Shown: in pieces, positions 1 through 64,000 of the stretch
How the letters are laid out: each line of letters begins with the position of its first letter
How positions within the stretch are numbered: position 1 is the first letter of the stretch
Origin: a bacterium BMS3Abin15
Lineage (GTDB): Bacteria > Patescibacteriota > Minisyncoccia > Moranbacterales > 2-12-FULL-40-10
Assembly (NCBI GenBank): GCA_002923195.1
Contig: BDTH01000074.1
Location: 9,081 to 73,080, forward strand
DNA: 64,000 nucleotides
Direction: 5' to 3'
Made by a program: the position numbers and the translations under genes
Notes under the pieces: generated by a model
Database searches by the model: none
What the model was told of the DNA's origin: nothing
Seen by the model: the letters and a program-made list of their open reading frames with translations, nothing else

Positions 1-2584
1 CTATAGCTACTCTTCCTTCCACCCGACTGGCAAAACTTTGTCCGATTTTATCTGAATCCTCACGATAAAGATAAGCTCCCTCTTTGTCTTTGCAGTCAGC
101 TTCTCTTATAATAACATCTTGGGAGACATCAACCAGTCTTCTTGTTAAATAACCGGCAGTGGCTGTTCTAAGAGCTGTGTCAGCCATTCCTTTTCTGGCT
201 CCATGAGTGGATATGAAATATTCAAGAACATTGAATCCTTCCTTGAAAGAACTTTTTACAGGAAGCTCTATAGTTTCACCCGTGGGCCCTGCCATCAATC
301 CTTTCATTCCTGTCATCTGCACTACCACAGACTCGCTTCCTCTAGCCTTGGATTTGATCATAGTCGAAACCGGACCTTCTTTATCCAAAGATGTTCGAAC
401 TGAATCAGTTATTTTATTTTTAGCTTCATTCCAAATTTCTATTACTTTGTTTCTTTTTTCCTCAGTAGTTAGAAATCCCATGTCATACTGGCCCTTCACT
501 GTTTCGATTTCCTTCTCTGCTCCTTCCAATATACTTGTTTTGTTTTCCGGAATCTGCAAGTCATCCATTCCCCAACTAATCCCAGATCTAGTAGCTGCTT
601 CAAATCCCAATCCTTTCATCTTATCAACCAAAACAGCAGTCTCTTCTCCGCCAACAGTTTCCAGCATCTTAGCAACTAGCAATTTAAGATCTTTTTTAGT
701 CATCTCCTCATTAATGAATCGCATTTTAGGAGGTAAGATATCATTCAACAAAGCTCTTCCCAGGGATGTTTCAATAATTTTTTCATCGTAGTTTAATTTA
801 ATCTTGGCATTAATATCTGTTATTCCTTTATCATATGACATTATTGCTTCTTCTGTTGAGGAAAATGTCTTACCTTCGCCCGAAGCCCCTTTCTTAATAT
901 GGGTTAAGTAATAAAGCCCCAAAACAATATCCTGAGAAGGAGTTGTTATTGGCTCTCCATTGGCAGGCTTTAAAAGATTTTTAGAAGAAAGCATGTTTTC
1001 TGCGCTTTCTTCTCTAGCCTGCTTAGTCAAGGGAACATGAACAGCCATTTGGTCACCGTCAAAGTCAGCGTTAAACGCGGCACAAACTAAAGGATGAACT
1101 TGAATTGCTTTACCCTCAATAAGCACCGGCTGAAAAGCTTGAATTGAAAGACGGTGTAGAGTGGGTGCACGGTTCAAAAGAACGTAGTGATGCTCAATAA
1201 TATTGTCCAAAATTTCATATGCTTCTTCTGTTTCAGCATCTATCATCCTACCAGCCGTTCTGACATTATAGGCATATTCCTTTTCGATAAGTTTATTGAT
1301 AATGAACGGCCTAAAAAGTTCGAGAGCCATTTTTTTAGGAAGACCGCACTGATGCAACTTAAGTTGAGGTCCTACAACGATAACGCTTCTTCCAGAATAA
1401 TCAACTCTTTTACCAAGAAGGTTTTGCCTGAATCTTCCCTGCTTGCCTTTTAGGGCATCAGCTAGGGATCTTAGAGGCCTTCTTTGGCCAGTAGATGCCG
1501 CCACGGACGACTGTCCTCTTCTGGCACTATTATCAAATAGGGAATCTACTGCTTCTTGAAGCATTCTTTTCTCATTTCGAGTAATAACTTCGGGAGCGCC
1601 CAAATCAATCAATTTCCTTAATCGATTATTTCTATTAATAATTCTTCTGTATAAATCATTTAGATCAGAAGTAGCAAAACGACCTCCATCTAAAGCTACC
1701 ATGGGGCGGAGGTCTGGCGGAACAATTGGCACAACAGTTGGAAGCATCCACTCGAGTTTTAAGCCAGCATTTTTAAACCCTTGGAAAAATTTCAATCGTT
1801 TTATAAGTTTTTTCCTATCAGACGTTTCATCAGAATTGAATTCCTTGGTTAGTCCCTTAACCATATCAGCAATATTTATATTTTCTAATGTCTGGCGAAC
1901 AGCTTCTGCTCCTATGCCAGCAGAAAACACCTGACCAAAACGAGTGGACAGATTAAAGTATTCTAATTCTGATAAAATTTGGAATGGTTTTAAATTTCTA
2001 AGTTCTTCCCTGGAAGAACGATAAATTCCCTTTAGCTCTTCTAGGGCGTCTTCTACTGACGATTTATTACCTTCTATTTTTCCACCCTTTATTTCTTTTT
2101 GCTTCTGTTTATATTCAGATTCCATCTGACTCATGGATTTTTGCTTAGCTTGTTCATCAACGCTAGTAATCACATAAGCGGAAAAATAAATAACCTTTTC
2201 CAGTTCTTGAGGAGACATTCCCATTGCCAATCCTATCTTTGACGGCACTCCGCGTAAAAACCAAATATGGGAAACGGGCACAACTAGCTTTATATGCCCC
2301 ATTCTTTCTCGACGAACAACAGAGCGAGTGACTTCCACGCCACATTTATCACAAACTATTCCTTTGTAGCGAATTCGTTTGTACTTACCACAATAACACT
2401 CCCAATCCTTGGAGGGGCCAAAAATCTTCTCGCAAAAAAGCCCGTCTTTTTCATAACGCTGGGTTCGGTAGTTTATTGTTTCCGGCTTAGTGACTTCTCC
2501 ATGCGACCAGGATAATATCTCTTCAGGACTGGCCAGCTTAATCCGTACGCTTTCAAAATCACTTACCTTGGTAATATTCTCCAT
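1..2584 (-). CDS. rpoC: DNA-directed RNA polymerase subunit beta' (N-terminal ~860 aa; C-terminus lies beyond window start)
   Basis: Minus-strand frame is open from the ATG at 2584 to the window edge. N-terminus reads [85 protein letters not shown], the beta' zinc-finger N-terminus. It lies immediately downstream of rpoB. Not in the ORF track because it runs off the edge. Confidence 0.9.
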
Positions 2585-2627
2585 AAATTAATTGTTTGAA
2601 ATTCTCATAAATATTTATCAGTTATCT

Positions 2628-2669
2628 CGCTGTAGCGGAACCCCGCTTGCTCCGCCAGTAGCGGAGGCC
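2628..2669 (-). promoter_or_regulatory. Two small stem-loops (cgc-tgta-gcg; ctccgc-cagta-gcggag) in the 95-nt rpoB-rpoC spacer; possible processing or attenuation structure
   Basis: Inverted repeats seen directly in the sequence. Position is analogous to known regulatory structures inside rpoBC operons. Confidence 0.3.
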
Positions 2670-2679
2670 AAGGCGGTAA

Positions 2680-5600
2680 CTAGTCGCCGGGCCTTTCTTT
2701 TTCATCTTCTCTTTCTTTCTTAGCCCCAACTAATTCGATGTCCAGACACAGACCCTTAAGCTCGTTAACCAAAACATGAAAGGAGGCGGGAATATTAGGA
2801 CTTCTTATTGGCTCACCTTTTATGATGGACTCATAGGCTTTTGATCTTCCTAGGACATCGTCTGATTTTATAGTCAACATTTCTTGAAGCGTATGGGCAG
2901 AACCATATCCTTCCAGCGCCCAAACTTCCATTTCTCCAAATCGTTGTCCTCCAAATTGCGCTTTTCCTCCCAGAGGCTGCTGAGTTATCAAAGAATAAGG
3001 GCCAATGGATCTCATATGGATCTTGTCTTCCACTAAGTGATTAAGTTTCATCACATAAAGCACTCCTACTGTTGATTCATTGTCAAAACATTCGCCGGTT
3101 TTTCCATCAACTAATTTAACTTTTCCATTCTCGGGAAGACCAGCTTTTTTAAGCTCTTTCTTTATATCATTTTCATCTACTCCATCCAGTGAAGGAGTAG
3201 CCGCTTTGTATCCCAATTTTTGGGCCGCCCAACCAAGATGAGTTTCCAAAATTTGACCTATATTCATACGGCTAACCACTCCCAACGGATTAAGTATTAC
3301 ATCCACGGGAGTTCCATCGGGAAGATAGGGCATATCCTCTAATGGGGCAATTCTGGAAATAACTCCTTTGTTTCCATGGCGTCCGGCCAATTTATCACCG
3401 ACCGATATTTTTCTAAGTTGAGCTATCGAGACCTGGATCTGCTGAATAACTCCGGTAGGAAGCTTATCCCCTTGTTCCCTTGAGAAAATTTTAATATCTA
3501 CTGCCTTCCCATGTTCTCCGTGAGGAAGGTAAAGGGAAGAATCTTTGACATCCCGGGATTTTTCTCCAAAAATAGCGCGAAGCAGTCTCTCTTCTGCTGT
3601 TAGATCACCTTCTCCCTTGGGAGTAATCTTACCTACTAAAATGTCGCCGGAAGAAATTTCTGCCCCGACTCTAATGATTCCGGTTTCGTCCAGATTTTTT
3701 AGACGCTCTTCTCCGATATTAGGGATATCCCTAGTCACAACTTCCGGTCCCAATTTTGTATCCCTAACGTCAATTGTAAAGTCTTCAATATGGATAGAGC
3801 TATAACGGTCCTCTCTTAACAGTTTTTCAGAAATAATAATAGCATCTTCAAAGTTATATCCTTCCCAGGAAACAAAAGCCACAAGAACATTTTGTCCCAA
3901 AGCCAATTCACCATTATCAGTAGAAGCTCCATCTGCTAAAAGCTGGCCTTTCTTTATCTTATCCCCCTTGGATACCCGGGGAATCTGGTTCATGCTCGTA
4001 AAAGCATTGGACTTAACAAAACTTTGTAATCTATAGTCCCGTTTGTAATATTCTTTTTTGGCTCCAACCGGGGATTTTTCTTTTACCATAACGTGATCAG
4101 CGTCAACTTCCACTACTTCTCCGTCCTTGACCGCTAAAACCACTTGTCCGGAGTCGGAAGCTGCCTTATCTTCTATTCCTGTTCCCACGATAGGAGATTG
4201 GGGCATAACACAAGATACAGCCTGACGTTGCATATTTGATCCCATAAGGGCACGGTTAGCATCATCATGCTCTAGAAATGGAATTAGAGAAGTAGCTACT
4301 GAGATGCACTGTTTAGCAGAAACATCGACGTGATCTAATTTTTCTGCCTCTATCATTTCCGGATGTCCTTTCACTCTAGCCTCAACCAAATCATCTAAAA
4401 TATTATTATTTTCATCGATATTAACTCCGGCATGGGCAATGTTTTTGCGGTCTTCGACAGTAGCATTAAGATATTCTATTTCGCTGGCTATAAAAGGTCT
4501 TATTTTAACAGTTTTTTTATTTGTGTCAGCGATTTTTCTTGCCAGCTGTGAATTAATCTTTTCTCCAATATCAGCTACGCCAGAAATATCTTCATTTAAA
4601 ATTCTTTTTTCTAAATTTCCAGCCTTGTTTTCTACCTCCTTAACAACATTAAGATAAGGCGTTTCTAAAAACCCGTATTCATTTACTCGGGCATAAGTTG
4701 CCATATGGCCTACCAATCCGATGTTCGGACCTTCAGGTGTCTGCACCGGACAGATTTTCCCATAGTGAGAATGGTGGACGTCACGAACTTCAAATCCGGC
4801 TCTTTCTCTGGTCAGTCCCCCCGGTCCCATGGCTGAAAGACGCCTCTTGTGTTCCAGTTCGGCCAGGGGATTAACTTGATCCATAAATTGGGAAAGTTGA
4901 GAACTGGAAAAAAATTCTTTAACTGCGGCCGCCAGTGGACGGGAGTTAATTAGTTGGCCGGGAACTACGGTCTCTAAATCACAAGTACTCATTCTGTCTT
5001 TTATATTGCGCGTCATCCTGGTGATTCCAACTCTCAATTTGTTTTGAACTAATTCTCCCACTCCTCTTATTCTCCTATTGCCTAAGTGATCGATGTCATC
5101 TGCTTGCGCTAGCGGATTATTATTAAGCTTGATAACTTCTTTAATTATTGATACCAAATCTTCTATTTTAAGAACCCTGTTTTCTTCATTGTTAGGCCTT
5201 TCAGTATTTAACCGCTGATTAAGCCTGTATCGCCCCACTTTCCCGAAGTCGTATCTCTCGAAATTGAAGAACATAGCATCAATCATCTGCTTAGCATTTT
5301 CAATGGTGGCCATATCACCGGGACGGATTCTTTTGTACACCTCTATATATCCCTCGCCTTGGTTCTTGGATGAATCTTTCGCGATGGTGCTTTCAATGTA
5401 TTTAATTTCTCCTGTATCCACATCGGTGAATTCCTTTTCAATCTTCCCGTTAGTATCATGGCCAAAAGCGCGAAGCAGCGCTGTGATAGGAACTTTTCTT
5501 TTTCTATCAATTTTTACTGAAATCACGCCGTCTAAGTCAGTATCAATTTCCAGCCAGGCGCCGCGGTTGGGAATAATCTTAGCTCCAAAAAGTTTTTTTC

Positions 5601-6144
5601 CTTTTTGATATTCCATATTAAAAAACACACCGGGGCTGCGAATCAGCTGGCTAACCACTACTCTCTCTACTCCATTGATAATAAAAGTTCCCCTATCAGT
5701 CATGATGGGGAAATCACCCAGGTATATTTCCTGTTCCTTAACCTCTCCGGTTTGCTTTATAACAAGCTTAGCTTTAGCCCGCAAAGGAGCCTCATAAGAG
5801 ATATTCTTATTTCTTGCAGTTGTCTCGTCATACTTAGGCTCGTCTAGATAATAATCAGCAATAGATATTTCCAGATCCTTGCCTGTAAAATCCACAATAG
5901 GATTTACTTCATCAAGTAATTCTTTAAATCCCTTATCTAAAAACCACTTGTAAGAATCAAGTTGCGCTTCAATAAGATTAGGAAGCGACACCATAAGGCG
6001 TCTTTTGAAGAATTTTCTTTTGGAAAGCGAAGAAGAAGAACTAAAGGTATCTTTAACCTTTAAAGTTTTTTGTCCTTTAAGCATAAAAACAGCTCTCACT
6101 GGCACTACCTTACTCCGCTCATTTTCTTGGAAGCAAAGGTACAC
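2680..6144 (-). CDS. rpoB: DNA-directed RNA polymerase subunit beta (likely true start at internal Met, 6084)
   Basis: 1154-aa ORF with PNLIEAQLDSYKWFLDKG near the N-terminus and conserved beta-subunit motifs throughout (e.g. GDKLAGRHGNKGV, NPLGVVSRMNIGQILE). Confidence 0.95.
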   Translation of the reverse strand: MYLCFQENERSKVVPVRAVFMLKGQKTLKVKDTFSSSSSLSKRKFFKRRLMVSLPNLIEAQLDSYKWFLDKGFKELLDEVNPIVDFTGKDLEISIADYYLDEPKYDETTARNKNISYEAPLRAKAKLVIKQTGEVKEQEIYLGDFPIMTDRGTFIINGVERVVVSQLIRSPGVFFNMEYQKGKKLFGAKIIPNRGAWLEIDTDLDGVISVKIDRKRKVPITALLRAFGHDTNGKIEKEFTDVDTGEIKYIESTIAKDSSKNQGEGYIEVYKRIRPGDMATIENAKQMIDAMFFNFERYDFGKVGRYRLNQRLNTERPNNEENRVLKIEDLVSIIKEVIKLNNNPLAQADDIDHLGNRRIRGVGELVQNKLRVGITRMTRNIKDRMSTCDLETVVPGQLINSRPLAAAVKEFFSSSQLSQFMDQVNPLAELEHKRRLSAMGPGGLTRERAGFEVRDVHHSHYGKICPVQTPEGPNIGLVGHMATYARVNEYGFLETPYLNVVKEVENKAGNLEKRILNEDISGVADIGEKINSQLARKIADTNKKTVKIRPFIASEIEYLNATVEDRKNIAHAGVNIDENNNILDDLVEARVKGHPEMIEAEKLDHVDVSAKQCISVATSLIPFLEHDDANRALMGSNMQRQAVSCVMPQSPIVGTGIEDKAASDSGQVVLAVKDGEVVEVDADHVMVKEKSPVGAKKEYYKRDYRLQSFVKSNAFTSMNQIPRVSKGDKIKKGQLLADGASTDNGELALGQNVLVAFVSWEGYNFEDAIIISEKLLREDRYSSIHIEDFTIDVRDTKLGPEVVTRDIPNIGEERLKNLDETGIIRVGAEISSGDILVGKITPKGEGDLTAEERLLRAIFGEKSRDVKDSSLYLPHGEHGKAVDIKIFSREQGDKLPTGVIQQIQVSIAQLRKISVGDKLAGRHGNKGVISRIAPLEDMPYLPDGTPVDVILNPLGVVSRMNIGQILETHLGWAAQKLGYKAATPSLDGVDENDIKKELKKAGLPENGKVKLVDGKTGECFDNESTVGVLYVMKLNHLVEDKIHMRSIGPYSLITQQPLGGKAQFGGQRFGEMEVWALEGYGSAHTLQEMLTIKSDDVLGRSKAYESIIKGEPIRSPNIPASFHVLVNELKGLCLDIELVGAKKEREDEKERPGD

Positions 6145-6561
6145 TGCTCAATGAGGTTTATGAAAAGATATTTAATTGCTTATTGAATAAGTCATTCCCC
6201 CTTGACCCCGTATATACAAAATACGGTTGGTTTTCACTATATAAAAAATGTATGACTTTTATGAGAATATTCAGTCTTGACCCCGTTAAACCTTCGTCCT
6301 GAGTTTGTCTGCGCCCCATGTAAATCAAAGATTTAACGGGGTTGACAAGTATTGTTCATTGTATACCTAAGTGGAAAATAATGCAAGAAATAGCTTACTT
6401 TTCCGGATTTAAGCACCTAAAGATCTTAACATTATATTGTTTTCTTGTCAAATATGGCTTAAATAAAGGATTTTTAAAAAATGTCGGTTTTTTATCCAAT
6501 TACAGAATTAACTCTATAATTAATTTAACCAACAAGTTATCCACAATTTAGTAACTCTTTC

Positions 6562-6822
6562 TTATTTATTCGCATAATTCCACGCGTTAGCCACTGACTT
6601 GGCGATTCGGGTAGTTGTATAGCCGGCTGGGATGTCAGTTTTTACTGTTAATTTTATATTTTCTTTGTTTATTTTATTTTTCCTAATAAGTTTGTCTATT
6701 TCCGGCAGAAGTTTTTCGCTTAAATTATTTTCATCATTCCACAAAGAAGAGCCGATAACTTTCTTGTTATCTTTCAATTGCAAAGTAATTTTTTCTTTCT
6801 TCAAATGGATGTATAAATACAT
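6562..6822 (-). CDS. Short (86 aa) protein resembling only the N-terminal domain of TsaB/YeaZ (t6A biosynthesis); possible truncated gene
   Basis: MYLYIHLK...LTVKTDIPAGYTTTRIAKSVANAWNYA parallels the TsaB N-terminus (DTST... / GPGSFTGLRIG..A.GLA). No continuation of homology is visible downstream. Confidence 0.4.
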   Translation of the reverse strand: MYLYIHLKKEKITLQLKDNKKVIGSSLWNDENNLSEKLLPEIDKLIRKNKINKENIKLTVKTDIPAGYTTTRIAKSVANAWNYANK

Positions 6823-6834
6823 ATTAACTCGAAT

Positions 6835-7257
6835 TTACGAATAATTACCCGAATTACTCGAATGAAATTTCGGATTGATTACCCGCTTGGGGCTTAAATA
6901 ATGTGATCTGAAATTTACTATTATCCCTAAAGGCAAATTTGCTACTTCTAAATATCTCATCATCTGATAAAAATCTTCTTTTGTGATTAATCTCTTAGCC
7001 TTAAAATCCACAATTATTTTTTGGTCTATAATAAAATCCGGGATATTCCCTCTTGAATTAACGTTGCTAAAGATTTTATTAATTTCTTTTTCTCTTTGAT
7101 ATTCAACATTGTTTTCTTTTAAATGCTTTTCAAAAGCATCACAATACTGTCTCTCAGACATAGACCTGCCTAATTCATTATGCACTTTGAAAAACAAACC
7201 AGTCAACTTATAGGATAATTTTGGATAATATATATTTTTGTTTTTTACCAATGTCAT
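6835..7257 (-). CDS. GxxExxY family protein (PD-(D/E)xK-like)
   Basis: YYPKLSYKLTGLFFKVHNELG...FEKHLKENNVEYQREKEI pattern is typical of the GxxExxY family. Confidence 0.7.
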   Translation of the reverse strand: MTLVKNKNIYYPKLSYKLTGLFFKVHNELGRSMSERQYCDAFEKHLKENNVEYQREKEINKIFSNVNSRGNIPDFIIDQKIIVDFKAKRLITKEDFYQMMRYLEVANLPLGIIVNFRSHYLSPKRVINPKFHSSNSGNYS

Positions 7258-7297
7258 ATTATTCGAGACATTCGAGTTTAGATTCGAATCATTCGGA

Positions 7298-8050
7298 TTA
7301 TTCTATTTTATTCCAATCAAAGTTCCACGGATCGTCTTTTCTTCCTGGAGCAATTTGATCGTGGCCTAATGTATACTTAATGGAATATTTCAATTTTAAG
7401 TAATTTATTAGTTCATTTAGTGTTTCATATTGATTTGAAGTATATTCGTCAGTCTTCGTGTTTATTAATTCTATACCGATGGAAAAATTATTAACATCTG
7501 TTCTTCCATCAGAAACACTGCTCACTCCGGCGTGATAAGCGATGTTCTTATCTTGCACCAATTGATATATTTTTCCCTTTCTGTCTATTAAATAATGAGT
7601 GGCTACCCCATATTGTTTATATTCATTAATAAGCCCGTCCAAATCATAAGGATCATTACCTAGAGCATTATAAGAAGAATGAATTACAATTGTATCAATA
7701 GAGCGGTTACTGGCTGACTGATATCCCCAAGAAACAAGTTTATTAATAATGTCGGGCGCGCCCACGCCTTCCTCAATAATTTCTTTTTCTTTATCTTCTT
7801 CAGTTTCATTTTCAGTAACTATTGGTGCATCAATAATTTCGGCTTCTTCTGTATTGCTTATTATATCTTCAACCTCCTTATTTTTAGCGGTCACTTCTAT
7901 ATCACTTTCTTCCTGTTGTATATTTTGCATACCCGCATTCTTAATCGCTATCTTTTTCGTATCCTTAAAAACAAAATAAAAAATACTTGCTCCTGCAAGA
8001 AAGATGATAACAATTAATAATTTTTTAGAAAGAATATTTTTAATCATCAA
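7298..8050 (-). CDS. N-acetylmuramoyl-L-alanine amidase (Amidase_2/PGRP domain), membrane anchored
   Basis: N-terminal TM helix; motifs IVIHSS, AYHAG, GHDQIAPGRKDDPWNFDW. Confidence 0.8.
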   Translation of the reverse strand: MMIKNILSKKLLIVIIFLAGASIFYFVFKDTKKIAIKNAGMQNIQQEESDIEVTAKNKEVEDIISNTEEAEIIDAPIVTENETEEDKEKEIIEEGVGAPDIINKLVSWGYQSASNRSIDTIVIHSSYNALGNDPYDLDGLINEYKQYGVATHYLIDRKGKIYQLVQDKNIAYHAGVSSVSDGRTDVNNFSIGIELINTKTDEYTSNQYETLNELINYLKLKYSIKYTLGHDQIAPGRKDDPWNFDWNKIE

Positions 8051-8119
8051 TCATACTTTCTCATACTTATTAAATTGAAGCAATGAACTTGTTCAGTAAC
8101 AAGTTACTGAACACTTTTA

Positions 8120-9283
8120 TTAGCGAAGTGCCTCATTGATAACATCTTCGTCTTGACAGGAATACTTTCTATCCGCAGAATAAAACCTTTCATATTTACC
8201 GTGGCATCCCCCATTGTATTTTGGTAGTGGCGTCGTTATCGGCATTAAAAATCCCATATCGCGAGAAGTAAAAAATTTATGCAGACTGCGTAATGTTTTA
8301 GTCCTGGTATCTTTGTTCATATTAACAAAAATACTCATATCATCCCCGGACTTGGCACTCCAATCAAGATGAAGTAGGACATTATTGGCTTTGGAAGAAA
8401 ATCTTTCGTGCCAGATAAGCGCCCAACACCAATCACCTTCCTGCTGCCACCAGTGAGAATGGCAAGGACCGTCCTCTATATTTCCGCTGCCATCTATGCC
8501 CACGCCGCCTTCAATGTAATCAAAAAGTTTTAAGTATTCCGGGTTATCAATATCATTCGTTTGGGCGCCAATTACAATTTCTGTATTTTTAAAGTCAGCG
8601 TACTCTCTCATTTCCCGGATTATTTCCGGAATTATAGGATTAGAAAGATCGCTTCTTTCCTGATAAAAAATTTGACCGAATAAAAAACTCTGGATGCCCA
8701 TGTCTATGGCCTGTTCGGTGATGTATCTTAAGTATTTCCTGTATTCTTCTTTTTTGAAAGACGGAATGCAGGTATGCTCCCCCCAGAAATTCTTGCTGTG
8801 CCCGCGGCACATCTCGTCAAATTCAAATTCCCGTTTTTCAGCCGGATAATAATAATTATCTTTCACATCAATAGCTTCGGCAATGAACATTCCATAAACG
8901 ATATCTTTCTTTTTGATTTTCTTTTTGATTTTTTTGGCCTTTTTAAAATCAGGCGGCTCCAGCCAAGTTTCAATGGCCCGATGGAGATAATAGCATTCCG
9001 ATCGATTAATCAGTTTAGCGTTTTCATTTGTTCTTCCCCCATAACTGGTAAGAAATCCGTCAGCCACGCATCCTTTGGTTTTCATCTTTTCCATTGATGG
9101 AGGCGGGGGTGGGGGCAATGGATCAGGGAGCACCTTTTTATATAATCTTATCACTATGGGAACATATTTTGTTTCGTCATCAACTGAAAAGCTTGAAGTA
9201 AAGTCAATCAAAATAGCAGTTGTAAATATTGCAACTGACAACACAATTATTATTCCTTTCCACGTTTTGATAGGATGTGCCAT
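8120..9283 (-). CDS. Hypothetical membrane-anchored protein with poly-proline linker and a Cys/Trp-rich extracytoplasmic domain
   Basis: 387-aa ORF with N-terminal TM and PPPPPP linker; no recognisable catalytic motif. Confidence 0.6.
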   Translation of the reverse strand: MAHPIKTWKGIIIVLSVAIFTTAILIDFTSSFSVDDETKYVPIVIRLYKKVLPDPLPPPPPPSMEKMKTKGCVADGFLTSYGGRTNENAKLINRSECYYLHRAIETWLEPPDFKKAKKIKKKIKKKDIVYGMFIAEAIDVKDNYYYPAEKREFEFDEMCRGHSKNFWGEHTCIPSFKKEEYRKYLRYITEQAIDMGIQSFLFGQIFYQERSDLSNPIIPEIIREMREYADFKNTEIVIGAQTNDIDNPEYLKLFDYIEGGVGIDGSGNIEDGPCHSHWWQQEGDWCWALIWHERFSSKANNVLLHLDWSAKSGDDMSIFVNMNKDTRTKTLRSLHKFFTSRDMGFLMPITTPLPKYNGGCHGKYERFYSADRKYSCQDEDVINEALR

Positions 9284-9340
9284 TAGTACTTAATACAATT
9301 ATTAGGGATAATATTTACTTTATATCAATTCATCCCCCTA

Positions 9341-9363
9341 GACAAAGGCTGATTTTTAGGTAT
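9341..9363 (+). promoter_or_regulatory. Sigma70-like promoter (TAGACA-N17-TATAAT) upstream of tRNA-Gly
   Basis: tagacaaaggctgatttttaggtataat lies ~60 nt upstream of the tRNA 5' end. Confidence 0.45.
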
Positions 9364-9420
9364 AATGATGTTTAGTGTTTTATTCGCTAAGCGGGCTTGC
9401 CTCGCCGGAGCGGAGCACAG

Positions 9421-9492
9421 GCGGGATTCGTATAGTGGCTATTATATCTGCCTTCCAAGCAGAGGACGCCAGTTCGATTCTGGTATCCCGCT
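9421..9492 (+). tRNA. tRNA-Gly (anticodon UCC)
   Basis: Cloverleaf by eye: acceptor GCGGGAT/ATCCCGC, anticodon stem TCTGC/GCAGA, loop CTTCCAA, T arm CCAG-TTCGATT-CTGG. Confidence 0.9.
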
Positions 9493-9500
9493 CATAAAAA

Positions 9501-9528
9501 GAAACCCCTTGAGGGGTTTCTTTTATTT
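9501..9528. terminator. Rho-independent terminator hairpin (gaaacccc-ttga-ggggtttc + T-run), bidirectional between tRNA-Gly and rubrerythrin
   Basis: Perfect 8-bp GC-rich stem followed by TTTTATTT. Confidence 0.7.
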
Positions 9529-9544
9529 GTAACAAAGTTTTTGA

Positions 9545-10129
9545 TTAATACTCTTCGCACTTAACCTGAGAAAAACTTTTTTCATGATCGCAAGACGGAC
9601 ATTTTTCCAGTGGTTCTTTGCCTACATGCTGATACCCGCACTCCCTGCAAATCCAGATTACTTCTTTATCTTTTTTAAATACTGATCCCCCTTCCAAGAC
9701 AGCTAGTAGTTTTTTATATCTTTCCTCATGATGCTCCTCGGCTTTGGCAATTGACCGCAATCGAACTGCAATCTTGTCTAGCCCTTTTTTCTCTGCTTCA
9801 TCAGCAAATTCTGGATACATCTCTGTGTATTCATAATTTTCTCCGGCGATTGATGCTTTAAGATTTTCTACAGTGGTATCGTAAACTGTTGGAGCAGCTA
9901 CTTCTACCTTTATTTCATCTAAATTCTCATCGCTTTCTTTTTTTAATTCGTTGATATGTTCGAATAGCCGCTTGGCATGTTCTTTCTCTTGGTCGGCTGT
10001 TTCGGCAAAAATTCCGCCAATCTGCTCGTAGCCTTCCTTTCTGGCAACTTTGGCATAAAAAGTGTAACGATTCCTAGCTTGGGATTCACCAATGAAGGCC
10101 TTAGCTAAATTCTCGATTGTTTTCTTCAT
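9545..10129 (-). CDS. rbr: Rubrerythrin (diiron ferritin-like domain + C-terminal rubredoxin-like CxxC...CxxC)
   Basis: EKEHAKRL and EEHHEERY di-iron motifs; C-terminal CRECGY...CPSCDH. Confidence 0.85.
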   Translation of the reverse strand: MKKTIENLAKAFIGESQARNRYTFYAKVARKEGYEQIGGIFAETADQEKEHAKRLFEHINELKKESDENLDEIKVEVAAPTVYDTTVENLKASIAGENYEYTEMYPEFADEAEKKGLDKIAVRLRSIAKAEEHHEERYKKLLAVLEGGSVFKKDKEVIWICRECGYQHVGKEPLEKCPSCDHEKSFSQVKCEEY

Positions 10130-10150
10130 TTTTTTTTATCAAATCAATTA

Positions 10151-10762
10151 TTAAGCATTATCAAATCTTTCCTCAGCAACATCCCAGTCAATGGCTTTAA
10201 AAAACGCTTCAATATAGTCAGCTTTCTTTAATCCATAATCCGGTATAAAAGCATGTTCAAAAACATCCATAACCAAAACCGGAATTGCACCTGCCAAATG
10301 GCCCAAGTCGTGTTCGTTAATCCAGACATTGAAGAGTTTGTCATTTTGGCAATCGCAATATAAAACTGCCCAGCCAATGCCGCGCATTGCCCCTAAGGCT
10401 TTAAAATCCTTTTCCCAGTTTTCATAAGAACCGAAGTCCTCTACGATTTTATCGCGAAGATTAGAATCCTTATCCAGCTCCTTGCCTCCCTTGGTCAGAT
10501 TTCCAAAATAATTCTCATGCAGGCGCATTCCGTTAAATTCCCACCCAAATCGGCGCTTTAACTCTGCGTACTCTGAATCGCCAGTTTTCCCCTCTTTTAA
10601 ATATTCCTCCAGTTTTTCGGTTAGCTTGTTGGTGTTAGCTACATATCCCTGATATAAAGTAAAGTGGTTCTGCAATGACTGATCACTGAACCCCTCTGTC
10701 CCCAAAAGATTGTCCAAATTTTTTGCTTCGTAAACCATTTTTCTAATTTTAGCATTAAGCAC
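10151..10762 (-). CDS. Fe/Mn superoxide dismutase
   Basis: LHENYF, WINEHD, DVFEHAFIPDY motifs characteristic of Fe/Mn-SOD. Confidence 0.85.
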   Translation of the reverse strand: MLNAKIRKMVYEAKNLDNLLGTEGFSDQSLQNHFTLYQGYVANTNKLTEKLEEYLKEGKTGDSEYAELKRRFGWEFNGMRLHENYFGNLTKGGKELDKDSNLRDKIVEDFGSYENWEKDFKALGAMRGIGWAVLYCDCQNDKLFNVWINEHDLGHLAGAIPVLVMDVFEHAFIPDYGLKKADYIEAFFKAIDWDVAEERFDNA

Positions 10763-10805
10763 ACGTAATAAATATACAACTACACTCTATAAATATTTCT
10801 TCCCT

Positions 10806-10871
10806 GTCCCCACACCAATACTAGTGAAGTTTACTGCTATTTTTAGTTTGTCGTAAATATTGGCGTGGGGA
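10806..10871. repeat. Palindromic element, copy 1 of the CCCCACACCAAT...ATTGG(C/T)GTGGGG family (intergenic, upstream of thiI)
   Basis: Terminal inverted repeats gtccccacaccaata / tattggcgtgggga about 40 bp apart. Confidence 0.7.
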
Positions 10872-10875
10872 TGAA

Positions 10876-12315
10876 TTGACATTACCTCACTCCATAATAC
10901 ATAATACTTTATACATGATACATCATACACACATCATCTGCCACTATAACGAAATAGGCATCAAGGGAGGAAATCGGGATTATTTCGAGAAAATGCTGGT
11001 TGATAATATCAAAAATAAGTTGGATAGAGATATCTCTAATGGATTTGAACATGCACGCCCCCGCACTAATTCTAAAATAATAAAAAGCTCAAAAATTAAT
11101 TCACGCAACAGTCTTGATTATAAACATAGTAAGGTCACTGCTAATATTGGTGTGGGGGTAAAACGCATTTCCGGCCGAATAATCATAAGACTCACGAATA
11201 AAGAGCAGATGAAAAGCAAATTTGAACTAATATTAAAAAACATCTTCGGTATTGCTAATTTTTCTTTCGCCATTGAATCAAAACAGGACATAAAAATACT
11301 TCAGGAAGATTGCTGGAATCTTATTAAAAATGAAAAGTTCAAGACTTTTAGAGTTACAACTCAGCGGTCAGAAAAAAACTATCCTCTTACTTCCCAGCAG
11401 GTTAATGAAAAAGTAGGAGATTACATTTGTAAAAAATTAGAAAAGGATGTTCGCCCTGTTAAATTCGCCAGAAGCGGTGCAAAACAATTTAACAGGGTAA
11501 ATCTCAAAAATCCAGATATTAATTGCTTCATTGAAATAGTGGATAAGCAAGCGTTTATTTATTTAGAAAAAATAGACGGTCCGGGAGGAATGCCAGTGGG
11601 AACCAGTGGGAAAGCCTTAGTGCTTCTTTCTGGAGGAATTGATTCGCCGGTCGCCGCTTACTATATGCTTAAGAGAGGAGTTAGAACTGATTTTATTCAT
11701 TTTCACTCTACTTCTCCGGCTTCGGTAGGTAAGGTCAAGGAGCTGGCAAAAATCATAAACAAGTTTCAGCTGAATTCAAAAATATTTATAATTCCATTTA
11801 CTGAAATCCAGAAAGAAATCATGGCGCAGACTCCTCCTAAGTTAAGGGTTATATTCTACCGAAGAGTGATGCTGAAAATTGCCGAAGCTATTGCTAATAA
11901 AGAAAAGTATTTAGTTCTTGTTACCGGAGAGGCGGTGGGACAGGTGGCCTCGCAGACATTGGAAAATATAGCGGTAATAGAAGATGCTGTTCACCCCCAC
12001 ACCAATTTAGTTAATAAAAGCTTACTTAATAAAAAAACTACTACCGATAAAAATAATAGAATTGGTGTGGGGGTATATATACCCGTTCTTCGCCCACTAA
12101 TTGGGTTTGATAAAGAAGAAATTATAAATAAAGCCAAAGAGATCGGGACTTATGAAACTTCCATCCTTCCCCATGAAGATTGCTGTACCCGCTTTATTCC
12201 CAAACATCCGGAAACCAGAGCCAAATTAACCGAAGTAAAAGAAGCGGAAAAGAATTTGAATGTTGAGAAACTGGTCAAAGAAGCAATAAAGAATTATAAT
12301 TCAGAAAAGCTTTGA
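10876..12315 (+). CDS. thiI: tRNA 4-thiouridine synthase / tRNA sulfurtransferase ThiI (THUMP + PP-loop), carrying two in-frame palindromic-element insertions
   Basis: ICHYNEIGIKGGNRDYFE (N-terminal ThiI region), PP-loop ALVLLSGGIDSPVAAYYM, C-terminal IPVLRPLIGFDKEEII...GTYETSI. Confidence 0.85.
   Translation: MTLPHSIIHNTLYMIHHTHIICHYNEIGIKGGNRDYFEKMLVDNIKNKLDRDISNGFEHARPRTNSKIIKSSKINSRNSLDYKHSKVTANIGVGVKRISGRIIIRLTNKEQMKSKFELILKNIFGIANFSFAIESKQDIKILQEDCWNLIKNEKFKTFRVTTQRSEKNYPLTSQQVNEKVGDYICKKLEKDVRPVKFARSGAKQFNRVNLKNPDINCFIEIVDKQAFIYLEKIDGPGGMPVGTSGKALVLLSGGIDSPVAAYYMLKRGVRTDFIHFHSTSPASVGKVKELAKIINKFQLNSKIFIIPFTEIQKEIMAQTPPKLRVIFYRRVMLKIAEAIANKEKYLVLVTGEAVGQVASQTLENIAVIEDAVHPHTNLVNKSLLNKKTTTDKNNRIGVGVYIPVLRPLIGFDKEEIINKAKEIGTYETSILPHEDCCTRFIPKHPETRAKLTEVKEAEKNLNVEKLVKEAIKNYNSEKL
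11054..11160. repeat. Palindromic element copy 2, inserted in-frame inside thiI (encodes ARPRTNSKIIKSSKINSRNSLDYKHSKVTANIGVGV)
   Basis: Imperfect termini cacgcccccgcactaat ... aatattggtgtgggggta; reading frame stays open. Confidence 0.65.
11992..12075. repeat. Palindromic element copy 3, inserted in-frame inside thiI (84 bp = 28 codons, HPHTNLVNKSLLNKKTTTDKNNRIGVGV)
   Basis: 15-bp inverted repeat cacccccacaccaat / attggtgtgggggta. The element starts exactly on a codon boundary of thiI. Confidence 0.8.
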
Positions 12316-12373
12316 AATTCTTAGCGCCGACCATACTAACTAGTAACTTAAAAATAAATAAAGGAGGTGAGAA

Positions 12374-12877
12374 GTGTTAAAGGCATTAAGAGTCAGCATT
12401 TTGTTATTCTTATTTCTAATGCTTCATATATCTGCATCAACCTGTTCTGCTGAAAAGATGATTGTTATTAAACTCAAAGACAAGACTCTGGAATTTTATG
12501 ATGCTGGGACATTGATCAAGAAGTATGATGTGAGAGTCGGGAAAAAACCAACTCCTACTCCAACAGGTGATGGATATATTTATGAGAAAAGGAAACGCCC
12601 TGTCTTTAGATATATAGACCCTCCAAATAAGGGAAAAGTTATTAAGTATGTTACGTTAGGTAGCGGGAAGACAATTAAAGTGCCTCGTAACAAAATGAGA
12701 TCGTTGGGATTCCGAATTAATGGCTATGATACGGACAAATACAGCATCCACTCAACCAATCATACTGACACGATCGGAAAGGCAATATCAAACGGATGTG
12801 TTGGAATGAGAATAGAAGATATGCTGGAATTTTACCCGCTGATTGAAGTGAATACAAAAGTAACTATAGAACCTTAA
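12374..12877 (+). CDS. L,D-transpeptidase (YkuD domain), secreted; GTG start after AAGGAGG RBS
   Basis: Signal peptide; catalytic motif IHSTNHTDTIGKAISNGCVGM (His...Ser-x-Gly-Cys). Confidence 0.8.
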   Translation: MLKALRVSILLFLFLMLHISASTCSAEKMIVIKLKDKTLEFYDAGTLIKKYDVRVGKKPTPTPTGDGYIYEKRKRPVFRYIDPPNKGKVIKYVTLGSGKTIKVPRNKMRSLGFRINGYDTDKYSIHSTNHTDTIGKAISNGCVGMRIEDMLEFYPLIEVNTKVTIEP

Positions 12878-12908
12878 GCCGTCTGAAAAATATCAGACGG
12901 CTTTTTTA
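12878..12908. terminator. Rho-independent terminator (gccgtctga-aaaatatc-agacggc + T6)
   Basis: 9-bp stem followed by TTTTTT. Confidence 0.7.
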
Positions 12909-12931
12909 TTATCGTTGTTAGATTTGAAATA

Positions 12932-13456
12932 TTAATGAAGATTTAATCGGCTATTTCTCAATTCTTTTCTTATATCTCTATGGTCAGGAGCTGTCCTGGA
13001 TACCAAATCCCAAAATTCCTTGGAATGATTGAATTCCTTTAAATGGCATAATTCGTGAACGATAATATAGTCTGCTATTCTTGCCGGCAGTAATGCCACT
13101 TTGTAATTAAAGTTTAAATTTCCTTTTTTGGAACAGCTTCCCCATCTGGTTTTCTGATTTCTGATATTAATTCTATTGAATTGGAAATTATAAAAATTAT
13201 TGAAATGTTCAATCCGGTTACCAATAAATTTCCTGGCCTCCTCTTTATGCTTCAAATATTCTGCCTTATTATTTCTGAAAAAGAAGTTGCCTTTGAATTT
13301 TTTGAAATGTTCCAGTTTCGATAAAATCCAATTGGCTTTTTGAATAATAAATCTTTCAACCGAATTCTCGCTTAACCCTTGCGGGCGGGTAGCCACTAAA
13401 TTTCCGTCGCAATAAATAGACAGGCGCATTCTCTTGGCGCGCCTGCTAGTTCTCAA
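12932..13456 (-). CDS. YgjP-like metal-dependent hydrolase (DUF45 / M48-like HExxH)
   Basis: WGSCS...HELCHL motif. Confidence 0.75.
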   Translation of the reverse strand: MRTSRRAKRMRLSIYCDGNLVATRPQGLSENSVERFIIQKANWILSKLEHFKKFKGNFFFRNNKAEYLKHKEEARKFIGNRIEHFNNFYNFQFNRINIRNQKTRWGSCSKKGNLNFNYKVALLPARIADYIIVHELCHLKEFNHSKEFWDLVSRTAPDHRDIRKELRNSRLNLH

Positions 13457-13497
13457 TGTATAATTAATTTTTTTATCCTGAAGCTCTATTTGTTTTT

Positions 13498-13710
13498 TTA
13501 TATGATTTGTATTAAATAGCCAATTAAAACTAGAGTGACGCCTGTTATTCCGATTAACCGTTCCCTTTTCATAGCTTTAAACACTTTCTTGTCTATTTTA
13601 TGTTCATTTAAAACACGGTAATGTACCCGCAACGCCGCAAAGGCAATAAGTATCGTTCCGAGCGCATCCAGTGTTAGCGTGATTTTTTCCATATTTTCAT
13701 TATAGCACAT
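13498..13710 (-). CDS. Small hypothetical membrane protein (70 aa, 2 TM)
   Basis: ORF with two hydrophobic helices; no other support. Confidence 0.4.
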   Translation of the reverse strand: MCYNENMEKITLTLDALGTILIAFAALRVHYRVLNEHKIDKKVFKAMKRERLIGITGVTLVLIGYLIQII

Positions 13711-13714
13711 CAGA

Positions 13715-13742
13715 TTGACAAACAGGATTAGATATGTATAAT
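13715..13742 (+). promoter_or_regulatory. Near-consensus sigma70 promoter TTGACA-N16-TATAAT with no downstream ORF on its strand
   Basis: ttgacaaacaggattagatatgtataat. Confidence 0.5.
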
Positions 13743-13883
13743 AGGAAGCAAATAGAGTCTCAAAAGTTTATCAATCAGTGTCTCGTAAGTGCTCTGTTTA
13801 AAAGGGGTCAGGAGCATTAGAGGAAATTACCTCTCCCCGTTCCCAAAAGGGAATGAAGAAAGAGGACCTATATTTCTAGGACA

Positions 13884-13912
13884 AGGGCCATTCATATGAA
13901 TGGCCCTTTTTA
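13884..13912 (+). terminator. Rho-independent terminator (agggccattca-ta-tgaatggccct + T5) closing the ORF-less transcript
   Basis: 11-bp perfect stem followed by TTTTT. Confidence 0.6.
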
Positions 13913-13940
13913 ATTTGCGCCGCAACGTGAATAAAACAAA

Positions 13941-13984
13941 AAGCCGTAGTCTCTGTAATAAGAGACTACGGCTTAGTTTTAAAG
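13941..13984 (-). terminator. Rho-independent terminator of the aminotransferase gene (14-bp stem aagccgtagtctct / agagactacggctt)
   Basis: Perfect stem; U-run on the minus strand. Confidence 0.6.
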
Positions 13985-13987
13985 CTT

Positions 13988-15385
13988 TTAGTATTTTACG
14001 TCTGCTTTTTCGAATCCGGATTCGATAGCAGCGATAAACTCGGGAGTTTCGATATCCTCCACGACCGCATAACGAATACACTCCGGATGCAGATGCACGC
14101 CTATCAGGCCGGTATTGCTGATCACCAACTCATTGAAATGCTTAGAGTCTTCGATGTTGACTCCAAAAGCTTTCTTTGGAAGTTCCCACCAGTTGAAAAA
14201 GGTGGACTTGGGCTTAACAACCGGCTGCATACCATATTTCGTTGCGATTCCAAAAAATAATTCTTGGCGCCGCTGGAATGTCTGCCAGTATTCCTTGATT
14301 TTTTCCGGTGCATAGCGTAAAACCGCTAGCACACCGACAGCCGCCGGAGCATAAAATCCCGAATCACAGTTCCCCTTGATGGTTGCGATGTCACCAACGA
14401 AATCAGTAGAACCAACTACCGCCCCTACCCGGTGTCCGGTAAGGTTACATCCCATCTTGGAAGATGAATACGATTCTGCCCAAGAAAGGTCGGGATAGTC
14501 AACAGCAACTTCAGATAAAAGCACGTTTTCTTCAGGCGCCAGCTTTGCATAAGCCGCATCGTTGAACAGCCGGATTCCGTTTTTTTCACAGAAGTCGCAT
14601 ATCATATACCAGAATTCCAGTGTCGCAATCTGTCCCGACGGATTATTGGGATAATTCATCATCATTAAGTCGCATACTTCCAAATGATCAGTGGGAAGAA
14701 ACTGGTTCTCTGCCGTTAAGGGAAACGTTTTATGCGGAATACCTAAATACTCACACATTGTCGCCGGTGTTGGATACCCTGGCTCCGACATACTCATAAC
14801 TTCCATGTTGTCACCAAAACTGTTGCGACAAGCCAGTATTATGTATTCAAAAGCAGGCTTGGTTCCCGGCAGGGGAAGGTATTTAACATTTGCATCTGGT
14901 AAACCGATTCGCACATGGTGCTGAACAAACTCTTCGGCGAAATCAGGACATTCTTTCGCCCATTGACTTTCTTTGTCTGTATCGATACTCATTACCCCAA
15001 GCAGAAAGGAAAGAAGATCTATTCCCTCTCTCACTGTATTAGACGGAAGAATGGTGGCAGCTCCACTTATACGATTAGCAATTTTCGCAATCGGGATATG
15101 GCTTTTACGAAGTGCTTTAAAAAATGCTGTCACGCCAGGCGCTCCATTGTCCTGATATCCATGAACGTCTTCGTTATCGAGCATTGTTGCCAGAACATTC
15201 ATGAATCTGGCAATTAGCAATGCCGAGCCAACGGGCTGGCCGATGGAAAGATTCCATATTTCAGTCCCTCCCGCCTCGGCAGCCTTGCGCATTGCCTTCA
15301 CTTCCGCGAAAATATTTACACCGCCTTCCGGCAAACGACTATACCTTCCTACTTTTCTTTTTCCGATCTCCTGTTTCATAATCAA
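13988..15385 (-). CDS. PLP-dependent aminotransferase, class I/II fold (possibly DapL-like)
   Basis: MNYPNNPSG and SSSKMGCNLTGHRVG (PLP-lysine motif). GC content is clearly higher than the flanks. Confidence 0.85.
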   Translation of the reverse strand: MIMKQEIGKRKVGRYSRLPEGGVNIFAEVKAMRKAAEAGGTEIWNLSIGQPVGSALLIARFMNVLATMLDNEDVHGYQDNGAPGVTAFFKALRKSHIPIAKIANRISGAATILPSNTVREGIDLLSFLLGVMSIDTDKESQWAKECPDFAEEFVQHHVRIGLPDANVKYLPLPGTKPAFEYIILACRNSFGDNMEVMSMSEPGYPTPATMCEYLGIPHKTFPLTAENQFLPTDHLEVCDLMMMNYPNNPSGQIATLEFWYMICDFCEKNGIRLFNDAAYAKLAPEENVLLSEVAVDYPDLSWAESYSSSKMGCNLTGHRVGAVVGSTDFVGDIATIKGNCDSGFYAPAAVGVLAVLRYAPEKIKEYWQTFQRRQELFFGIATKYGMQPVVKPKSTFFNWWELPKKAFGVNIEDSKHFNELVISNTGLIGVHLHPECIRYAVVEDIETPEFIAAIESGFEKADVKY

Positions 15386-15548
15386 CCCTCCCTTTCTTTG
15401 TTTGTTTGAAATATTTATATTTAAAATAACAGTCGTTGATAGTACACGCTATCACGTAATTCACTTCCTGTCAATGATTTTAATCCCGTGCAGGAGCAAG
15501 CTCCTGCACAAATAAAAAAGCGGATATTGGTTTTTAACCTCACCGCTT

Positions 15549-16157
15549 TCAAGTTTGTTCCGCATGGCGCAACTTAGTAGAATAGTTCGTTTTCGGATAA
15601 TAAATCGTATTACCACGCTGAATTGCAGTCTCCCAGTAAATAACATCTCGGACCAAATAGGCCGACTCGGAGAATAGTTTTTTGATTGGCACTATCCTCA
15701 TCAATTTACTTACTCCGATTCCCTTGAGTATTGGGAATCTCTGAAGCGTACGCAAATCGGAAGACGAATCCGGAGTAATACTTTTGTGGTAATCAATTAA
15801 GTATTTTTTTTCCGGTAATATTATCCAGGAGTGCTGGATAGGGATCCGCCAGAACATGTTCTGCCTAAGGCTTCCTTTTCTTGCTAACTTGGCAATCAAT
15901 CTTACAGTCCTTACAACTTCATCTTCATTAGATGCGATTGGAAGAAATAGATCGCAGTTTCCCCTTCGTGCTTCCTTGAAAAATGTCGAGAAGAGGTAGA
16001 ATGCTTGTCCGTCTTTGACTTCCGCCTTGATATTCCTCCCGGAAAGCTCGGATTTTAGCAGCCGCATTATTTCGTGGCAACGATAACGCTCAAAAACATT
16101 ATCATTGACTATGCTCACAATCATTTCTTTTATATCGCTCGCTGATAAATTAATCAC
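15549..16157 (-). CDS. Hypothetical protein (202 aa) in the GC-rich islet
   Basis: Long ORF with compositional consistency; no recognisable motifs. Confidence 0.55.
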   Translation of the reverse strand: MINLSASDIKEMIVSIVNDNVFERYRCHEIMRLLKSELSGRNIKAEVKDGQAFYLFSTFFKEARRGNCDLFLPIASNEDEVVRTVRLIAKLARKGSLRQNMFWRIPIQHSWIILPEKKYLIDYHKSITPDSSSDLRTLQRFPILKGIGVSKLMRIVPIKKLFSESAYLVRDVIYWETAIQRGNTIYYPKTNYSTKLRHAEQT

Positions 16158-16166
16158 CGTGCCTGT

Positions 16167-16433
16167 TCACCTCCTTTTTTTGTCCGGCGCAATGCCAAGA
16201 AGAGGGAGTAGGATATCACTCCAGTTTTTAATAGAGCCGTTAATGCCGTTTATCTCAAGACCCTGACCATCTTCATCGTAATGAATATCAAGCCTGGGAG
16301 CTCTACAACATCCGCACCTTATGATGTACCGCGGAGTTTGACCTTTTCTTTGTCCATGGATTACGCGAATGCGGGAATATCCGCCTTCAAACTCTTGCCC
16401 CATTTTTCTTTGTATTTTTATTCCCTTTATCAT
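16167..16433 (-). CDS. Hypothetical small protein (88 aa, CGCC motif)
   Basis: ORF tightly spaced after the previous gene. Confidence 0.5.
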   Translation of the reverse strand: MIKGIKIQRKMGQEFEGGYSRIRVIHGQRKGQTPRYIIRCGCCRAPRLDIHYDEDGQGLEINGINGSIKNWSDILLPLLGIAPDKKRR

Positions 16434-16605
16434 TTCATACCCCCTTAAAATTTTTTGTTAAGTTAACTGATAAGAAAGCATAGCACCCCAGCTATGTTTC
16501 TGTCAATCCATATGTAGAATTAAAAAATTGACAAAAGAGCATGCTAACGTTATGCTTTTTCAATCAATACCTAATAGTAAATATTATAAAAAAGGAGGTA
16601 TAGTA

Positions 16606-16938
16606 ATGAATGGTAACCCACCCGGAATACCCCTGCATCCAGCATACACAAGCGAGACTCATGGATTTGAGAAATATTTACGTCACCATGGCGGTGGCCA
16701 CAATCTTCTGAGGACCAAGCGGATTGCCCAGCCCTGCACTCTGCAAATAGGTGATATTCTTGCCAACGGAGATAGAGTATTATCCCTTCCCAGAGAGGGT
16801 GGCAATGGATCGGTTCTGATTCATTTGACCGGTGGCCTTTATGGACATTGGATAGGCGTTCCCGCTCGTATTCCGATTGCGCTACTTACAAAAGAAGATG
16901 GCGCACCAAAAGAAATATGGGATCTGGAAAAAGAATAA
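16606..16938 (+). CDS. Hypothetical protein (110 aa; ORF-track ORF begins at 16528, but the AAGGAGG RBS supports ATG 16606)
   Basis: RBS aaaggaggt 8 nt upstream of ATG; high-GC coding composition. Confidence 0.55.
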   Translation: MNGNPPGIPLHPAYTSETHGFEKYLRHHGGGHNLLRTKRIAQPCTLQIGDILANGDRVLSLPREGGNGSVLIHLTGGLYGHWIGVPARIPIALLTKEDGAPKEIWDLEKE

Positions 16939-16950
16939 GAAAAATAAAAA

Positions 16951-16978
16951 GGTCTGTGAATTATCACAGACCTTTTTT
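16951..16978 (+). terminator. Rho-independent terminator (ggtctgtga-atta-tcacagacc + T6)
   Basis: 9-bp stem followed by TTTTTT. Confidence 0.65.
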
Positions 16979-16996
16979 AATTTATGCAGACCCGCG

Positions 16997-17069
16997 GTGC
17001 AGGAGCTTAATACGTATTAAGCTCCTGCACATATCTACAATCATCTTCTGACGGCCGTCAGAAGATGAT
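16997..17069. repeat. Composite palindromes A (gtgcaggagcttaata-cg-tattaagctcctgcac) and B (atcatcttctgacgg-ccgtcagaagatgat)
   Basis: Two perfect palindromes of 34 and 30 bp separated by 9 bp. Confidence 0.7.
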
Positions 17070-17072
17070 GCC

Positions 17073-17633
17073 TTAAGTAGTTTTAAAAAAGCGCCTTTTA
17101 AGTTTTGTTTCATTATCAATTTTGGTAGCTGTAATTACCCGCACATAAGGCCCAGCCGAATAAAGAGCAATTAATTCTAAAATGGGTTTCTCGAAAGGAT
17201 ATGGAGAAACAAAAACACTGTGCTGAAGCTTAAGAAATTTGAGTGCTCGAAGATGTTCGCGCAAAATGTTACGAAAAAATCGATCTTTTTCAGGAATATC
17301 AAAAAGTACTATTCTCCATTTCTTATCCCAGCGTTTAGGCTTTTTAAGATTTATAGAATTACCCACCAAACTAAGTAGCTTGGCTTGTCGTTTTCCTTCT
17401 TTAGTAAGAATTAACTTGAAAGAACCGCCAGGGAGCGTTTTCTCTTTAATTAATTTTTCTTGAGAAAGTCGGCGAATGGAGCGATTAAAATTTTGCCTAT
17501 TTATTTTTCCCCAATCCTTCCGCAATTTTCGAAAAGTCCTAAAATACTGTCTAGGCGACGAAGATAATCCCATTGCTACTCCACCCATAAGCGCCAAAAG
17601 AATCTTTTTTTGTGCCGATCCGAATCTATACAT
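17073..17633 (-). CDS. Hypothetical basic protein; C-terminal segment has a Cas2/VapD-like signature (WRIVLFDIPE...LQHSVFVSPY)
   Basis: 186-aa ORF flanked on both sides by the A/B palindromes in inverted order. The Cas2-like assignment is by eye only. Confidence 0.55.
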   Translation of the reverse strand: MYRFGSAQKKILLALMGGVAMGLSSSPRQYFRTFRKLRKDWGKINRQNFNRSIRRLSQEKLIKEKTLPGGSFKLILTKEGKRQAKLLSLVGNSINLKKPKRWDKKWRIVLFDIPEKDRFFRNILREHLRALKFLKLQHSVFVSPYPFEKPILELIALYSAGPYVRVITATKIDNETKLKRRFFKTT

Positions 17634-17644
17634 AATTTTACTAT

Positions 17645-17728
17645 ATCATCTTCTGACGGCCGTCAGCAAATGATTGTTTTTTGTATTTGAGTCTGTGTAG
17701 GAGTTAAATGCGTATTGAGCTCTTGCAC
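17645..17728. repeat. Palindromes B' and A' (degenerate copies), in order inverted relative to 16997..17069
   Basis: atcatcttctgacggccgtcagcaaatgat ... gtgtaggagttaaatgcgtattgagctcttgcac. Confidence 0.65.
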
Positions 17729-17830
17729 AGAGGCCCGCTTCGCCGAATCGAGGCGAGTAGGCAAGCCTGAACGATGTTATGCTTTCATTATATTCTCCTT
17801 TTCCCAAATATAAAAGCGTCTTAGGGGGAG

Positions 17831-18556
17831 TTAATTATTTTGTATGTGCATAAAATTCAAGACTGTTTGGCGCGCTTGCACAATTTCTTCAAGTGTCAGG
17901 TTAAATCCATCAGCGCCTTGGGACATTAAGCGCCCTTCATCGTTTGGCACATGGCCCAGGCCGAAGACATGTCCGATTTCATGGGCAAGAACCCTGAAAT
18001 CATAGCTGGTAGTTAAATCAGCCACAGTAACAACTCCTAAACCGACAAATGCGATTCCATTCAGACCCATAAGTGTTTCTTTTAAAAAAACATTAATGCG
18101 GTGATTATGGTAATCACGGATATTGGCTACAAAAGCACCGGGATCATGCAGAAATGCATTAATCTCTTCGTCACTTAATTCAAGAAAAATAATTTCTTCT
18201 ATGTCCAATTCAATCCCTGCCTGCTCCCATATCTTTGACGTATTTTCAACCAGCCGCCTCACATCTTCTTCTGATCTTTTAGAGCCTGACTCGTCATTTA
18301 CAAATACAAAAACCCGCAAAGGAAGCGCGACTAATTCAGCATCGAGTCTGTTCTCTACTTCCTTCTGAGTAACGCTGTCCGGTGTCCGTTGGTATAGAAA
18401 TAACTGATACACTCCTGAAATATAAAGAAGCCCTACGATTACAACAAGGGCGACCACTATGCGAATATATCGCAAAATTATCTCGCCTTTGGTTGGCTCT
18501 TTATGCTCCTTGTCTGGATCAAAAAGATTTGGATCATCAGGGTCAATTTTTTTCAT
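17831..18556 (-). CDS. Membrane-anchored zinc metalloprotease, metzincin type (HExxHxxGxxH)
   Basis: HEIGHVFGLGH motif; N-terminal TM helix. Confidence 0.8.
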   Translation of the reverse strand: MKKIDPDDPNLFDPDKEHKEPTKGEIILRYIRIVVALVVIVGLLYISGVYQLFLYQRTPDSVTQKEVENRLDAELVALPLRVFVFVNDESGSKRSEEDVRRLVENTSKIWEQAGIELDIEEIIFLELSDEEINAFLHDPGAFVANIRDYHNHRINVFLKETLMGLNGIAFVGLGVVTVADLTTSYDFRVLAHEIGHVFGLGHVPNDEGRLMSQGADGFNLTLEEIVQARQTVLNFMHIQNN

Positions 18557-18645
18557 AATTTTTATCTCAGATTCCTTTTACTTTACTCCTGCCAAATCTG
18601 AAAATCAAGTTTATGATTCCTATTTTTATGCTAGTATAAGTTTCA

Positions 18646-18674
18646 TTAAAAACCCCGCCTCAGCGGGGTTTTTG
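18646..18674. terminator. Rho-independent terminator (aaccccgc-ctca-gcggggtt), bidirectional
   Basis: GC stem flanked by A-run and T-run. Confidence 0.65.
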
Positions 18675-18701
18675 TATTATCGTAAATATATATTTTTAAA
18701 A

Positions 18702-19004
18702 CTATCTGTTCTTCCCTTCGTGCCATTTTTGAAACTCGCTGTTTCGCCTTCCTTCTTCCTTATTTTTCTCAATATTAATTTTTCTCATTGCAAGCTCCTG
18801 ATTATACTCCCTTTCGGAAATTTGTTTAGTTTCAAATTCAATTTTCGGAGATTGCGCTAACGTCTCCCTTCCCAGCGTATTTTTCATTTTTTCAATCGCA
18901 TCATCTTCATTTTCAGCAATAAAAACTTCTCCCCGGGGCAGTGTCATAGATCCTGGCTCTTTGGCAAATACAGCAAAATATTTCTGTTCTTTTTCTCCAT
19001 TCAT
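18702..19004 (-). CDS. Hypothetical protein (100 aa)
   Basis: ORF preceded by GAGGTAGG RBS. Confidence 0.5.
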   Translation of the reverse strand: MNGEKEQKYFAVFAKEPGSMTLPRGEVFIAENEDDAIEKMKNTLGRETLAQSPKIEFETKQISEREYNQELAMRKINIEKNKEEGRRNSEFQKWHEGKNR

Positions 19005-19114
19005 AATTCAATCCTACCTCATTAAAATCTTTAAATCAAATAAAAAAAGGGAACATTTGTTAAAATGTTCCCCGATTTTTGATTATTTACTTCTTCTTTA
19101 TTGTATTTTACAAT

Positions 19115-19648
19115 TTAAATCCAAATTTTGCTTGAAAGATGTAGCATACATTCAACTTTGTTGCTTTCTCCGCCAAATTCATCTGTAAGACGGATGGTGA
19201 ATGTAATGATGTCGCCATTTTCTATTAATCTGGAATTATAAGGGATGGTAAGAACCACGAATTCAAACGTTCCCCTTGTCGGATCATCATTAACGTTAAC
19301 GATGTTGTAATCAATCCACTGGTACAGCATAGCTTGACGTACTCCATAATGCGGATTGGTGCCATCTTTTTTTGTTACTTTTGTCTCCAAAACGGCCTCA
19401 GCATATTCAATTCCGCCGACTATGTTACGAAAAGAAAATTCCAACTTAATCTCTTTCCCTGCTTGAATCGCCGAGAAATCTCCTATTACAGGCAAAGGCA
19501 CAGAGTCTCTTGCTGTCATAATATTGCTTATTAGCACATAAAGACAGGCCAGTAAGACAAGTAATAATATTTTTGTTGTCCTCTTCATCTTTGCCTCCTT
19601 TTCGTTTTTGATTTTATTGTTAAGTTGCAGGAAATTATCTGCTTCCAT
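19115..19648 (-). CDS. Hypothetical secreted protein (likely start at MKRTTKILLLV, 19588)
   Basis: Signal peptide after internal Met; 5' leader is shared with the neighbouring gene. Confidence 0.55.
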   Translation of the reverse strand: MEADNFLQLNNKIKNEKEAKMKRTTKILLLVLLACLYVLISNIMTARDSVPLPVIGDFSAIQAGKEIKLEFSFRNIVGGIEYAEAVLETKVTKKDGTNPHYGVRQAMLYQWIDYNIVNVNDDPTRGTFEFVVLTIPYNSRLIENGDIITFTIRLTDEFGGESNKVECMLHLSSKIWI

Positions 19649-19682
19649 CCTACCCCATTAAATTTTTTAAATCAAACAAAAA

Positions 19683-19710
19683 AAATCCCCCGCCTAGGCG
19701 AGGGATTTTC
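19683..19710 (-). terminator. Rho-independent terminator downstream of the response-regulator gene
   Basis: atcccccgcc-ta-ggcgagggat stem; T-run on the minus strand. Confidence 0.6.
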
Positions 19711-19723
19711 TAATATCAATAAT

Positions 19724-20107
19724 TTATTCAGACATTCCCAGTTTGTCTTTCACTTTTTTTACCACATCTGCCATTTTCCAGTCAGATTTAATCAGATAGT
19801 CATAAGCGCCAGCTTCCGTTGCTTTATGCACATCTTCGGCAGTACTTAAGTTGGTAAGCATGATAACATCAGCACTCTTACCCCATTCATCTTCCCTTAA
19901 TTTATTAAGCATAGTTATTCCGTCCATCTTGGGAAGAATAATGTCCAGCAAGATAATGTCCGGATGTTCTTCCGTGGCAATGGCTAGCCCCTCTTCGCCA
20001 TTACTGGCCCTCATCACTCCTATTCCTTCTGCAGCAAACATATCCAGCAGCATTTGGGATAATTTATGGTCATCTTCAACAATTAGAATTTTTTTATCTG
20101 TAGTCAT
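19724..20107 (-). CDS. Single-domain response regulator (CheY-like receiver)
   Basis: IILLDIILPKMDG phospho-acceptor region; 127 aa. Confidence 0.8.
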   Translation of the reverse strand: MTTDKKILIVEDDHKLSQMLLDMFAAEGIGVMRASNGEEGLAIATEEHPDIILLDIILPKMDGITMLNKLREDEWGKSADVIMLTNLSTAEDVHKATEAGAYDYLIKSDWKMADVVKKVKDKLGMSE

Positions 20108-20172
20108 TTTATTATACTTAAATATTATAACTTATTCTATTATAGCATATGGGATAAATTATTAAATAAAGC

Positions 20173-20556
20173 TTATGCGGGGCTAACTTTTAAGAATTTG
20201 ATGGATTTTTCAACGACTTTTGCCATAGGGGTTTCAGCTTTAATAAAATAATCCACCGCTCCCAACTTTTTGGCTTCATCAATAAAATTCTTCTCACTAA
20301 GATTGGAAGAAACTATTACTGGTGTGTTGATTTTCATTTTTTTTAATTTTTTCAAAATTTCAAACCCATCTACTTTCGGCAAAAGCAAATCCAGTAATAT
20401 TAAATCAAAATGGTTTTTCTTCAATATATCGAGTGCCTCTTTTCCGTCATGCACCATCTGGGCATTAAAACCAATGTTGTGGAATTTCAAATTAAGCATT
20501 CTTGCTATAGGACCCTCATCTTCAATAATTAGAATTTTCTTTTGTTTTTCAGTCAT
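20173..20556 (-). CDS. Single-domain response regulator (CheY-like receiver), paralog
   Basis: DLILLDLLLPKVDG; 127 aa. Confidence 0.8.
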   Translation of the reverse strand: MTEKQKKILIIEDEGPIARMLNLKFHNIGFNAQMVHDGKEALDILKKNHFDLILLDLLLPKVDGFEILKKLKKMKINTPVIVSSNLSEKNFIDEAKKLGAVDYFIKAETPMAKVVEKSIKFLKVSPA

Positions 20557-20599
20557 ATATAACTAAACTTTACCTTAAATAAATACTATTTGCAAAAAT

Positions 20600-22585
20600 C
20601 TATTCGTAGCGTAAAGCATCAAGCGCTGATATCTTTGTTGCCCGTTTTGCCGGATAAATGCCCGTCCCTATTCCAACAATTAGAGCAAGGAATAGAATTA
20701 GAAACACAAATAACGCAGGGATGTGCGACACATTTACAAACCCGACTCCCTTAAATAAAGCGAAGGCCGATAATATTAAACTGACGAGCTTGCCGCCTAT
20801 GAATCCGATGATTATGCCGATGACTCCGCCAAAAAATCCCATTATCATTGACTCGGTCAGAAACAACTCCCTTACTTCCGAGGATCTCATTCCCATAGCT
20901 TTCATCAGACCGACTTCTCTGGTGCGTTCAAGCAAAGACACGGTAAGGGTATTGAACATTCCCAACGCCGCCACGGACAGCGCCACGGTGCCCAATAATG
21001 CGAGTATTATTCTTACGGTCGCAAACAAGCTGTTGATTTGCTTGACCGTATCCACCACGGAAGAAGTCGCAAATCCCATAGCTTCAATCTTTCCTCTTAC
21101 ATCGCTTACTTCTTTCTGGCTAGTTAATACCACCGTTACTTGTGAGTAATTGGCTATACCCAAAGAACGCAAGTCTACAAAAGGAACATAGAATACCGGA
21201 GTCTTGTCTCCCGGTATTACCCCGACAATTACATATTCAGCAAATTCCGATTCTATCTTGTCTCCGCCATCAAATAACAGATCGCCTGTCACCACGAAAG
21301 AGGTGTTAAACTTCTCTCCTACCGCATTTCCTTCGTCAATGCCTAGCACTTTCAACATAGTCCTGTTTACCACCGCTTCTTTCTTGGCAGAAGGGGGTAA
21401 TACCACAATTTTCGTTTTTGCCGCCTGGGATGATTCTGATTCAGCAGGAATCTCCACCCAATCGACGGAAGTATCAGCCAGATCACTATCATCATCGGAA
21501 ACGCCCAATACTGCTGACGATCCGCTAATATTAACCAGGTCTGTTTCTGCTATATATCCGCTTTCTTGAGCATGATACGCGTTTTCATCTTTAATGGTCA
21601 GGTACTTCCCTTCTTCGCAATCCGCTTCATTAACATCGCAAGACTGGCGGTTCCAGAGATAGACCAAAGACTTAATCCACTTACCCATTTTTTTATCCTC
21701 ACCTACCAAAATTTTTCCGTTATCATTATCGGAGGCGTAGGGACTGCCCCAAACTTCGCTTCCCAAGTGCAGATCCTCAGTTCTCTTGGTGTATCCTAAT
21801 GTTTCCGAATTTGTATCTGGTCCTTCTCTTACTCTTACCCATTCTCCCGGATAAATGCTGAAATTGATTTCTTCTCTTGCTTTTTCACCCACCTTTTTTT
21901 CATCCCCTCTTGCAACTTCTTCCAATTCACTGACTTGTCCGAATACCTCGGCGACTATATCATTGCTTTCAAAAATATCTCCCCGGACCGGCTGGATAGC
22001 AGACTGCCTGAGGTAATCGGATGTGACGCCGTAAACCGCCATATCAGAAACAGATCCTTGGAAATCAACTTTTCCCACCACAGCAATAACAGGAAGCACC
22101 GCCTCAACATCGCTTATGCCTCTGAACTTGGCTAGCGATTTGTCATTAATTTTTATTTGCGATCCTGTCTGGGAAACAATATTTACCTGTCTCATTTCAT
22201 TAAGCTTAGCAACACGAGAAATTACGAGTTTCTGAAGTCCATAGCCCAGAGAAACAAGAAATACTATAGCGCCAATTCCCACCGCCATACCGCCGATGGT
22301 GATTATTGACCTGGAACGCTTAAAGTTCATGCTCTTGATGGCCAATTCAATAAGATTAACTCTGTTAATAGTGTTTTTGCTATGCCGGCTAAACTTTAAA
22401 ATATGAACATGTAAATTATTAAGAGGCCCTTTTAATTTATCCCTCATAATCTGCGGGGTAAATTTTCCCAAAAACCTGATAACCGAAGCAAGTAAATACA
22501 CAATTAACATTAAAACAAAAGTGCTTGTATACCATACAGACTTTGCGAAATTATCATAAATTCTTGTAAGCAGTTTTTTTATCAT
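20600..22585 (-). CDS. ABC transporter permease, FtsX/MacB-like, with large extracytoplasmic domain
   Basis: N-terminal TM, large soluble domain, C-terminal FtsX-type 3-TM bundle; overlaps the ATPase gene by 4 nt. Confidence 0.8.
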   Translation of the reverse strand: MIKKLLTRIYDNFAKSVWYTSTFVLMLIVYLLASVIRFLGKFTPQIMRDKLKGPLNNLHVHILKFSRHSKNTINRVNLIELAIKSMNFKRSRSIITIGGMAVGIGAIVFLVSLGYGLQKLVISRVAKLNEMRQVNIVSQTGSQIKINDKSLAKFRGISDVEAVLPVIAVVGKVDFQGSVSDMAVYGVTSDYLRQSAIQPVRGDIFESNDIVAEVFGQVSELEEVARGDEKKVGEKAREEINFSIYPGEWVRVREGPDTNSETLGYTKRTEDLHLGSEVWGSPYASDNDNGKILVGEDKKMGKWIKSLVYLWNRQSCDVNEADCEEGKYLTIKDENAYHAQESGYIAETDLVNISGSSAVLGVSDDDSDLADTSVDWVEIPAESESSQAAKTKIVVLPPSAKKEAVVNRTMLKVLGIDEGNAVGEKFNTSFVVTGDLLFDGGDKIESEFAEYVIVGVIPGDKTPVFYVPFVDLRSLGIANYSQVTVVLTSQKEVSDVRGKIEAMGFATSSVVDTVKQINSLFATVRIILALLGTVALSVAALGMFNTLTVSLLERTREVGLMKAMGMRSSEVRELFLTESMIMGFFGGVIGIIIGFIGGKLVSLILSAFALFKGVGFVNVSHIPALFVFLILFLALIVGIGTGIYPAKRATKISALDALRYE

Positions 22586-23355
22586 TTGCTTTTATTGGTA
22601 TCTTTATTATAAAGTCCGCGCTTGTAAACTAATTCTTTTAATAATTTACTTTTCTCTTTTGACCCGTAGGTTTTTACAACTTCCCCGTCAAATATTTGAA
22701 TGAGATAGTTAGCAAAATGTAGATACGCGAAATCGTGAGTTACCATAATAATGGTTTTTCCGTGCTGCTTGTTTAAATCACCGAGAAGCTGCATCATTTG
22801 CTGGCCTGATTCATAATCAAGGTTCCCCGTAGGCTCATCAGCAATAATGACTTCCGGGTTGTGGATAAGGGACCTGGCCAGGGAGACGCGCTGTTGCTGC
22901 CCGAAAGACAACTCGGTAGGAATATAGTCCGCCCACTCAACCATCCCAACCTGTCTCAGCATTTCCAGTGCTTTTTCTTGAGCAATAGTATTTTCTATCC
23001 CGAGGAGCGTTAGGGGAAATGCCACATTTTCCTTGACATCCAAAGCCTTTATCCAGTTTGATTGCTGAAAAACCATTCCGATAAGCTGTTTCCGAAAAAT
23101 AGCCCTGTCGTCCTCGTTTGTTCCCTCATAAAGATTGTGTCCAAAAAGAACCACATTTCCTTCATTGGGATCCTCCAGTCCTAAAATGGTATGAAGTAAT
23201 GTGGACTTGCCACAGCCGGAAGGGCCGAAAATAATAGCAAAATCGCCGTCTTTAATGGTAACGGAGACATTCTTCAGAACCGGAACATCCTGTGAACCGA
23301 CAGAGAATGACTTGCAAACACTATTTACTTCGATAACCGGCTGGTGGTTTTCCAT
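22582..23355 (-). CDS. ABC transporter ATP-binding protein (MacB/LolD type)
   Basis: Walker A GPSGCGKST, signature LSFGQQQR, Walker B IIADEPT. Confidence 0.85.
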   Translation of the reverse strand: MENHQPVIEVNSVCKSFSVGSQDVPVLKNVSVTIKDGDFAIIFGPSGCGKSTLLHTILGLEDPNEGNVVLFGHNLYEGTNEDDRAIFRKQLIGMVFQQSNWIKALDVKENVAFPLTLLGIENTIAQEKALEMLRQVGMVEWADYIPTELSFGQQQRVSLARSLIHNPEVIIADEPTGNLDYESGQQMMQLLGDLNKQHGKTIIMVTHDFAYLHFANYLIQIFDGEVVKTYGSKEKSKLLKELVYKRGLYNKDTNKSK

Positions 23356-23372
23356 AAATATTTTATTGCTTG

Positions 23373-26300
23373 TTATAATCTCTTCAGAAATCCAAATACT
23401 TCCTTAAGATTTCCAATTACAAGATCGAATGCGTTATCAGCGATCTTAGGAGTTATAGTCACGGTGTCAATAGATCTTGAATCATTGTTGGCTTCATCCT
23501 TGGATATTGCGCGTAAATGATAAACTTTTGATGGAGTAAGATTAGAAACGATAACCAAGTGATTGCTGGTGAAATTGGCATCCTCTTGTGTTTTTTGAGC
23601 GTAGGAATCGCCAGTTCCTTCTCCGAATTCCACCTGGCTGGTAGCCGGTTCATCTGTATCCCAAGTAACAACTAACTGGGTAACCGCATCTTCAGTGGGA
23701 CTTCCGAAAACGCCAGATCCTTCTACTTGAAGGCTGGATATCTGAGGAGGACGGGTATCAGTGGCAGTCGTAAGCTTGTGTGTATCGCTCACGGCTTCAT
23801 TGCCTATTATATCTCTTCCCTTAACAACAACTATGTAATCCGTATGGGGAAGCAATCCTCGGATAGTTGTCTTATGTTCACCAGACACAAGGGTGACATC
23901 GACTTCGTCTCTTGATCGGCTGGAATCCCCATCCGGATAATAAGTAACAATAGATGATATTTCAGTATTGGTATCCCAGGAAACAAGAATAGTCGGCTGA
24001 GCTGCTCCTCTGGCCTGCTGTACGCGGACATTGGAAATTTTAGGGCGGGGCAGAGTGGTAAAATCAAGCGTTGTCCCATCGTACTCATCATCCTCCGCGT
24101 CATAAGTATTGATTTTGTAATAATATTTTGTGCCATCCTTAAGGCCACTAAGAGTTACTACATAGGTGGATTTTGAAGTAGAGGTTGAAATTTCCGACAA
24201 ACCGCCGAAAGACGTTGACTCTCCATAATATATCTTGGCTTCATTGGCTCCGTCGGTAGTAAATTTTATAACCGCACTGGAAATTCCGACACTTGTTACT
24301 TCAACATCCTGCACCGTAGGCGCGTAATCTGTCCTGAAGCTTTCTTCGTCGCTTGTTCCTGTATTTCCATCTTCGTCGGTCCATTTGGCTTTGTAATAGT
24401 ACCTGGTTCCGGGCGATAAATTAGTAAGGTTGATCTCGTGGCTGGTTACCTGATCAGAAGTAGAAGGCTCTTCATCATAATAATCCCCGGATTTTTTCCC
24501 GTAAGACACCTTGGAATCTGCAGTTCGGTCTGTTGACCATTCTATGGCGGCTCTTTGAGTAGTAATACCATCAACTGAAGGATCAGAAGTAAGTTCAGCC
24601 GCTTCGGTAAATTTTCCATCAGGGTATCCCGACGCAGTAGAAGAGACAGCTGAACAGTTGTTGGCGCTGTCACAGGCTTTGACGCAATAATAATATGTCT
24701 GCTGAGAAAGTCCTGTATCTGAATATGATGTACCGGCAGTTGATCCTAATTCGGCAAAAGAAGCGAAACTGGAAGAACACGTCGTATTAGTGGCAGATCT
24801 GTATATGTTATAATTTTCCACTCCGGCTCCCACACTTGATGGCTCTTCCCAGGATAAAGCCAGTTTCCAGTTTGATGTAGCCTTAATTGATATATCCGCC
24901 ACATCAACGCTCCTTGGTATTCCCGGCGCAGTTCCAGAATAAGTAAATTCTACTGATACATAGACGTCGTAATTAATATTAGCTGCTTCATCTTTGGCAA
25001 CAAGATAAAGGGTATTAGCACCCGGTTGATTGGCAAAAGCATCCGCTGAAAGAGAAGTTGCGCCAGCGGAAGTATAGGTGCAGGAAAGCGCGGAAGGAAG
25101 CGTATTTATTGTATAACAATAAGTGATATTGCTGGCTTGCCCAAAATATGTAGTCGGGGCATCCCAAGAGAATGCGTAAGAGTTGGTTGTGCTGGTTGAA
25201 GGAGTGACATCCAAATTAAGGGGAGCGGACGGAGCGCTGGTGTTCAACTTAATAGTTCCGGTTGTATATGTGGTGGAAACGTTTCCGGCCGTATCCCAAG
25301 TGCGGAAATACAAGGCATTAGTGCCTTCCTGAAGATCATCATAATCGGGAGGATCTTGAGTCGCATAAAGCCCGTCATCCGCAAGAAGGTCGGTACTATC
25401 CTGTGCCCCAGAGTGGGAGTCGCCGTACCAAGTTCCGCTGCTTCCTATTCTGTATTGAAGGCCGGCCACTCCAGAGTGGCTATCACTGGTTGCATCTTCT
25501 CCAGCAGTCGGCCATGTAATGTTGACTGCTTCGGTGGAAATCCATTCTCCCGGAAAGGATATGTATGCGGGATTATCCGGCAAAGTATTATCAAAACGAA
25601 ACTGGAATTGGGCATCAATAGTTGAATAAATATTTCCGGCATGGTCTATAGCCCATATAGTTAAATAATAGGGATCAGTATCAATACTAGAGGTCAGCCA
25701 GGTAGCTCCGCGGTAAGCAGTTGTGGCAAAATCAATTGAAGTGGCATTGATTATGAACTGGCAGTCGGTTCCGACCGTACTGACCGGAGAAGTGCCTAAA
25801 AGGCTGCTACCAGCATTAAAAAGCGCGGTTGGATCTATTCCTAGATACAAACAATATCCTTTAAGTCCTGCTTGAGAATCAGATCCGGCCGTCCAGGAAA
25901 AGTAAGGAGCCGGATCATTGGTCCAATCATTAGAATTCAGATCGGTTCCCCCGGCCTGTTTTTTCATCGCCACACTGGAAGCATTGGTTTCCGGCGCCGT
26001 GTCATCAGACATATAATAAATGGTAAAATTATCCAGTTGCGGATTACTAACTCCATCTGAAGAAGCCAGAGTGGCCTTAATTTGTATATATCTGCCTGCC
26101 GTTCCGGTCGGGATACTTAAAACATCCAGTTCCCCTTTGGTTTTAGTAAAGGGGTTGCTAGTGGCGATTCCAAGATTGGCATAACTGGCAGAAGAGAGAT
26201 CTCCGGCAGAAGCGGCCGCTCTCATCTGGAAAGTTACTGACGAATTAGCCCCGACATTGGCTACTGTTGCAGAAAAAGCAGTAGAATCTACATCATCTCC

Positions 26301-28124
26301 GTCTCCCCATCCCCCGTTCCAGATAACATCCATTACATTTGAATCAGTCGGGGATTCCCATGTTCCAGAAGCGTTAATCACCGTCGTTTCACTGCCGGTG
26401 CTAAAAGACGGATCGGGATAAGAATATTGGCGCATCATCGGATACGACCAAATGGTTGCTTCTGAACCTGCGTTTTTCTGATAATGAGCCGAGACCGGCT
26501 TATCACATGTCATATACCAAGGATTGGCGGTGAAGACATTGGAGTCTCCCGTTCCAAATCCCAAAAAATAAATCGATGAATTAGATGAAGATCCTGACCC
26601 AGATCCAATAGTTCCACCACTGGTATTATAAACTGTACAGCTAAATGCCTGATCTGAAGCAATAGAAATATAATCAGTGGTAACAGCTGATCCATAAGTC
26701 GTTCCCATATCCCTGACCAATTGAAACATATGAGAATCTCCTCCATCAGCATCAGCATACTGATGCACTCCAATAGGATCATTCGCCGACCAAGCTAAAA
26801 TTGACGGACCAGCTCCGAATGAGCCTCCTCCTCCGGGACCTATATATGTGTCAGCTCCGAGATCCGCCGGATCAACCGCAGATGATCCGGATGATAAGAA
26901 GTAGCGATAATCAGCTCCGCTGGCATTTGACATAAGTTCCACATTTGAACCGCTTCCTATCCATTCACTGGCACTAGATGGATGAAGAGGCATTGGATCA
27001 GTAGTTCCTTTCTCATAAAAAATAATGACCGGATAATCACTGGATATTCTCACCTGGCCGGTTGTAATACCGCAAGACAGTGTTGCTCCCGATGAAGTAA
27101 CTGACTGGCTTCCGCATTTCAGAGTTCCGGCATTGTATATATCCACAGTCGCATCCTGCCATGGCGCTATTGCAAAGAAAGTATCGGTGCTGGGACTGCG
27201 GCTGAACATTAAAAACTCAGTTCCAGCCCAAGATACGGGAACAAGGGAGTCGGTATCCTCAGAAGAATCATCGGCATTAAAAAATTTCGTCGCGGTAACG
27301 GGAGCCCACTGGTCAATACTAGAAAAAGAATTGGTATCATATTGATCCATTGACCTAGTCACTCCGTTATGAGTAATGGAGTTTCCATCTTCCAGTGAGA
27401 TAATTTGAAGATCGTCCACGCTGCTGTCAAGAACATAAGCAATGGTTTTTTCCGTTGAGTAGCTAAAGGTAGCCGATTCATCCTGTCCTTCAGAAGCAGC
27501 CGCAGCGCCGTAGTACATATAGATTGTCGTATTGGAAGACGCGGCGATTGAATCAACTTTGACCCATATTTCCGTGTCGGAAGTATCGCAAGTTCCTCCT
27601 ACAATGAAATAATCCAATGCTGCAAAGCTAGCATTAGTAAATCGCAGATCATCGCAATCAGATTGCATTTTTCCTCCTGATATTAAGGTAGCAGTGTCAA
27701 TTGCGTCAATAAGAACCTGGTATTCAGTCAGGGTATTGCTATTAGATGTATTATCAATCGTAATTTCCCTCCGGTAAGTCGTTCCGTCCGGCCCTCCTCC
27801 CTCATCAAGCTGGACAAACGCATCGTCTCCGCTTCCCGAAACTTCCGTGTTAGCCAATGTCCCCTGGTTGAAATGCGTGTCAGTGTACTTGGCGACTGAA
27901 GTAGCTGTATCGGCAAAAATTTTAGGAATGACAAAATTGGAAACTGTTAGATAAAATCCTATGACTATTCCGGAAAACAAAACCAGCACTCCAAATAAAT
28001 TGAACTGCCATCTGGCGATTAATATTTTTTTCGTAAACAGGAGATGCATTATCCGCTTATTATTAATCTTTTTATTTTTATTTCTGATCCCAATACTTGA
28101 AAATTCCCGATTCTTCCATATCAA
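23373..28124 (-). CDS. Giant (about 1560-1583 aa) S/T/G/D-rich cell-surface protein with at least six C-terminal fibronectin-III-like repeats; probable start at 28049
   Basis: N-terminal TM/signal; repeated W..xP / YYYxxxxxD FN3-like modules (e.g. ISIKATSNWKLALSWEEP, TRYYYKAKWTDEDGN, TKYYYKINTYDAEDD). Confidence 0.75.
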   Translation of the reverse strand: MIWKNREFSSIGIRNKNKKINNKRIMHLLFTKKILIARWQFNLFGVLVLFSGIVIGFYLTVSNFVIPKIFADTATSVAKYTDTHFNQGTLANTEVSGSGDDAFVQLDEGGGPDGTTYRREITIDNTSNSNTLTEYQVLIDAIDTATLISGGKMQSDCDDLRFTNASFAALDYFIVGGTCDTSDTEIWVKVDSIAASSNTTIYMYYGAAAASEGQDESATFSYSTEKTIAYVLDSSVDDLQIISLEDGNSITHNGVTRSMDQYDTNSFSSIDQWAPVTATKFFNADDSSEDTDSLVPVSWAGTEFLMFSRSPSTDTFFAIAPWQDATVDIYNAGTLKCGSQSVTSSGATLSCGITTGQVRISSDYPVIIFYEKGTTDPMPLHPSSASEWIGSGSNVELMSNASGADYRYFLSSGSSAVDPADLGADTYIGPGGGGSFGAGPSILAWSANDPIGVHQYADADGGDSHMFQLVRDMGTTYGSAVTTDYISIASDQAFSCTVYNTSGGTIGSGSGSSSNSSIYFLGFGTGDSNVFTANPWYMTCDKPVSAHYQKNAGSEATIWSYPMMRQYSYPDPSFSTGSETTVINASGTWESPTDSNVMDVIWNGGWGDGDDVDSTAFSATVANVGANSSVTFQMRAAASAGDLSSASYANLGIATSNPFTKTKGELDVLSIPTGTAGRYIQIKATLASSDGVSNPQLDNFTIYYMSDDTAPETNASSVAMKKQAGGTDLNSNDWTNDPAPYFSWTAGSDSQAGLKGYCLYLGIDPTALFNAGSSLLGTSPVSTVGTDCQFIINATSIDFATTAYRGATWLTSSIDTDPYYLTIWAIDHAGNIYSTIDAQFQFRFDNTLPDNPAYISFPGEWISTEAVNITWPTAGEDATSDSHSGVAGLQYRIGSSGTWYGDSHSGAQDSTDLLADDGLYATQDPPDYDDLQEGTNALYFRTWDTAGNVSTTYTTGTIKLNTSAPSAPLNLDVTPSTSTTNSYAFSWDAPTTYFGQASNITYCYTINTLPSALSCTYTSAGATSLSADAFANQPGANTLYLVAKDEAANINYDVYVSVEFTYSGTAPGIPRSVDVADISIKATSNWKLALSWEEPSSVGAGVENYNIYRSATNTTCSSSFASFAELGSTAGTSYSDTGLSQQTYYYCVKACDSANNCSAVSSTASGYPDGKFTEAAELTSDPSVDGITTQRAAIEWSTDRTADSKVSYGKKSGDYYDEEPSTSDQVTSHEINLTNLSPGTRYYYKAKWTDEDGNTGTSDEESFRTDYAPTVQDVEVTSVGISSAVIKFTTDGANEAKIYYGESTSFGGLSEISTSTSKSTYVVTLSGLKDGTKYYYKINTYDAEDDEYDGTTLDFTTLPRPKISNVRVQQARGAAQPTILVSWDTNTEISSIVTYYPDGDSSRSRDEVDVTLVSGEHKTTIRGLLPHTDYIVVVKGRDIIGNEAVSDTHKLTTATDTRPPQISSLQVEGSGVFGSPTEDAVTQLVVTWDTDEPATSQVEFGEGTGDSYAQKTQEDANFTSNHLVIVSNLTPSKVYHLRAISKDEANNDSRSIDTVTITPKIADNAFDLVIGNLKEVFGFLKRL

Positions 28125-28515
28125 TCCTTAAAACCAGTGTTCTTCTAACTTTTGAAAATTCATGTTCAAATTCTGAGGAGTTGTATTCAATACTGGCGAC
28201 ATCTTTGTATATTTCTAAAAAAACTTTGATCTCTGCTTCTATATTTTTCATCTCTCCAATAAATCCTTCGGTCATAGCAGTGTCCTCTCCTTTGACTTTC
28301 ATATTTTTCAATAATTCAACATAAAGAACCTCATTTTCCAGATCTACATGCTCTGTCAAGTCTTGGCTGAATTTCCCTAACCTCTTAAGTATTTCTTCTG
28401 CACTATAACTGTTGTTTTTGGTTACTTGGTTATATATAAAACCCAGCTCCTCTCGCAGATTGTTACGCTGATTGATTAAAGTTGAGATTAGTTCCTTTTT
28501 CTCATCTTTATTCAT
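28078..28515 (-). CDS. Hypothetical protein, possibly hemerythrin-like
   Basis: 145-aa ORF; H/E-rich helical motifs (EHVDLENEVLYVEL). Weak call. Confidence 0.45.
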   Translation of the reverse strand: MNKDEKKELISTLINQRNNLREELGFIYNQVTKNNSYSAEEILKRLGKFSQDLTEHVDLENEVLYVELLKNMKVKGEDTAMTEGFIGEMKNIEAEIKVFLEIYKDVASIEYNSSEFEHEFSKVRRTLVLRIDMEESGIFKYWDQK

Positions 28516-28558
28516 AGCATTTAGATTATATCATAGAACAAAGCAGTTATAAACAGTA

Positions 28559-28669
28559 CACCCCCACACCTATGCAAGTAATAATCGTAATTTTTTAACA
28601 AATAAGCCTTGTTGTCTAGATTAAATTGTAAGATTATACACAGTGTTTTTATATATAGGTGTGGGGGTA
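28559..28669. repeat. Palindromic element copy 4 (cacccccacacctat ... ataggtgtgggggta) in the divergent intergenic region
   Basis: 15-bp inverted repeat with 14/15 match, 81 bp apart. Confidence 0.7.
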
Positions 28670-28755
28670 AAATTGACATATTTTTCACAGTTAGTAGTAT
28701 TACTAATGTACCTACCCCCCAGGTATGTATTATTTAATAAGAAATCCACGCAATT

Positions 28756-29031
28756 ATGAAGAGTAGCCCGAAACAACAATCGCTAACTAATTTTAAAAAA
28801 GCCAGCAGCCATATTGACAAAATAATAACGATGGTAGAAAACGGCAATTATTGCATAGACATTATGCAACAAAACTTAGCTGTAATCGGACTGTTGAAAT
28901 CTGCCCACCAGATGTTAATGGAGGGTCATCTTAGGGGTTGTTTTACTAATGCGATGGAGACAAAAAATGAACGGAGAAAACAAAAAATGGTGGAAGAAAT
29001 TTTGAGAGTTTCTAAATTACTCAATAAATAA
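28756..29031 (+). CDS. csoR: CsoR/RcnR-family metal-sensing transcriptional repressor
   Basis: YCIDIMQQNLAVIGLLKSAHQMLMEGHLRGC carries the C-H-C metal-ligand pattern of CsoR. Confidence 0.7.
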   Translation: MKSSPKQQSLTNFKKASSHIDKIITMVENGNYCIDIMQQNLAVIGLLKSAHQMLMEGHLRGCFTNAMETKNERRKQKMVEEILRVSKLLNK

Positions 29032-29033
29032 TT

Positions 29034-29501
29034 GTGAAGAAAAATATAATAATTATAGTTATAGTTGCAGCAGTTGCGTCACTGGTCTTTTATTTTTTAA
29101 GTCAGCGTAACCCTGAAATCAATTCTAGCAATGAAGAAAATAAAGTTATAGTTTATAAATCACCTACTTGCGGATGTTGTGTAAAATACATAAGCTATCT
29201 CAAAAGCCAAGGACTCAAAATTGAAACTGTTACCACTAATGATACAGCTTCTGTAAAAAATGAGCATAAAATCTCGCGCGATATGGAAAGCTGCCATACT
29301 GCCATTTTTGGAGATTATTTTGTAGAGGGACACGTTCCCATTGAAGCAGTCAACAAATTATTGGAAGAAAAACCGGATATTGATGGAATTGCATTACCTG
29401 AAATGCCATCCGGATCTCCCGGGATGCCCGGGCCCAAGTTGGAACCGTTTAAAATTTACAGCATAAAAGACGGGCAAGCATCAGAGTTCTTAAGTTTGTA
29501 A
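29034..29501 (+). CDS. DUF411-type periplasmic copper-binding protein
   Basis: VYKSPTCGCC...SCHT...YFVEGHVP motifs. Confidence 0.7.
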   Translation: MKKNIIIIVIVAAVASLVFYFLSQRNPEINSSNEENKVIVYKSPTCGCCVKYISYLKSQGLKIETVTTNDTASVKNEHKISRDMESCHTAIFGDYFVEGHVPIEAVNKLLEEKPDIDGIALPEMPSGSPGMPGPKLEPFKIYSIKDGQASEFLSL

Positions 29502-29518
29502 TTAAACAATAGTATATT

Positions 29519-29983
29519 ATGAAAAATATTGAAAAATCGTGGATAAAAATAATCTTACTTATAGTAATAGGGATTATAGCTGGATATCTGATAACTATTA
29601 GTATAAGCATAACTAATGATACATTTTCAAATAAAAATATCAACGAAAAAAGAACAGAATTCATTGAAGAAAAAAATGCAATTATAGGAGAACAGCTAGC
29701 ACATGGTGATTATGCTTGTTGTCTAGAAAAACCCTGCACTTATTGCATTGAAAAAACTCCCAAACACGGAGATGGCGCAAAATGCTCTTGTCTGGAGGAT
29801 GTAGTTAATGGAGTCCACCCTTGTGGGGAATGCATTGGAGAAATAATGGAAGGGCATGGAAACAGATTCTTGTCTAAATTCTTTGCTCGATCTATTGCTG
29901 AGGAAGTAGGAACGCAATATACAGACACTTTGAAGAAAATAATGGAAGAAAAATATGGAATACCAATAACTGAACAACTCTAA
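29519..29983 (+). CDS. Hypothetical membrane-anchored Cys/His-rich protein (putative metal binding)
   Basis: CC..C..C, C.C, C..C clusters after an N-terminal TM. Confidence 0.5.
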   Translation: MKNIEKSWIKIILLIVIGIIAGYLITISISITNDTFSNKNINEKRTEFIEEKNAIIGEQLAHGDYACCLEKPCTYCIEKTPKHGDGAKCSCLEDVVNGVHPCGECIGEIMEGHGNRFLSKFFARSIAEEVGTQYTDTLKKIMEEKYGIPITEQL

Positions 29984-30011
29984 CTAATATTTAACAACCA
30001 TATAAATTTTT

Positions 30012-30950
30012 ATGGACAAAAAAATAATCAGCCCTAAATTAAATGAGAAAAAATATTTTTTCCTGTGGATCTTGACTTTGTTGATATTGGTTATCGTCGC
30101 GGGCATCGGTGTCTTTAACATATTAAAAGGAAAGAGTTCAGGGACAAAATCGAATACATCCGAGCAAGCTAACAGCGCCGATAATTCGGAAATTAGTGAA
30201 TTTAAAAAGGCATTATTGCCAGCTGAGGGAATTATTCTGCCAGTCAGATGGAATGATCTGGGAAAAAGACTAACTGAAACAGGGGTGATAGACGAGCAAA
30301 AACTCATTGCAATCTATGATCAGCGCGGCGGGCTGAGCGAAGAAGATAAAAAACTGCTTTATGACAGTGATAACGGAAATATAATTATAACTGCCCAAAA
30401 TTCCGGCTTTCTTCTTAATTTATTATGGGCACTGGGATTAGGAAACAAAAATCCAGTTCTGGAAAAAGGGCCGATGCAAGACCCGAAATATAAAGGAGCT
30501 GACCGTTTCGCATCAACCGGCGGATGGAGCATCGCCAAAGGAAACGCTATGGACCACTATAGCAAGCATAAATTCATTACTCTAACCCCAACTCAGCAGG
30601 AACTGGTAGAAAAAGTAAGTAAAAACATTTACCGTCCGTGCTGTGGAAACTCAACCTATTTTCCGGATTGCAACCACGGCATGGCAATGCTGGGATTTCT
30701 TCAGCTGATGGCTTCCCAGGGAATGGCTGAAGAAGAAATGTACAAAACAGCGCTGACAGTTAATACCTTCTGGTTTCCTGATGCTTATCTGACAATTGCC
30801 AAGTACTTTCAGAAGAAAAAAGTTGCATGGGAAGATGTAAATCCTAAAAACGTTTTAGGATTAGAATATTCGAGTGCTTCCGGCTACAAGCAGGTTATGA
30901 CAGAAGTGAATCCTGTTCAATCACAGGGAGGCAAAAGATGCGGAGTATAA
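30012..30950 (+). CDS. Hypothetical membrane-anchored protein (312 aa) with CCGNSTYFPDCNHG motif
   Basis: ORF with N-terminal TM helix. Confidence 0.5.
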   Translation: MDKKIISPKLNEKKYFFLWILTLLILVIVAGIGVFNILKGKSSGTKSNTSEQANSADNSEISEFKKALLPAEGIILPVRWNDLGKRLTETGVIDEQKLIAIYDQRGGLSEEDKKLLYDSDNGNIIITAQNSGFLLNLLWALGLGNKNPVLEKGPMQDPKYKGADRFASTGGWSIAKGNAMDHYSKHKFITLTPTQQELVEKVSKNIYRPCCGNSTYFPDCNHGMAMLGFLQLMASQGMAEEEMYKTALTVNTFWFPDAYLTIAKYFQKKKVAWEDVNPKNVLGLEYSSASGYKQVMTEVNPVQSQGGKRCGV

Positions 30951-30962
30951 TTATTAAAACAT

Positions 30963-31376
30963 ATGAAAAAAATATACTTCATTGCAATAATATTAATATC
31001 ATTATTCTTAGTGCCCGTTTTAGCTCAAGCGCACGCGGGTGAAGATCAAGAAGAACATTGTGCTCTGGGAGAAATGCCTACCCTGAGCATAGTCGAAGGG
31101 ATGGAACATATGCTGGGAGGAGGTGGAGGTTCTATGATGGGAAGTTTTGGACCAGGACCAGCAAGCTGGTTTGGCTTCGGATTCGGTTTTATCTTCATGA
31201 TAATTTTCTGGGCTTTGATTATATTCGGAATTATTGTTTTAATTAAATGGTTAGTTAATCAAAATAAAACAGACGCTGGGAAGAAATCCCCGATGGATAT
31301 CTTAAAAGAAAGATATGCCAAGGGGGAAATAGATAAAGAGGAATTTGAAGAAAAGAAGAAAGATATAAGTCAGTAA
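30963..31376 (+). CDS. SHOCT-domain membrane protein with His/Met-rich N-terminal region
   Basis: C-terminal [23 protein letters not shown] (SHOCT-like); central Gly-rich TM. Confidence 0.6.
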
Positions 31377-31413
31377 CTAGTAACCCGTAACTTGTAACTA
31401 GAAATTTATTATT

Positions 31414-33471
31414 ATGAGTTGTTGTCCTGAACACAAATTAAATAGCCACAAACATCATCACGGGGATCACCCTGGTCATAGTATGGACCATGGCGGCCAT
31501 GATATGTCTGCAGACCTTTCGATGCATGGCAGTGCACAAACTTTCTTGCGCCGTTTTTGGATTGTCACCTTTTTGTTAATCCCCTTGTTCTTAACTAGTC
31601 AAGTAGCTGTTGATTTTTTGGGAATTGGGGATTTTGCTTTCCGAAAAATTTTGCAGTTTATACTGGCTACAATAATCTTTGGATTTTCTCTGATATTTTT
31701 CCAGCACGCCAGGCATGAGATTCAGATGAAAAAGTACGGAATGATGACACTGGTTTCTCTGGCAGTGGGAGCCGGATACTTATTTTCCGTAGTTTCAACC
31801 TTTTTTCCTCAATTGGAAGCAGAGTTTTATTTAGAAATTTCAACTTTAGTCTGGGTACTTCTCTTCGGCCATTACCTGGAGGCCAAATCAACTACAGCTG
31901 CTGGAAATGCATTGCAGGAAGTGGCTAAGTTACTGCCAAAAAAAGCTCATCTGCTAAAAGATGAGGAAGAAATTGATGTAGATGTAGCAGAGCTAAAAAA
32001 GGGCAACATCGTTTTGATAAAGCCAGGAGAAAAAGTTCCAGCTGACGGAATAATTATAAAGGGCACCGCTAATGTAGACGAGGCATTAATAAGCGGTGAA
32101 TCGAAACCCGTTAGGAAAATAAGAGATGAGGAGGTGGCAGCCGGATCAATTTGCCTGGATGGATCTTTAGAAATAAAACTCACTAAAGTGGGAGAGAATT
32201 CAACTATTGGACAGATTCAAACATTAATTGCTAAGGCTCAAATGACAAAGCCTCAAAAACAGAAATTAGCCGATAAAGCCGCAGGCATTTTAACCTTTGT
32301 AGCTCTGGCAGCTGCAATAATTTCCCTTTTGGTCTGGTCTGTTTTTCTGGGAAAACCATTGGCTTTTGCTTTTACCTTAGCTATTACCACATTGGTTATC
32401 GCTTGTCCTCACGCCTTGGGCATGGCTATCCCGGCAGTAACTGCAATTTCCACAAAGCTGGCAGTAAAAAATGGAATCTTTATAAAAGATCTAGCTAAAA
32501 TGGAACTTGTTAAAGATATTAATTATGTAATATTTGATAAAACAGGAACATTGACCAAGGGAGAGTTCGGACTGACAAATATAGTGCCATTAAGTAATGA
32601 GGCTGACATATTGAAAATCGCTGGATCATTAGAACAGAATTCCTCCCATGTCATCGGCCAAGCCTTCACAAGAAAAGCCAAAGAAGAAAATATACAATTA
32701 GAAAAAATAGATGATTTTGAAAATTTCGCCGGAAAAGGAGTAGGAGGAAAAATTTCAGATCAAATTTATTGGTTGGGAAACAAAATTCTAATGAAAGAAA
32801 AAGGAATCTTATTAAATAAAGCAGAAGAGGAAAATAAAAAATTATTTAATTCTAGAAAAAGTTTGGTTTTTTTGGCTAATGAATCAGTATTGATTGGAAT
32901 TTTTGCTTTGGCTGATAAAATTAAACCAGAATCATTTTCTATAGTTAATAAACTTCACAAACTAGGAATAAAAGTGGCTATGCTTACCGGTGATAATAAA
33001 CAAGTAGCTGAAGGCGTGGCCAAGGAATTGAAAATTGATACTTATTTCGCCGAGGTGTTGCCCGGAGATAAATATAGAAAAGTTAAAGAGCTCCAGGGCC
33101 AAGGGCACAGGGTAATGATGGTGGGCGATGGAGTTAATGACGCCCCGGCCCTAACTCAAGCCGATGTAGGAGTGGCCATTGGTGCTGGAACTGACGTAGC
33201 CGTAGAGGCCGGTGATATAGTGCTGACCAGAAATAATCCAGAAGATATTTCCCGCTTGATAGTTTTAGGAAGAAAAATTTACCGCAAGATGTTGGAAAAT
33301 CTTATTTGGGCGTTAGGTTACAATGTTGTAGCTATTCCAGCTGCCGCCGGAGTACTCGCTCCTTGGGGATTTTTCCTTCGTCCAGAAATCGGAGCATTGA
33401 TAATGAGCTTATCTACCGTGATTGTGGTGGCTAACGCTTTAACTCTAAAAAAAACCAGTTTGGAAATTTAA
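31414..33471 (+). CDS. copB: Heavy-metal P1B-type ATPase, CopB-like (His-rich N-terminus, CPH motif)
   Basis: HKHHHGDHPGHSMDHGGHDM, IACPHALG, FDKTGTLT, GDGVNDAPAL. Confidence 0.85.
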   Translation: MSCCPEHKLNSHKHHHGDHPGHSMDHGGHDMSADLSMHGSAQTFLRRFWIVTFLLIPLFLTSQVAVDFLGIGDFAFRKILQFILATIIFGFSLIFFQHARHEIQMKKYGMMTLVSLAVGAGYLFSVVSTFFPQLEAEFYLEISTLVWVLLFGHYLEAKSTTAAGNALQEVAKLLPKKAHLLKDEEEIDVDVAELKKGNIVLIKPGEKVPADGIIIKGTANVDEALISGESKPVRKIRDEEVAAGSICLDGSLEIKLTKVGENSTIGQIQTLIAKAQMTKPQKQKLADKAAGILTFVALAAAIISLLVWSVFLGKPLAFAFTLAITTLVIACPHALGMAIPAVTAISTKLAVKNGIFIKDLAKMELVKDINYVIFDKTGTLTKGEFGLTNIVPLSNEADILKIAGSLEQNSSHVIGQAFTRKAKEENIQLEKIDDFENFAGKGVGGKISDQIYWLGNKILMKEKGILLNKAEEENKKLFNSRKSLVFLANESVLIGIFALADKIKPESFSIVNKLHKLGIKVAMLTGDNKQVAEGVAKELKIDTYFAEVLPGDKYRKVKELQGQGHRVMMVGDGVNDAPALTQADVGVAIGAGTDVAVEAGDIVLTRNNPEDISRLIVLGRKIYRKMLENLIWALGYNVVAIPAAAGVLAPWGFFLRPEIGALIMSLSTVIVVANALTLKKTSLEI

Positions 33472-33479
33472 GAAATTTA

Positions 33480-33516
33480 AAAAGCTTCTATCTCTTAAGA
33501 TAGAAGCTTTTTTTTG
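33480..33516 (+). terminator. Rho-independent terminator (aaaagcttctatctcttaagatagaagctttttttt)
   Basis: 13-bp stem + T8. Confidence 0.7.
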
Positions 33517-33533
33517 TTTATTAATACAAGTAC

Positions 33534-33968
33534 TTACTTTTCAGACGGATAATAATAACGCTCTGGCTCTTCGCTTTCTTCATCCCTAATGTTTTTAGTG
33601 GGAATATCCAGCTTTTCTCCCACATAAAGATATTCTTTTACGCCTCGTTTAGCAATTTTTCTGGCAAATTCACTTCGTGAGTAGCCAAATCTACGAGCTA
33701 GTCCAGACTGGGTATCGCCTTCTTTAATCCGATAAACGCAAACTGAGGCGTCGCCTTTTATTATAAACTCTTCGCATTCTATATACTTCCCGACATTTTC
33801 TGCTATCTGTTCTTCTTCCACCTCGGCTGCGGTTCTTCCAGTATCGGATATGTGGCTCCAGTCCTTTACAATCCCTGTTTCAGATTGTTTTTCAACCTTA
33901 GAATCTTTACAACTCGCGAGTGTCACAAATGATATTGCGACAATCAGAATCCAAAAAATATTTCTCAT
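33534..33968 (-). CDS. LysM-domain lipoprotein
   Basis: Lipobox LASC; LysM YRIKEGDTQSGLARRFG...YVGEKLDIP. Confidence 0.7.
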   Translation of the reverse strand: MRNIFWILIVAISFVTLASCKDSKVEKQSETGIVKDWSHISDTGRTAAEVEEEQIAENVGKYIECEEFIIKGDASVCVYRIKEGDTQSGLARRFGYSRSEFARKIAKRGVKEYLYVGEKLDIPTKNIRDEESEEPERYYYPSEK

Positions 33969-34111
33969 CTGTTTCCTCCTTTATGTTGGGTTTATTTTGT
34001 AATGTACTACAACTGGATAATGTTACTGGTTTATCGCTTTTTTGTCAACTTTAGAGATATAAAAAATAGCCGTTAGGGGCTACTACGATTATGGTTAATT
34101 AAAATATTAAA

Positions 34112-34588
34112 TTATAGAATTAAAGGGAACAGCCCCAGTGCTAGTAGAAAGAAAATGAAAAATAGAAATTTATATATTTTTTGCGGAAGAGTTTCGTAGT
34201 TAGAAGAAATATTAACTATTGTATATATGGACATAAGCAATATAATGAACAGAAAATAGATAATGGCTATGTCTTGATAATGACTGGCCACCACTAGCCC
34301 GATTACATTAAAAACAAAGACATTGCCTATCGTATTGGTATGCCAGCCAAGATAATCCCACTTTTTTATTTCCTCTCTGCGATAGCCGATTTTCGAATAA
34401 GCTAGGGAAGAAACAAAAAGCAATGGCACTGCCAGAACTAATTGTAGTATAGCAATGTAGCTGAATTCCTCAGGGCCGTTGTTCCAGATAAAAGCGAAAA
34501 TAAAAATCAAAACGCCCATCATTATAGAGCTGATGTGCACTTTGGAAATCGCTTTCTCCGGGCTGGTTTTGAAAATATTCCTTGGCAT
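34112..34588 (-). CDS. Hypothetical integral membrane protein (158 aa, 4-5 TM); its 5' third is duplicated at 41362..41604
   Basis: ORF; near-identical N-terminal 65 aa occur in a second copy. Confidence 0.6.
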   Translation of the reverse strand: MPRNIFKTSPEKAISKVHISSIMMGVLIFIFAFIWNNGPEEFSYIAILQLVLAVPLLFVSSLAYSKIGYRREEIKKWDYLGWHTNTIGNVFVFNVIGLVVASHYQDIAIIYFLFIILLMSIYTIVNISSNYETLPQKIYKFLFFIFFLLALGLFPLIL

Positions 34589-34647
34589 ATTACTTTTTAA
34601 ATTTTACCACAAAACAAAAATAACCCTAACTGGGTTATTTTCTTGTC
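34410..34647. repeat. Direct repeat, left copy (5' part of membrane-protein gene + leader + terminator)
   Basis: Near-identical to 41420..41604 + 41740..41797. Confidence 0.7.
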
Positions 34648-34850
34648 GCAATTGCTGAACGAAGCTTGAACCTTTTTGAATAAAAAATGCTTGAACAGCT
34701 TCGCTACGGCTCGGGCGTGGCGGAATTGGAGGCCGTGCCAATTTCATTGGCGTGCCGTCTCTTTGTAATTTTTTATAACCCCCTCCTATCCATTTTTTTA
34801 TGACGTTTTTTTGGATGCGCTAGAGATTCTATTGGCATACAATTTGTCTT

Positions 34851-35957
34851 TTATGAATGAAACGCCGGATGTAGCTTTTTATTTAGCTCCATACGTTCAG
34901 CCAAATATCGTACGATTTCACAGTTTTTCTCGCATTTTCCCAATATATCACCTGTTTCATTAACTACTTGTCCGAGGCATCCCCCAGCACAATTATATAT
35001 GTATTTGCAATCACTGCATGTTTTTTTCTTTAAGTTTTCCACGCATCTTGAACGAACATTAGCTACTGCTTTTTCGTCATAGACAATAATGTCTTTTTCC
35101 GGAATATATTTTCCATAAATTAATTGTTGAAGTGGACCTGGGGAATATTCAGAACCCAATTGGGTAAAATCACAACATGAGACATATCCATCAGTGGTTA
35201 AATGTGGATTTGGAGTACAAGCCCTGCAAGCATGTCTTGTTTTTTCATCAAAATTAACGATGCACATTGTATTGTACCATACCCCAAGTTTTTTCGCTTT
35301 TTTATGAGCAATAAGAAAATTTTTGGCAAATTCAATAGGATCCCATTCAAAGACAGTGCTCGAATTATCATCGATCGGGGCAAATGCGGGAAGAACATTT
35401 ATATACTTTATGCCGATACTATGAAAATATCCTACTATTTCTGATTGTCTTTTCATTATTGGGGGTGTCAATGTGACCCTTGCTCCTGCCTGCATTGATT
35501 TCTGCTTGGAAAAATATTTAAGATTTCTTTCTACAATCTCAGAAGTTGGCTTTTTAGTTGCCGTTGGTCTTTGAATATCATGAACTTCAGCCGGTCCGTC
35601 GCATGAAACCCACAAAATATTTACATTTTTGGCAATCCACTTAGCTACTTTTTCCGAGAAGAAGCCATTGGTCTGCAATTCTACAGTTAATAAATTGTCT
35701 GCTTTCTTGTATGCATAATTTTTTATTTTTTTCATCAGTTCAAATTCCAATGTTGGCTCGCCAATGCCGTAAAATCTAATATGCCTACTGGCGTTATCCC
35801 TGAAAAAATCATCAATCCCTCGCTTGGAAAAATTGAAATCTAAAGATTGATGCTCTTTCTTAAGGTTTTGATTTTTATGCGTATAGCAATAAATGCACCT
35901 AAGATTGCATCTTGTTGATAAAAAGAAAGAAATCATTTGTTTTCTTACATGTGCCAT
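34851..35957 (-). CDS. Radical SAM enzyme with SPASM domain, anSME-like (anaerobic sulfatase-maturase family)
   Basis: CNLRCIYCY (CxxxCxxC), QTNGFFSEKVAKWIAKNVNILWVSCDGPAEVHDIQR, C-terminal Cys clusters CRAC...SCCDF...CSDCKYIYNCAGGC. Confidence 0.8.
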   Translation of the reverse strand: MAHVRKQMISFFLSTRCNLRCIYCYTHKNQNLKKEHQSLDFNFSKRGIDDFFRDNASRHIRFYGIGEPTLEFELMKKIKNYAYKKADNLLTVELQTNGFFSEKVAKWIAKNVNILWVSCDGPAEVHDIQRPTATKKPTSEIVERNLKYFSKQKSMQAGARVTLTPPIMKRQSEIVGYFHSIGIKYINVLPAFAPIDDNSSTVFEWDPIEFAKNFLIAHKKAKKLGVWYNTMCIVNFDEKTRHACRACTPNPHLTTDGYVSCCDFTQLGSEYSPGPLQQLIYGKYIPEKDIIVYDEKAVANVRSRCVENLKKKTCSDCKYIYNCAGGCLGQVVNETGDILGKCEKNCEIVRYLAERMELNKKLHPAFHS

Positions 35958-36019
35958 ATTATTCTAATGCTATTTATTATGAATTTATTGCTATATAATA
36001 ATATTAAACGAATTGTAGC

Positions 36020-37363
36020 CTACTTGTATAAACCCTCTTTTAAGCGAGTTAGCAATTTATGAGTTTTCAGTCCAATTGTAGATTTGGTTCTCCAGCCCGA
36101 ACGATAAGTTGCTATCAGAAATTTTTTGCGCTCTCGCAATTCTTCTCTTGGCGGTAAAGTATCGTAAACATCCACATATCCATTTAAATCATCTTTTTTA
36201 AAGCGACTTAAAAAATAGGCTTGGTCTTGAAAAATACTACCGACACTTACATTAACTACCGTAGTTTTTTTAGGAATCATGTCAATCATTTCATTGGTGA
36301 TGAATTTTTCAGCGCCAACATGAGGCAAGTGGAAAGTTATAATGTCAGATTCGGTTAATATTTTTTCCAATGGCTTAAATTGAAGATTGTATCGTTTTTC
36401 AAGATCCGGATTTTGGCTTGTCGAATAATAGGAAACATCCATGTCAAATCCATCTCTGGCAATTTGTACAACTCTTCTGCCAATACGACCAAGGCCAATT
36501 ATACCAATTTTTTTATTCATCAATGATTCACCTGTCGGAATAATTTTAGCAACATCAACGACCGAAAGATAATTACCTTGATTAATTTTGTTTTTTATTT
36601 CTTCGCTAACTGATCTTGAGTCATAAATAATAACATGACTTTCTCTCAAAAAATTGTCTATGGGTCTATAGGCGATATTTAATGCATGTTGCAAGTCACT
36701 CAGGCTATAAATCGCATTCATATGAAAGCCATGACTGGCTATTTTAAATAAATCTTCTTTAAGATTATCATTTACCAACAAGCCGACGGTTAATCCTTTG
36801 AGTGTTTCTTCTTTAAACTCATCAGGACTGGTAATTTTTAATTTTCCAACTTTTACATATTCATGAATCCACGAACCTCTTAAATTATCTCGCCAATTTT
36901 TATTAAACTTTCTGACATCGTCGGTAATCTTGGCCATAATTTCTTCTTGTAAATGTCTCCGATTGTTCGTTGGTGTTAAGCCTAGGGCATTTTCATTATT
37001 CTTATAAAGCTGCAATAAACCGACAAATGCTAGTTCCGCAACCGAATCAGTTCCGTAATCAGGAATACTGGGAATGTGAAGGTTATGTTTTAGCGCATAA
37101 TCTTTATTAATTCTGTGTTCGAAAGCATGAGTCCAAAAGGCAATCGTCTTTAATTGAGGATTCTCGTCGATTACTTCATTCGGAATATCAACCCAGCAAC
37201 TTATAATGCAATCAGCACCTTTGACTCTTTCCAGCACCTCTTCTTCGGTTTCACAGGTATTATATTCGACTACTTCTTCCGCAATTTCATTTAATCGATC
37301 TCTGTGTTCGGGATAAAAGATAACCGAATCTAATACAACAATTTTTTTATATTTTTTATTCAT
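36020..37363 (-). CDS. D-isomer-specific 2-hydroxyacid dehydrogenase family protein, divergent (about 170-aa insertion between the catalytic and NAD domains)
   Basis: GIIGLGRIGRRV Rossmann motif; N-terminal catalytic-domain similarity. Confidence 0.65.
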   Translation of the reverse strand: MNKKYKKIVVLDSVIFYPEHRDRLNEIAEEVVEYNTCETEEEVLERVKGADCIISCWVDIPNEVIDENPQLKTIAFWTHAFEHRINKDYALKHNLHIPSIPDYGTDSVAELAFVGLLQLYKNNENALGLTPTNNRRHLQEEIMAKITDDVRKFNKNWRDNLRGSWIHEYVKVGKLKITSPDEFKEETLKGLTVGLLVNDNLKEDLFKIASHGFHMNAIYSLSDLQHALNIAYRPIDNFLRESHVIIYDSRSVSEEIKNKINQGNYLSVVDVAKIIPTGESLMNKKIGIIGLGRIGRRVVQIARDGFDMDVSYYSTSQNPDLEKRYNLQFKPLEKILTESDIITFHLPHVGAEKFITNEMIDMIPKKTTVVNVSVGSIFQDQAYFLSRFKKDDLNGYVDVYDTLPPREELRERKKFLIATYRSGWRTKSTIGLKTHKLLTRLKEGLYK

Positions 37364-37393
37364 AATGCTAATTATTGAATTGATTATTTAAGG

Positions 37394-37464
37394 AGGCGCA
37401 GGTAGGATTCGAACCCACATGCAGAGCTCTGCAAGCTCTGGTCTGACTACTTGACTACCGCGCC
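37394..37464 (-). tRNA. tRNA-Cys (anticodon GCA)
   Basis: Acceptor GGCGCGG/CTGCGCC, anticodon stem AGAGC/GCTCT, loop TTGCAGA, T arm GTGGG-TTCGAAT-CCTAC, discriminator U, 3-bp D stem. Confidence 0.8.
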
Positions 37465-37470
37465 ATATTT

Positions 37471-38949
37471 TTACGGATTGGAAATTAATCTTTTGGATAA
37501 AAGTATTGGAATATAACACGGAACAATTATATCTCTACCATCTTCCGCTTTCATTTCTTTGATCAAATCATTTTTTCTCATAATTTTTCCTGTAATTTCT
37601 TTCGCTTCATTTTCTACGATTAAATTCTGGAAATCTTTATCTTTTTTATTGATAGTAATCACATAGGGTATCCATTTTAAGTCCCCTGCTTTCTTTTTGA
37701 CATTATAATTAATTTTTCTATCATCTAAGTCAACCCTAAAATCTAATGAATTAAGTTCTTTTTCAAGTTTTTTAGCATTCTCCAAAGAATCATCATCACG
37801 AGTAATTATTCTGGCTTGTATCGGAGCAACCCAAAAAGGAAACGATCTAAAGCCGGTCCTTGTTTCTTTCTTAATTGCTCTGTCAATAAAAAAGTAGGCA
37901 GAACGTTCAATCGATGAGAATGGAAAAACGACATGCAATATGGAAACGGGTTTTTTAATACCACCCTTCGTTTTAAATTTCAAATCAAGTGAAAATTCCG
38001 AAGAACCATCATCCACAAGACATGTGGCGATTTCTACTGGCGATTTTAAGCTATCAAATACTTTATACTCAATATCAATTTTTACTCCATCTTTGCAACG
38101 GACATCTTCATAAACTGCCAACAAGATTGGCTTGTTTATAGATTTGACTATTGTTTTTAAAAAATCAAAATTTTCTTTTAAGAAATCCTGTGTCATACTG
38201 CATAATAATTCATATTCTGGATCAAATTTCTCTATTTCATTTAATATTTTTGTATGTGCAGCTAATGCTATTTTTATTGACGACATTATATCTGCATTGA
38301 TAACATCGAGTTCTGGTATGCTAAAGCTTCTAACTCTTTTACATAATTGTAGCTCTTTTTCTTCTTCAAACCTGTAGCTCTTGGATATTTCGAAAAAACC
38401 AATTGGAAGACCTTTGTCATGAAGATTAATCCCTTTTGCTATTGAAAGTTTTTGCATACAAGCGTTATATCTTAATATTCGATTCTTTTTATTGATAACG
38501 ACATCGTATTGATTTAATCCATATAGCCCGGGATTTTTAGAAATTATCGCGATTTGCTTTTTTACTTCTGGAACATTGACATCAAGTAACTCTCCTCCAC
38601 CAACTTTATATAGTGGAATATCTTGATCATCGCTAAATTCTTTAACAACTAGCCAACTATACTTTTCTATTGCCTCCATGACAGTTGTAGCGTGTTGTAT
38701 TTGTCTCATATGTCCAGGCTCCGATAATGGATCCCATTCAAAACCCATTTCATTAATCATTTTATTAAGTTTGGTTTCTCGATCCTTAAATTTATGATTT
38801 TTTAAAAAACACTCGCTATCCACAAGTGATTTTAAACAAACTTCGGTTTTATCAAATTTATAATCATCCACAGGTGTAACTGTGGAGGACGAATCCAGTA
38901 TATAATATTTTTTATCAGAATGACTTTTTTTAGACTTTCTTATAGACAT
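37471..38949 (-). CDS. Class II aaRS-like protein, ThrRS-family paralog with degenerate active site (second zinc His missing); retains anticodon-binding domain
   Basis: YNACMQ (Cys ligand), motif-2-like SKSYRFEEE...RVRSFSIPELDV (no His), anticodon-binding FPFWVAPIQARIIT...DFRVDLDDRKINYNVKKK...IPYVITIN. Confidence 0.65.
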   Translation of the reverse strand: MSIRKSKKSHSDKKYYILDSSSTVTPVDDYKFDKTEVCLKSLVDSECFLKNHKFKDRETKLNKMINEMGFEWDPLSEPGHMRQIQHATTVMEAIEKYSWLVVKEFSDDQDIPLYKVGGGELLDVNVPEVKKQIAIISKNPGLYGLNQYDVVINKKNRILRYNACMQKLSIAKGINLHDKGLPIGFFEISKSYRFEEEKELQLCKRVRSFSIPELDVINADIMSSIKIALAAHTKILNEIEKFDPEYELLCSMTQDFLKENFDFLKTIVKSINKPILLAVYEDVRCKDGVKIDIEYKVFDSLKSPVEIATCLVDDGSSEFSLDLKFKTKGGIKKPVSILHVVFPFSSIERSAYFFIDRAIKKETRTGFRSFPFWVAPIQARIITRDDDSLENAKKLEKELNSLDFRVDLDDRKINYNVKKKAGDLKWIPYVITINKKDKDFQNLIVENEAKEITGKIMRKNDLIKEMKAEDGRDIIVPCYIPILLSKRLISNP

Positions 38950-38995
38950 AATATCTCTTTGAAAGTAATTTGTAGTTTGATTAGCAAGTTTATTT

Positions 38996-39046
38996 TTTAA
39001 AAAAAGGGACAGGAAACAATACTGTGTTCCCGTCCCTTTTTCTTTT
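38996..39046 (-). terminator. Rho-independent terminator between the two ThrRS-like genes
   Basis: gggacaggaaaca-atac-tgtgttcccgtccc stem with flanking A/T runs. Confidence 0.55.
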
Positions 39047-40450
39047 CTAACGAAAACGAGGCTGCTTTGAAAGAAGGCTGGGCCAACTTAGTGGCTCAAA
39101 AGGTTTGTCTCCCTGAAGTTGATCGAGGTTTTGGGAAAACTCGGATTCCTTCATTTCCTTTTGTCCAGAAATTCCTCGTTCTCTCACAGCGATGGCCTGA
39201 TTCTCGAGTTCCTTATCCCCAACCATACCAACAAATGGCACCCAATTGACTTCTGCCTCCCGTATTTTGTACCCAACAGTCTCCTTGCGATCATCGATTT
39301 CCACCCTTGCCCCTATCTTTGAGGCAATTTCCTGACAACGCAAAATATGTCTGTCGGCTACAGGTATCAAGCGAACCTGAGTAGGACATAGCCAGTATGG
39401 AAACTTGGCAACTTCTCCTTTTTGTATTCTCCTTGCCTGTAGCTCCAAAAGAGCATACAGATTGCGATCTATAGACCCGGAGATTGATGCATGGAGAAGT
39501 AGGGGGCGTTGCTGTTTGCCATCCTTGTCAACATAGTTAATATCGAACCTCTCTGCATTCTCAACATCGATTTGCACAGTGGAAAGAGCGGCCGCTTTCT
39601 TTTGCCCATCAATCACGTTAAATTCAAACTTAAGGACAAAATAAAAGAACCTTTCTTTCCATACCTCGAGCAATACTGGACGCCCGAAATCCTTAACGAT
39701 TTCCATAACAAAGTCGCGGTTTTTTTGAAAGAAATCATCAACAACTCTTATTGCCATAACATGGTTGAGTTCGAGATCGCTCATCCATCTCTTACAAAGA
39801 AGATATTGCTGATAAAATTCTTCCTTGGCTTGCTCCACATCAACACAAAGAGAATGCATATCGGGCATCGTAAATACCCTCAGACGCCTCAATCCAGCCA
39901 ATTCCCCCGCCTGCTCCCTGCGAAATGAATAATGGGTCAGTTCGTAAATCTTCACTGGTAAATGATGATAGCTAATCCCCATATCATGCATGATCAGATA
40001 CTGTCCAAAGCAAGCAGCAAAACGAAGAAAATACTTCTTATCTCCACTTAGCAAATAGTATTGCCTTGCCGGAAAGCGTTTCAGATAGCTTGCCAGTTGT
40101 GGATGTTTAAGATCATACATAACTGGACTTTCAACCTGTATGCCACCATAGTCCTTTACAATTTCAGAAGCATGTCTTTCCATAAGGCGCTTGATTAAGT
40201 GTCCCTTTGGCAACCAACGAAAATTGCCAGAATCAGCAGCTGGTTCATAATCAACCAACTCCATTTGTTGCATCATCTTCACATGAGCAGGCGCTTCCTT
40301 CACCTCCCTCGAGCCAGAGCTTTCGTACGAATAAAAAACCTTCAAATCTTCACTCCCTGCCCATTTGAATTTCTCTACCTTAATAATTGATCCATCGGGT
40401 GAAACAATCAACCACTCCGATTTTGGCTCTTCTTCTTGTTTTGCACCCAT
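39047..40450 (-). CDS. Threonyl-tRNA synthetase-like catalytic core + anticodon-binding domain, lacking TGS/editing N-domains (ORF extends to 40588; RBS AAGGAGG supports start 40450)
   Basis: All three ThrRS zinc ligands are aligned: AACFGQ, MPDMHSL, LLLHASISGS. Motif 2 is FRREQAGELAGLRRLRVF. Anticodon-binding region is KFPYWLCPTQVRLIPV...GARVEIDDRKETVGYKIREAEVNWVPF. Confidence 0.75.
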   Translation of the reverse strand: MGAKQEEEPKSEWLIVSPDGSIIKVEKFKWAGSEDLKVFYSYESSGSREVKEAPAHVKMMQQMELVDYEPAADSGNFRWLPKGHLIKRLMERHASEIVKDYGGIQVESPVMYDLKHPQLASYLKRFPARQYYLLSGDKKYFLRFAACFGQYLIMHDMGISYHHLPVKIYELTHYSFRREQAGELAGLRRLRVFTMPDMHSLCVDVEQAKEEFYQQYLLCKRWMSDLELNHVMAIRVVDDFFQKNRDFVMEIVKDFGRPVLLEVWKERFFYFVLKFEFNVIDGQKKAAALSTVQIDVENAERFDINYVDKDGKQQRPLLLHASISGSIDRNLYALLELQARRIQKGEVAKFPYWLCPTQVRLIPVADRHILRCQEIASKIGARVEIDDRKETVGYKIREAEVNWVPFVGMVGDKELENQAIAVRERGISGQKEMKESEFSQNLDQLQGDKPFEPLSWPSLLSKQPRFR

Positions 40451-40608
40451 CGCCCTTCCTCCTTTATTCGTTTTTAATGTGCTCTTCAAAGAATTATTCT
40501 TTGAAACATTATATTGTATATCAGAAACTTGTTTATTGTCAATTCTTTTATTTTTTTTCATATGCTTCCTTGAATAATTATTTAACACTTATTTTTATAC
40601 TTGTATAT

Positions 40609-41346
40609 TTATCTGAGGCTGTAACCGCCATCAACAACAAGTAATTCGCCGGTTATAAAACTTGCATCACTGGATGCCAAAAATAAGACGGCTTTTGCAA
40701 TTTCGTCAGGTTCAGCAGATCGCTTGAGTGGAGTTTGCTGTTCGAAGAATTTTATAACCCTCTTTCCAGCTTCTTTTGTCATGTCAGTCATTACATTGCC
40801 CGGAGCGACAGCGTTTATGCGAATATTAGGAGCCAACTCTTTTGCAAATGCCTTTGTCATTGTAATTATTCCTCCTTTTGCTGATGAATATGCCAATACG
40901 GATGCAGCGCCAAGAAAACCATATATGGATGAAATATTGACAATGGATCCACTTCCATTTCTTGTCATAATTGGCGAAACTTCTCTTATCATCAACCATG
41001 CACTGGTTAGATTAATATCCATAGTTGCATGCCAAATTTTTTCGCTTGATTTCCAATTGCCTTCTCTAAAAATAACCCCGGCATTATTCACAAGTATGTC
41101 AATCTTGCCAAATTTTTTTATTGTTTCAGACACAAGGTGCTTTACATCTTCTTCCTTAGAAACATCTGCCTGAATAAAAATAGCTTTGTTTTTTCCAATA
41201 GCATTTACAACTTTTTTTGCATCTTCTGTTTGATCTTTGCAATTAATAACAACCCTTGCACCCTCTTTAGCAAAAAGAATGGCCGTTGCTTTTCCTATGC
41301 CTCGTGATGATCCTGTAATAATTGCAACTTTATTTTTTAGTTTCAT
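40609..41346 (-). CDS. Short-chain dehydrogenase/reductase (FabG-like)
   Basis: TGSSRGIG, NAG, S-YxxxK (YSSAKGG) motifs. Confidence 0.85.
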   Translation of the reverse strand: MKLKNKVAIITGSSRGIGKATAILFAKEGARVVINCKDQTEDAKKVVNAIGKNKAIFIQADVSKEEDVKHLVSETIKKFGKIDILVNNAGVIFREGNWKSSEKIWHATMDINLTSAWLMIREVSPIMTRNGSGSIVNISSIYGFLGAASVLAYSSAKGGIITMTKAFAKELAPNIRINAVAPGNVMTDMTKEAGKRVIKFFEQQTPLKRSAEPDEIAKAVLFLASSDASFITGELLVVDGGYSLR

Positions 41347-41361
41347 AAATATAGGACTTTT

Positions 41362-41604
41362 TTATTTGATCAAATCATTAACGCTAACGCCCAATCCCTT
41401 GGCTATTTTTGAGTAGGCAAGAGTGGAAACAAATAAGAGGGGGATTGCTAAAACCAGTTGGAATATAGCAATACGACTGAGTTCGTCAGGGCCGTTGTTC
41501 CAGATAAAAGCGAAAATAAAAATCAAAACGCCCATCATTATAGAGCTGATGTGCACTTTGGAAATTGCTTTCTCCGGGCTGGTTTTAAAAATGTTTTTAG
41601 GCAT
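41362..41604 (-). pseudogene. Truncated duplicate (first ~65 aa) of membrane-protein gene 34112..34588 with a 15-aa unrelated tail
   Basis: MPKNIFKTSPEKAISKVHISSIMMGVLIFIFAFIWNNGP... is identical or near-identical to the other copy, then diverges. Confidence 0.5.
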
Positions 41605-41739
41605 ACCCTGTAGTAGAAATTCAAATGGGCTTTGCCCAAAATGAACTAATTATTTACTTAAAATTTATTTTTAATTAAAAACCCTGCCCCATGTACTCCC
41701 TTAATACTCCGTAACTTTTGAATTTTCACTACGGGGCAT
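41605..41739. mobile_element. MITE-like insertion, 135 bp, with ~20-bp terminal inverted repeats (ccctgtagtagaaattcaaa / tttgaattttcactacgggg)
   Basis: Present in the right repeat copy, absent from the left. Inserted exactly at the start codon; CAT is duplicated at both ends. Confidence 0.55.
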
Positions 41740-41762
41740 ATTACTTTTTTAAATTCTACCAT

Positions 41763-41790
41763 AAAACAAAAATAACCCTAAATGGGTTAT
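41763..41790 (-). terminator. Rho-independent terminator after tRNA-Pro (ataaccc-attta-gggttat + U-run)
   Basis: Same structure is present in the left repeat copy (34611..34640). Confidence 0.6.
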
Positions 41791-41797
41791 TTTTTTG

Positions 41798-41868
41798 TCG
41801 GGGCACTGAGAATCGAACTCAGCCTACATGGTCCCAAACCAAGCGTACTACCAATATACGATGCCCCG
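41798..41868 (-). tRNA. tRNA-Pro (anticodon UGG)
   Basis: C1-G72 pair and A73 typical of bacterial tRNA-Pro; anticodon loop TTTGGGA with G37; T arm CTGAG-TTCGATT-CTCAG. Confidence 0.85.
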
Positions 41869-42108
41869 CCTACGCTATGCTTCGGCGGGCAAGCCCGTTT
41901 CCACATAACAAATATGCTTATAAATAATATCCTCAAATAAAACTTTAGTCAATTAGCAGAATGACAAAACCCTGCCCCAGAAAGCAGGATTTTCTAGACA
42001 CCCGATGTTCTGACGACCATAGCTACCAAAAGACATCGGATGTCGTTAAGTGCGTAAGCTCTAATTAGTTTGCGGCATTCGTATGAAATTCGCATTGTTC
42101 GCATCGCC

Positions 42109-42390
42109 TTATCTAACAGCTTCCTTAAGAGTTTTTCCGGCAGTAAATTTAGGAACAGACATTTCCGGAATTTGAATGCTTTCTTTGGTCTGGGGATTAA
42201 TTCCTTTACGAGCAGCCCTTTTAGAAACTCTAAAAGTTCCAAATCCTGTTATAGTCACCTTATTTCCGTTGCGAACTTCTTCTGTAATCCTGTCGGTTAA
42301 AGAATCTATAACAGCTTCAATGTCCTTTTTAGACAATTCCATTCCGGACGAAATTGAATCGACTAAAGCATCTTTGTTGATATTGGCCAT
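42109..42390 (-). CDS. hup: DNA-binding protein HU
   Basis: MANINKDALVDSIS...GFGTFRVSKRAARKGINPQT. Confidence 0.9.
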   Translation of the reverse strand: MANINKDALVDSISSGMELSKKDIEAVIDSLTDRITEEVRNGNKVTITGFGTFRVSKRAARKGINPQTKESIQIPEMSVPKFTAGKTLKEAVR

Positions 42391-42433
42391 AAAACACCTG
42401 CCTTCCTAGATTAGTTTTATTTTTTTATATTAT

Positions 42434-43981
42434 TTACCGGGCAAATTCAATAGCTCTTGTTTCTCTTAATACATTCACTTTTATCTCTCCCGGATATTTT
42501 AATTCCTGTTCAATTTTATCTGCAATTTGGCGTGATAATTTCATTGCCCCCAAATCATCTAGCTTTTCTGGTTTTACGAAAACCCTGATTTCTCTTCCAG
42601 CTTGAATAGCATAGGATTTTTCCACTTCTTCAAAAGAATTGGCTACTGCTTCCAGCTCTTCCAATCGCTTGAGGTAATTTTCTAGTGTATCTTTTCTGGC
42701 GCCTGGCCGACTGGCAGAAATTGCGTCGGCTGCCGCTATTATAAAAGATTCCTGGGTATCAAACGGGTATTCTTCATGATGAGGCTTGAGCGCATTGATA
42801 ACTTTCTCATCAATATTAAATTTATCCAAAATTTTTACTCCAATATCCACATGACTTCCTTGAATTTCATGATCAACTGCTTTTCCAATATCATGAAATA
42901 ATCCAGCTTCTTTAGCTACCTTAACATCCGCTCCCAATTCCGCAGCCAACGCTCCGGACAGATGAGCAACTTCTAAAGAATGGATGAGGACATTTTGTCC
43001 ATAACTGGTTCGGTATCTCAACCGTCCTAGAATATGAACTAATTTAGGTTCAATCCCCGCCACTCCTACATCGTAAGCCGCTGCTTCTCCGGCCTCTTTA
43101 ATTTTATTGTCAACTTCATTCTTGGCAAATTCCACTGATTCTTCAATTCGGGTAGGATGAATCCTTCCATCTCCTATTAATTTCTCCAATGCAATCTTAG
43201 CTATTTCCCTCCTTACCGGATCGAAGCCAGAAATAACCACTGCCTCAGGAGTATCATCAACAATAATTTCCACTCCGGTCAATTTTTCTAAAACTTTAAT
43301 GTTTCTTCCTTCCCGTCCGATAATTCTTCCTTTGACCTCGTCAGAAGGAAGAGTAAGCGTAGAGGTGGTAATCTCAGCCGCATGAGATCCAGCATATTTT
43401 TGAATAACTTGAGTCATTATATTACGAGCCTTTTTTTCTAATTCTTCTGATCCTTCTTTCTCTAGCTTAGCGATTCTATTAGCTATAAGATCCCTGTTTT
43501 CTTCTTCGGTCAACTGAAGAAGAACTTTTTTGGCCTGTTCTTTTGAAAATCCGGCGATTTTTTCTAGACGTCCGAGTTCCTTTTTTCTAGCTTCTTCTGT
43601 TTCCTGGCGGATAGTTTTGACTTCTTGAGCTTTCTGTTCCAGGATATTCTTTCCTCTTTCCAATTCATCCATCTTTTTATCTAGGGATTCCTCTTTTTTT
43701 TCTAAGCGCTGTCCTGCTTTAAAAATGTGATCTTCTCTTTCCTTTTCCTTGTTTTTAGCTTCTTCCAAAATTTCCACCGCCTTGTTTTTGGCATCAAGAG
43801 TAATCTCCTGAGATTTTTTCTCAGATTCTTCAATCATTTTATTTATTTTTCCCTCAGCTGTAGAAAGTTGTTTTTTAGCAATGCTCTGCCGGGCAAGATA
43901 TCCCAGTACTGATCCTATCGCTAAAGTTAGAAAAGATACTGCTAAAAGTGTTGCATTTATTTCCATATTTTTTACTGTCAT
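42434..43981 (-). CDS. rny: Ribonuclease Y (TM + coiled coil + KH + HD)
   Basis: KH GRIIGREGRNI; HD LFHDIGKAVDHE. Confidence 0.85.
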   Translation of the reverse strand: MTVKNMEINATLLAVSFLTLAIGSVLGYLARQSIAKKQLSTAEGKINKMIEESEKKSQEITLDAKNKAVEILEEAKNKEKEREDHIFKAGQRLEKKEESLDKKMDELERGKNILEQKAQEVKTIRQETEEARKKELGRLEKIAGFSKEQAKKVLLQLTEEENRDLIANRIAKLEKEGSEELEKKARNIMTQVIQKYAGSHAAEITTSTLTLPSDEVKGRIIGREGRNIKVLEKLTGVEIIVDDTPEAVVISGFDPVRREIAKIALEKLIGDGRIHPTRIEESVEFAKNEVDNKIKEAGEAAAYDVGVAGIEPKLVHILGRLRYRTSYGQNVLIHSLEVAHLSGALAAELGADVKVAKEAGLFHDIGKAVDHEIQGSHVDIGVKILDKFNIDEKVINALKPHHEEYPFDTQESFIIAAADAISASRPGARKDTLENYLKRLEELEAVANSFEEVEKSYAIQAGREIRVFVKPEKLDDLGAMKLSRQIADKIEQELKYPGEIKVNVLRETRAIEFAR

Positions 43982-44352
43982 TCAATCGGCAAATTATAGC
44001 TTCATTTTTCGAAACGCAAAAAACGGCCATATTTATTCGGCTCGCGTTGAGCTTGATTTTCATGCTATTTTCCATGTCTTTATTCCAAAAATGATGCTGC
44101 AGGCACTATACGTCGCTAATGTTCTGCAGAGAGCACTGCTATTCTAAAATGTGCTCTGATTTACCAGATTGAAGATAAAATGAATATTTATTATTACAGG
44201 TGTAATAATATAACATCAATACTTTTTTGTCAAAGGATGATAAAAATGATAGAATTAGGCAGCGATACGAACAATACAAACTTCCATACGAATGATACGA
44301 ATACAAATCTATTCGCGGCATTCGTATGTAATTCGTAAATTAGTATCGCTTT

Positions 44353-45921
44353 ATGTATAAGCCAGTTGTATTGGTTATATTAGATGGCTGGGGAATAAGC
44401 AAGAACAGCCAGGGCAATATTATCAAAAGGGCCAAGCTCCCAACTATTGATAAATTCAATAAATTCTACCCGATGACCACCCTTCAGGCATCCGGAATAT
44501 CTGTCGGCATTCCTTGGGGGGAAAACGGAAACAGCGAAGTGGGGCACACGGTCATAGGAGCAGGAAGAATAATTTATCAGAATCTTCCCCGCATTACTCT
44601 GTCTATTCAAGATGGCACTTTTTTTAATAACGAAGCTTTACTTTCCGCAGTTGAAAACGTCAAGAAAAACAATAGCAATCTTCATCTTATGGGACTTCTC
44701 AGTGAAGGATCTGTCCATTCTTACACAGCTCATTTACATGCTCTCCTGGAGCTTGCCAAGAAACATGGAATAGAAAATGTTTTTATCCACGTATTTACTG
44801 ATGGCAGAGACTCTTCCCCTGTGGGCGGCACAAAGGCCATCAAGGATCTTCAAAAAAAATTAAAAGAGTTTCAAGTGGGAAAGATTGCTACTCTTTGTGG
44901 AAGAAACTGGGCTATGGACAGAAAGAATGATTGGAAAAACATTGAAAAAGCTTATAGATTATTGACTGAAGGCGTAGGAGAAAAAATCCAGGATCCTATT
45001 AAGTATCTTCAAGAATCTTATTCTCATGAAATTACTGATGAACATATCGAACCGGCTATTATTATGGAAAATGATAATCCCATTGGCATAATTAAAAATA
45101 ATGATTCTGTTATATTCTTCAACTTTCGTGAGGATCGAGCCAGAGAATTAACTAAGGCGTTTGTACTTCCTGGATTTGGAAAATTTAAAAGGGAAAAACG
45201 GCTTAAATTGGAATTCGTGACTATGACAGAGTATGAAAAGGACCTTCCGGTTCCTGTTGCCTTTCCTCCTTTGGAAATAAACAATGGCTTGGGGGAAATA
45301 TTAAGTAACAATAAAAAAAAGCAGTTCAGAATTGCGGAAACAGAAAAGCATGCTCATGTCACTTACTTTTTTAATGGGGGAAGGGAAAAGCCATGGGATG
45401 GAGAAGATCGTGTCTTGGTTCCCTCCCCGGCTGTTTCTAAATATGATCAAACTCCGGAGATGAGCGCAGACAAGGTTACCGACCAGTCAATTGATGCAAT
45501 ACGCTCGGGTAAATACGATTTTATTTTAATAAATTATGCCAATGCTGACATGGTGGGACATACTGGAAATGAAAAAGCCTGCATAGAAGCTGTCGAAATA
45601 ATAGATGCTAGTTTAGCTGCCCTGATTCCGGAAATATTGAAAGCTAAAGGCTGCCTAATTGTTACCTCTGACCACGGAAATGTAGAAGAAATAAAAAACC
45701 CCTACACTGGGGAAATTGATACCGAACATTCTTCTAATCCGGTTCCTCTTTGGTTTATAACAGCTGACAACCATCGCAATAAAACTTCAGAAGAAATGAT
45801 TAGGAGCCAGAATGAAGTAGGGGGATTATTAAGTGATATTGCACCAACCATTCTTGATATAATGGCTATCGAACCCCCCCAGGATATGAACGGGAGTAGC
45901 CTGATGCCAATGCTGGAATAG
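44353..45921 (+). CDS. gpmI: 2,3-bisphosphoglycerate-independent phosphoglycerate mutase
   Basis: VVLVILDGWG, NSEVGHT, FTDGRDS motifs. Confidence 0.9.
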   Translation: MYKPVVLVILDGWGISKNSQGNIIKRAKLPTIDKFNKFYPMTTLQASGISVGIPWGENGNSEVGHTVIGAGRIIYQNLPRITLSIQDGTFFNNEALLSAVENVKKNNSNLHLMGLLSEGSVHSYTAHLHALLELAKKHGIENVFIHVFTDGRDSSPVGGTKAIKDLQKKLKEFQVGKIATLCGRNWAMDRKNDWKNIEKAYRLLTEGVGEKIQDPIKYLQESYSHEITDEHIEPAIIMENDNPIGIIKNNDSVIFFNFREDRARELTKAFVLPGFGKFKREKRLKLEFVTMTEYEKDLPVPVAFPPLEINNGLGEILSNNKKKQFRIAETEKHAHVTYFFNGGREKPWDGEDRVLVPSPAVSKYDQTPEMSADKVTDQSIDAIRSGKYDFILINYANADMVGHTGNEKACIEAVEIIDASLAALIPEILKAKGCLIVTSDHGNVEEIKNPYTGEIDTEHSSNPVPLWFITADNHRNKTSEEMIRSQNEVGGLLSDIAPTILDIMAIEPPQDMNGSSLMPMLE

Positions 45922-45950
45922 GACATATAAATTTTTACAAAAAATACTTC

Positions 45951-46547
45951 CTACTTAATAATCTTATCTACTATACTATAATTTTTGGCCTCCTCAGCAC
46001 TCATAAAATAATCTCTTTCTGTATCCTTTTCTACTTTACCTAATTTTTGGCCCGAATGCTTGGCCATTATTTTATTTAATCTTTCTTTAACTTTAATGAT
46101 ATGTTTTGCATGAATATCAATATCTGTTGCCTGACCCTGAGCGCTGCCCATAACTTGATGGATCATTACTTCTCCATTAGGAAGGATGAGTCTTTTCCCC
46201 TTTTTCCCCGCTGCCAAAAGCAGCGCTGCGCCGGAAGCCGCTAATCCTACACAAATAGTCTGAACATCCGGCTTAACATATTGCATAGTATCGTAAATTG
46301 CTAACGCTGACGTCACCACTCCACCGGGAGAATTGATATAAATTTTGATATCTTCTTTGAGATTCTGTGATTCCAGAAAGAGAAGCTGGGCAATAACCGA
46401 ATTGGCAATGTTATCGTCAATAGGACCGCCAATAAAAATTATGCGATCTTTTAAAAGACGGGAATAAATGTCGTATGCCCTTTCACCATAACTAGTTTTC
46501 TCAATTACGGTGGGAATTAAAAATTGGCTGGTAGTTTTACTATTCAT
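45951..46547 (-). CDS. clpP: ATP-dependent Clp protease proteolytic subunit
   Basis: [24 protein letters not shown], catalytic Ser/His/Asp spacing. Confidence 0.9.
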
Positions 46548-46565
46548 AATATTAGAATTTGAAAC

Positions 46566-47855
46566 TTATAACCTCTCAAGATATCTAAATACTTCCTCAT
46601 TAGTAAGTATTCCTTTCACGTAATTATACAATCTGGCTGTATCAACATTCTTTTCTAAATCTTTTACATTCTTATACTGCTGAAGGGTCTTGTTCATCTC
46701 TTCTTCAATCTTATCACTAGAAGCTTTAATGTCCAATTCTTTGGCAATTTTTTCAAGTGCCATAGATGATTTTATTCTTTTTTCTGCTTGAGGAATCCAT
46801 TCCTTCTCAAGATCTTCCCGAGTTTTTTTCATTTTTTCTAAATAACCATCAATATCCATCCCCATGCCCTGAAGCTGCATTCCAAACTCTTCAACCATTT
46901 TATGCAATTCTGAGTGTATCAAGACTTCTGGAACATCAACTTTCATTGCCTCAATTAGTTTTTCTATAAATTCAGTCCGTTTTTGTTCTTTTTGCTTCTC
47001 TTCCTTTCCCTTGAGTAATCCGTCTTTAACACTATCCTTTAACTCCTCCAGATCTTTGAATTTACCTAGCGACTTGGCAAAGTCGTCATTAATTTCGGGA
47101 GTCTGCCTTTCCTGGACTAAATTTACTTTTACCTTGAATTCAGCAGGCTTACCAGCTAAATTCTTATCGTGGTACTTGTCGGGAAATTGAATCTCGAATT
47201 CTTTTTCTTCTTTTTCTTTCATTCCAATAATATTTTCCTCAAACCCGGGAATAAAAGCATTGGAACCCAAAACTAGTGGATGGTTTTTGCTAGATCCGTT
47301 CTCAATAGGAACGTTGTTTCGACTGACCTGGAAATCAATTTCTGCGCTGTCTCCCTTTTTGGCTTCACGATTAACGGTAACTAACTTAACACGACTGTTA
47401 GCTAATTTTTTTAACTCATTATCCATTTCCTCATTAGAAATTTCCGTTTTCTTGCTCTTATAATCTTTATTAATTTTTTCAATGTCTTTTTTCCATGGCG
47501 TCATTGTTATCTCCGGCATTACGGCAGTATTGGCTTTATATTCTAAATCGTTTCCTTCAGCCAATTTTAATATTTCTATCCTGGGAGATCCCATAGCATC
47601 TATTTTTTCTTTAGAAATGGCATCCTTATATGTCTTATTGATTGTCTCTTTGGCAGCCGCATCTAAGATAGTGTTCTTGCCGACTTTTTTCTCTATCATA
47701 CCTCTAGGAGCTTTTCCAGGACGAAATCCTTTTATTTTAATGTCCTTGGAAATTTTCGAAACTGCTTTACCAATAAAATCCTTCCATTCTTTCCAGGGAA
47801 CGGTAATTTTAATTTCCAATTCTGATTTTGGAAGTTTTTTAGTTTCAATATTCAT
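46566..47855 (-). CDS. tig: Trigger factor
   Basis: N-terminal ribosome-binding region, PPIase-like middle, C-terminal arm; 429 aa. Confidence 0.85.
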   Translation of the reverse strand: MNIETKKLPKSELEIKITVPWKEWKDFIGKAVSKISKDIKIKGFRPGKAPRGMIEKKVGKNTILDAAAKETINKTYKDAISKEKIDAMGSPRIEILKLAEGNDLEYKANTAVMPEITMTPWKKDIEKINKDYKSKKTEISNEEMDNELKKLANSRVKLVTVNREAKKGDSAEIDFQVSRNNVPIENGSSKNHPLVLGSNAFIPGFEENIIGMKEKEEKEFEIQFPDKYHDKNLAGKPAEFKVKVNLVQERQTPEINDDFAKSLGKFKDLEELKDSVKDGLLKGKEEKQKEQKRTEFIEKLIEAMKVDVPEVLIHSELHKMVEEFGMQLQGMGMDIDGYLEKMKKTREDLEKEWIPQAEKRIKSSMALEKIAKELDIKASSDKIEEEMNKTLQQYKNVKDLEKNVDTARLYNYVKGILTNEEVFRYLERL

Positions 47856-47864
47856 ATAATTTTC

Positions 47865-47898
47865 TACAAATTACAAATCTTGTTACAAATTTACAAAT
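47865..47898. repeat. Four tandem TACAAAT heptamers immediately upstream of tig
   Basis: tacaaat-tacaaat-cttgt-tacaaat-t-tacaaat. Confidence 0.6.
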
Positions 47899-48296
47899 TA
47901 TTTTTCTATATTTAACAAACGCATAAATTTTATACCATCAGAAGTAAAATTTGCAAGTATCGCTAATTTTAATCCCGTAGCTTTCAAGTATCCATTCACT
48001 TGATTGATATTTCTTTTAATAAAATAATTCCCTTTTTTAATTTCAAGAATAATCTTATCTTCGATTAAAAAGTCTAGAAAATATCTCCCGATTTCTTCTT
48101 TTTTGAATTTTATTTTAAATGGAACCTGCTTTTTAAATTTAATCTCTTTCTCTGTAAATGCTTTTTCTATTGCTTTACAATAATGTTTTTCCTGATAACC
48201 ATAATCCAGTTCGTTAAAAACATCAAACAACGATCCAACAATTCTATAGCTCAGTTGTTTATAGACTACCTTGTTATCAGTTTGTTTTTTCTTCAC
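47898..48296 (-). CDS. GxxExxY family protein (second copy in window), GTG start
   Basis: YKQLSYRIVGSLFDVFNELG...CKAIEKAFTEKEIKFKKQVPF. Confidence 0.7.
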   Translation of the reverse strand: MKKKQTDNKVVYKQLSYRIVGSLFDVFNELDYGYQEKHYCKAIEKAFTEKEIKFKKQVPFKIKFKKEEIGRYFLDFLIEDKIILEIKKGNYFIKRNINQVNGYLKATGLKLAILANFTSDGIKFMRLLNIEK

Positions 48297-48300
48297 CTTT

Positions 48301-48333
48301 ATTTGTATATTTGTATTTAATTCGTAATTTGTA
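48301..48333. repeat. Three ATTTGTA heptamers (+1 degenerate) upstream of the GxxExxY gene
   Basis: atttgtat-atttgta-tttaattcgta-atttgta. Confidence 0.55.
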
Positions 48334-48338
48334 GGAGG

Positions 48339-50339
48339 CTATATTATCAGCCCTGCTATTAGCAATGCTACAATGTTAATAATTTTAATCATCGGGTTAA
48401 TGGCCGGTCCAGCTGTATCCTTGTAAGGATCACCGACTGTATCACCGGTAACTGCCGCTTTATGAGCAAATGAACCCTTGCCTCCAAAGTTTCCCTCCTC
48501 AATATATTTCTTGGCATTATCCCAAGCTCCTCCTCCAGAAGTCATTGATATGGCTACAAAAATACCAGTAATAATTGATCCTACTAAAAGTCCGCCCAAA
48601 GCCTGTGGCCCTAAGAATACTCCTATAATTATAGGAGCCAGTACCGGAATTAAAGCAGGAACGATCATTTCTTTTATCGCTGATTTTGTCACGATATCAA
48701 CGCTGCTGGCATAATCCGGCTTAGTCGTCCCTTCCATAATTCCCTTAATCTCCCTGAACTGCCTTCTCACTTCCTCCACAACTGCGCCAGCTGTTTTGGA
48801 AACCGCCCGCATACTAATTGACGCGAAAAGATAAGGAATCATTCCACCAATAAACAGGCCGACTAAAACATTTACATCGTCTAGTCTGAAAATTGCATTT
48901 TCCATTCCTTTGTCGATAAGCTCCTGGATATAAGAAGCAAAGAGAACTATAGCAGCCAATCCGGCAGAAGCAATGGCGTAACCTTTTGTTACTGCTTTAG
49001 TTGTATTGCCGACAGAATCCAAAGCATCTGTAATTTCACGGACGGAATCATCCATTTTTGACATCTCAGCAATTCCGCCAGCATTGTCTGTAATCGGGCC
49101 AAATGCGTCAATGGCTACAATAATCCCAGCCATTGAAAGCATACTCATCGCTGCTACTGCTATTCCGTAAAGGCCGGCTAGCCAAAACGAGAGGAGTATG
49201 CCAGCTACAATGATTATAACAGGCAAGGCTGTTGATTCCATTCCCATTGCCAATCCCATAATAATATTAGTCCCATGACCGGTTTTCGAAGCCTTGGCTA
49301 TTTCTTTAACCGGCCGGTATTTTTTAGAGGTGTAATATTCAGTAATCAATACCATGCCGGCAGTGATAGCTATTCCGATAATAGAAGCAGCATATATTTT
49401 ATGAAAATCGTATAAGCCATTTCCTTCCATTATAATCTTGGTGATGGGATAGAAGGCAATCAAAGCAATGACTGACGAAGCAATAAGCCCTTTATAAAGC
49501 GCTCCCATTATATTTTTTGACGAACCCAATCTAACAAAGTAAATTCCCAGAATTGACGCTACGATTGAAACCGCTCCCAAAGCCAGCGGGTAAATAACAG
49601 CGTTGCTGAAAGCGGCGAAAGTAAAAGATCCCAAAAGCATGGCAGCAATAGCAGTTATGGCATAAGTTTCAAATAAATCAGCTGCCATCCCAGCGCAGTC
49701 TCCGACATTATCTCCCACGTTATCGGCAATAACAGCCGGGTTGCGGGGATCGTCTTCCGGAATACCGGCTTCCACTTTTCCAACCAGGTCGGCTCCTACA
49801 TCGGCCGCTTTGGTATAAATGCCTCCGCCTAGCCGGGCAAAAACGCTGATTAAGCTTCCGCCAAATCCCACTCCAATTAAAGCACTCAGATCTTTTCCTC
49901 CAGACAAAATATAAAATCCAGTCACTACCAAAAGTCCCAATCCGACTACCAGCAATCCAGTCACCGCTCCTCCTTCAAATGCAACTTTCAAAGCTTTTCC
50001 CAGTCCGCTTTTAGCCGCTTCAGCAGTACGAACATTAGCTCTAACTGCAATATTCATTCCGATATAACCGGCAATAGCCGAAGCTATAGCCCCGACCAGA
50101 AATCCTATCCCAGTGCTAAGCCCCAAGGTAAAATAAAGAATGGCAAAAATAATTAATGCTACATAAGCCACCGTTTTATATTGGCGATTCAGATAGGCTT
50201 TAGCTCCCTCACGGATAGCGTTAGAAATCTCAACCATTTTTCCTTCTCCCTCCGGATACTTTTTAACTTTCCGAGCGAGATAAAAAGCGAATGCTATTGA
50301 TATTAATGATGCGGCAATCGCGTATGCTTCTACTGACAT
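48339..50339 (-). CDS. hppA: Membrane-bound proton/sodium-translocating pyrophosphatase
   Basis: [27 protein letters not shown]. Confidence 0.9.
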
Positions 50340-50371
50340 AGATTCTTATCGTTTAATTATTAGAAAGCTTA

Positions 50372-51793
50372 TTATTCATCTTCTTTTTTAGGATCTTTCT
50401 TTTTACCTGCCCCGCTGTCATCTTTGGATGATTTTGCGGGGTCTTTTTTGGCAGTTTCTTTTTTTACTTCTTTCTTACTTTCCTTTTTGACATCTTTTTC
50501 TTTTTCATCTGCCTCGTTGGCATCGCTAGATGATTTTTCGGGGTCCTTGTCCCTTTTGCCTTCTTTGTCTTCGTCTTCTTCTTTACTAGCACCAGAAACA
50601 TTTATTTTCCACCCGGTAAGCTTAGCAGCTAAACGCACATTCTGACCTTGTTTTCCAATAGCTAAAGACAGCTGGTCATCCGGCACCGAAACTTCTGACT
50701 CCCTTTCTTTTTCCCTTAGTTCCACAGAAAGAACCTTAGCCGGACTCAAAGAAGCACTGATAAACTTTTCCACATCTTCACTCCATTCAATTATATCTAT
50801 TTTTTCTCCTCCAATCTCGTCAATAACCGCTTGCACACGAGTTCCTTTTTGGCCGACACAAGACCCAATTGGATCTATGCCATTTTCCGTAGAAGCCACG
50901 GCTATCTTAGTTCGAAATCCTGCTTCCCTGGCAATAGCTTTTATTTCCACAGTCCCGGCAAAAATTTCAGGGACTTCCAGTTCAAAAAGTTTGCGCACCA
51001 TTTCCGGATGAGTACGGCTTAGAGATATGCCTGGCCCCTTGGGATCGGATTCCACCCTCATTATATGAACTTTAACTCGTTGTCCTATTCTATAATTCTC
51101 ACCCCTTATTTGTTCTGAAGGAAAGAGAACGCCCACTGATTTACCCAAATCAACAAAAACATTGCGTCCCTCTACTCGCTGAACAACTCCACTGATTACT
51201 TCTCCTTCTTTTTCTTTATATTCCTCAAACATTGAATCGCGTTCTGCTTCTCGGATGCGCTGAATTATAACTTGTTTGGCAGTCTGAGCAGCTACTCGTC
51301 CGTAATCTTCCTTGGATTCCAGTTTAGTTTCAATCACATCTCCAAGTTTAATGCTTTTCTTAGTTTTTTTGGCATCTTCCAGTGTGATGTCTCGTTCCAG
51401 ATTAAAACGCGGGAGTTTTTCCTCGTCACCTTCACTTTCTTTTGAGGGTTCTTTCTTTTGTCTAACGCGTTCTGCGGTCGGACCTCTGTCTTCGCTTTCA
51501 GCGAGCGCCTGAGCTTCCTCCTCTGGATCAACAAATTCTCGAGTAGATTCATCCACTACTTCTTTAACTAAATAAAACTTAGTATCTCCTGATACTTCAT
51601 TAAATTCGGCCCTGATGTTCTGGCCCTTTTTGCCATAATCTTTCTTATAAGCAGCCGCTAAAGCTATTTCTATTGTTTCAATGACCTTTTCTTTAGAGAT
51701 TCCTTTTTCGTCAGCTATTTGCATGATAGCACTAGCAAACTCACCCATGCGCATGCTGGAATCTTGATCATTTGTTTTTTTCTTTTTTGCCAT
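50372..51793 (-). CDS. nusA: Transcription termination/antitermination factor NusA with K/E/D-rich C-terminal tail
   Basis: N-terminal NusA domain, S1, tandem KH (GSCVGQKGTRVQ; LAIGKQGQNVRLA). Confidence 0.85.
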   Translation of the reverse strand: MAKKKKTNDQDSSMRMGEFASAIMQIADEKGISKEKVIETIEIALAAAYKKDYGKKGQNIRAEFNEVSGDTKFYLVKEVVDESTREFVDPEEEAQALAESEDRGPTAERVRQKKEPSKESEGDEEKLPRFNLERDITLEDAKKTKKSIKLGDVIETKLESKEDYGRVAAQTAKQVIIQRIREAERDSMFEEYKEKEGEVISGVVQRVEGRNVFVDLGKSVGVLFPSEQIRGENYRIGQRVKVHIMRVESDPKGPGISLSRTHPEMVRKLFELEVPEIFAGTVEIKAIAREAGFRTKIAVASTENGIDPIGSCVGQKGTRVQAVIDEIGGEKIDIIEWSEDVEKFISASLSPAKVLSVELREKERESEVSVPDDQLSLAIGKQGQNVRLAAKLTGWKINVSGASKEEDEDKEGKRDKDPEKSSSDANEADEKEKDVKKESKKEVKKETAKKDPAKSSKDDSGAGKKKDPKKEDE

Positions 51794-52287
51794 AATTGTC
51801 TACGAGTTGTGCGAGTAGCTACCCGCATCAATTCTCTTATTAAGTTTTGATTAATATATGACTAAACCGCATCCCGTTTCGCCGTGGCGGGAGAATTTAG
51901 TGCGAGGTCGCCAATAAAATATATATCTAATTAATTGTATTAAAAATAAAAGTCCGCTTTCGCGAACTGTCATTAACTGTATTACATTATGATTATAGCA
52001 AGCTACATAATTTTGTCAATTATGCAGTAAAATAATGCTTTTGAACACAGGGATTGCGCGGCTCAATCGAACGATTGAGCCGCAAAATAAGCTCCATTTT
52101 AGACATTTCCAGCTATTTGACACATTTCCCGTTTTATGCTAATATTGAGCGTTGCTAGTTGTACTAGTAATGAAGGTCAAAAATGGGCCTTCGGCCCTTT
52201 AAAAATTCACCCCGTGATTTCATTTTTATGAAATTCTTACGGGGCTAAATAAATTCAAAATTGCCAATACGGCAGAAGGAGGAGAAA

Positions 52288-53364
52288 ATGCTTAAAGGAT
52301 TAGGTAATTTACTGAAAGGATTTTTTACCAAGCCTGAGAAAACTTCCGGGTCCGCAAAATCTGCTGAAAAGAAAGCGGAAGAAGAGAAGAAAAAATACGA
52401 TGTAGGTAAGATACCCAGATGGCTGAAAGACTTAGGATACATAGTTTTCCTAGGCGGATCACTACTGTTCGTTATTCTGGGATCAATAATTGGACATATC
52501 TTTGAATATGCCAGTGAAGGTGCCGTGTCAGGATTGATTCTGTGGAGCTCTATCTATATAGCTCTCGGAATTGATATAGTTCCCCAAAAAATGTCCCGCG
52601 TGTACGAACGATTTGGCAAACCGGTAAAAATTAACCGTGCGGGTCCTCACCTAACATGCCTCAAGGGAATTATTGACAAGTTAGCAGTAGAAGTGTCGCA
52701 CCAGTATCATGTAACTAATCTCTTTACTGGGAAGGAGGGAGATCCGTCTCCCAAGATAGATTTTGCAGAAGGTACTACCGCTAAAATATGCGCCGAAACT
52801 TGGTGGAGAGTAGAGGATACTATTGATTCGATTTTGAGATTCGCATACGAAGTTTCAGATCCGGAGGGATTTATCCGCCAACAGTTTGATACACTTATAA
52901 GACCACACTTACAAAAACATTCTGCCGATGAAGCACAGCTTCAGAAAAATGAAATTGCCAGCAAAATAATAGAAGAACTTTCACCAAGAATAGCTGAACT
53001 TACAGGTATTGAGCTCGAGCCGATAAAGGGACTATTGATAAGAGATATTGAACTTCCTGAAAAAGTAGTAAACCAGAGATTTAAACGACTTGAGGGAACA
53101 ACAGAGGCTGAGAAAGACATACATCGTGGCAAAGGATATATAAATGCGATCCTGGCTATCAAAGAAGCAGCTAAAAAAGATGGGACAGATATTGACCTTG
53201 GTCAAGCTCAGAGAATATTTGAGCGCCAACGTGGTTTAGAAACCATTGAAAAAACAGGTGCTAATGTAACTTTCATCTCACCGGGTATTGGCGGCGTGTT
53301 AAAGACACTTGATATTGCACCTGAGAGAAAATACGACAAAAAAAGAAAGGAGAAAACGGCATGA
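52288..53364 (+). CDS. SPFH/band-7 (stomatin/prohibitin-like) membrane protein; ORF-track ORF begins at TTG 52261, but RBS favours ATG 52288
   Basis: AGGAGG RBS 7 nt upstream; TM then SPFH-like core (VPQKMSRVYERFGK...). Confidence 0.75.
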   Translation: MLKGLGNLLKGFFTKPEKTSGSAKSAEKKAEEEKKKYDVGKIPRWLKDLGYIVFLGGSLLFVILGSIIGHIFEYASEGAVSGLILWSSIYIALGIDIVPQKMSRVYERFGKPVKINRAGPHLTCLKGIIDKLAVEVSHQYHVTNLFTGKEGDPSPKIDFAEGTTAKICAETWWRVEDTIDSILRFAYEVSDPEGFIRQQFDTLIRPHLQKHSADEAQLQKNEIASKIIEELSPRIAELTGIELEPIKGLLIRDIELPEKVVNQRFKRLEGTTEAEKDIHRGKGYINAILAIKEAAKKDGTDIDLGQAQRIFERQRGLETIEKTGANVTFISPGIGGVLKTLDIAPERKYDKKRKEKTA

Positions 53365-53996
53365 ACGGATTAATTATTGTTGCGGCGTCACTGGTTATAG
53401 GCACGACAATTATCATTGTATCCGTGCTACGCCAAACAAGAAGCAAGAAGGTACCGGTAACTGAACTTAAGGATAAGTCCGTAGAAACCTCAGCTAAGAC
53501 TGACTCTTCAGCTAAGAAAAAGTTTTCATGGGCTTTCTTGGGAAAGTCCTGGGGAACAATTAAGGGGCTGACTATAGCAACGGTGATTATTGTCGCGATA
53601 ACTTTCCTGATCATTCTGCCTGTACACTCCTCGCTGACCAAGACCAAGATAGTTTCTTATTATCCTGCCGCAGGCACCCAAACGGTCTGTATTGGAAAGG
53701 AAAGTCAAAAAGTACATGTCAAAGTGGGAATAACCTACTATGAAATTCCCAGACTTGGCAGAACGTTAAAAAACAGAATGTCGGTTTCCACACTGGGAGA
53801 GTGGCCAAATTCAGAGACGAAGAAACTTTTACCCGTTAAGCATCGCAAATACGGGGAAGTATTGGTAAGCAGTCAGCCCAACAACTCCATAGTGAAGCTG
53901 GATTCTGATGGCTGCATCGAAGTTAAACTTAATCTTCCCGAGATGGTAAAAACTATCAGAGGAAGTAAAACAAGACTGCAATTTACAAAATTGTAA
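53361..53996 (+). CDS. Hypothetical membrane protein translationally coupled (ATGA overlap) to the SPFH gene; possible NfeD-like partner
   Basis: 4-nt overlap; N-terminal TMs + beta-rich C-terminal domain. Confidence 0.5.
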   Translation: MNGLIIVAASLVIGTTIIIVSVLRQTRSKKVPVTELKDKSVETSAKTDSSAKKKFSWAFLGKSWGTIKGLTIATVIIVAITFLIILPVHSSLTKTKIVSYYPAAGTQTVCIGKESQKVHVKVGITYYEIPRLGRTLKNRMSVSTLGEWPNSETKKLLPVKHRKYGEVLVSSQPNNSIVKLDSDGCIEVKLNLPEMVKTIRGSKTRLQFTKL

Positions 53997-54006
53997 GACA
54001 CAAAAA

Positions 54007-54040
54007 GAGGCGTATTCAATTGAATACGCCTCTTAAATTT
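54007..54040. terminator. Perfect 14-bp hairpin terminator (agaggcgtattcaa/ttgaatacgcctct), bidirectional
   Basis: Palindrome flanked by A/T runs. Confidence 0.7.
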
Positions 54041-54060
54041 GTTAAATAAAGTTATTCTGG

Positions 54061-54924
54061 CTAACCAGAAACAAAGAACGTAGCAACCTGACTGACAATT
54101 ACCAACGCGGCCATAGCAATTATAATCCCAATAACAGACCATTTGAAAATATTTTTCCCTTTAGTTATTCTTTCTTCATCTCCGGCCGATGTAAGATACA
54201 TTATTCCGCCTACTACCAACATTATAAGGGCCAGTATCCCTACAATAGAAAGGAGGAACTGAAGGGTACTAAGCGCTATTACGGCTAAAGTAGGCGACGT
54301 GGTTAAGACATCAATGCACTGCTGTTGAGCAATAGGGTCCGTGATAGACTGGCAGGCTTCCATTTTACTTGCATCGTCCCATCCTATAATATCCGAGACT
54401 TCATGCAGGAATGATGGGGCAGCTATTCCAATTGCCAGACCGATTACTGAAGCAGTAATAGCTTTCTTAGCCATTTCCATTCGTTTTTCATTTCCAGCGG
54501 AAGTTATGTAAAAAATTGCTCCGACTATGATAAATATAACAGAAACAACCACGATTATGCCCTGCAGGGCATTTAGTAAGCTAGCTAGTACTCCTTCCAC
54601 AGTGCTGAATTTTAATGGATTAGGAAAATCAATCGGGGCGGTAGCTCCTGTGCCAGGATCAGTGACTAGAACGCAACATTTTACACCAAGATCACAAGTT
54701 ATTGTAGGACTTGACCCCCTATCACTAAACCTTGAGCAATCACCCCCAACACCGCATAGTCCGTTAGCAGCAATACATTCAGTAGTAGTGGCTTTGGTTG
54801 CGGGAGCACCTACGAAAAAAAGCAAAAAAACAGACAATAGAAAGGTGGCTGCTAAAAATTTTTTAGAAAACAAAAGAGATTTTTTCATAAAACTTCTATT
54901 AAAAATACGGAGTGCTTGCATCAA
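54061..54924 (-). CDS. TrbC/VirB2-like 'T4SS pilin' family protein with two tandem pilin modules
   Basis: Signal peptide; Cys-rich variable region; modules with IFYITSAGNEKRMEMAKKAI and IMYLTSAGDEERITKGKNIF loops between hydrophobic helices. Confidence 0.65.
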   Translation of the reverse strand: MMQALRIFNRSFMKKSLLFSKKFLAATFLLSVFLLFFVGAPATKATTTECIAANGLCGVGGDCSRFSDRGSSPTITCDLGVKCCVLVTDPGTGATAPIDFPNPLKFSTVEGVLASLLNALQGIIVVVSVIFIIVGAIFYITSAGNEKRMEMAKKAITASVIGLAIGIAAPSFLHEVSDIIGWDDASKMEACQSITDPIAQQQCIDVLTTSPTLAVIALSTLQFLLSIVGILALIMLVVGGIMYLTSAGDEERITKGKNIFKWSVIGIIIAMAALVIVSQVATFFVSG

Positions 54925-55348
54925 GCGCTTCGGTAATGGCCCATATTATCACCAAGCCGGAAATACCCACAATTACTCCGATTACTGACCATCTCATATT
55001 TCTTTTGGCTGTTTCAATCATTTTTTCATCCCCAGCTGAAGTCAGATACTGAATTCCGGAAATTACAAAGGCGATTATGGCAATAAACCCGAATATCCCC
55101 AAGACCCAGGATAGAAAGTTAGCCATAATATCGATAACAGGTGCTTCAGATAGTCCGGTTTCTGTAGGAAAACATACACCTGCCTCCTTTTCAAAGCTAT
55201 CTGGACATTCACTAGCGCCAGGATTAGTAATCTGTGCATTTGCTAAATTAGAGAAGAATAAAACGCCAGAAAAAATCAGTATGACAGCAATGATAAAAAA
55301 TTTTGATTTATTGCTTGTTTTAGTTTTTGTTTTCATGATAATTAACAA
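54899..55348 (-). CDS. TrbC/VirB2-like T4SS-pilin family protein
   Basis: IQYLTSAGDEKMIETAKRNMRWSVIG between two hydrophobic helices; signal peptide. Confidence 0.65.
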   Translation of the reverse strand: MLIIMKTKTKTSNKSKFFIIAVILIFSGVLFFSNLANAQITNPGASECPDSFEKEAGVCFPTETGLSEAPVIDIMANFLSWVLGIFGFIAIIAFVISGIQYLTSAGDEKMIETAKRNMRWSVIGVIVGISGLVIIWAITEALDASTPYF

Positions 55349-55356
55349 GTTAATAT

Positions 55357-55749
55357 TTAGCAGATTTTAACAAACGGCAGTATATAAAAGCACCCATCTA
55401 GTAGGGCGGTAACCTCCTGGAGTATAATCAGGCCGGCAAGAGCTGTGATTACTCCATATATTGACCATTTCATATTTCTTTTGGCTGTTTCAATTGCAGT
55501 TTCATTGCCAGCTGAAGTCAGATACTGGATACCAGAAATAGAAAAAGCAATTATGGCTATTATGCCTATTATGGAAAGTATCCACATCATAATCTTTTCA
55601 ACTATGTCATAAATTCTCCCTTCGGGAAGACCGTAATTCCCATAGTTGGCCGGATCCCATGCTTCTCCCTGAGCCTGCACAACACACATCCCAACAAAAA
55701 ACAGAAGGATGATAGTAAAAACCAATAATGTTAAGCGTGACTTGTTCAT
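55357..55749 (-). CDS. TrbC/VirB2-like T4SS-pilin family protein
   Basis: IQYLTSAGNETAIETAKRNMKWSIYG. Confidence 0.65.
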   Translation of the reverse strand: MNKSRLTLLVFTIILLFFVGMCVVQAQGEAWDPANYGNYGLPEGRIYDIVEKIMMWILSIIGIIAIIAFSISGIQYLTSAGNETAIETAKRNMKWSIYGVITALAGLIILQEVTALLDGCFYILPFVKIC

Positions 55750-55919
55750 TTTACTTTTAAGAAATTTATTGATGTTTATATTATATCACACCTAATCTTA
55801 TATAAAAACACTGTGTGGATAACTGCGCCCTTACACATAATAGAGAAGTAAAAAAGTAAAAACGACTCAAATAAAGAGCCGCTTTTACCCTGAAAATTTT
55901 ATTAAAGTCAGTATAAAAA

Positions 55920-56294
55920 CTAGAATGTGGTTTCGCCTCCTCCAAGCCATGCATTAACAGCTTGTAATATCACTAAGCCTACTAATGCCACTATTACACC
56001 GATAATTGACATTATCATTGCTTTCTTAGCCTGACTGACTCTATCTTCATTTCCCGCTGCAGTTAGATACAAGATTCCCGCGATTGCAAAACCGATAACT
56101 CCGATAACTCCGACTAAGGCCAACAGCCATTTCATCAAATTACTAATGATATTGAAGACGGTACCTCCAGGAAGATTGGTATTATCTGGAGCAGCATACT
56201 GTGCCAAAACTACTACTGGAGCCAGCAACAGTCCTGAAGAAACAGTATAGGCAATTTTTTTGATTTTGTTTTTCATCATCCCACCTCCTTTCAA
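55920..56294 (-). CDS. TrbC/VirB2-like T4SS-pilin family protein
   Basis: ILYLTAAGNEDRVSQAKKAMIMSIIG. Confidence 0.65.
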   Translation of the reverse strand: MKGGGMMKNKIKKIAYTVSSGLLLAPVVVLAQYAAPDNTNLPGGTVFNIISNLMKWLLALVGVIGVIGFAIAGILYLTAAGNEDRVSQAKKAMIMSIIGVIVALVGLVILQAVNAWLGGGETTF

Positions 56295-56377
56295 CAGGAA
56301 AGTTAATTAAAACTTATCCCTTACTTTTGTTTTATTAACGAGTACTACAATTTATGCAATTATTATAATCCCTCTCC

Positions 56378-56460
56378 TACAAATGTACAAATACGCTACA
56401 AATATACAAATGTGAAACACTGGCTATATTTGTTATTTGTGGATTTGTAAAAGATTTGTA
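56378..56460. repeat. Palindromic array of heptamers: 4x TACAAAT, 20-nt spacer, 4x ATTTGT(A/G/T), upstream of the pilin-like gene
   Basis: tacaaatgtacaaatacgctacaaatatacaaat ... atttgttatttgtggatttgtaaaagatttgta. Confidence 0.6.
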
Positions 56461-56534
56461 AATTCGCGGGAAGCCTATATTTTTAAGTATGAAAACACGC
56501 AATCATTATTTTCATTATAACACATACAAAAAGT

Positions 56535-56804
56535 CTAGGAAATAAAGTTAGCCACAGTTCTTACTATTATTAAAACTGCAAAAATGACAACGGTTCCAAT
56601 TATAAAATAAGTAAAAGATTTTTTGGCTTTTTCCATCATGGACTCATTGCCGCCAGCTGTCAGATACATAATTCCCGATAATAAGGACATTATTATAGCA
56701 ATAATTCCCACCACTGTTAAAAGAAAATTGAAAAATCTAAGAAGGACTTCGGCCAAACTTGGAGCGTCCGATATAACACCAGCCTGGGCAACTTCGTAAA
56801 ACAT
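56535..56804 (-). CDS. TrbC/VirB2-like T4SS-pilin family protein (shortest paralog, 89 aa)
   Basis: IMYLTAGGNESMMEKAKKSFTYFIIG. Confidence 0.6.
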   Translation of the reverse strand: MFYEVAQAGVISDAPSLAEVLLRFFNFLLTVVGIIAIIMSLLSGIMYLTAGGNESMMEKAKKSFTYFIIGTVVIFAVLIIVRTVANFIS

Positions 56805-56829
56805 AATTCGATATTAAATGTTTTGATTA

Positions 56830-58152
56830 TTATTTCCTCATCAACTGATTTATTCTTGTTTCGGCAATCTTTAGAGCGTCCCTGATAGTGATACTGCCTT
56901 TGTTGACTGAGTCAATTGCTTCCGCTAAAATCTTTTCATTCTCTTCCGGATCCACCTGGTACCAGCTCTTGGCAATTAGGTTGCCGTAAGCAAATGGACC
57001 TAAGATAGGATCGCTTTTTTGTTCCTCTATTATATCACGTCTGGCAGCCGGCTTTCCTGTTATGTCTAAATAATTCTTGGCCGGATCAAAATCTACAGCA
57101 AATTCTTTAGTGTTTCCGCTAAGTGCATTGCCAAGTATAACTTTTCCATTATTTTTAACAGTCAGGAATTTTAAAAACTGTTGGGCTTCATAAGTAGCTT
57201 CATTACTTTTACCTTTGGCTGATGCAAATCCCCAATAATTAGCGTAGTTTACCGGCTGTCCAGAAGACGGCTGAGGAACAGGAGCGACCGCAAAATTAAG
57301 CTTTGCATTTTTGCTTTTGACAGTGCTGTAGTGCCAAGAGTAGTTTATCATCATAGCGGCTGTACTTTCATAAAATGAATCAATAGAATCATGCTTACTT
57401 GAATTCCAAGTGTAAAGCGGAGAATTAGAGCGAGCAAATTTGGTGTAGTATTCCATTGCTACTCTTCCCTGGTCATTATTAAGGGTAACCCTCCCCTTGT
57501 CGTTAATCATCTGGTTCCCATTCTGAAACATACGCAATCCCAGAATATCAGTAGAGCGATTAATATTATAAGCTGTTCCCATAGCTGCTCCTGACAGAGT
57601 TGGATTATTATATTGATCTATTTTGGTAAGCTTTTTAACAGCTTCGTCAAACTTTTCCCAGGTATCAGGAGGAGAGGCAATACCTTCAGCATTAAATAAG
57701 TCTTTATTGTAATACAAGGCCAACGAATCAACACTTAGGGGCAACGCATAAATTTGCCCTTCGCTTATAAAATCATCAATTGCCACATCTACAAAATTCT
57801 GGCGAAATTCCTGTTCGCCTAGAATATTATTTGAAATAGGCTCTATTTTATTTTTAAAAGACGGCAGCCAGTCATTATGAATTAGAAAAATATCCGGACC
57901 ATTGCCTGCGGCCATAGCACCTATAAGATCCTGCTTATAGTTCTGCTCCGTAAGCTTCTTATAATCTATGTCTCCTATATGAGGATTTATTTCTCTGAAA
58001 TTTTTGATAATCTCACGAAAAGAATCGGAGTCATCAAAGACGCCCCATATTACCAGATCGACTCTGTAATTGGTATTCTTCCCACATCCCGAAATAAAAA
58101 ATATGGAGGAAGTTATTAATATTGCTATTATTATTTTTATTTTTCTGCTCAT
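56830..58152 (-). CDS. ABC transporter extracellular solute-binding lipoprotein (family 1, sugar/glycerol-3-P type)
   Basis: Lipobox FISGC; SBP_bac_1-like length and composition (DTWEKFDEAVKKL, multiple W/Y). Confidence 0.75.
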   Translation of the reverse strand: MSRKIKIIIAILITSSIFFISGCGKNTNYRVDLVIWGVFDDSDSFREIIKNFREINPHIGDIDYKKLTEQNYKQDLIGAMAAGNGPDIFLIHNDWLPSFKNKIEPISNNILGEQEFRQNFVDVAIDDFISEGQIYALPLSVDSLALYYNKDLFNAEGIASPPDTWEKFDEAVKKLTKIDQYNNPTLSGAAMGTAYNINRSTDILGLRMFQNGNQMINDKGRVTLNNDQGRVAMEYYTKFARSNSPLYTWNSSKHDSIDSFYESTAAMMINYSWHYSTVKSKNAKLNFAVAPVPQPSSGQPVNYANYWGFASAKGKSNEATYEAQQFLKFLTVKNNGKVILGNALSGNTKEFAVDFDPAKNYLDITGKPAARRDIIEEQKSDPILGPFAYGNLIAKSWYQVDPEENEKILAEAIDSVNKGSITIRDALKIAETRINQLMRK

Positions 58153-58181
58153 GGTAGTGTTTAGTAATTGACTTGCTGGCC

Positions 58182-58733
58182 TTAACCCTTAGTGGCGATA
58201 AGCCCGTAATGAAAATCGCCAGCATCCACTTTTTCTTCAATTCTGAATCTCTGGCCTTCAACAAACTTTTCTAGCTCTTCGGATGATATTCTTATTCCTT
58301 TGTCCGGCCCAACGGATAGATTTCTGTCCCCCCATTCTATAACTAAAATTTTTCCCCCTGGCTTTAAGATTCGATGAGCCTCTTTTAGGACAACCTCCTT
58401 ATTTTTATTCTGAAAAAGCATGTCTTTTAATATCACCCAATCGATACTCCCTTCTTCTAGTCCAGATCCTTTTTCTTTTTCTAAATTAACCCTTTTAGTA
58501 ACTATATTGGAAATTCCCCCGATCTTTGCTTGACTTTCCACTGATTCCAATGCCTGAGGCAAAACATCAAGGGAATATAACTTCCCTTCCTCAATAGCTC
58601 TGGCGATAGGAATTGAAAAATATCCCGATCCACATCCAAAATCAGCCACAATACTGTCTTTGGATATGCTTATTTTACTTATAATAGCATCGGGATTAAT
58701 AAATTTGTCCGTCAAAGCGATTTTGTCCTCCAT
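58182..58733 (-). CDS. Class I SAM-dependent methyltransferase
   Basis: Motif I VADFGCGSGYFS; motif post-I KLYSLDV. Confidence 0.8.
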   Translation of the reverse strand: MEDKIALTDKFINPDAIISKISISKDSIVADFGCGSGYFSIPIARAIEEGKLYSLDVLPQALESVESQAKIGGISNIVTKRVNLEKEKGSGLEEGSIDWVILKDMLFQNKNKEVVLKEAHRILKPGGKILVIEWGDRNLSVGPDKGIRISSEELEKFVEGQRFRIEEKVDAGDFHYGLIATKG

Positions 58734-58805
58734 ATTTAACGTTAAAACTTTAATAAGATTGCTAGTTTCTGTTAAAATTCTACAACAAAAAGACGAAATA
58801 GTAAA

Positions 58806-59060
58806 CTATTTATTCTCCATCCCCGCATTTTTTAATGCTTTATTAATTTTAGTATTTTCTTTTTCTATTGCATCTTGGATATTTTCTTCGGCCCCTTTTT
58901 TAATATTAACCATGCCTGGCAAATACCCGGGGTATTCATCTTTCTGGACTTCCTGTTCCTCGACGTTCCGTTCTCTGTTAAATAAGCGTCCATTAAAATA
59001 TAAATAAAGACTCACCATGAATGATGCTAGCAGAAGATAAACTATAATTTTTTTATTCAT
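58806..59060 (-). CDS. Hypothetical small secreted/membrane protein
   Basis: ORF with N-terminal hydrophobic helix. Confidence 0.4.
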   Translation of the reverse strand: MNKKIIVYLLLASFMVSLYLYFNGRLFNRERNVEEQEVQKDEYPGYLPGMVNIKKGAEENIQDAIEKENTKINKALKNAGMENK

Positions 59061-59067
59061 GAATAAA

Positions 59068-59580
59068 TTATTTGGACAATAATATTATTTCCCTTTTATT
59101 TTCGCTTGCCTCTGTCCGTCTAGACTCGGCGGGGATGGCGTGAGACGGGTTAACTAGCTTAAGCTTAATCCAAAGAGATTTCTGGGGAATTATTTTTTTA
59201 ATTTTATTTGCCCATTCAATAATTATTATATTATTCTTGTCGGCTACAATTTCTTCCCACCCGATATCCAAAACATTCTTGGCAGTAACACGATAAGCAT
59301 CAATATGATAAATATCCTGAACACCACCCCGAATCTTGGTTAAAAGTTTTCTTCCTTTTAATTTTCTTTTGTAGTGCTTCATTACCACAAACGTCGGACT
59401 GGTATAGGGATCCTTTATGCCTAATCCTTTGAGCAGTCCCTGGGTAAAAGTAGTCTTGCCTGATCCCAGTTCGCCTTCAAGACAAATAATTTTCCCGCCT
59501 TTAATTTCTTCGGCTAACAATTCGCCAAGTTCTTTAGTTTGTTCAGCGTCAGTTGTAATAAATATCTTCATATATTTCAA
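59068..59580 (-). CDS. tsaE: tRNA threonylcarbamoyladenosine biosynthesis ATPase TsaE
   Basis: P-loop LEGELGSGKTTFTQGL and HIDAYR motif. Confidence 0.8.
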   Translation of the reverse strand: MKYMKIFITTDAEQTKELGELLAEEIKGGKIICLEGELGSGKTTFTQGLLKGLGIKDPYTSPTFVVMKHYKRKLKGRKLLTKIRGGVQDIYHIDAYRVTAKNVLDIGWEEIVADKNNIIIIEWANKIKKIIPQKSLWIKLKLVNPSHAIPAESRRTEASENKREIILLSK

Positions 59581-59602
59581 TAGTAAAACAAATTAAGAAA
59601 AA

Positions 59603-59633
59603 TAAAAAGGGGAATCAATTGATTCCCCTTTGT
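59603..59633 (-). terminator. Rho-independent terminator (aggggaatcaa/ttgattcccct)
   Basis: 11-bp perfect stem; U-run on the minus strand. Confidence 0.65.
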
Positions 59634-59642
59634 GGTGAATTT

Positions 59643-60077
59643 TTACCATCTTGTCCTGTGTCTTCTCCCATATCTGCACTCACTGCCCAGTCCATCACAG
59701 TATGCTTTTTGTTCTGCCCTGATTTGTTCTCTTTGATATTTTTCGGCAATCCCTCGCAAGAAGGCGGAGCAGGTACCTCTATCGGGATTATTTTCACAGT
59801 ATTTGAAACGATTATATTCGTCCGTGGTGACAGAAACTGTCGCTCCAATAAATCCTCCTCCGGCACATCCGATAGCTCCGGCCTTTACAGGATCTCCACC
59901 AAAAACACCTGCTAGTATGGCTGCAGGAAGACCCACAAGCATACAGCCCGAAATGGCATTAATTGTCCTGGCTCCCACTTCGCCCTTGCTAATCTCAACA
60001 TTGTCATTTTTACCAACGGTGGCACATCCAGTAAAAAACACGACCATAATCAGTAATAGAAACATTCTCCTTATCAT
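59643..60077 (-). CDS. Lipoprotein with glycine-zipper region
   Basis: Lipobox FFTGC; GxxxGxxxG zipper AGVFGGDPVKAGAIGCAGGGFIGA. Confidence 0.6.
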   Translation of the reverse strand: MIRRMFLLLIMVVFFTGCATVGKNDNVEISKGEVGARTINAISGCMLVGLPAAILAGVFGGDPVKAGAIGCAGGGFIGATVSVTTDEYNRFKYCENNPDRGTCSAFLRGIAEKYQREQIRAEQKAYCDGLGSECRYGRRHRTRW

Positions 60078-60407
60078 CCTTGTTTCCTCCTTTCAGTTTT
60101 TTAGGAATTTTTATAAATTTTAGGTACTAATTTGATTCTCTATTCTACACCAAAACCATTAAAAAGTCAATAGTGAAATATGCCTTATTTAAGCCATAAT
60201 TTTCAAGTGTTTCCTCTGTAAAATAATACAATCACCGATTGTATTATATAACAAAATAACTGCCATTGCTGATTACTAGTTACAGATTATTGGTTACTAG
60301 ATGGATATTTGACACTAGAACTAAACTTTGGTAACTTAAAGGACTGTTTTAATAAATTTTTTGTTTCTAAGCACCGGACCTTGACTAACTTAGGGGTTTT
60401 ATAAATC

Positions 60408-61547
60408 ATGGCACTTGAACCAATTCAACAATTTGAAAAAATTATAGGAAAATCAAAAAATGTTTTGATCCTTCTTCCTCAAAACCCGGACGGCGATGCA
60501 ATAGGAGCCGCTTGGGCTTTTTATTTTTTCTTAAAGAAAAGAGGTGTCGATACTACCATTGCTTTTTCTGATGGAATTCATAATACTAAGAAATTTGATT
60601 TCCTGCCCCGTCCCAAAAATATTACTGACAATATTTCAGGAGCCAGAGACTTCATTCTGTCTTTTGGTACCCGTCATAATAAAATATTAGGAGCGCGCAC
60701 AGAAAGTGATGAAGAAGAGTTTAGAATATATGTAACTCCTGAACACGGATCAATTGACCCCCGCGATTTTTCATTTGTGCCAGCCAGTTTCAAGTTTGAT
60801 TTGGTTGTAACCTTTAACTGCCCTGATAAGGAATCAACAGGAAAGATTTACGAAGAGAATCCTGACATTTTTTATGAAATACCTGTGGTAAATATTGATC
60901 ATCACAGTAATAATGAAAATTTTGGCCAGATCAACTTAGTTAACATGAATTCCTCTTCCGCTTCTGAAATACTAGCGGAAATTTTCGAGCAATCCAGTCT
61001 ATTTTCTTTTGACAAAGTTACTGCCAACTGCCTGCTCTCCGGCATAATCAGCGCCACTGAAAGCTTTCAGAAAAAAAACACTACTCCTAAAGCGCTCCAG
61101 ATAGCCGCCAAACTGATGGATAAAGGAGCTGACCAGCAGAAAATTATCCGCTACCTTTATAAAACCCAGCCATTCCATGTTCTTAAGCTTTGGGGAAGGG
61201 TTATGGCTCGGCTTAAATGGAATGATGAGTTAAAATTAGCCTGGTCACCAGTATATATAGAAGACTTTGTCCAGAGCCGAAGCAGCCACCATGACATACC
61301 TCGCATATTAGAAAAAATACAGGACAACTATTCAACTGGTAAAATGTTTTTGATATTTTTTAATGACACCCCCGATTCCGTAAGGGGTATAATAAAGTTT
61401 ACTGAAGATGAACACATTAAAAAGATAACTTCTATATTAAAAGGAGAAACCAGAGGAAACATTCATGAATTTAAACTAGAAGATGGGGATATAAATAAGG
61501 CAGAAAAAGAGGTACTGGAAAAAATAAGATTGGGCATAAAAAAGTAG
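60408..61547 (+). CDS. nrnA: DHH-family phosphoesterase (NrnA-like nanoRNase/pAp phosphatase)
   Basis: PDGDAIGA, NIDHHSNN (DHH), DHHA1-like C-terminus. Confidence 0.8.
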   Translation: MALEPIQQFEKIIGKSKNVLILLPQNPDGDAIGAAWAFYFFLKKRGVDTTIAFSDGIHNTKKFDFLPRPKNITDNISGARDFILSFGTRHNKILGARTESDEEEFRIYVTPEHGSIDPRDFSFVPASFKFDLVVTFNCPDKESTGKIYEENPDIFYEIPVVNIDHHSNNENFGQINLVNMNSSSASEILAEIFEQSSLFSFDKVTANCLLSGIISATESFQKKNTTPKALQIAAKLMDKGADQQKIIRYLYKTQPFHVLKLWGRVMARLKWNDELKLAWSPVYIEDFVQSRSSHHDIPRILEKIQDNYSTGKMFLIFFNDTPDSVRGIIKFTEDEHIKKITSILKGETRGNIHEFKLEDGDINKAEKEVLEKIRLGIKK

Positions 61548-61689
61548 AAAGCCAATATATTTTTGTAATTCGTATCAGACCTCGCTTCGCGAGGTTTTTT
61601 GCTAACACACTGAAAATGAGCTAAAATAGTATACGAACACCTTGACGAAAAGGCACATACGAATTCAATGCTAAAAAACCAAAAACAAC

Positions 61690-64000
61690 ATGGTTAAAAT
61701 TTCTAAAAAACATGCTGGCAAAACAAAATATTCTAAGGAAAAGAAGCTCGAGACGAAAAGGGTAATAAAAAAGATGCATCGGGAATCAGAGGAAGAAATA
61801 GCCGCAGCTGTTGCTATAAGAAATAATCTTCCCTATCTAGACCTCGGGCTAATACCTGTAGGTGAAGATGATGTAAAAATCATTAGTGAAAGAGATTCTC
61901 ATGACTACAACATGGCTGTTTTTCACAAAACGGGCAAAAATGTTAAGGTTGCCATCATCAATCCTCAGGATGTCAAATTAAAAGAAAGGATTGAAAAACT
62001 TCGCGAAGAAAAGGGCTGGGATATAAGCTTGTATGTTGTTTCTCAATCATCCATCCAGAAAGTGTGGGACATTTACAAGGGTGCCCCTCTAATGGAAAAT
62101 TTGGACACTATTCGGTTGTCTCTTTCCGGAAAAGATTTAGAAGAATTTGAAAAAAAATTCGGGGACCTTTTGAGTCTTAAGGAAAGAATAAAAGAAATAC
62201 CCATTACTAAGGTACTAAACACTGTAATGGCAGGATCTGTAAAAATGGATGCCAGTGATGTTCACTTTGAACCACAAGAAAAAGATGTGCGTGTAAGATT
62301 TCGGATTGATGGCATACTTCAAGATGTAGGAAATATTCCGTCAGACACTTACCGCTCTATACTATCACGAATAAAAATGATGAGCGGAATGAAAATTAAT
62401 ATTCGTGATATTGCCCAGGATGGACACTTCTCCATTAACATCAATAGGGATCGGAAAGATTCAAAAGATAAATCTTCAGATGATGCCAGGTTTGATGTCA
62501 GAGTCAATGTTATCCCAGGCAATTTTGGAGAAAGCACTGTTATGCGCCTCCTCAACCAGTCAGACGTAATGCTAAATGTGGAAGACCTGGGATTACGCGG
62601 ACTAGCCTATGAAGAGATAAAAAAACAAACTGAAAGGCCCAATGGAATAATTCTTGCTACTGGTCCTACCGGATCAGGAAAAACTACTACTTTATACGCT
62701 TTAATTAACAAACTTAATGTTCCAGGAGTAAAAGTAATCACCATCGAAGATCCCATAGAATATCAAATAAAGGGAATCTCACAAACCCAGGTTAGCAAAA
62801 ATAAGGACTATACTTTTGCTAAAGGATTACGGGCTATTGTTCGCCAGGATCCAGACATAATCCTAGTGGGTGAGGTCAGAGATGATGAAACGGCTGATAT
62901 TGCCATCAATGCCGCCCTTACTGGACACCTGGTACTCTCTACTTTGCATACTAACAACGCATCGGCTTCTATCCCCCGCTTAATAGAAATGGGTGTTAAG
63001 CCGTCTCTGATTCCTCCTGCTGTCAACGCTTTTATCGCTCAAAGATTGGTAAGGCGTCTTTGCCCGCACTGTAAAAAAGAATACAAGCCCGCTAAAGAAA
63101 CAGTAATTTCAATTAAAAAAATACTGGCTATAATTTCTCCTAAATCAAAAATAGAGATTCCTAAAGAAATACCTAGTTTGTACCGCCCGATTGGTTGTTC
63201 TAGGTGCCACAATCTAGGATACAAAGGAAGGGTAGGAATATTTGAAGTTTTGACCATCAATGAAGAAATTGAAAAATTGGTAATGGAAATGGCCGGTGAA
63301 ACAGACATAACTAGGGCAGCTTTAGAAAACGGAATGGTTACTATGGCCCAGGATGGTATTCTCAAGGCGGCTGAGGGCATAACTTCAATGGAAGAGGTTT
63401 GGAGGGTAACCGGACAGACAGAGTTCCTAGAAGAGCTTTATGAAAAATTAATGGCCCAGGCTCTGGGACGCGCTACTCTAGTTGACAAGATTAACTTTGA
63501 AAAAGCCAAAAATAGCTTTAAGGACTTTAAAAAATTCCAAGAAGTCATATCGGCAGCCAAAACAAAAGATCTCAGTAAAATAATTTTTTCCGCGGCTACG
63601 CTAATGGATGTCGGAGATATTCATATTGAACCGGAAGCCAATGATGTAAAAGTGCGCTTTAGAATAGATGGAATACTCCATACTGTAGCGACGTTTCCAC
63701 TTAATGAATACCCTAACGTTTTAGGTGAAATAAAACTGCTAAGTGGAGTAAAGTCCGGAGCCAGAGAAGGGGTTATCGACAGCCGTTTTAGCATCAAATT
63801 TGATGACGATATACAGAATATAAAAGAAAAATCAGTAGATATCCGTGTATCTATTATCCTTGGCGGTCATGGAGAAACTGTCGTACTGAGATTATTAAGC
63901 AAAGCTACCGTAGAGCTTGATATGAGCAAACTGGGCTTCAGGAAACAAAATCTTGATAAAATACTTAAAGAAATAGAAAAGCCAAATGGTATTATTCTCA
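61690..64000 (+). CDS. GspE/PilB-family secretion ATPase with a tandemly duplicated N2+ATPase module in one ORF (partial; continues past window end)
   Basis: T2SE N-terminal domain; Walker A GPTGSGKTT; Asp box; His box LSTLHTN; CPHC...CSRC tetracysteine. From ~63500 a second ...VKVRFRIDGIL...VDIRVSIILGGHGETVVLRLLS...KPNGIIL module begins in the same frame with no intervening stop. Confidence 0.85.
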   Translation, partial: MVKISKKHAGKTKYSKEKKLETKRVIKKMHRESEEEIAAAVAIRNNLPYLDLGLIPVGEDDVKIISERDSHDYNMAVFHKTGKNVKVAIINPQDVKLKERIEKLREEKGWDISLYVVSQSSIQKVWDIYKGAPLMENLDTIRLSLSGKDLEEFEKKFGDLLSLKERIKEIPITKVLNTVMAGSVKMDASDVHFEPQEKDVRVRFRIDGILQDVGNIPSDTYRSILSRIKMMSGMKINIRDIAQDGHFSININRDRKDSKDKSSDDARFDVRVNVIPGNFGESTVMRLLNQSDVMLNVEDLGLRGLAYEEIKKQTERPNGIILATGPTGSGKTTTLYALINKLNVPGVKVITIEDPIEYQIKGISQTQVSKNKDYTFAKGLRAIVRQDPDIILVGEVRDDETADIAINAALTGHLVLSTLHTNNASASIPRLIEMGVKPSLIPPAVNAFIAQRLVRRLCPHCKKEYKPAKETVISIKKILAIISPKSKIEIPKEIPSLYRPIGCSRCHNLGYKGRVGIFEVLTINEEIEKLVMEMAGETDITRAALENGMVTMAQDGILKAAEGITSMEEVWRVTGQTEFLEELYEKLMAQALGRATLVDKINFEKAKNSFKDFKKFQEVISAAKTKDLSKIIFSAATLMDVGDIHIEPEANDVKVRFRIDGILHTVATFPLNEYPNVLGEIKLLSGVKSGAREGVIDSRFSIKFDDDIQNIKEKSVDIRVSIILGGHGETVVLRLLSKATVELDMSKLGFRKQNLDKILKEIEKPNGIIL

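What the first reader, a model, noticed from the sequence alone, without database searches (positions are those of the whole stretch)
61690..64000. GspE/PilB ATPase with tandemly duplicated N2+ATPase module in a single ORF
After a complete secretion-ATPase unit, the same frame continues without a stop into a second copy. The first unit comprises the T2SE_N domain, VRVRFRIDGIL, Walker A GPTGSGKTT, His box, and the CPHC...CSRC zinc motif ending ~63430. The second copy reads IHIEPEANDVKVRFRIDGILHTV...VDIRVSIILGGHGETVVLRLLSK...EKPNGIIL, which precedes the expected second Walker A just past the window. Secretion ATPases function as hexamers of single-ATPase protomers, so a covalently fused tandem ATPase would give a pseudo-dodecameric or trimer-of-dimers arrangement and is uncommon.
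Basis: seen in the sequence. Interest (0 to 1): 0.65.

Follow-up and report, generated by a model that had tools for sequence, protein, structure and literature searches.

The report
Naturally fused double PilB pilus motor
This gene of an ultrasmall Candidatus Moranbacteria bacterium encodes a type IV pilus/secretion motor ATPase whose whole motor unit is duplicated in one chain; the fusion is real, conserved in related species and apparently undescribed, but it is a variant of a well-known enzyme.

Summary
From the ATG at 61690 one frame runs without a stop to the window end (770 codons). It encodes N1, then N2+ATPase (module 1, to aa 576), an 18-residue junction and the start of a second N2.

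A 100%-identical database protein and an 89%-identical full-length orthologue (1021 aa) continue into a second Walker A, Asp box, Walker B, His box and Cys motif.

It is not an assembly artefact:
- The two modules are only 48% identical.
- All 120 listed homologues span the junction; 119 are full-length, about 1005-1047 aa.
- 80 species-level genomes carry the junction, with three apparent frameshifts among them.
- dN/dS is 0.03-0.10 across both modules.

Both modules resemble PilB/GspE, not PilT. Single-module orthologues occupy the same DHH–PilB–RuvB locus, so the fusion arose by internal duplication in place. Two rarer orthologues appear to have duplicated independently.

The most likely form is three chains building one six-module ring with alternating sites. 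That stoichiometry is inferred; a stacked double ring is not excluded. I found no paper or solved structure describing it. Verdict: a real new variant of a known kind, of moderate interest.

The parts
61690..64000 (+). 5' 2.3 kb of the tandem PilB/GspE-family ATPase gene: 770 of about 1021 codons, cut by the window end
   Evidence: Open frame with no stop. The start MVKISKKHA is conserved in orthologues. Pfam T2SSE matches twice. P0001 is 100% identical and P0002 89% identical at 1021 aa.
61825..62070 (+). N1 domain (T2SSE_N/MshEN-type), aa 46-127; present once per chain
   Evidence: Pfam PF05157, E 7e-5, 23.1 bits, exactly at the cut-off. The 24-residue c-di-GMP-binding motif is absent.
62116..63417 (+). 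Module 1: N2 domain plus ATPase CTD, aa 143-576, with Walker A, Asp box, Walker B, His box and the CPHC...CSRC Zn motif
   Evidence: Motif coordinates are. phmmer against solved PilB gives E about 1e-105. The motifs are invariant in 119 homologues.
63418..63471 (+). Junction TEFLEELYEKLMAQALGR, aa 577-594: a short helix plus a low-confidence loop joining CTD 1 to the second copy
   Evidence: AF2 predicts helix 577-591 and pLDDT below 50 at 587-593. The junction motif is shared by the main tandem family. dN/dS is 0.03.
63472..63999 (+). Start of module 2, aa 595-770: a strand, three helices and the N2 domain up to PNGIIL. Its ATPase CTD lies beyond the window.
   Evidence: 37% identity to the module-1 N2 region, E 2e-36. 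The AF2 secondary structure repeats that of aa 143-322. The continuation with Walker A is seen in P0001 and P0002.
60408..61547 (+). Conserved upstream neighbour: DHH-family phosphoesterase, distantly NrnA-like
   Evidence: Pfam DHH, E 1e-12. NCBIfam NrnA scores only 49.9 bits against a cut-off of 350. It lies immediately upstream on the same strand in 55 of 61 orthologous loci.
59068..59580 (-). Conserved upstream neighbour: TsaE
   Evidence: Pfam TsaE, E 6e-34. It lies upstream in 47 of 61 orthologous loci.

Best explanation
The gene encodes a PilB/GspE-family assembly ATPase, the motor class that powers type IV pilus and type II secretion pseudopilus extension. An in-frame internal duplication copied the whole motor unit: the short helical lead-in, the N2 domain and the RecA-like C-terminal ATPase domain with its Zn-binding insert. 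The chain therefore reads N1–N2a–CTDa–N2b–CTDb.

**Shown**
- The fusion is real and old, and it is conserved across Candidatus Moranbacteria and related Paceibacteria.
- Both modules keep every residue known to bind and hydrolyse ATP, and both are under strong purifying selection.
- Both modules are PilB/GspE-like rather than PilT-like.
- Single-module orthologues sit at the same DHH–PilB–RuvB locus.

**Inferred**
- Solved PilB/GspE rings are built from packing units in which the N2 domain of one protomer docks on the CTD of its neighbour.
- Three tandem chains would therefore most simply close one six-module ring. CTDa·N2b would be an intrachain packing unit and N2a·CTDb an interchain one.
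- Such a ring has strictly alternating a and b ATP sites and only three N1 domains.
- In the C2 (closed-closed-open) cycle described for PilB, the two opposite sites that act together would always be one a site and one b site. This fits the need to keep both modules fully catalytic.
- The likely partner is the PilC platform protein. It is encoded elsewhere in these genomes, where pilus genes are scattered.
For: **The reading frame continues into a full second module**
- The frame is open across the junction.
- The 100%-identical P0001 and the 89%-identical P0002 continue into a second Walker A, Walker B, His box and Cys motif.

**The duplication is old and maintained**
- The modules are 48% identical over 429 aa.
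- Catalytic motifs are conserved in both modules of 119 homologues. The N2 arginines equivalent to Geobacter metallireducens PilB (GmPilB) R271 and R286 are invariant, and so are D398, E400, D846 and T849 of pore loop 1. Pore-loop E848 is 90% or more conserved (with residue roles from PMC5424180).
- dN/dS is 0.03-0.10 over N1, module 1, the junction and module 2.
- The ORF is intact in 80 species-level genomes apart from three apparent frameshifts.

**Both modules are PilB/GspE-like**
- Both modules hit solved PilB, GspE and PilF at E 1e-83 to 1e-106, against about 1e-30 for PilT.
- The AF2 model matches PilB and PilF chains at TMt 0.88-0.90.

**The fusion arose in place**
- The single-module orthologues P0135 and P0143 lie at the same DHH–PilB locus; RuvB follows P0135.
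- P0133 and P0126 have different junctions and intramolecular identities of 75% and 55%. This indicates repeated duplication at this locus.

**A partner exists in the lineage**
- PilC is present in Moranbacteria, as an orphan gene next to clpP.
Against: - Ring stoichiometry is not shown. AF2 gives a pTM of only 0.46 for the full chain and 0.59 for CTDa–junction–N2b, so there is no confident intrachain packing unit.
- No pilus gene lies in the 64 kb window or within 10 kb of most orthologues. The link to a pilus therefore rests on family membership alone.
- I could not determine whether these genomes also carry a conventional pilB or pilT elsewhere.
- Each module taken alone scores below the NCBIfam equivalog cut-offs for PilB and GspE.
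Confidence: 0.6

Rival explanations
1. Stacked double ring. Six tandem chains assemble into two coaxial hexameric rings, with the a modules on top and the b modules below. Tandem ATPases such as ClpB/Hsp104, p97/NSF and KaiC are built this way.
For: - The AF2 models give no confident intrachain CTDa·N2b packing: pTM 0.46 and 0.59.
- The junction contains a flexible segment at aa 587-593.
- That tandem-ATPase chains commonly form stacked rings is general knowledge, not tested here.
Against: - In all solved PilB, GspE and PilT rings the N2 domain docks on the neighbouring CTD within a single ring (PMC5424180).
- A lower ring would have no access to PilC. Yet module 2 keeps the pore-loop acidic residues and R903, the equivalent of Geobacter metallireducens PilB (GmPilB) R455.
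- Nothing here tests the stacked model directly.
Confidence: 0.2
2. Functional split. One module acts as the extension motor. The other has diverged towards a retraction-like or regulatory role, giving a bidirectional or self-regulated motor in one chain.
For: - Module 2 evolves faster than module 1. Mean within-group distance is 0.93 against 0.77, and module 2 is also further from outgroups.
- There are systematic differences between the modules.
  - The Zn motif is CxC rather than CxxC in the second module of all 119 listed homologues. Some divergent 50%-cluster representatives keep CxxC.
  - The Arg equivalent to GmPilB R257 is His, Gln or Thr in module 1 of the Moranbacteria subfamily but is invariant in module 2.
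- No pilT was seen near any locus.
Against: - Both modules are PilB/GspE-like, and PilT is a far weaker match.
- Both keep the tetracysteine-type insert that PilT lacks (PMC5424180).
- All catalytic residues are retained in both modules.
- The R257 change also occurs in the single-module P0141 and in both modules of P0126, so it is not tied to the tandem state.
Confidence: 0.12
3. Artefact. Two adjacent pilB genes were joined by a sequencing or assembly error, or a tandem repeat was mis-assembled.
For: - The window ends inside the gene, so this genome's own 3' end is not seen.
- Three of 80 related loci (L031, L051, L066) show the gene split by an apparent frameshift.
Against: - The modules are only 37-48% identical, so no repeat collapse or expansion is possible.
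- All 120 listed homologues come from NCBI, JGI, ENA or Logan assemblies and span the junction. The 119 full-length ones are 1005-1047 aa.
- 80 species-level loci span the junction in frame.
- The junction is under purifying selection, dN/dS 0.03.
Confidence: 0.01

Closest known systems
Type IVa pilus extension ATPase PilB (Geobacter metallireducens and G. sulfurreducens PilB, PDB 5TSG/5TSH/6OLJ/5ZFR; Myxococcus PilB 3JC8)
   Same: - N1–N2–CTD organisation, Walker A, Asp box, atypical Walker B, His box and the tetracysteine insert.
- The N2 arginines R271 and R286, R455 and pore-loop residues D398 and E400.
- Sequence match E about 1e-105; fold match TMt 0.88.
   Different: - PilB has one N2+CTD per chain and six chains per ring. 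This protein has two modules per chain and one N1 per two modules.
- The gene is not in a pil operon.
- Arg257 is replaced by His in module 1.
Type II secretion ATPase GspE/EpsE (PDB 1P9R, 4KSR, 4PHT)
   Same: Module 2 scores as well against GspE as against PilB, E 2e-85. The same N2·CTD construction-unit logic applies.
   Different: No T2SS genes (GspL, GspF, secretin) lie nearby. CPR bacteria lack an outer membrane according to PMC6744442. The chain is tandem rather than single-module.
Thermus thermophilus PilF (PDB 6F8L, 5IT5)
   Same: It is a PilB-family motor enlarged by internal duplication.
   Different: PilF triplicates the N-terminal N1 (GSPII) domains and keeps a single ATPase module. 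Here the ATPase motor itself is duplicated and N1 is single.
Tandem-ATPase ring machines (ClpB/Hsp104, p97/NSF, KaiC; T7SS EccC); resemblance recalled from general knowledge
   Same: Two homologous P-loop ATPase modules in one polypeptide assemble into ring oligomers.
   Different: These belong to different ATPase families and form stacked rings. For a PilB-type N2·CTD architecture a single alternating ring is at least as plausible. Nothing was tested here.
Single-module orthologues at the same locus in related Paceibacteria (P0135, 565 aa; P0143, 560 aa)
   Same: - DHH lies immediately upstream of both. TsaE lies upstream of P0143, and RuvB lies downstream of P0135.
- They are 54-58% identical to module 1 of the closest tandem proteins.
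   Different: They lack the second N2+CTD module.

Membership tests
PilB/GspE-type secretion/pilus assembly ATPase (Pfam T2SSE PF00437; NCBI 'GspE/PulE family') | T2SSE domain match above the curated threshold | tested here: met
   457 bits against a cut-off of 24.9, in two stretches.
PilB/GspE-type secretion/pilus assembly ATPase (Pfam T2SSE PF00437; NCBI 'GspE/PulE family') | Walker A, Asp box, atypical Walker B and His box | tested here: met
   Module 1 carries them inside the window. Module 2 carries them in the 100%-identical P0001 and in 119 homologues. They are invariant except the first Asp-box Glu, which is Gly in 2 of 119 second modules.
PilB/GspE-type secretion/pilus assembly ATPase (Pfam T2SSE PF00437; NCBI 'GspE/PulE family') | Tetracysteine Zn-binding insert in the CTD (present in PilB/GspE, absent in PilT) | tested here: met
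   Module 1 has CPHC...CSRC. Module 2 has CxC...CxxC in all 119 homologues: four Cys with altered spacing. Metal binding itself is not testable here.
PilB/GspE-type secretion/pilus assembly ATPase (Pfam T2SSE PF00437; NCBI 'GspE/PulE family') | N-terminal N1 (T2SSE_N/MshEN-fold) domain | tested here: met
   PF05157 at 23.1 bits, exactly at the cut-off. It is clearer in orthologues.
PilB/GspE-type secretion/pilus assembly ATPase (Pfam T2SSE PF00437; NCBI 'GspE/PulE family') | Equivalog-level score to T4aP PilB (TIGR02538) or GspE (TIGR02533) | tested here: inconclusive
   Full-length P0002 passes at 881 and 894 bits, but only because two modules add up. The window fragment scores 578 and 570 bits, below the cut-offs of 676 and 630.
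PilB/GspE-type secretion/pilus assembly ATPase (Pfam T2SSE PF00437; NCBI 'GspE/PulE family') | Encoded with its machine (PilC/GspF, PilM/GspL, pilins) | tested here: not met
   - No PilC, PilM, PilN, PilD or prepilin motif occurs in the 64 kb window.
- No second ATPase lies within 10 kb in 80 loci.
- PilC occurs 5-7 kb away in 4 loci, as an orphan gene next to clpP.
PilB/GspE-type secretion/pilus assembly ATPase (Pfam T2SSE PF00437; NCBI 'GspE/PulE family') | Homohexamer of single-module protomers | not testable with these tools
   The protomer has two modules, so this feature must differ. The AF2 monomer models are uninformative on oligomer state.
PilT/PilU retraction ATPase | No N1 domain and no Zn insert; best similarity to PilT | tested here: not met
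   Both modules match PilB and GspE at E 1e-83 to 1e-106, against about 1e-30 for PilT. Both carry the Cys motif.
MshE-type c-di-GMP-binding ATPase | Tandem 24-residue RLGxx(L/V/I)(L/V/I)xxG... motifs in N1 (PMC5013675) | tested here: not met
   The relaxed motif is absent from the first 200 aa of the protein and of its orthologues.

The most novel reading that the evidence does not exclude
Repeated, independent in-frame duplication of the motor module at one conserved locus (the main family, P0126 and P0133) reflects selection for a covalently paired motor.

The main family would work as a trimer with strictly alternating, non-equivalent ATP sites. It might be the only PilB/PilT-type ATPase in Moranbacteria. 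In that case a single tandem enzyme, conserved between a DHH nuclease-like gene and ruvB, would drive both extension and retraction of a DNA-uptake pilus.
Probability: 0.15. Interest if true: 0.7.

Novelty: new variant of a known kind. Interest (0 to 1): 0.42.

Why it matters
PilB-type motors are thought to work by a rotating, two-fold symmetric pattern of ATP binding and hydrolysis around a homohexamer. That model is hard to test because all six sites are identical.

A natural protein in which neighbouring sites are covalently linked and differ in sequence lets each alternate site be mutated separately. It also fixes the register of the ring and halves the number of N1 docking domains.

For CPR/Patescibacteria biology, pili are believed to mediate host attachment and DNA uptake. 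This finding shows that a whole order uses a structurally different motor, encoded away from other pilus genes in a conserved DHH–PilB–RuvB neighbourhood.

The proteins are already in databases, labelled simply "GspE/PulE family protein". The value therefore lies in recognising the architecture, not in finding a new family.

Tried and rejected
**Artefact.** Rejected. The modules are only 37-48% identical, and the junction is conserved in more than 100 independent assemblies.

**PilB–PilT fusion.** Rejected on similarity and on the Cys motif.

**c-di-GMP-binding MshE-type N1.** The motif is absent.

**R257→His in module 1 as a hallmark of the tandem state.** Rejected. The change also occurs in the single-module P0141 and in both modules of P0126. 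It is absent from module 1 of many other tandem clusters.

**Module phylogeny.**
- A first neighbour-joining run timed out.
- Later runs gave no monophyly for module 1 or module 2.
- The causes were fragments, independent duplications and the faster rate of module 2. I therefore relied on junction homology and synteny.

**AF2 as a test of quaternary structure.** The full chain and the CTDa–junction–N2b construct gave pTM 0.46 and 0.59, which is inconclusive.

**Other pilus ATPases in the same genomes.**
- The context look-up of P0137 gave contigs of about 2.4-2.5 kb (2468 and 2435 bp), too short to help.
- P0139 sits in a classical pil operon, but in what looks like a non-CPR organism.

**Promoter and terminator scan of the DHH–PilB spacer.** One promoter-like site at 61599-61627, not above chance, and no terminator.

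**Literature.** Eight searches were run. Seven looked for a description of a tandem or fused PilB, a double T2SSE domain, or PilB in Moranbacteria, Parcubacteria or the CPR, and none found one. The eighth located the PilB mechanism paper.
Full report
**1. The observation**

Translating window 61690-64000 on the + strand gives 770 codons without a stop. The ORF is missing from the complete-ORF list only because it runs off the window end.

- Module 1 carries VRVRFRIDGIL (aa 200-210), Walker A GPTGSGKTT (aa 325-333), Asp box IEDPIEY, Walker B DPDIILVGEVRD and His box GHLVLSTLHTN.
- Module 1 also has the CPHC…CSRC motif and ends at EEVWRVTGQ (aa 568-576, nt 63391-63417).
- The second copy shows DIHIEPE, VKVRFRIDGIL and VDIRVSII, and PNGIIL occupies the last codons of the window.
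- Pfam T2SSE matches in two stretches, 457 bits against a cut-off of 24.9. A marginal N-terminal MshEN/T2SSE_N match covers aa 46-127.
- The partial second copy aligns to the module-1 N2 region at 37% identity, E 2e-36.

**2. What lies beyond the window**

A database protein from a Candidatus Moranbacteria MAG (P0001, partial, 883 aa) is 100% identical over all 770 residues. It continues PNGIIL-NTGPTGSGKTTT, …VGDPIEY…, …NPDILMIGEIRD…, …GHLVLSTIHTN.

The closest full-length orthologue is P0002 (89% identical, gapless, 1021 aa). It ends after a second Zn-type motif (LCECK…GCQKCN) and a second C-terminal helical bundle. In P0002, module 1 (aa 145-573) and module 2 are 48% identical over 429 aa, E 6e-143.

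The AF2 secondary structure shows the repeat unit: a β-strand, three helices, the N2 sheet and the CTD. It spans aa 143-576 and recurs at 595-1021. The two copies are joined by one helix (577-591) and a low-confidence loop. A profile–profile alignment of the two lead-in regions gives 98% probability, E 3e-13.

**3. Not an artefact; a conserved family**

- All 120 listed hits of the first protein search span the junction. The 119 full-length ones are 1005-1047 aa and come from NCBI, JGI, ENA and Logan assemblies. Where they carry a name it is Moranbacteria, Parcubacteria or Patescibacteria, and they are annotated only as "GspE/PulE family" or "PilB".
All of the best 80 match the whole 121-aa junction at 51-64% identity.
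  - Only these 80 are verified to span the junction. The remaining candidates might match only one side of it.
- In those 80 loci the reading frame is uninterrupted, about 1006-1060 codons, wherever the contig allows. The exceptions are three apparent frameshifts (L031, L051, L066).
- Between the window and its 89% orthologue, dN/dS is 0.10 for N1, 0.05 for module 1, 0.03 for the junction and 0.03 for the module-2 part. dS is about 0.9.
- In 119 full-length homologues the following are invariant in both modules:
  - Walker A Lys, the Asp-box DP.E core, Walker B GE.RD, and both His-box histidines.
  - The N2 arginines equivalent to Geobacter metallireducens PilB (GmPilB) R271 and R286, and the R455 equivalent.
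  - The first Asp-box Glu is the one exception: it is Gly in 2 of 119 second modules, including P0002.
- Pore-loop residues D398, E400, D846 and T849 are invariant, and E848 is at least 90% conserved.
- Residue roles are taken from McCallum et al. 2017 (PMC5424180). P0002 numbering coincides with Geobacter PilB numbering in the CTD. I checked this on E357, T411, H413 and H420 through the alignment.

**4. What kind of ATPase each module is**

Module 1 matches solved PilB at E about 1e-105. Module 2 alone matches GspE, PilB and PilF at 1e-83 to 1e-85. PilT reaches only about 1e-30 for either module. Both modules keep a four-cysteine insert, which PilT lacks according to PMC5424180.

The AF2 model (pLDDT 76.9) matches PilB and PilF chains at target TM-scores of 0.88-0.90. 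No PDB chain covers more than one module, with query TM at most 0.35. This is therefore a PilB–PilB fusion, not PilB–PilT.

NCBIfam equivalog thresholds for PilB and GspE are passed only by the sum of the two modules. The c-di-GMP-binding motif of MshE-type N1 domains is absent.

**5. Origin**

The gene has a stable neighbourhood.

- The DHH phosphoesterase lies immediately upstream on the same strand in 55 of 61 loci.
- TsaE lies upstream in 47 of 61 loci.
- RuvB lies within 2.5 kb downstream in 49 of 58 loci.
- The window shows the same TsaE (59068-59580, −) and DHH (60408-61547, +) genes.

Single-module PilB orthologues sit in the same slot: P0135 (565 aa) between DHH and RuvB, and P0143 (560 aa) after TsaE and DHH. 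The tandem form therefore arose by internal duplication in place.

An exhaustive HMMER search of 1.84 billion 50%-identity representatives found few tandem clusters. About 14 were full-length (P0121-P0134, 39-52% identical to P0002), before ordinary 550-600 aa PilBs take over. In all, 15,231 hits had E<=1e-30. Where named, the tandem clusters are Parcubacteria or Paceibacterota.

Most tandem clusters share a junction motif, [DT]xxY[IV]ExLYxK…L.R, which argues for one origin. Two singletons at the same locus have unrelated junctions. P0133 has modules 75% identical to each other, and P0126 has modules 55% identical. In both, each module's best match is its own partner. I read these as independent, more recent duplications. 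Gene conversion combined with junction turnover is the alternative.

Module 2 evolves faster than module 1. Together with fragments in the dataset, this defeated simple neighbour-joining monophyly tests.

**6. Partners and function**

- No PilC, PilM, PilN, PilD or prepilin motif occurs in the 64 kb window.
- No second T2SSE ATPase lies within 10 kb in 80 loci.
- A clear PilC (T2SSF, 200-205 bits) is present in four Moranbacteria loci, 5-7 kb upstream. It stands alone after nusA–tig–clpP.
- Pilus genes are therefore scattered in these genomes. The lack of pil neighbours is not evidence against a pilus role.
- CPR genomes in general encode PilB, PilT, PilC, PilM, PilN, PilO and pilins, and lack a PilQ secretin (PMC6744442).
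- I could not establish whether Moranbacteria carry another PilB or PilT elsewhere.

**7. Mechanism**

Steps shown versus inferred are as follows.

- *Shown:* two complete, catalytically intact PilB-type modules in one chain, with a single N1.
- *From established structures:* PilB and GspE rings are chains of packing units in which N2 of one protomer docks on the CTD of the next. ATP sits between the N2 and CTD of one protomer, and the hexamer cycles through C2 closed-closed-open states (PMC5424180; PDB titles).
- *Inferred:* three tandem chains form one six-module ring with alternating a and b sites. CTDa·N2b is then an intrachain packing unit, and the ring carries three N1 domains.
- *Inferred:* in the C2 cycle, each pair of opposite active sites is one a site plus one b site. 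This would explain why neither module has been allowed to decay.
- *Contrast:* the unrelated non-CPR fusion P0138 has lost the Walker A Lys of its first module.
- *Not resolved:* AF2 monomer models do not fix the interdomain geometry, with pTM 0.46 and 0.59. A stacked double ring remains possible.

**8. Comparison and novelty**

The closest known proteins are T4aP PilB and GspE, which have the same fold, motifs and N1–N2–CTD logic. Thermus PilF is the known internally duplicated relative, but it multiplies N1 rather than the motor.

Seven literature searches found no description of a tandem PilB/GspE ATPase. No solved structure has this architecture. The sequences themselves are public and generically annotated.

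I rate this a new variant of a known kind. It is real, lineage-wide and mechanistically useful, but it is not a new type of system.

Noticed in passing
window 54061-56294 (-): Four consecutive small membrane proteins all match Pfam T4SS_pilin (PF18895, TrbC/VirB2-like). The last one (54061-54924, 287 aa) contains two such repeats. No VirB4- or VirD4-type gene was looked for.
   Followed up: partly
L095 10001-13144 and L096 3275-6418 (protein P0138, 1047 aa): An unrelated T2SSF(PilC-like)–T2SSE–T2SSE fusion appears in two independent assemblies. Its sulfatase and ECF-sigma neighbours suggest a non-CPR organism. Its first ATPase module has lost the Walker A Lys (GSGTT) and the Asp-box Glu.
   Followed up: partly
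L086 3226-6213 (P0133) and L087 10001-12985 (P0126): These are tandem PilB genes at the same position. TsaE lies upstream of P0133, and RuvB lies downstream of P0126. Their two modules are 75% and 55% identical to each other, and their junctions are unrelated to the Moranbacteria junction. This suggests independent recent duplications or intragenic gene conversion. Each is known from a single contig.
   Followed up: partly
L051 8467-11440 (CP064994.1, complete Moraniibacteriota genome); also L031 and L066: The tandem ATPase gene is split by an apparent frameshift in 3 of 80 species-level genomes. This could be sequencing error or pseudogenisation.
   Followed up: no
L049 1602-2825, L046 341-1561, L068 1158-2246, L031 2218-3438 (all -): An orphan PilC (T2SSF) gene follows nusA–tig–clpP in four Moranbacteria loci, with no ATPase beside it; Pfam was run on L049 and L046, and L031 was read downstream. 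In the window the same nusA (50372-51793), tig (46566-47855) and clpP (45951-46547) genes, identified by eye from their translations, are not followed by pilC.
   Followed up: partly
window 60408-61547 (+) and orthologous loci: A divergent DHH phosphoesterase is almost always the immediate upstream neighbour, for single-module orthologues too, and RuvB usually lies downstream. Its NrnA match is only 49.9 bits against a cut-off of 350. A link to DNA or nucleotide handling is conceivable but untested.
   Followed up: partly
L011, L017, L018, L021, L023, L030 and other loci: Many MAGs titled "uncultured Bdellovibrionales bacterium" carry this Moranbacteria-type gene. Their taxonomic labels look wrong.
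   Followed up: no
window aa 119-126 (nt 62044-62067) versus aa 565-572 (nt 63382-63405): The end of N1 (SSIQKVW) resembles the end of CTD 1 (TSMEEVW), and profile alignment places them in register. This may be a trace of the recombination site that created the duplication, or it may be chance.
   Followed up: no
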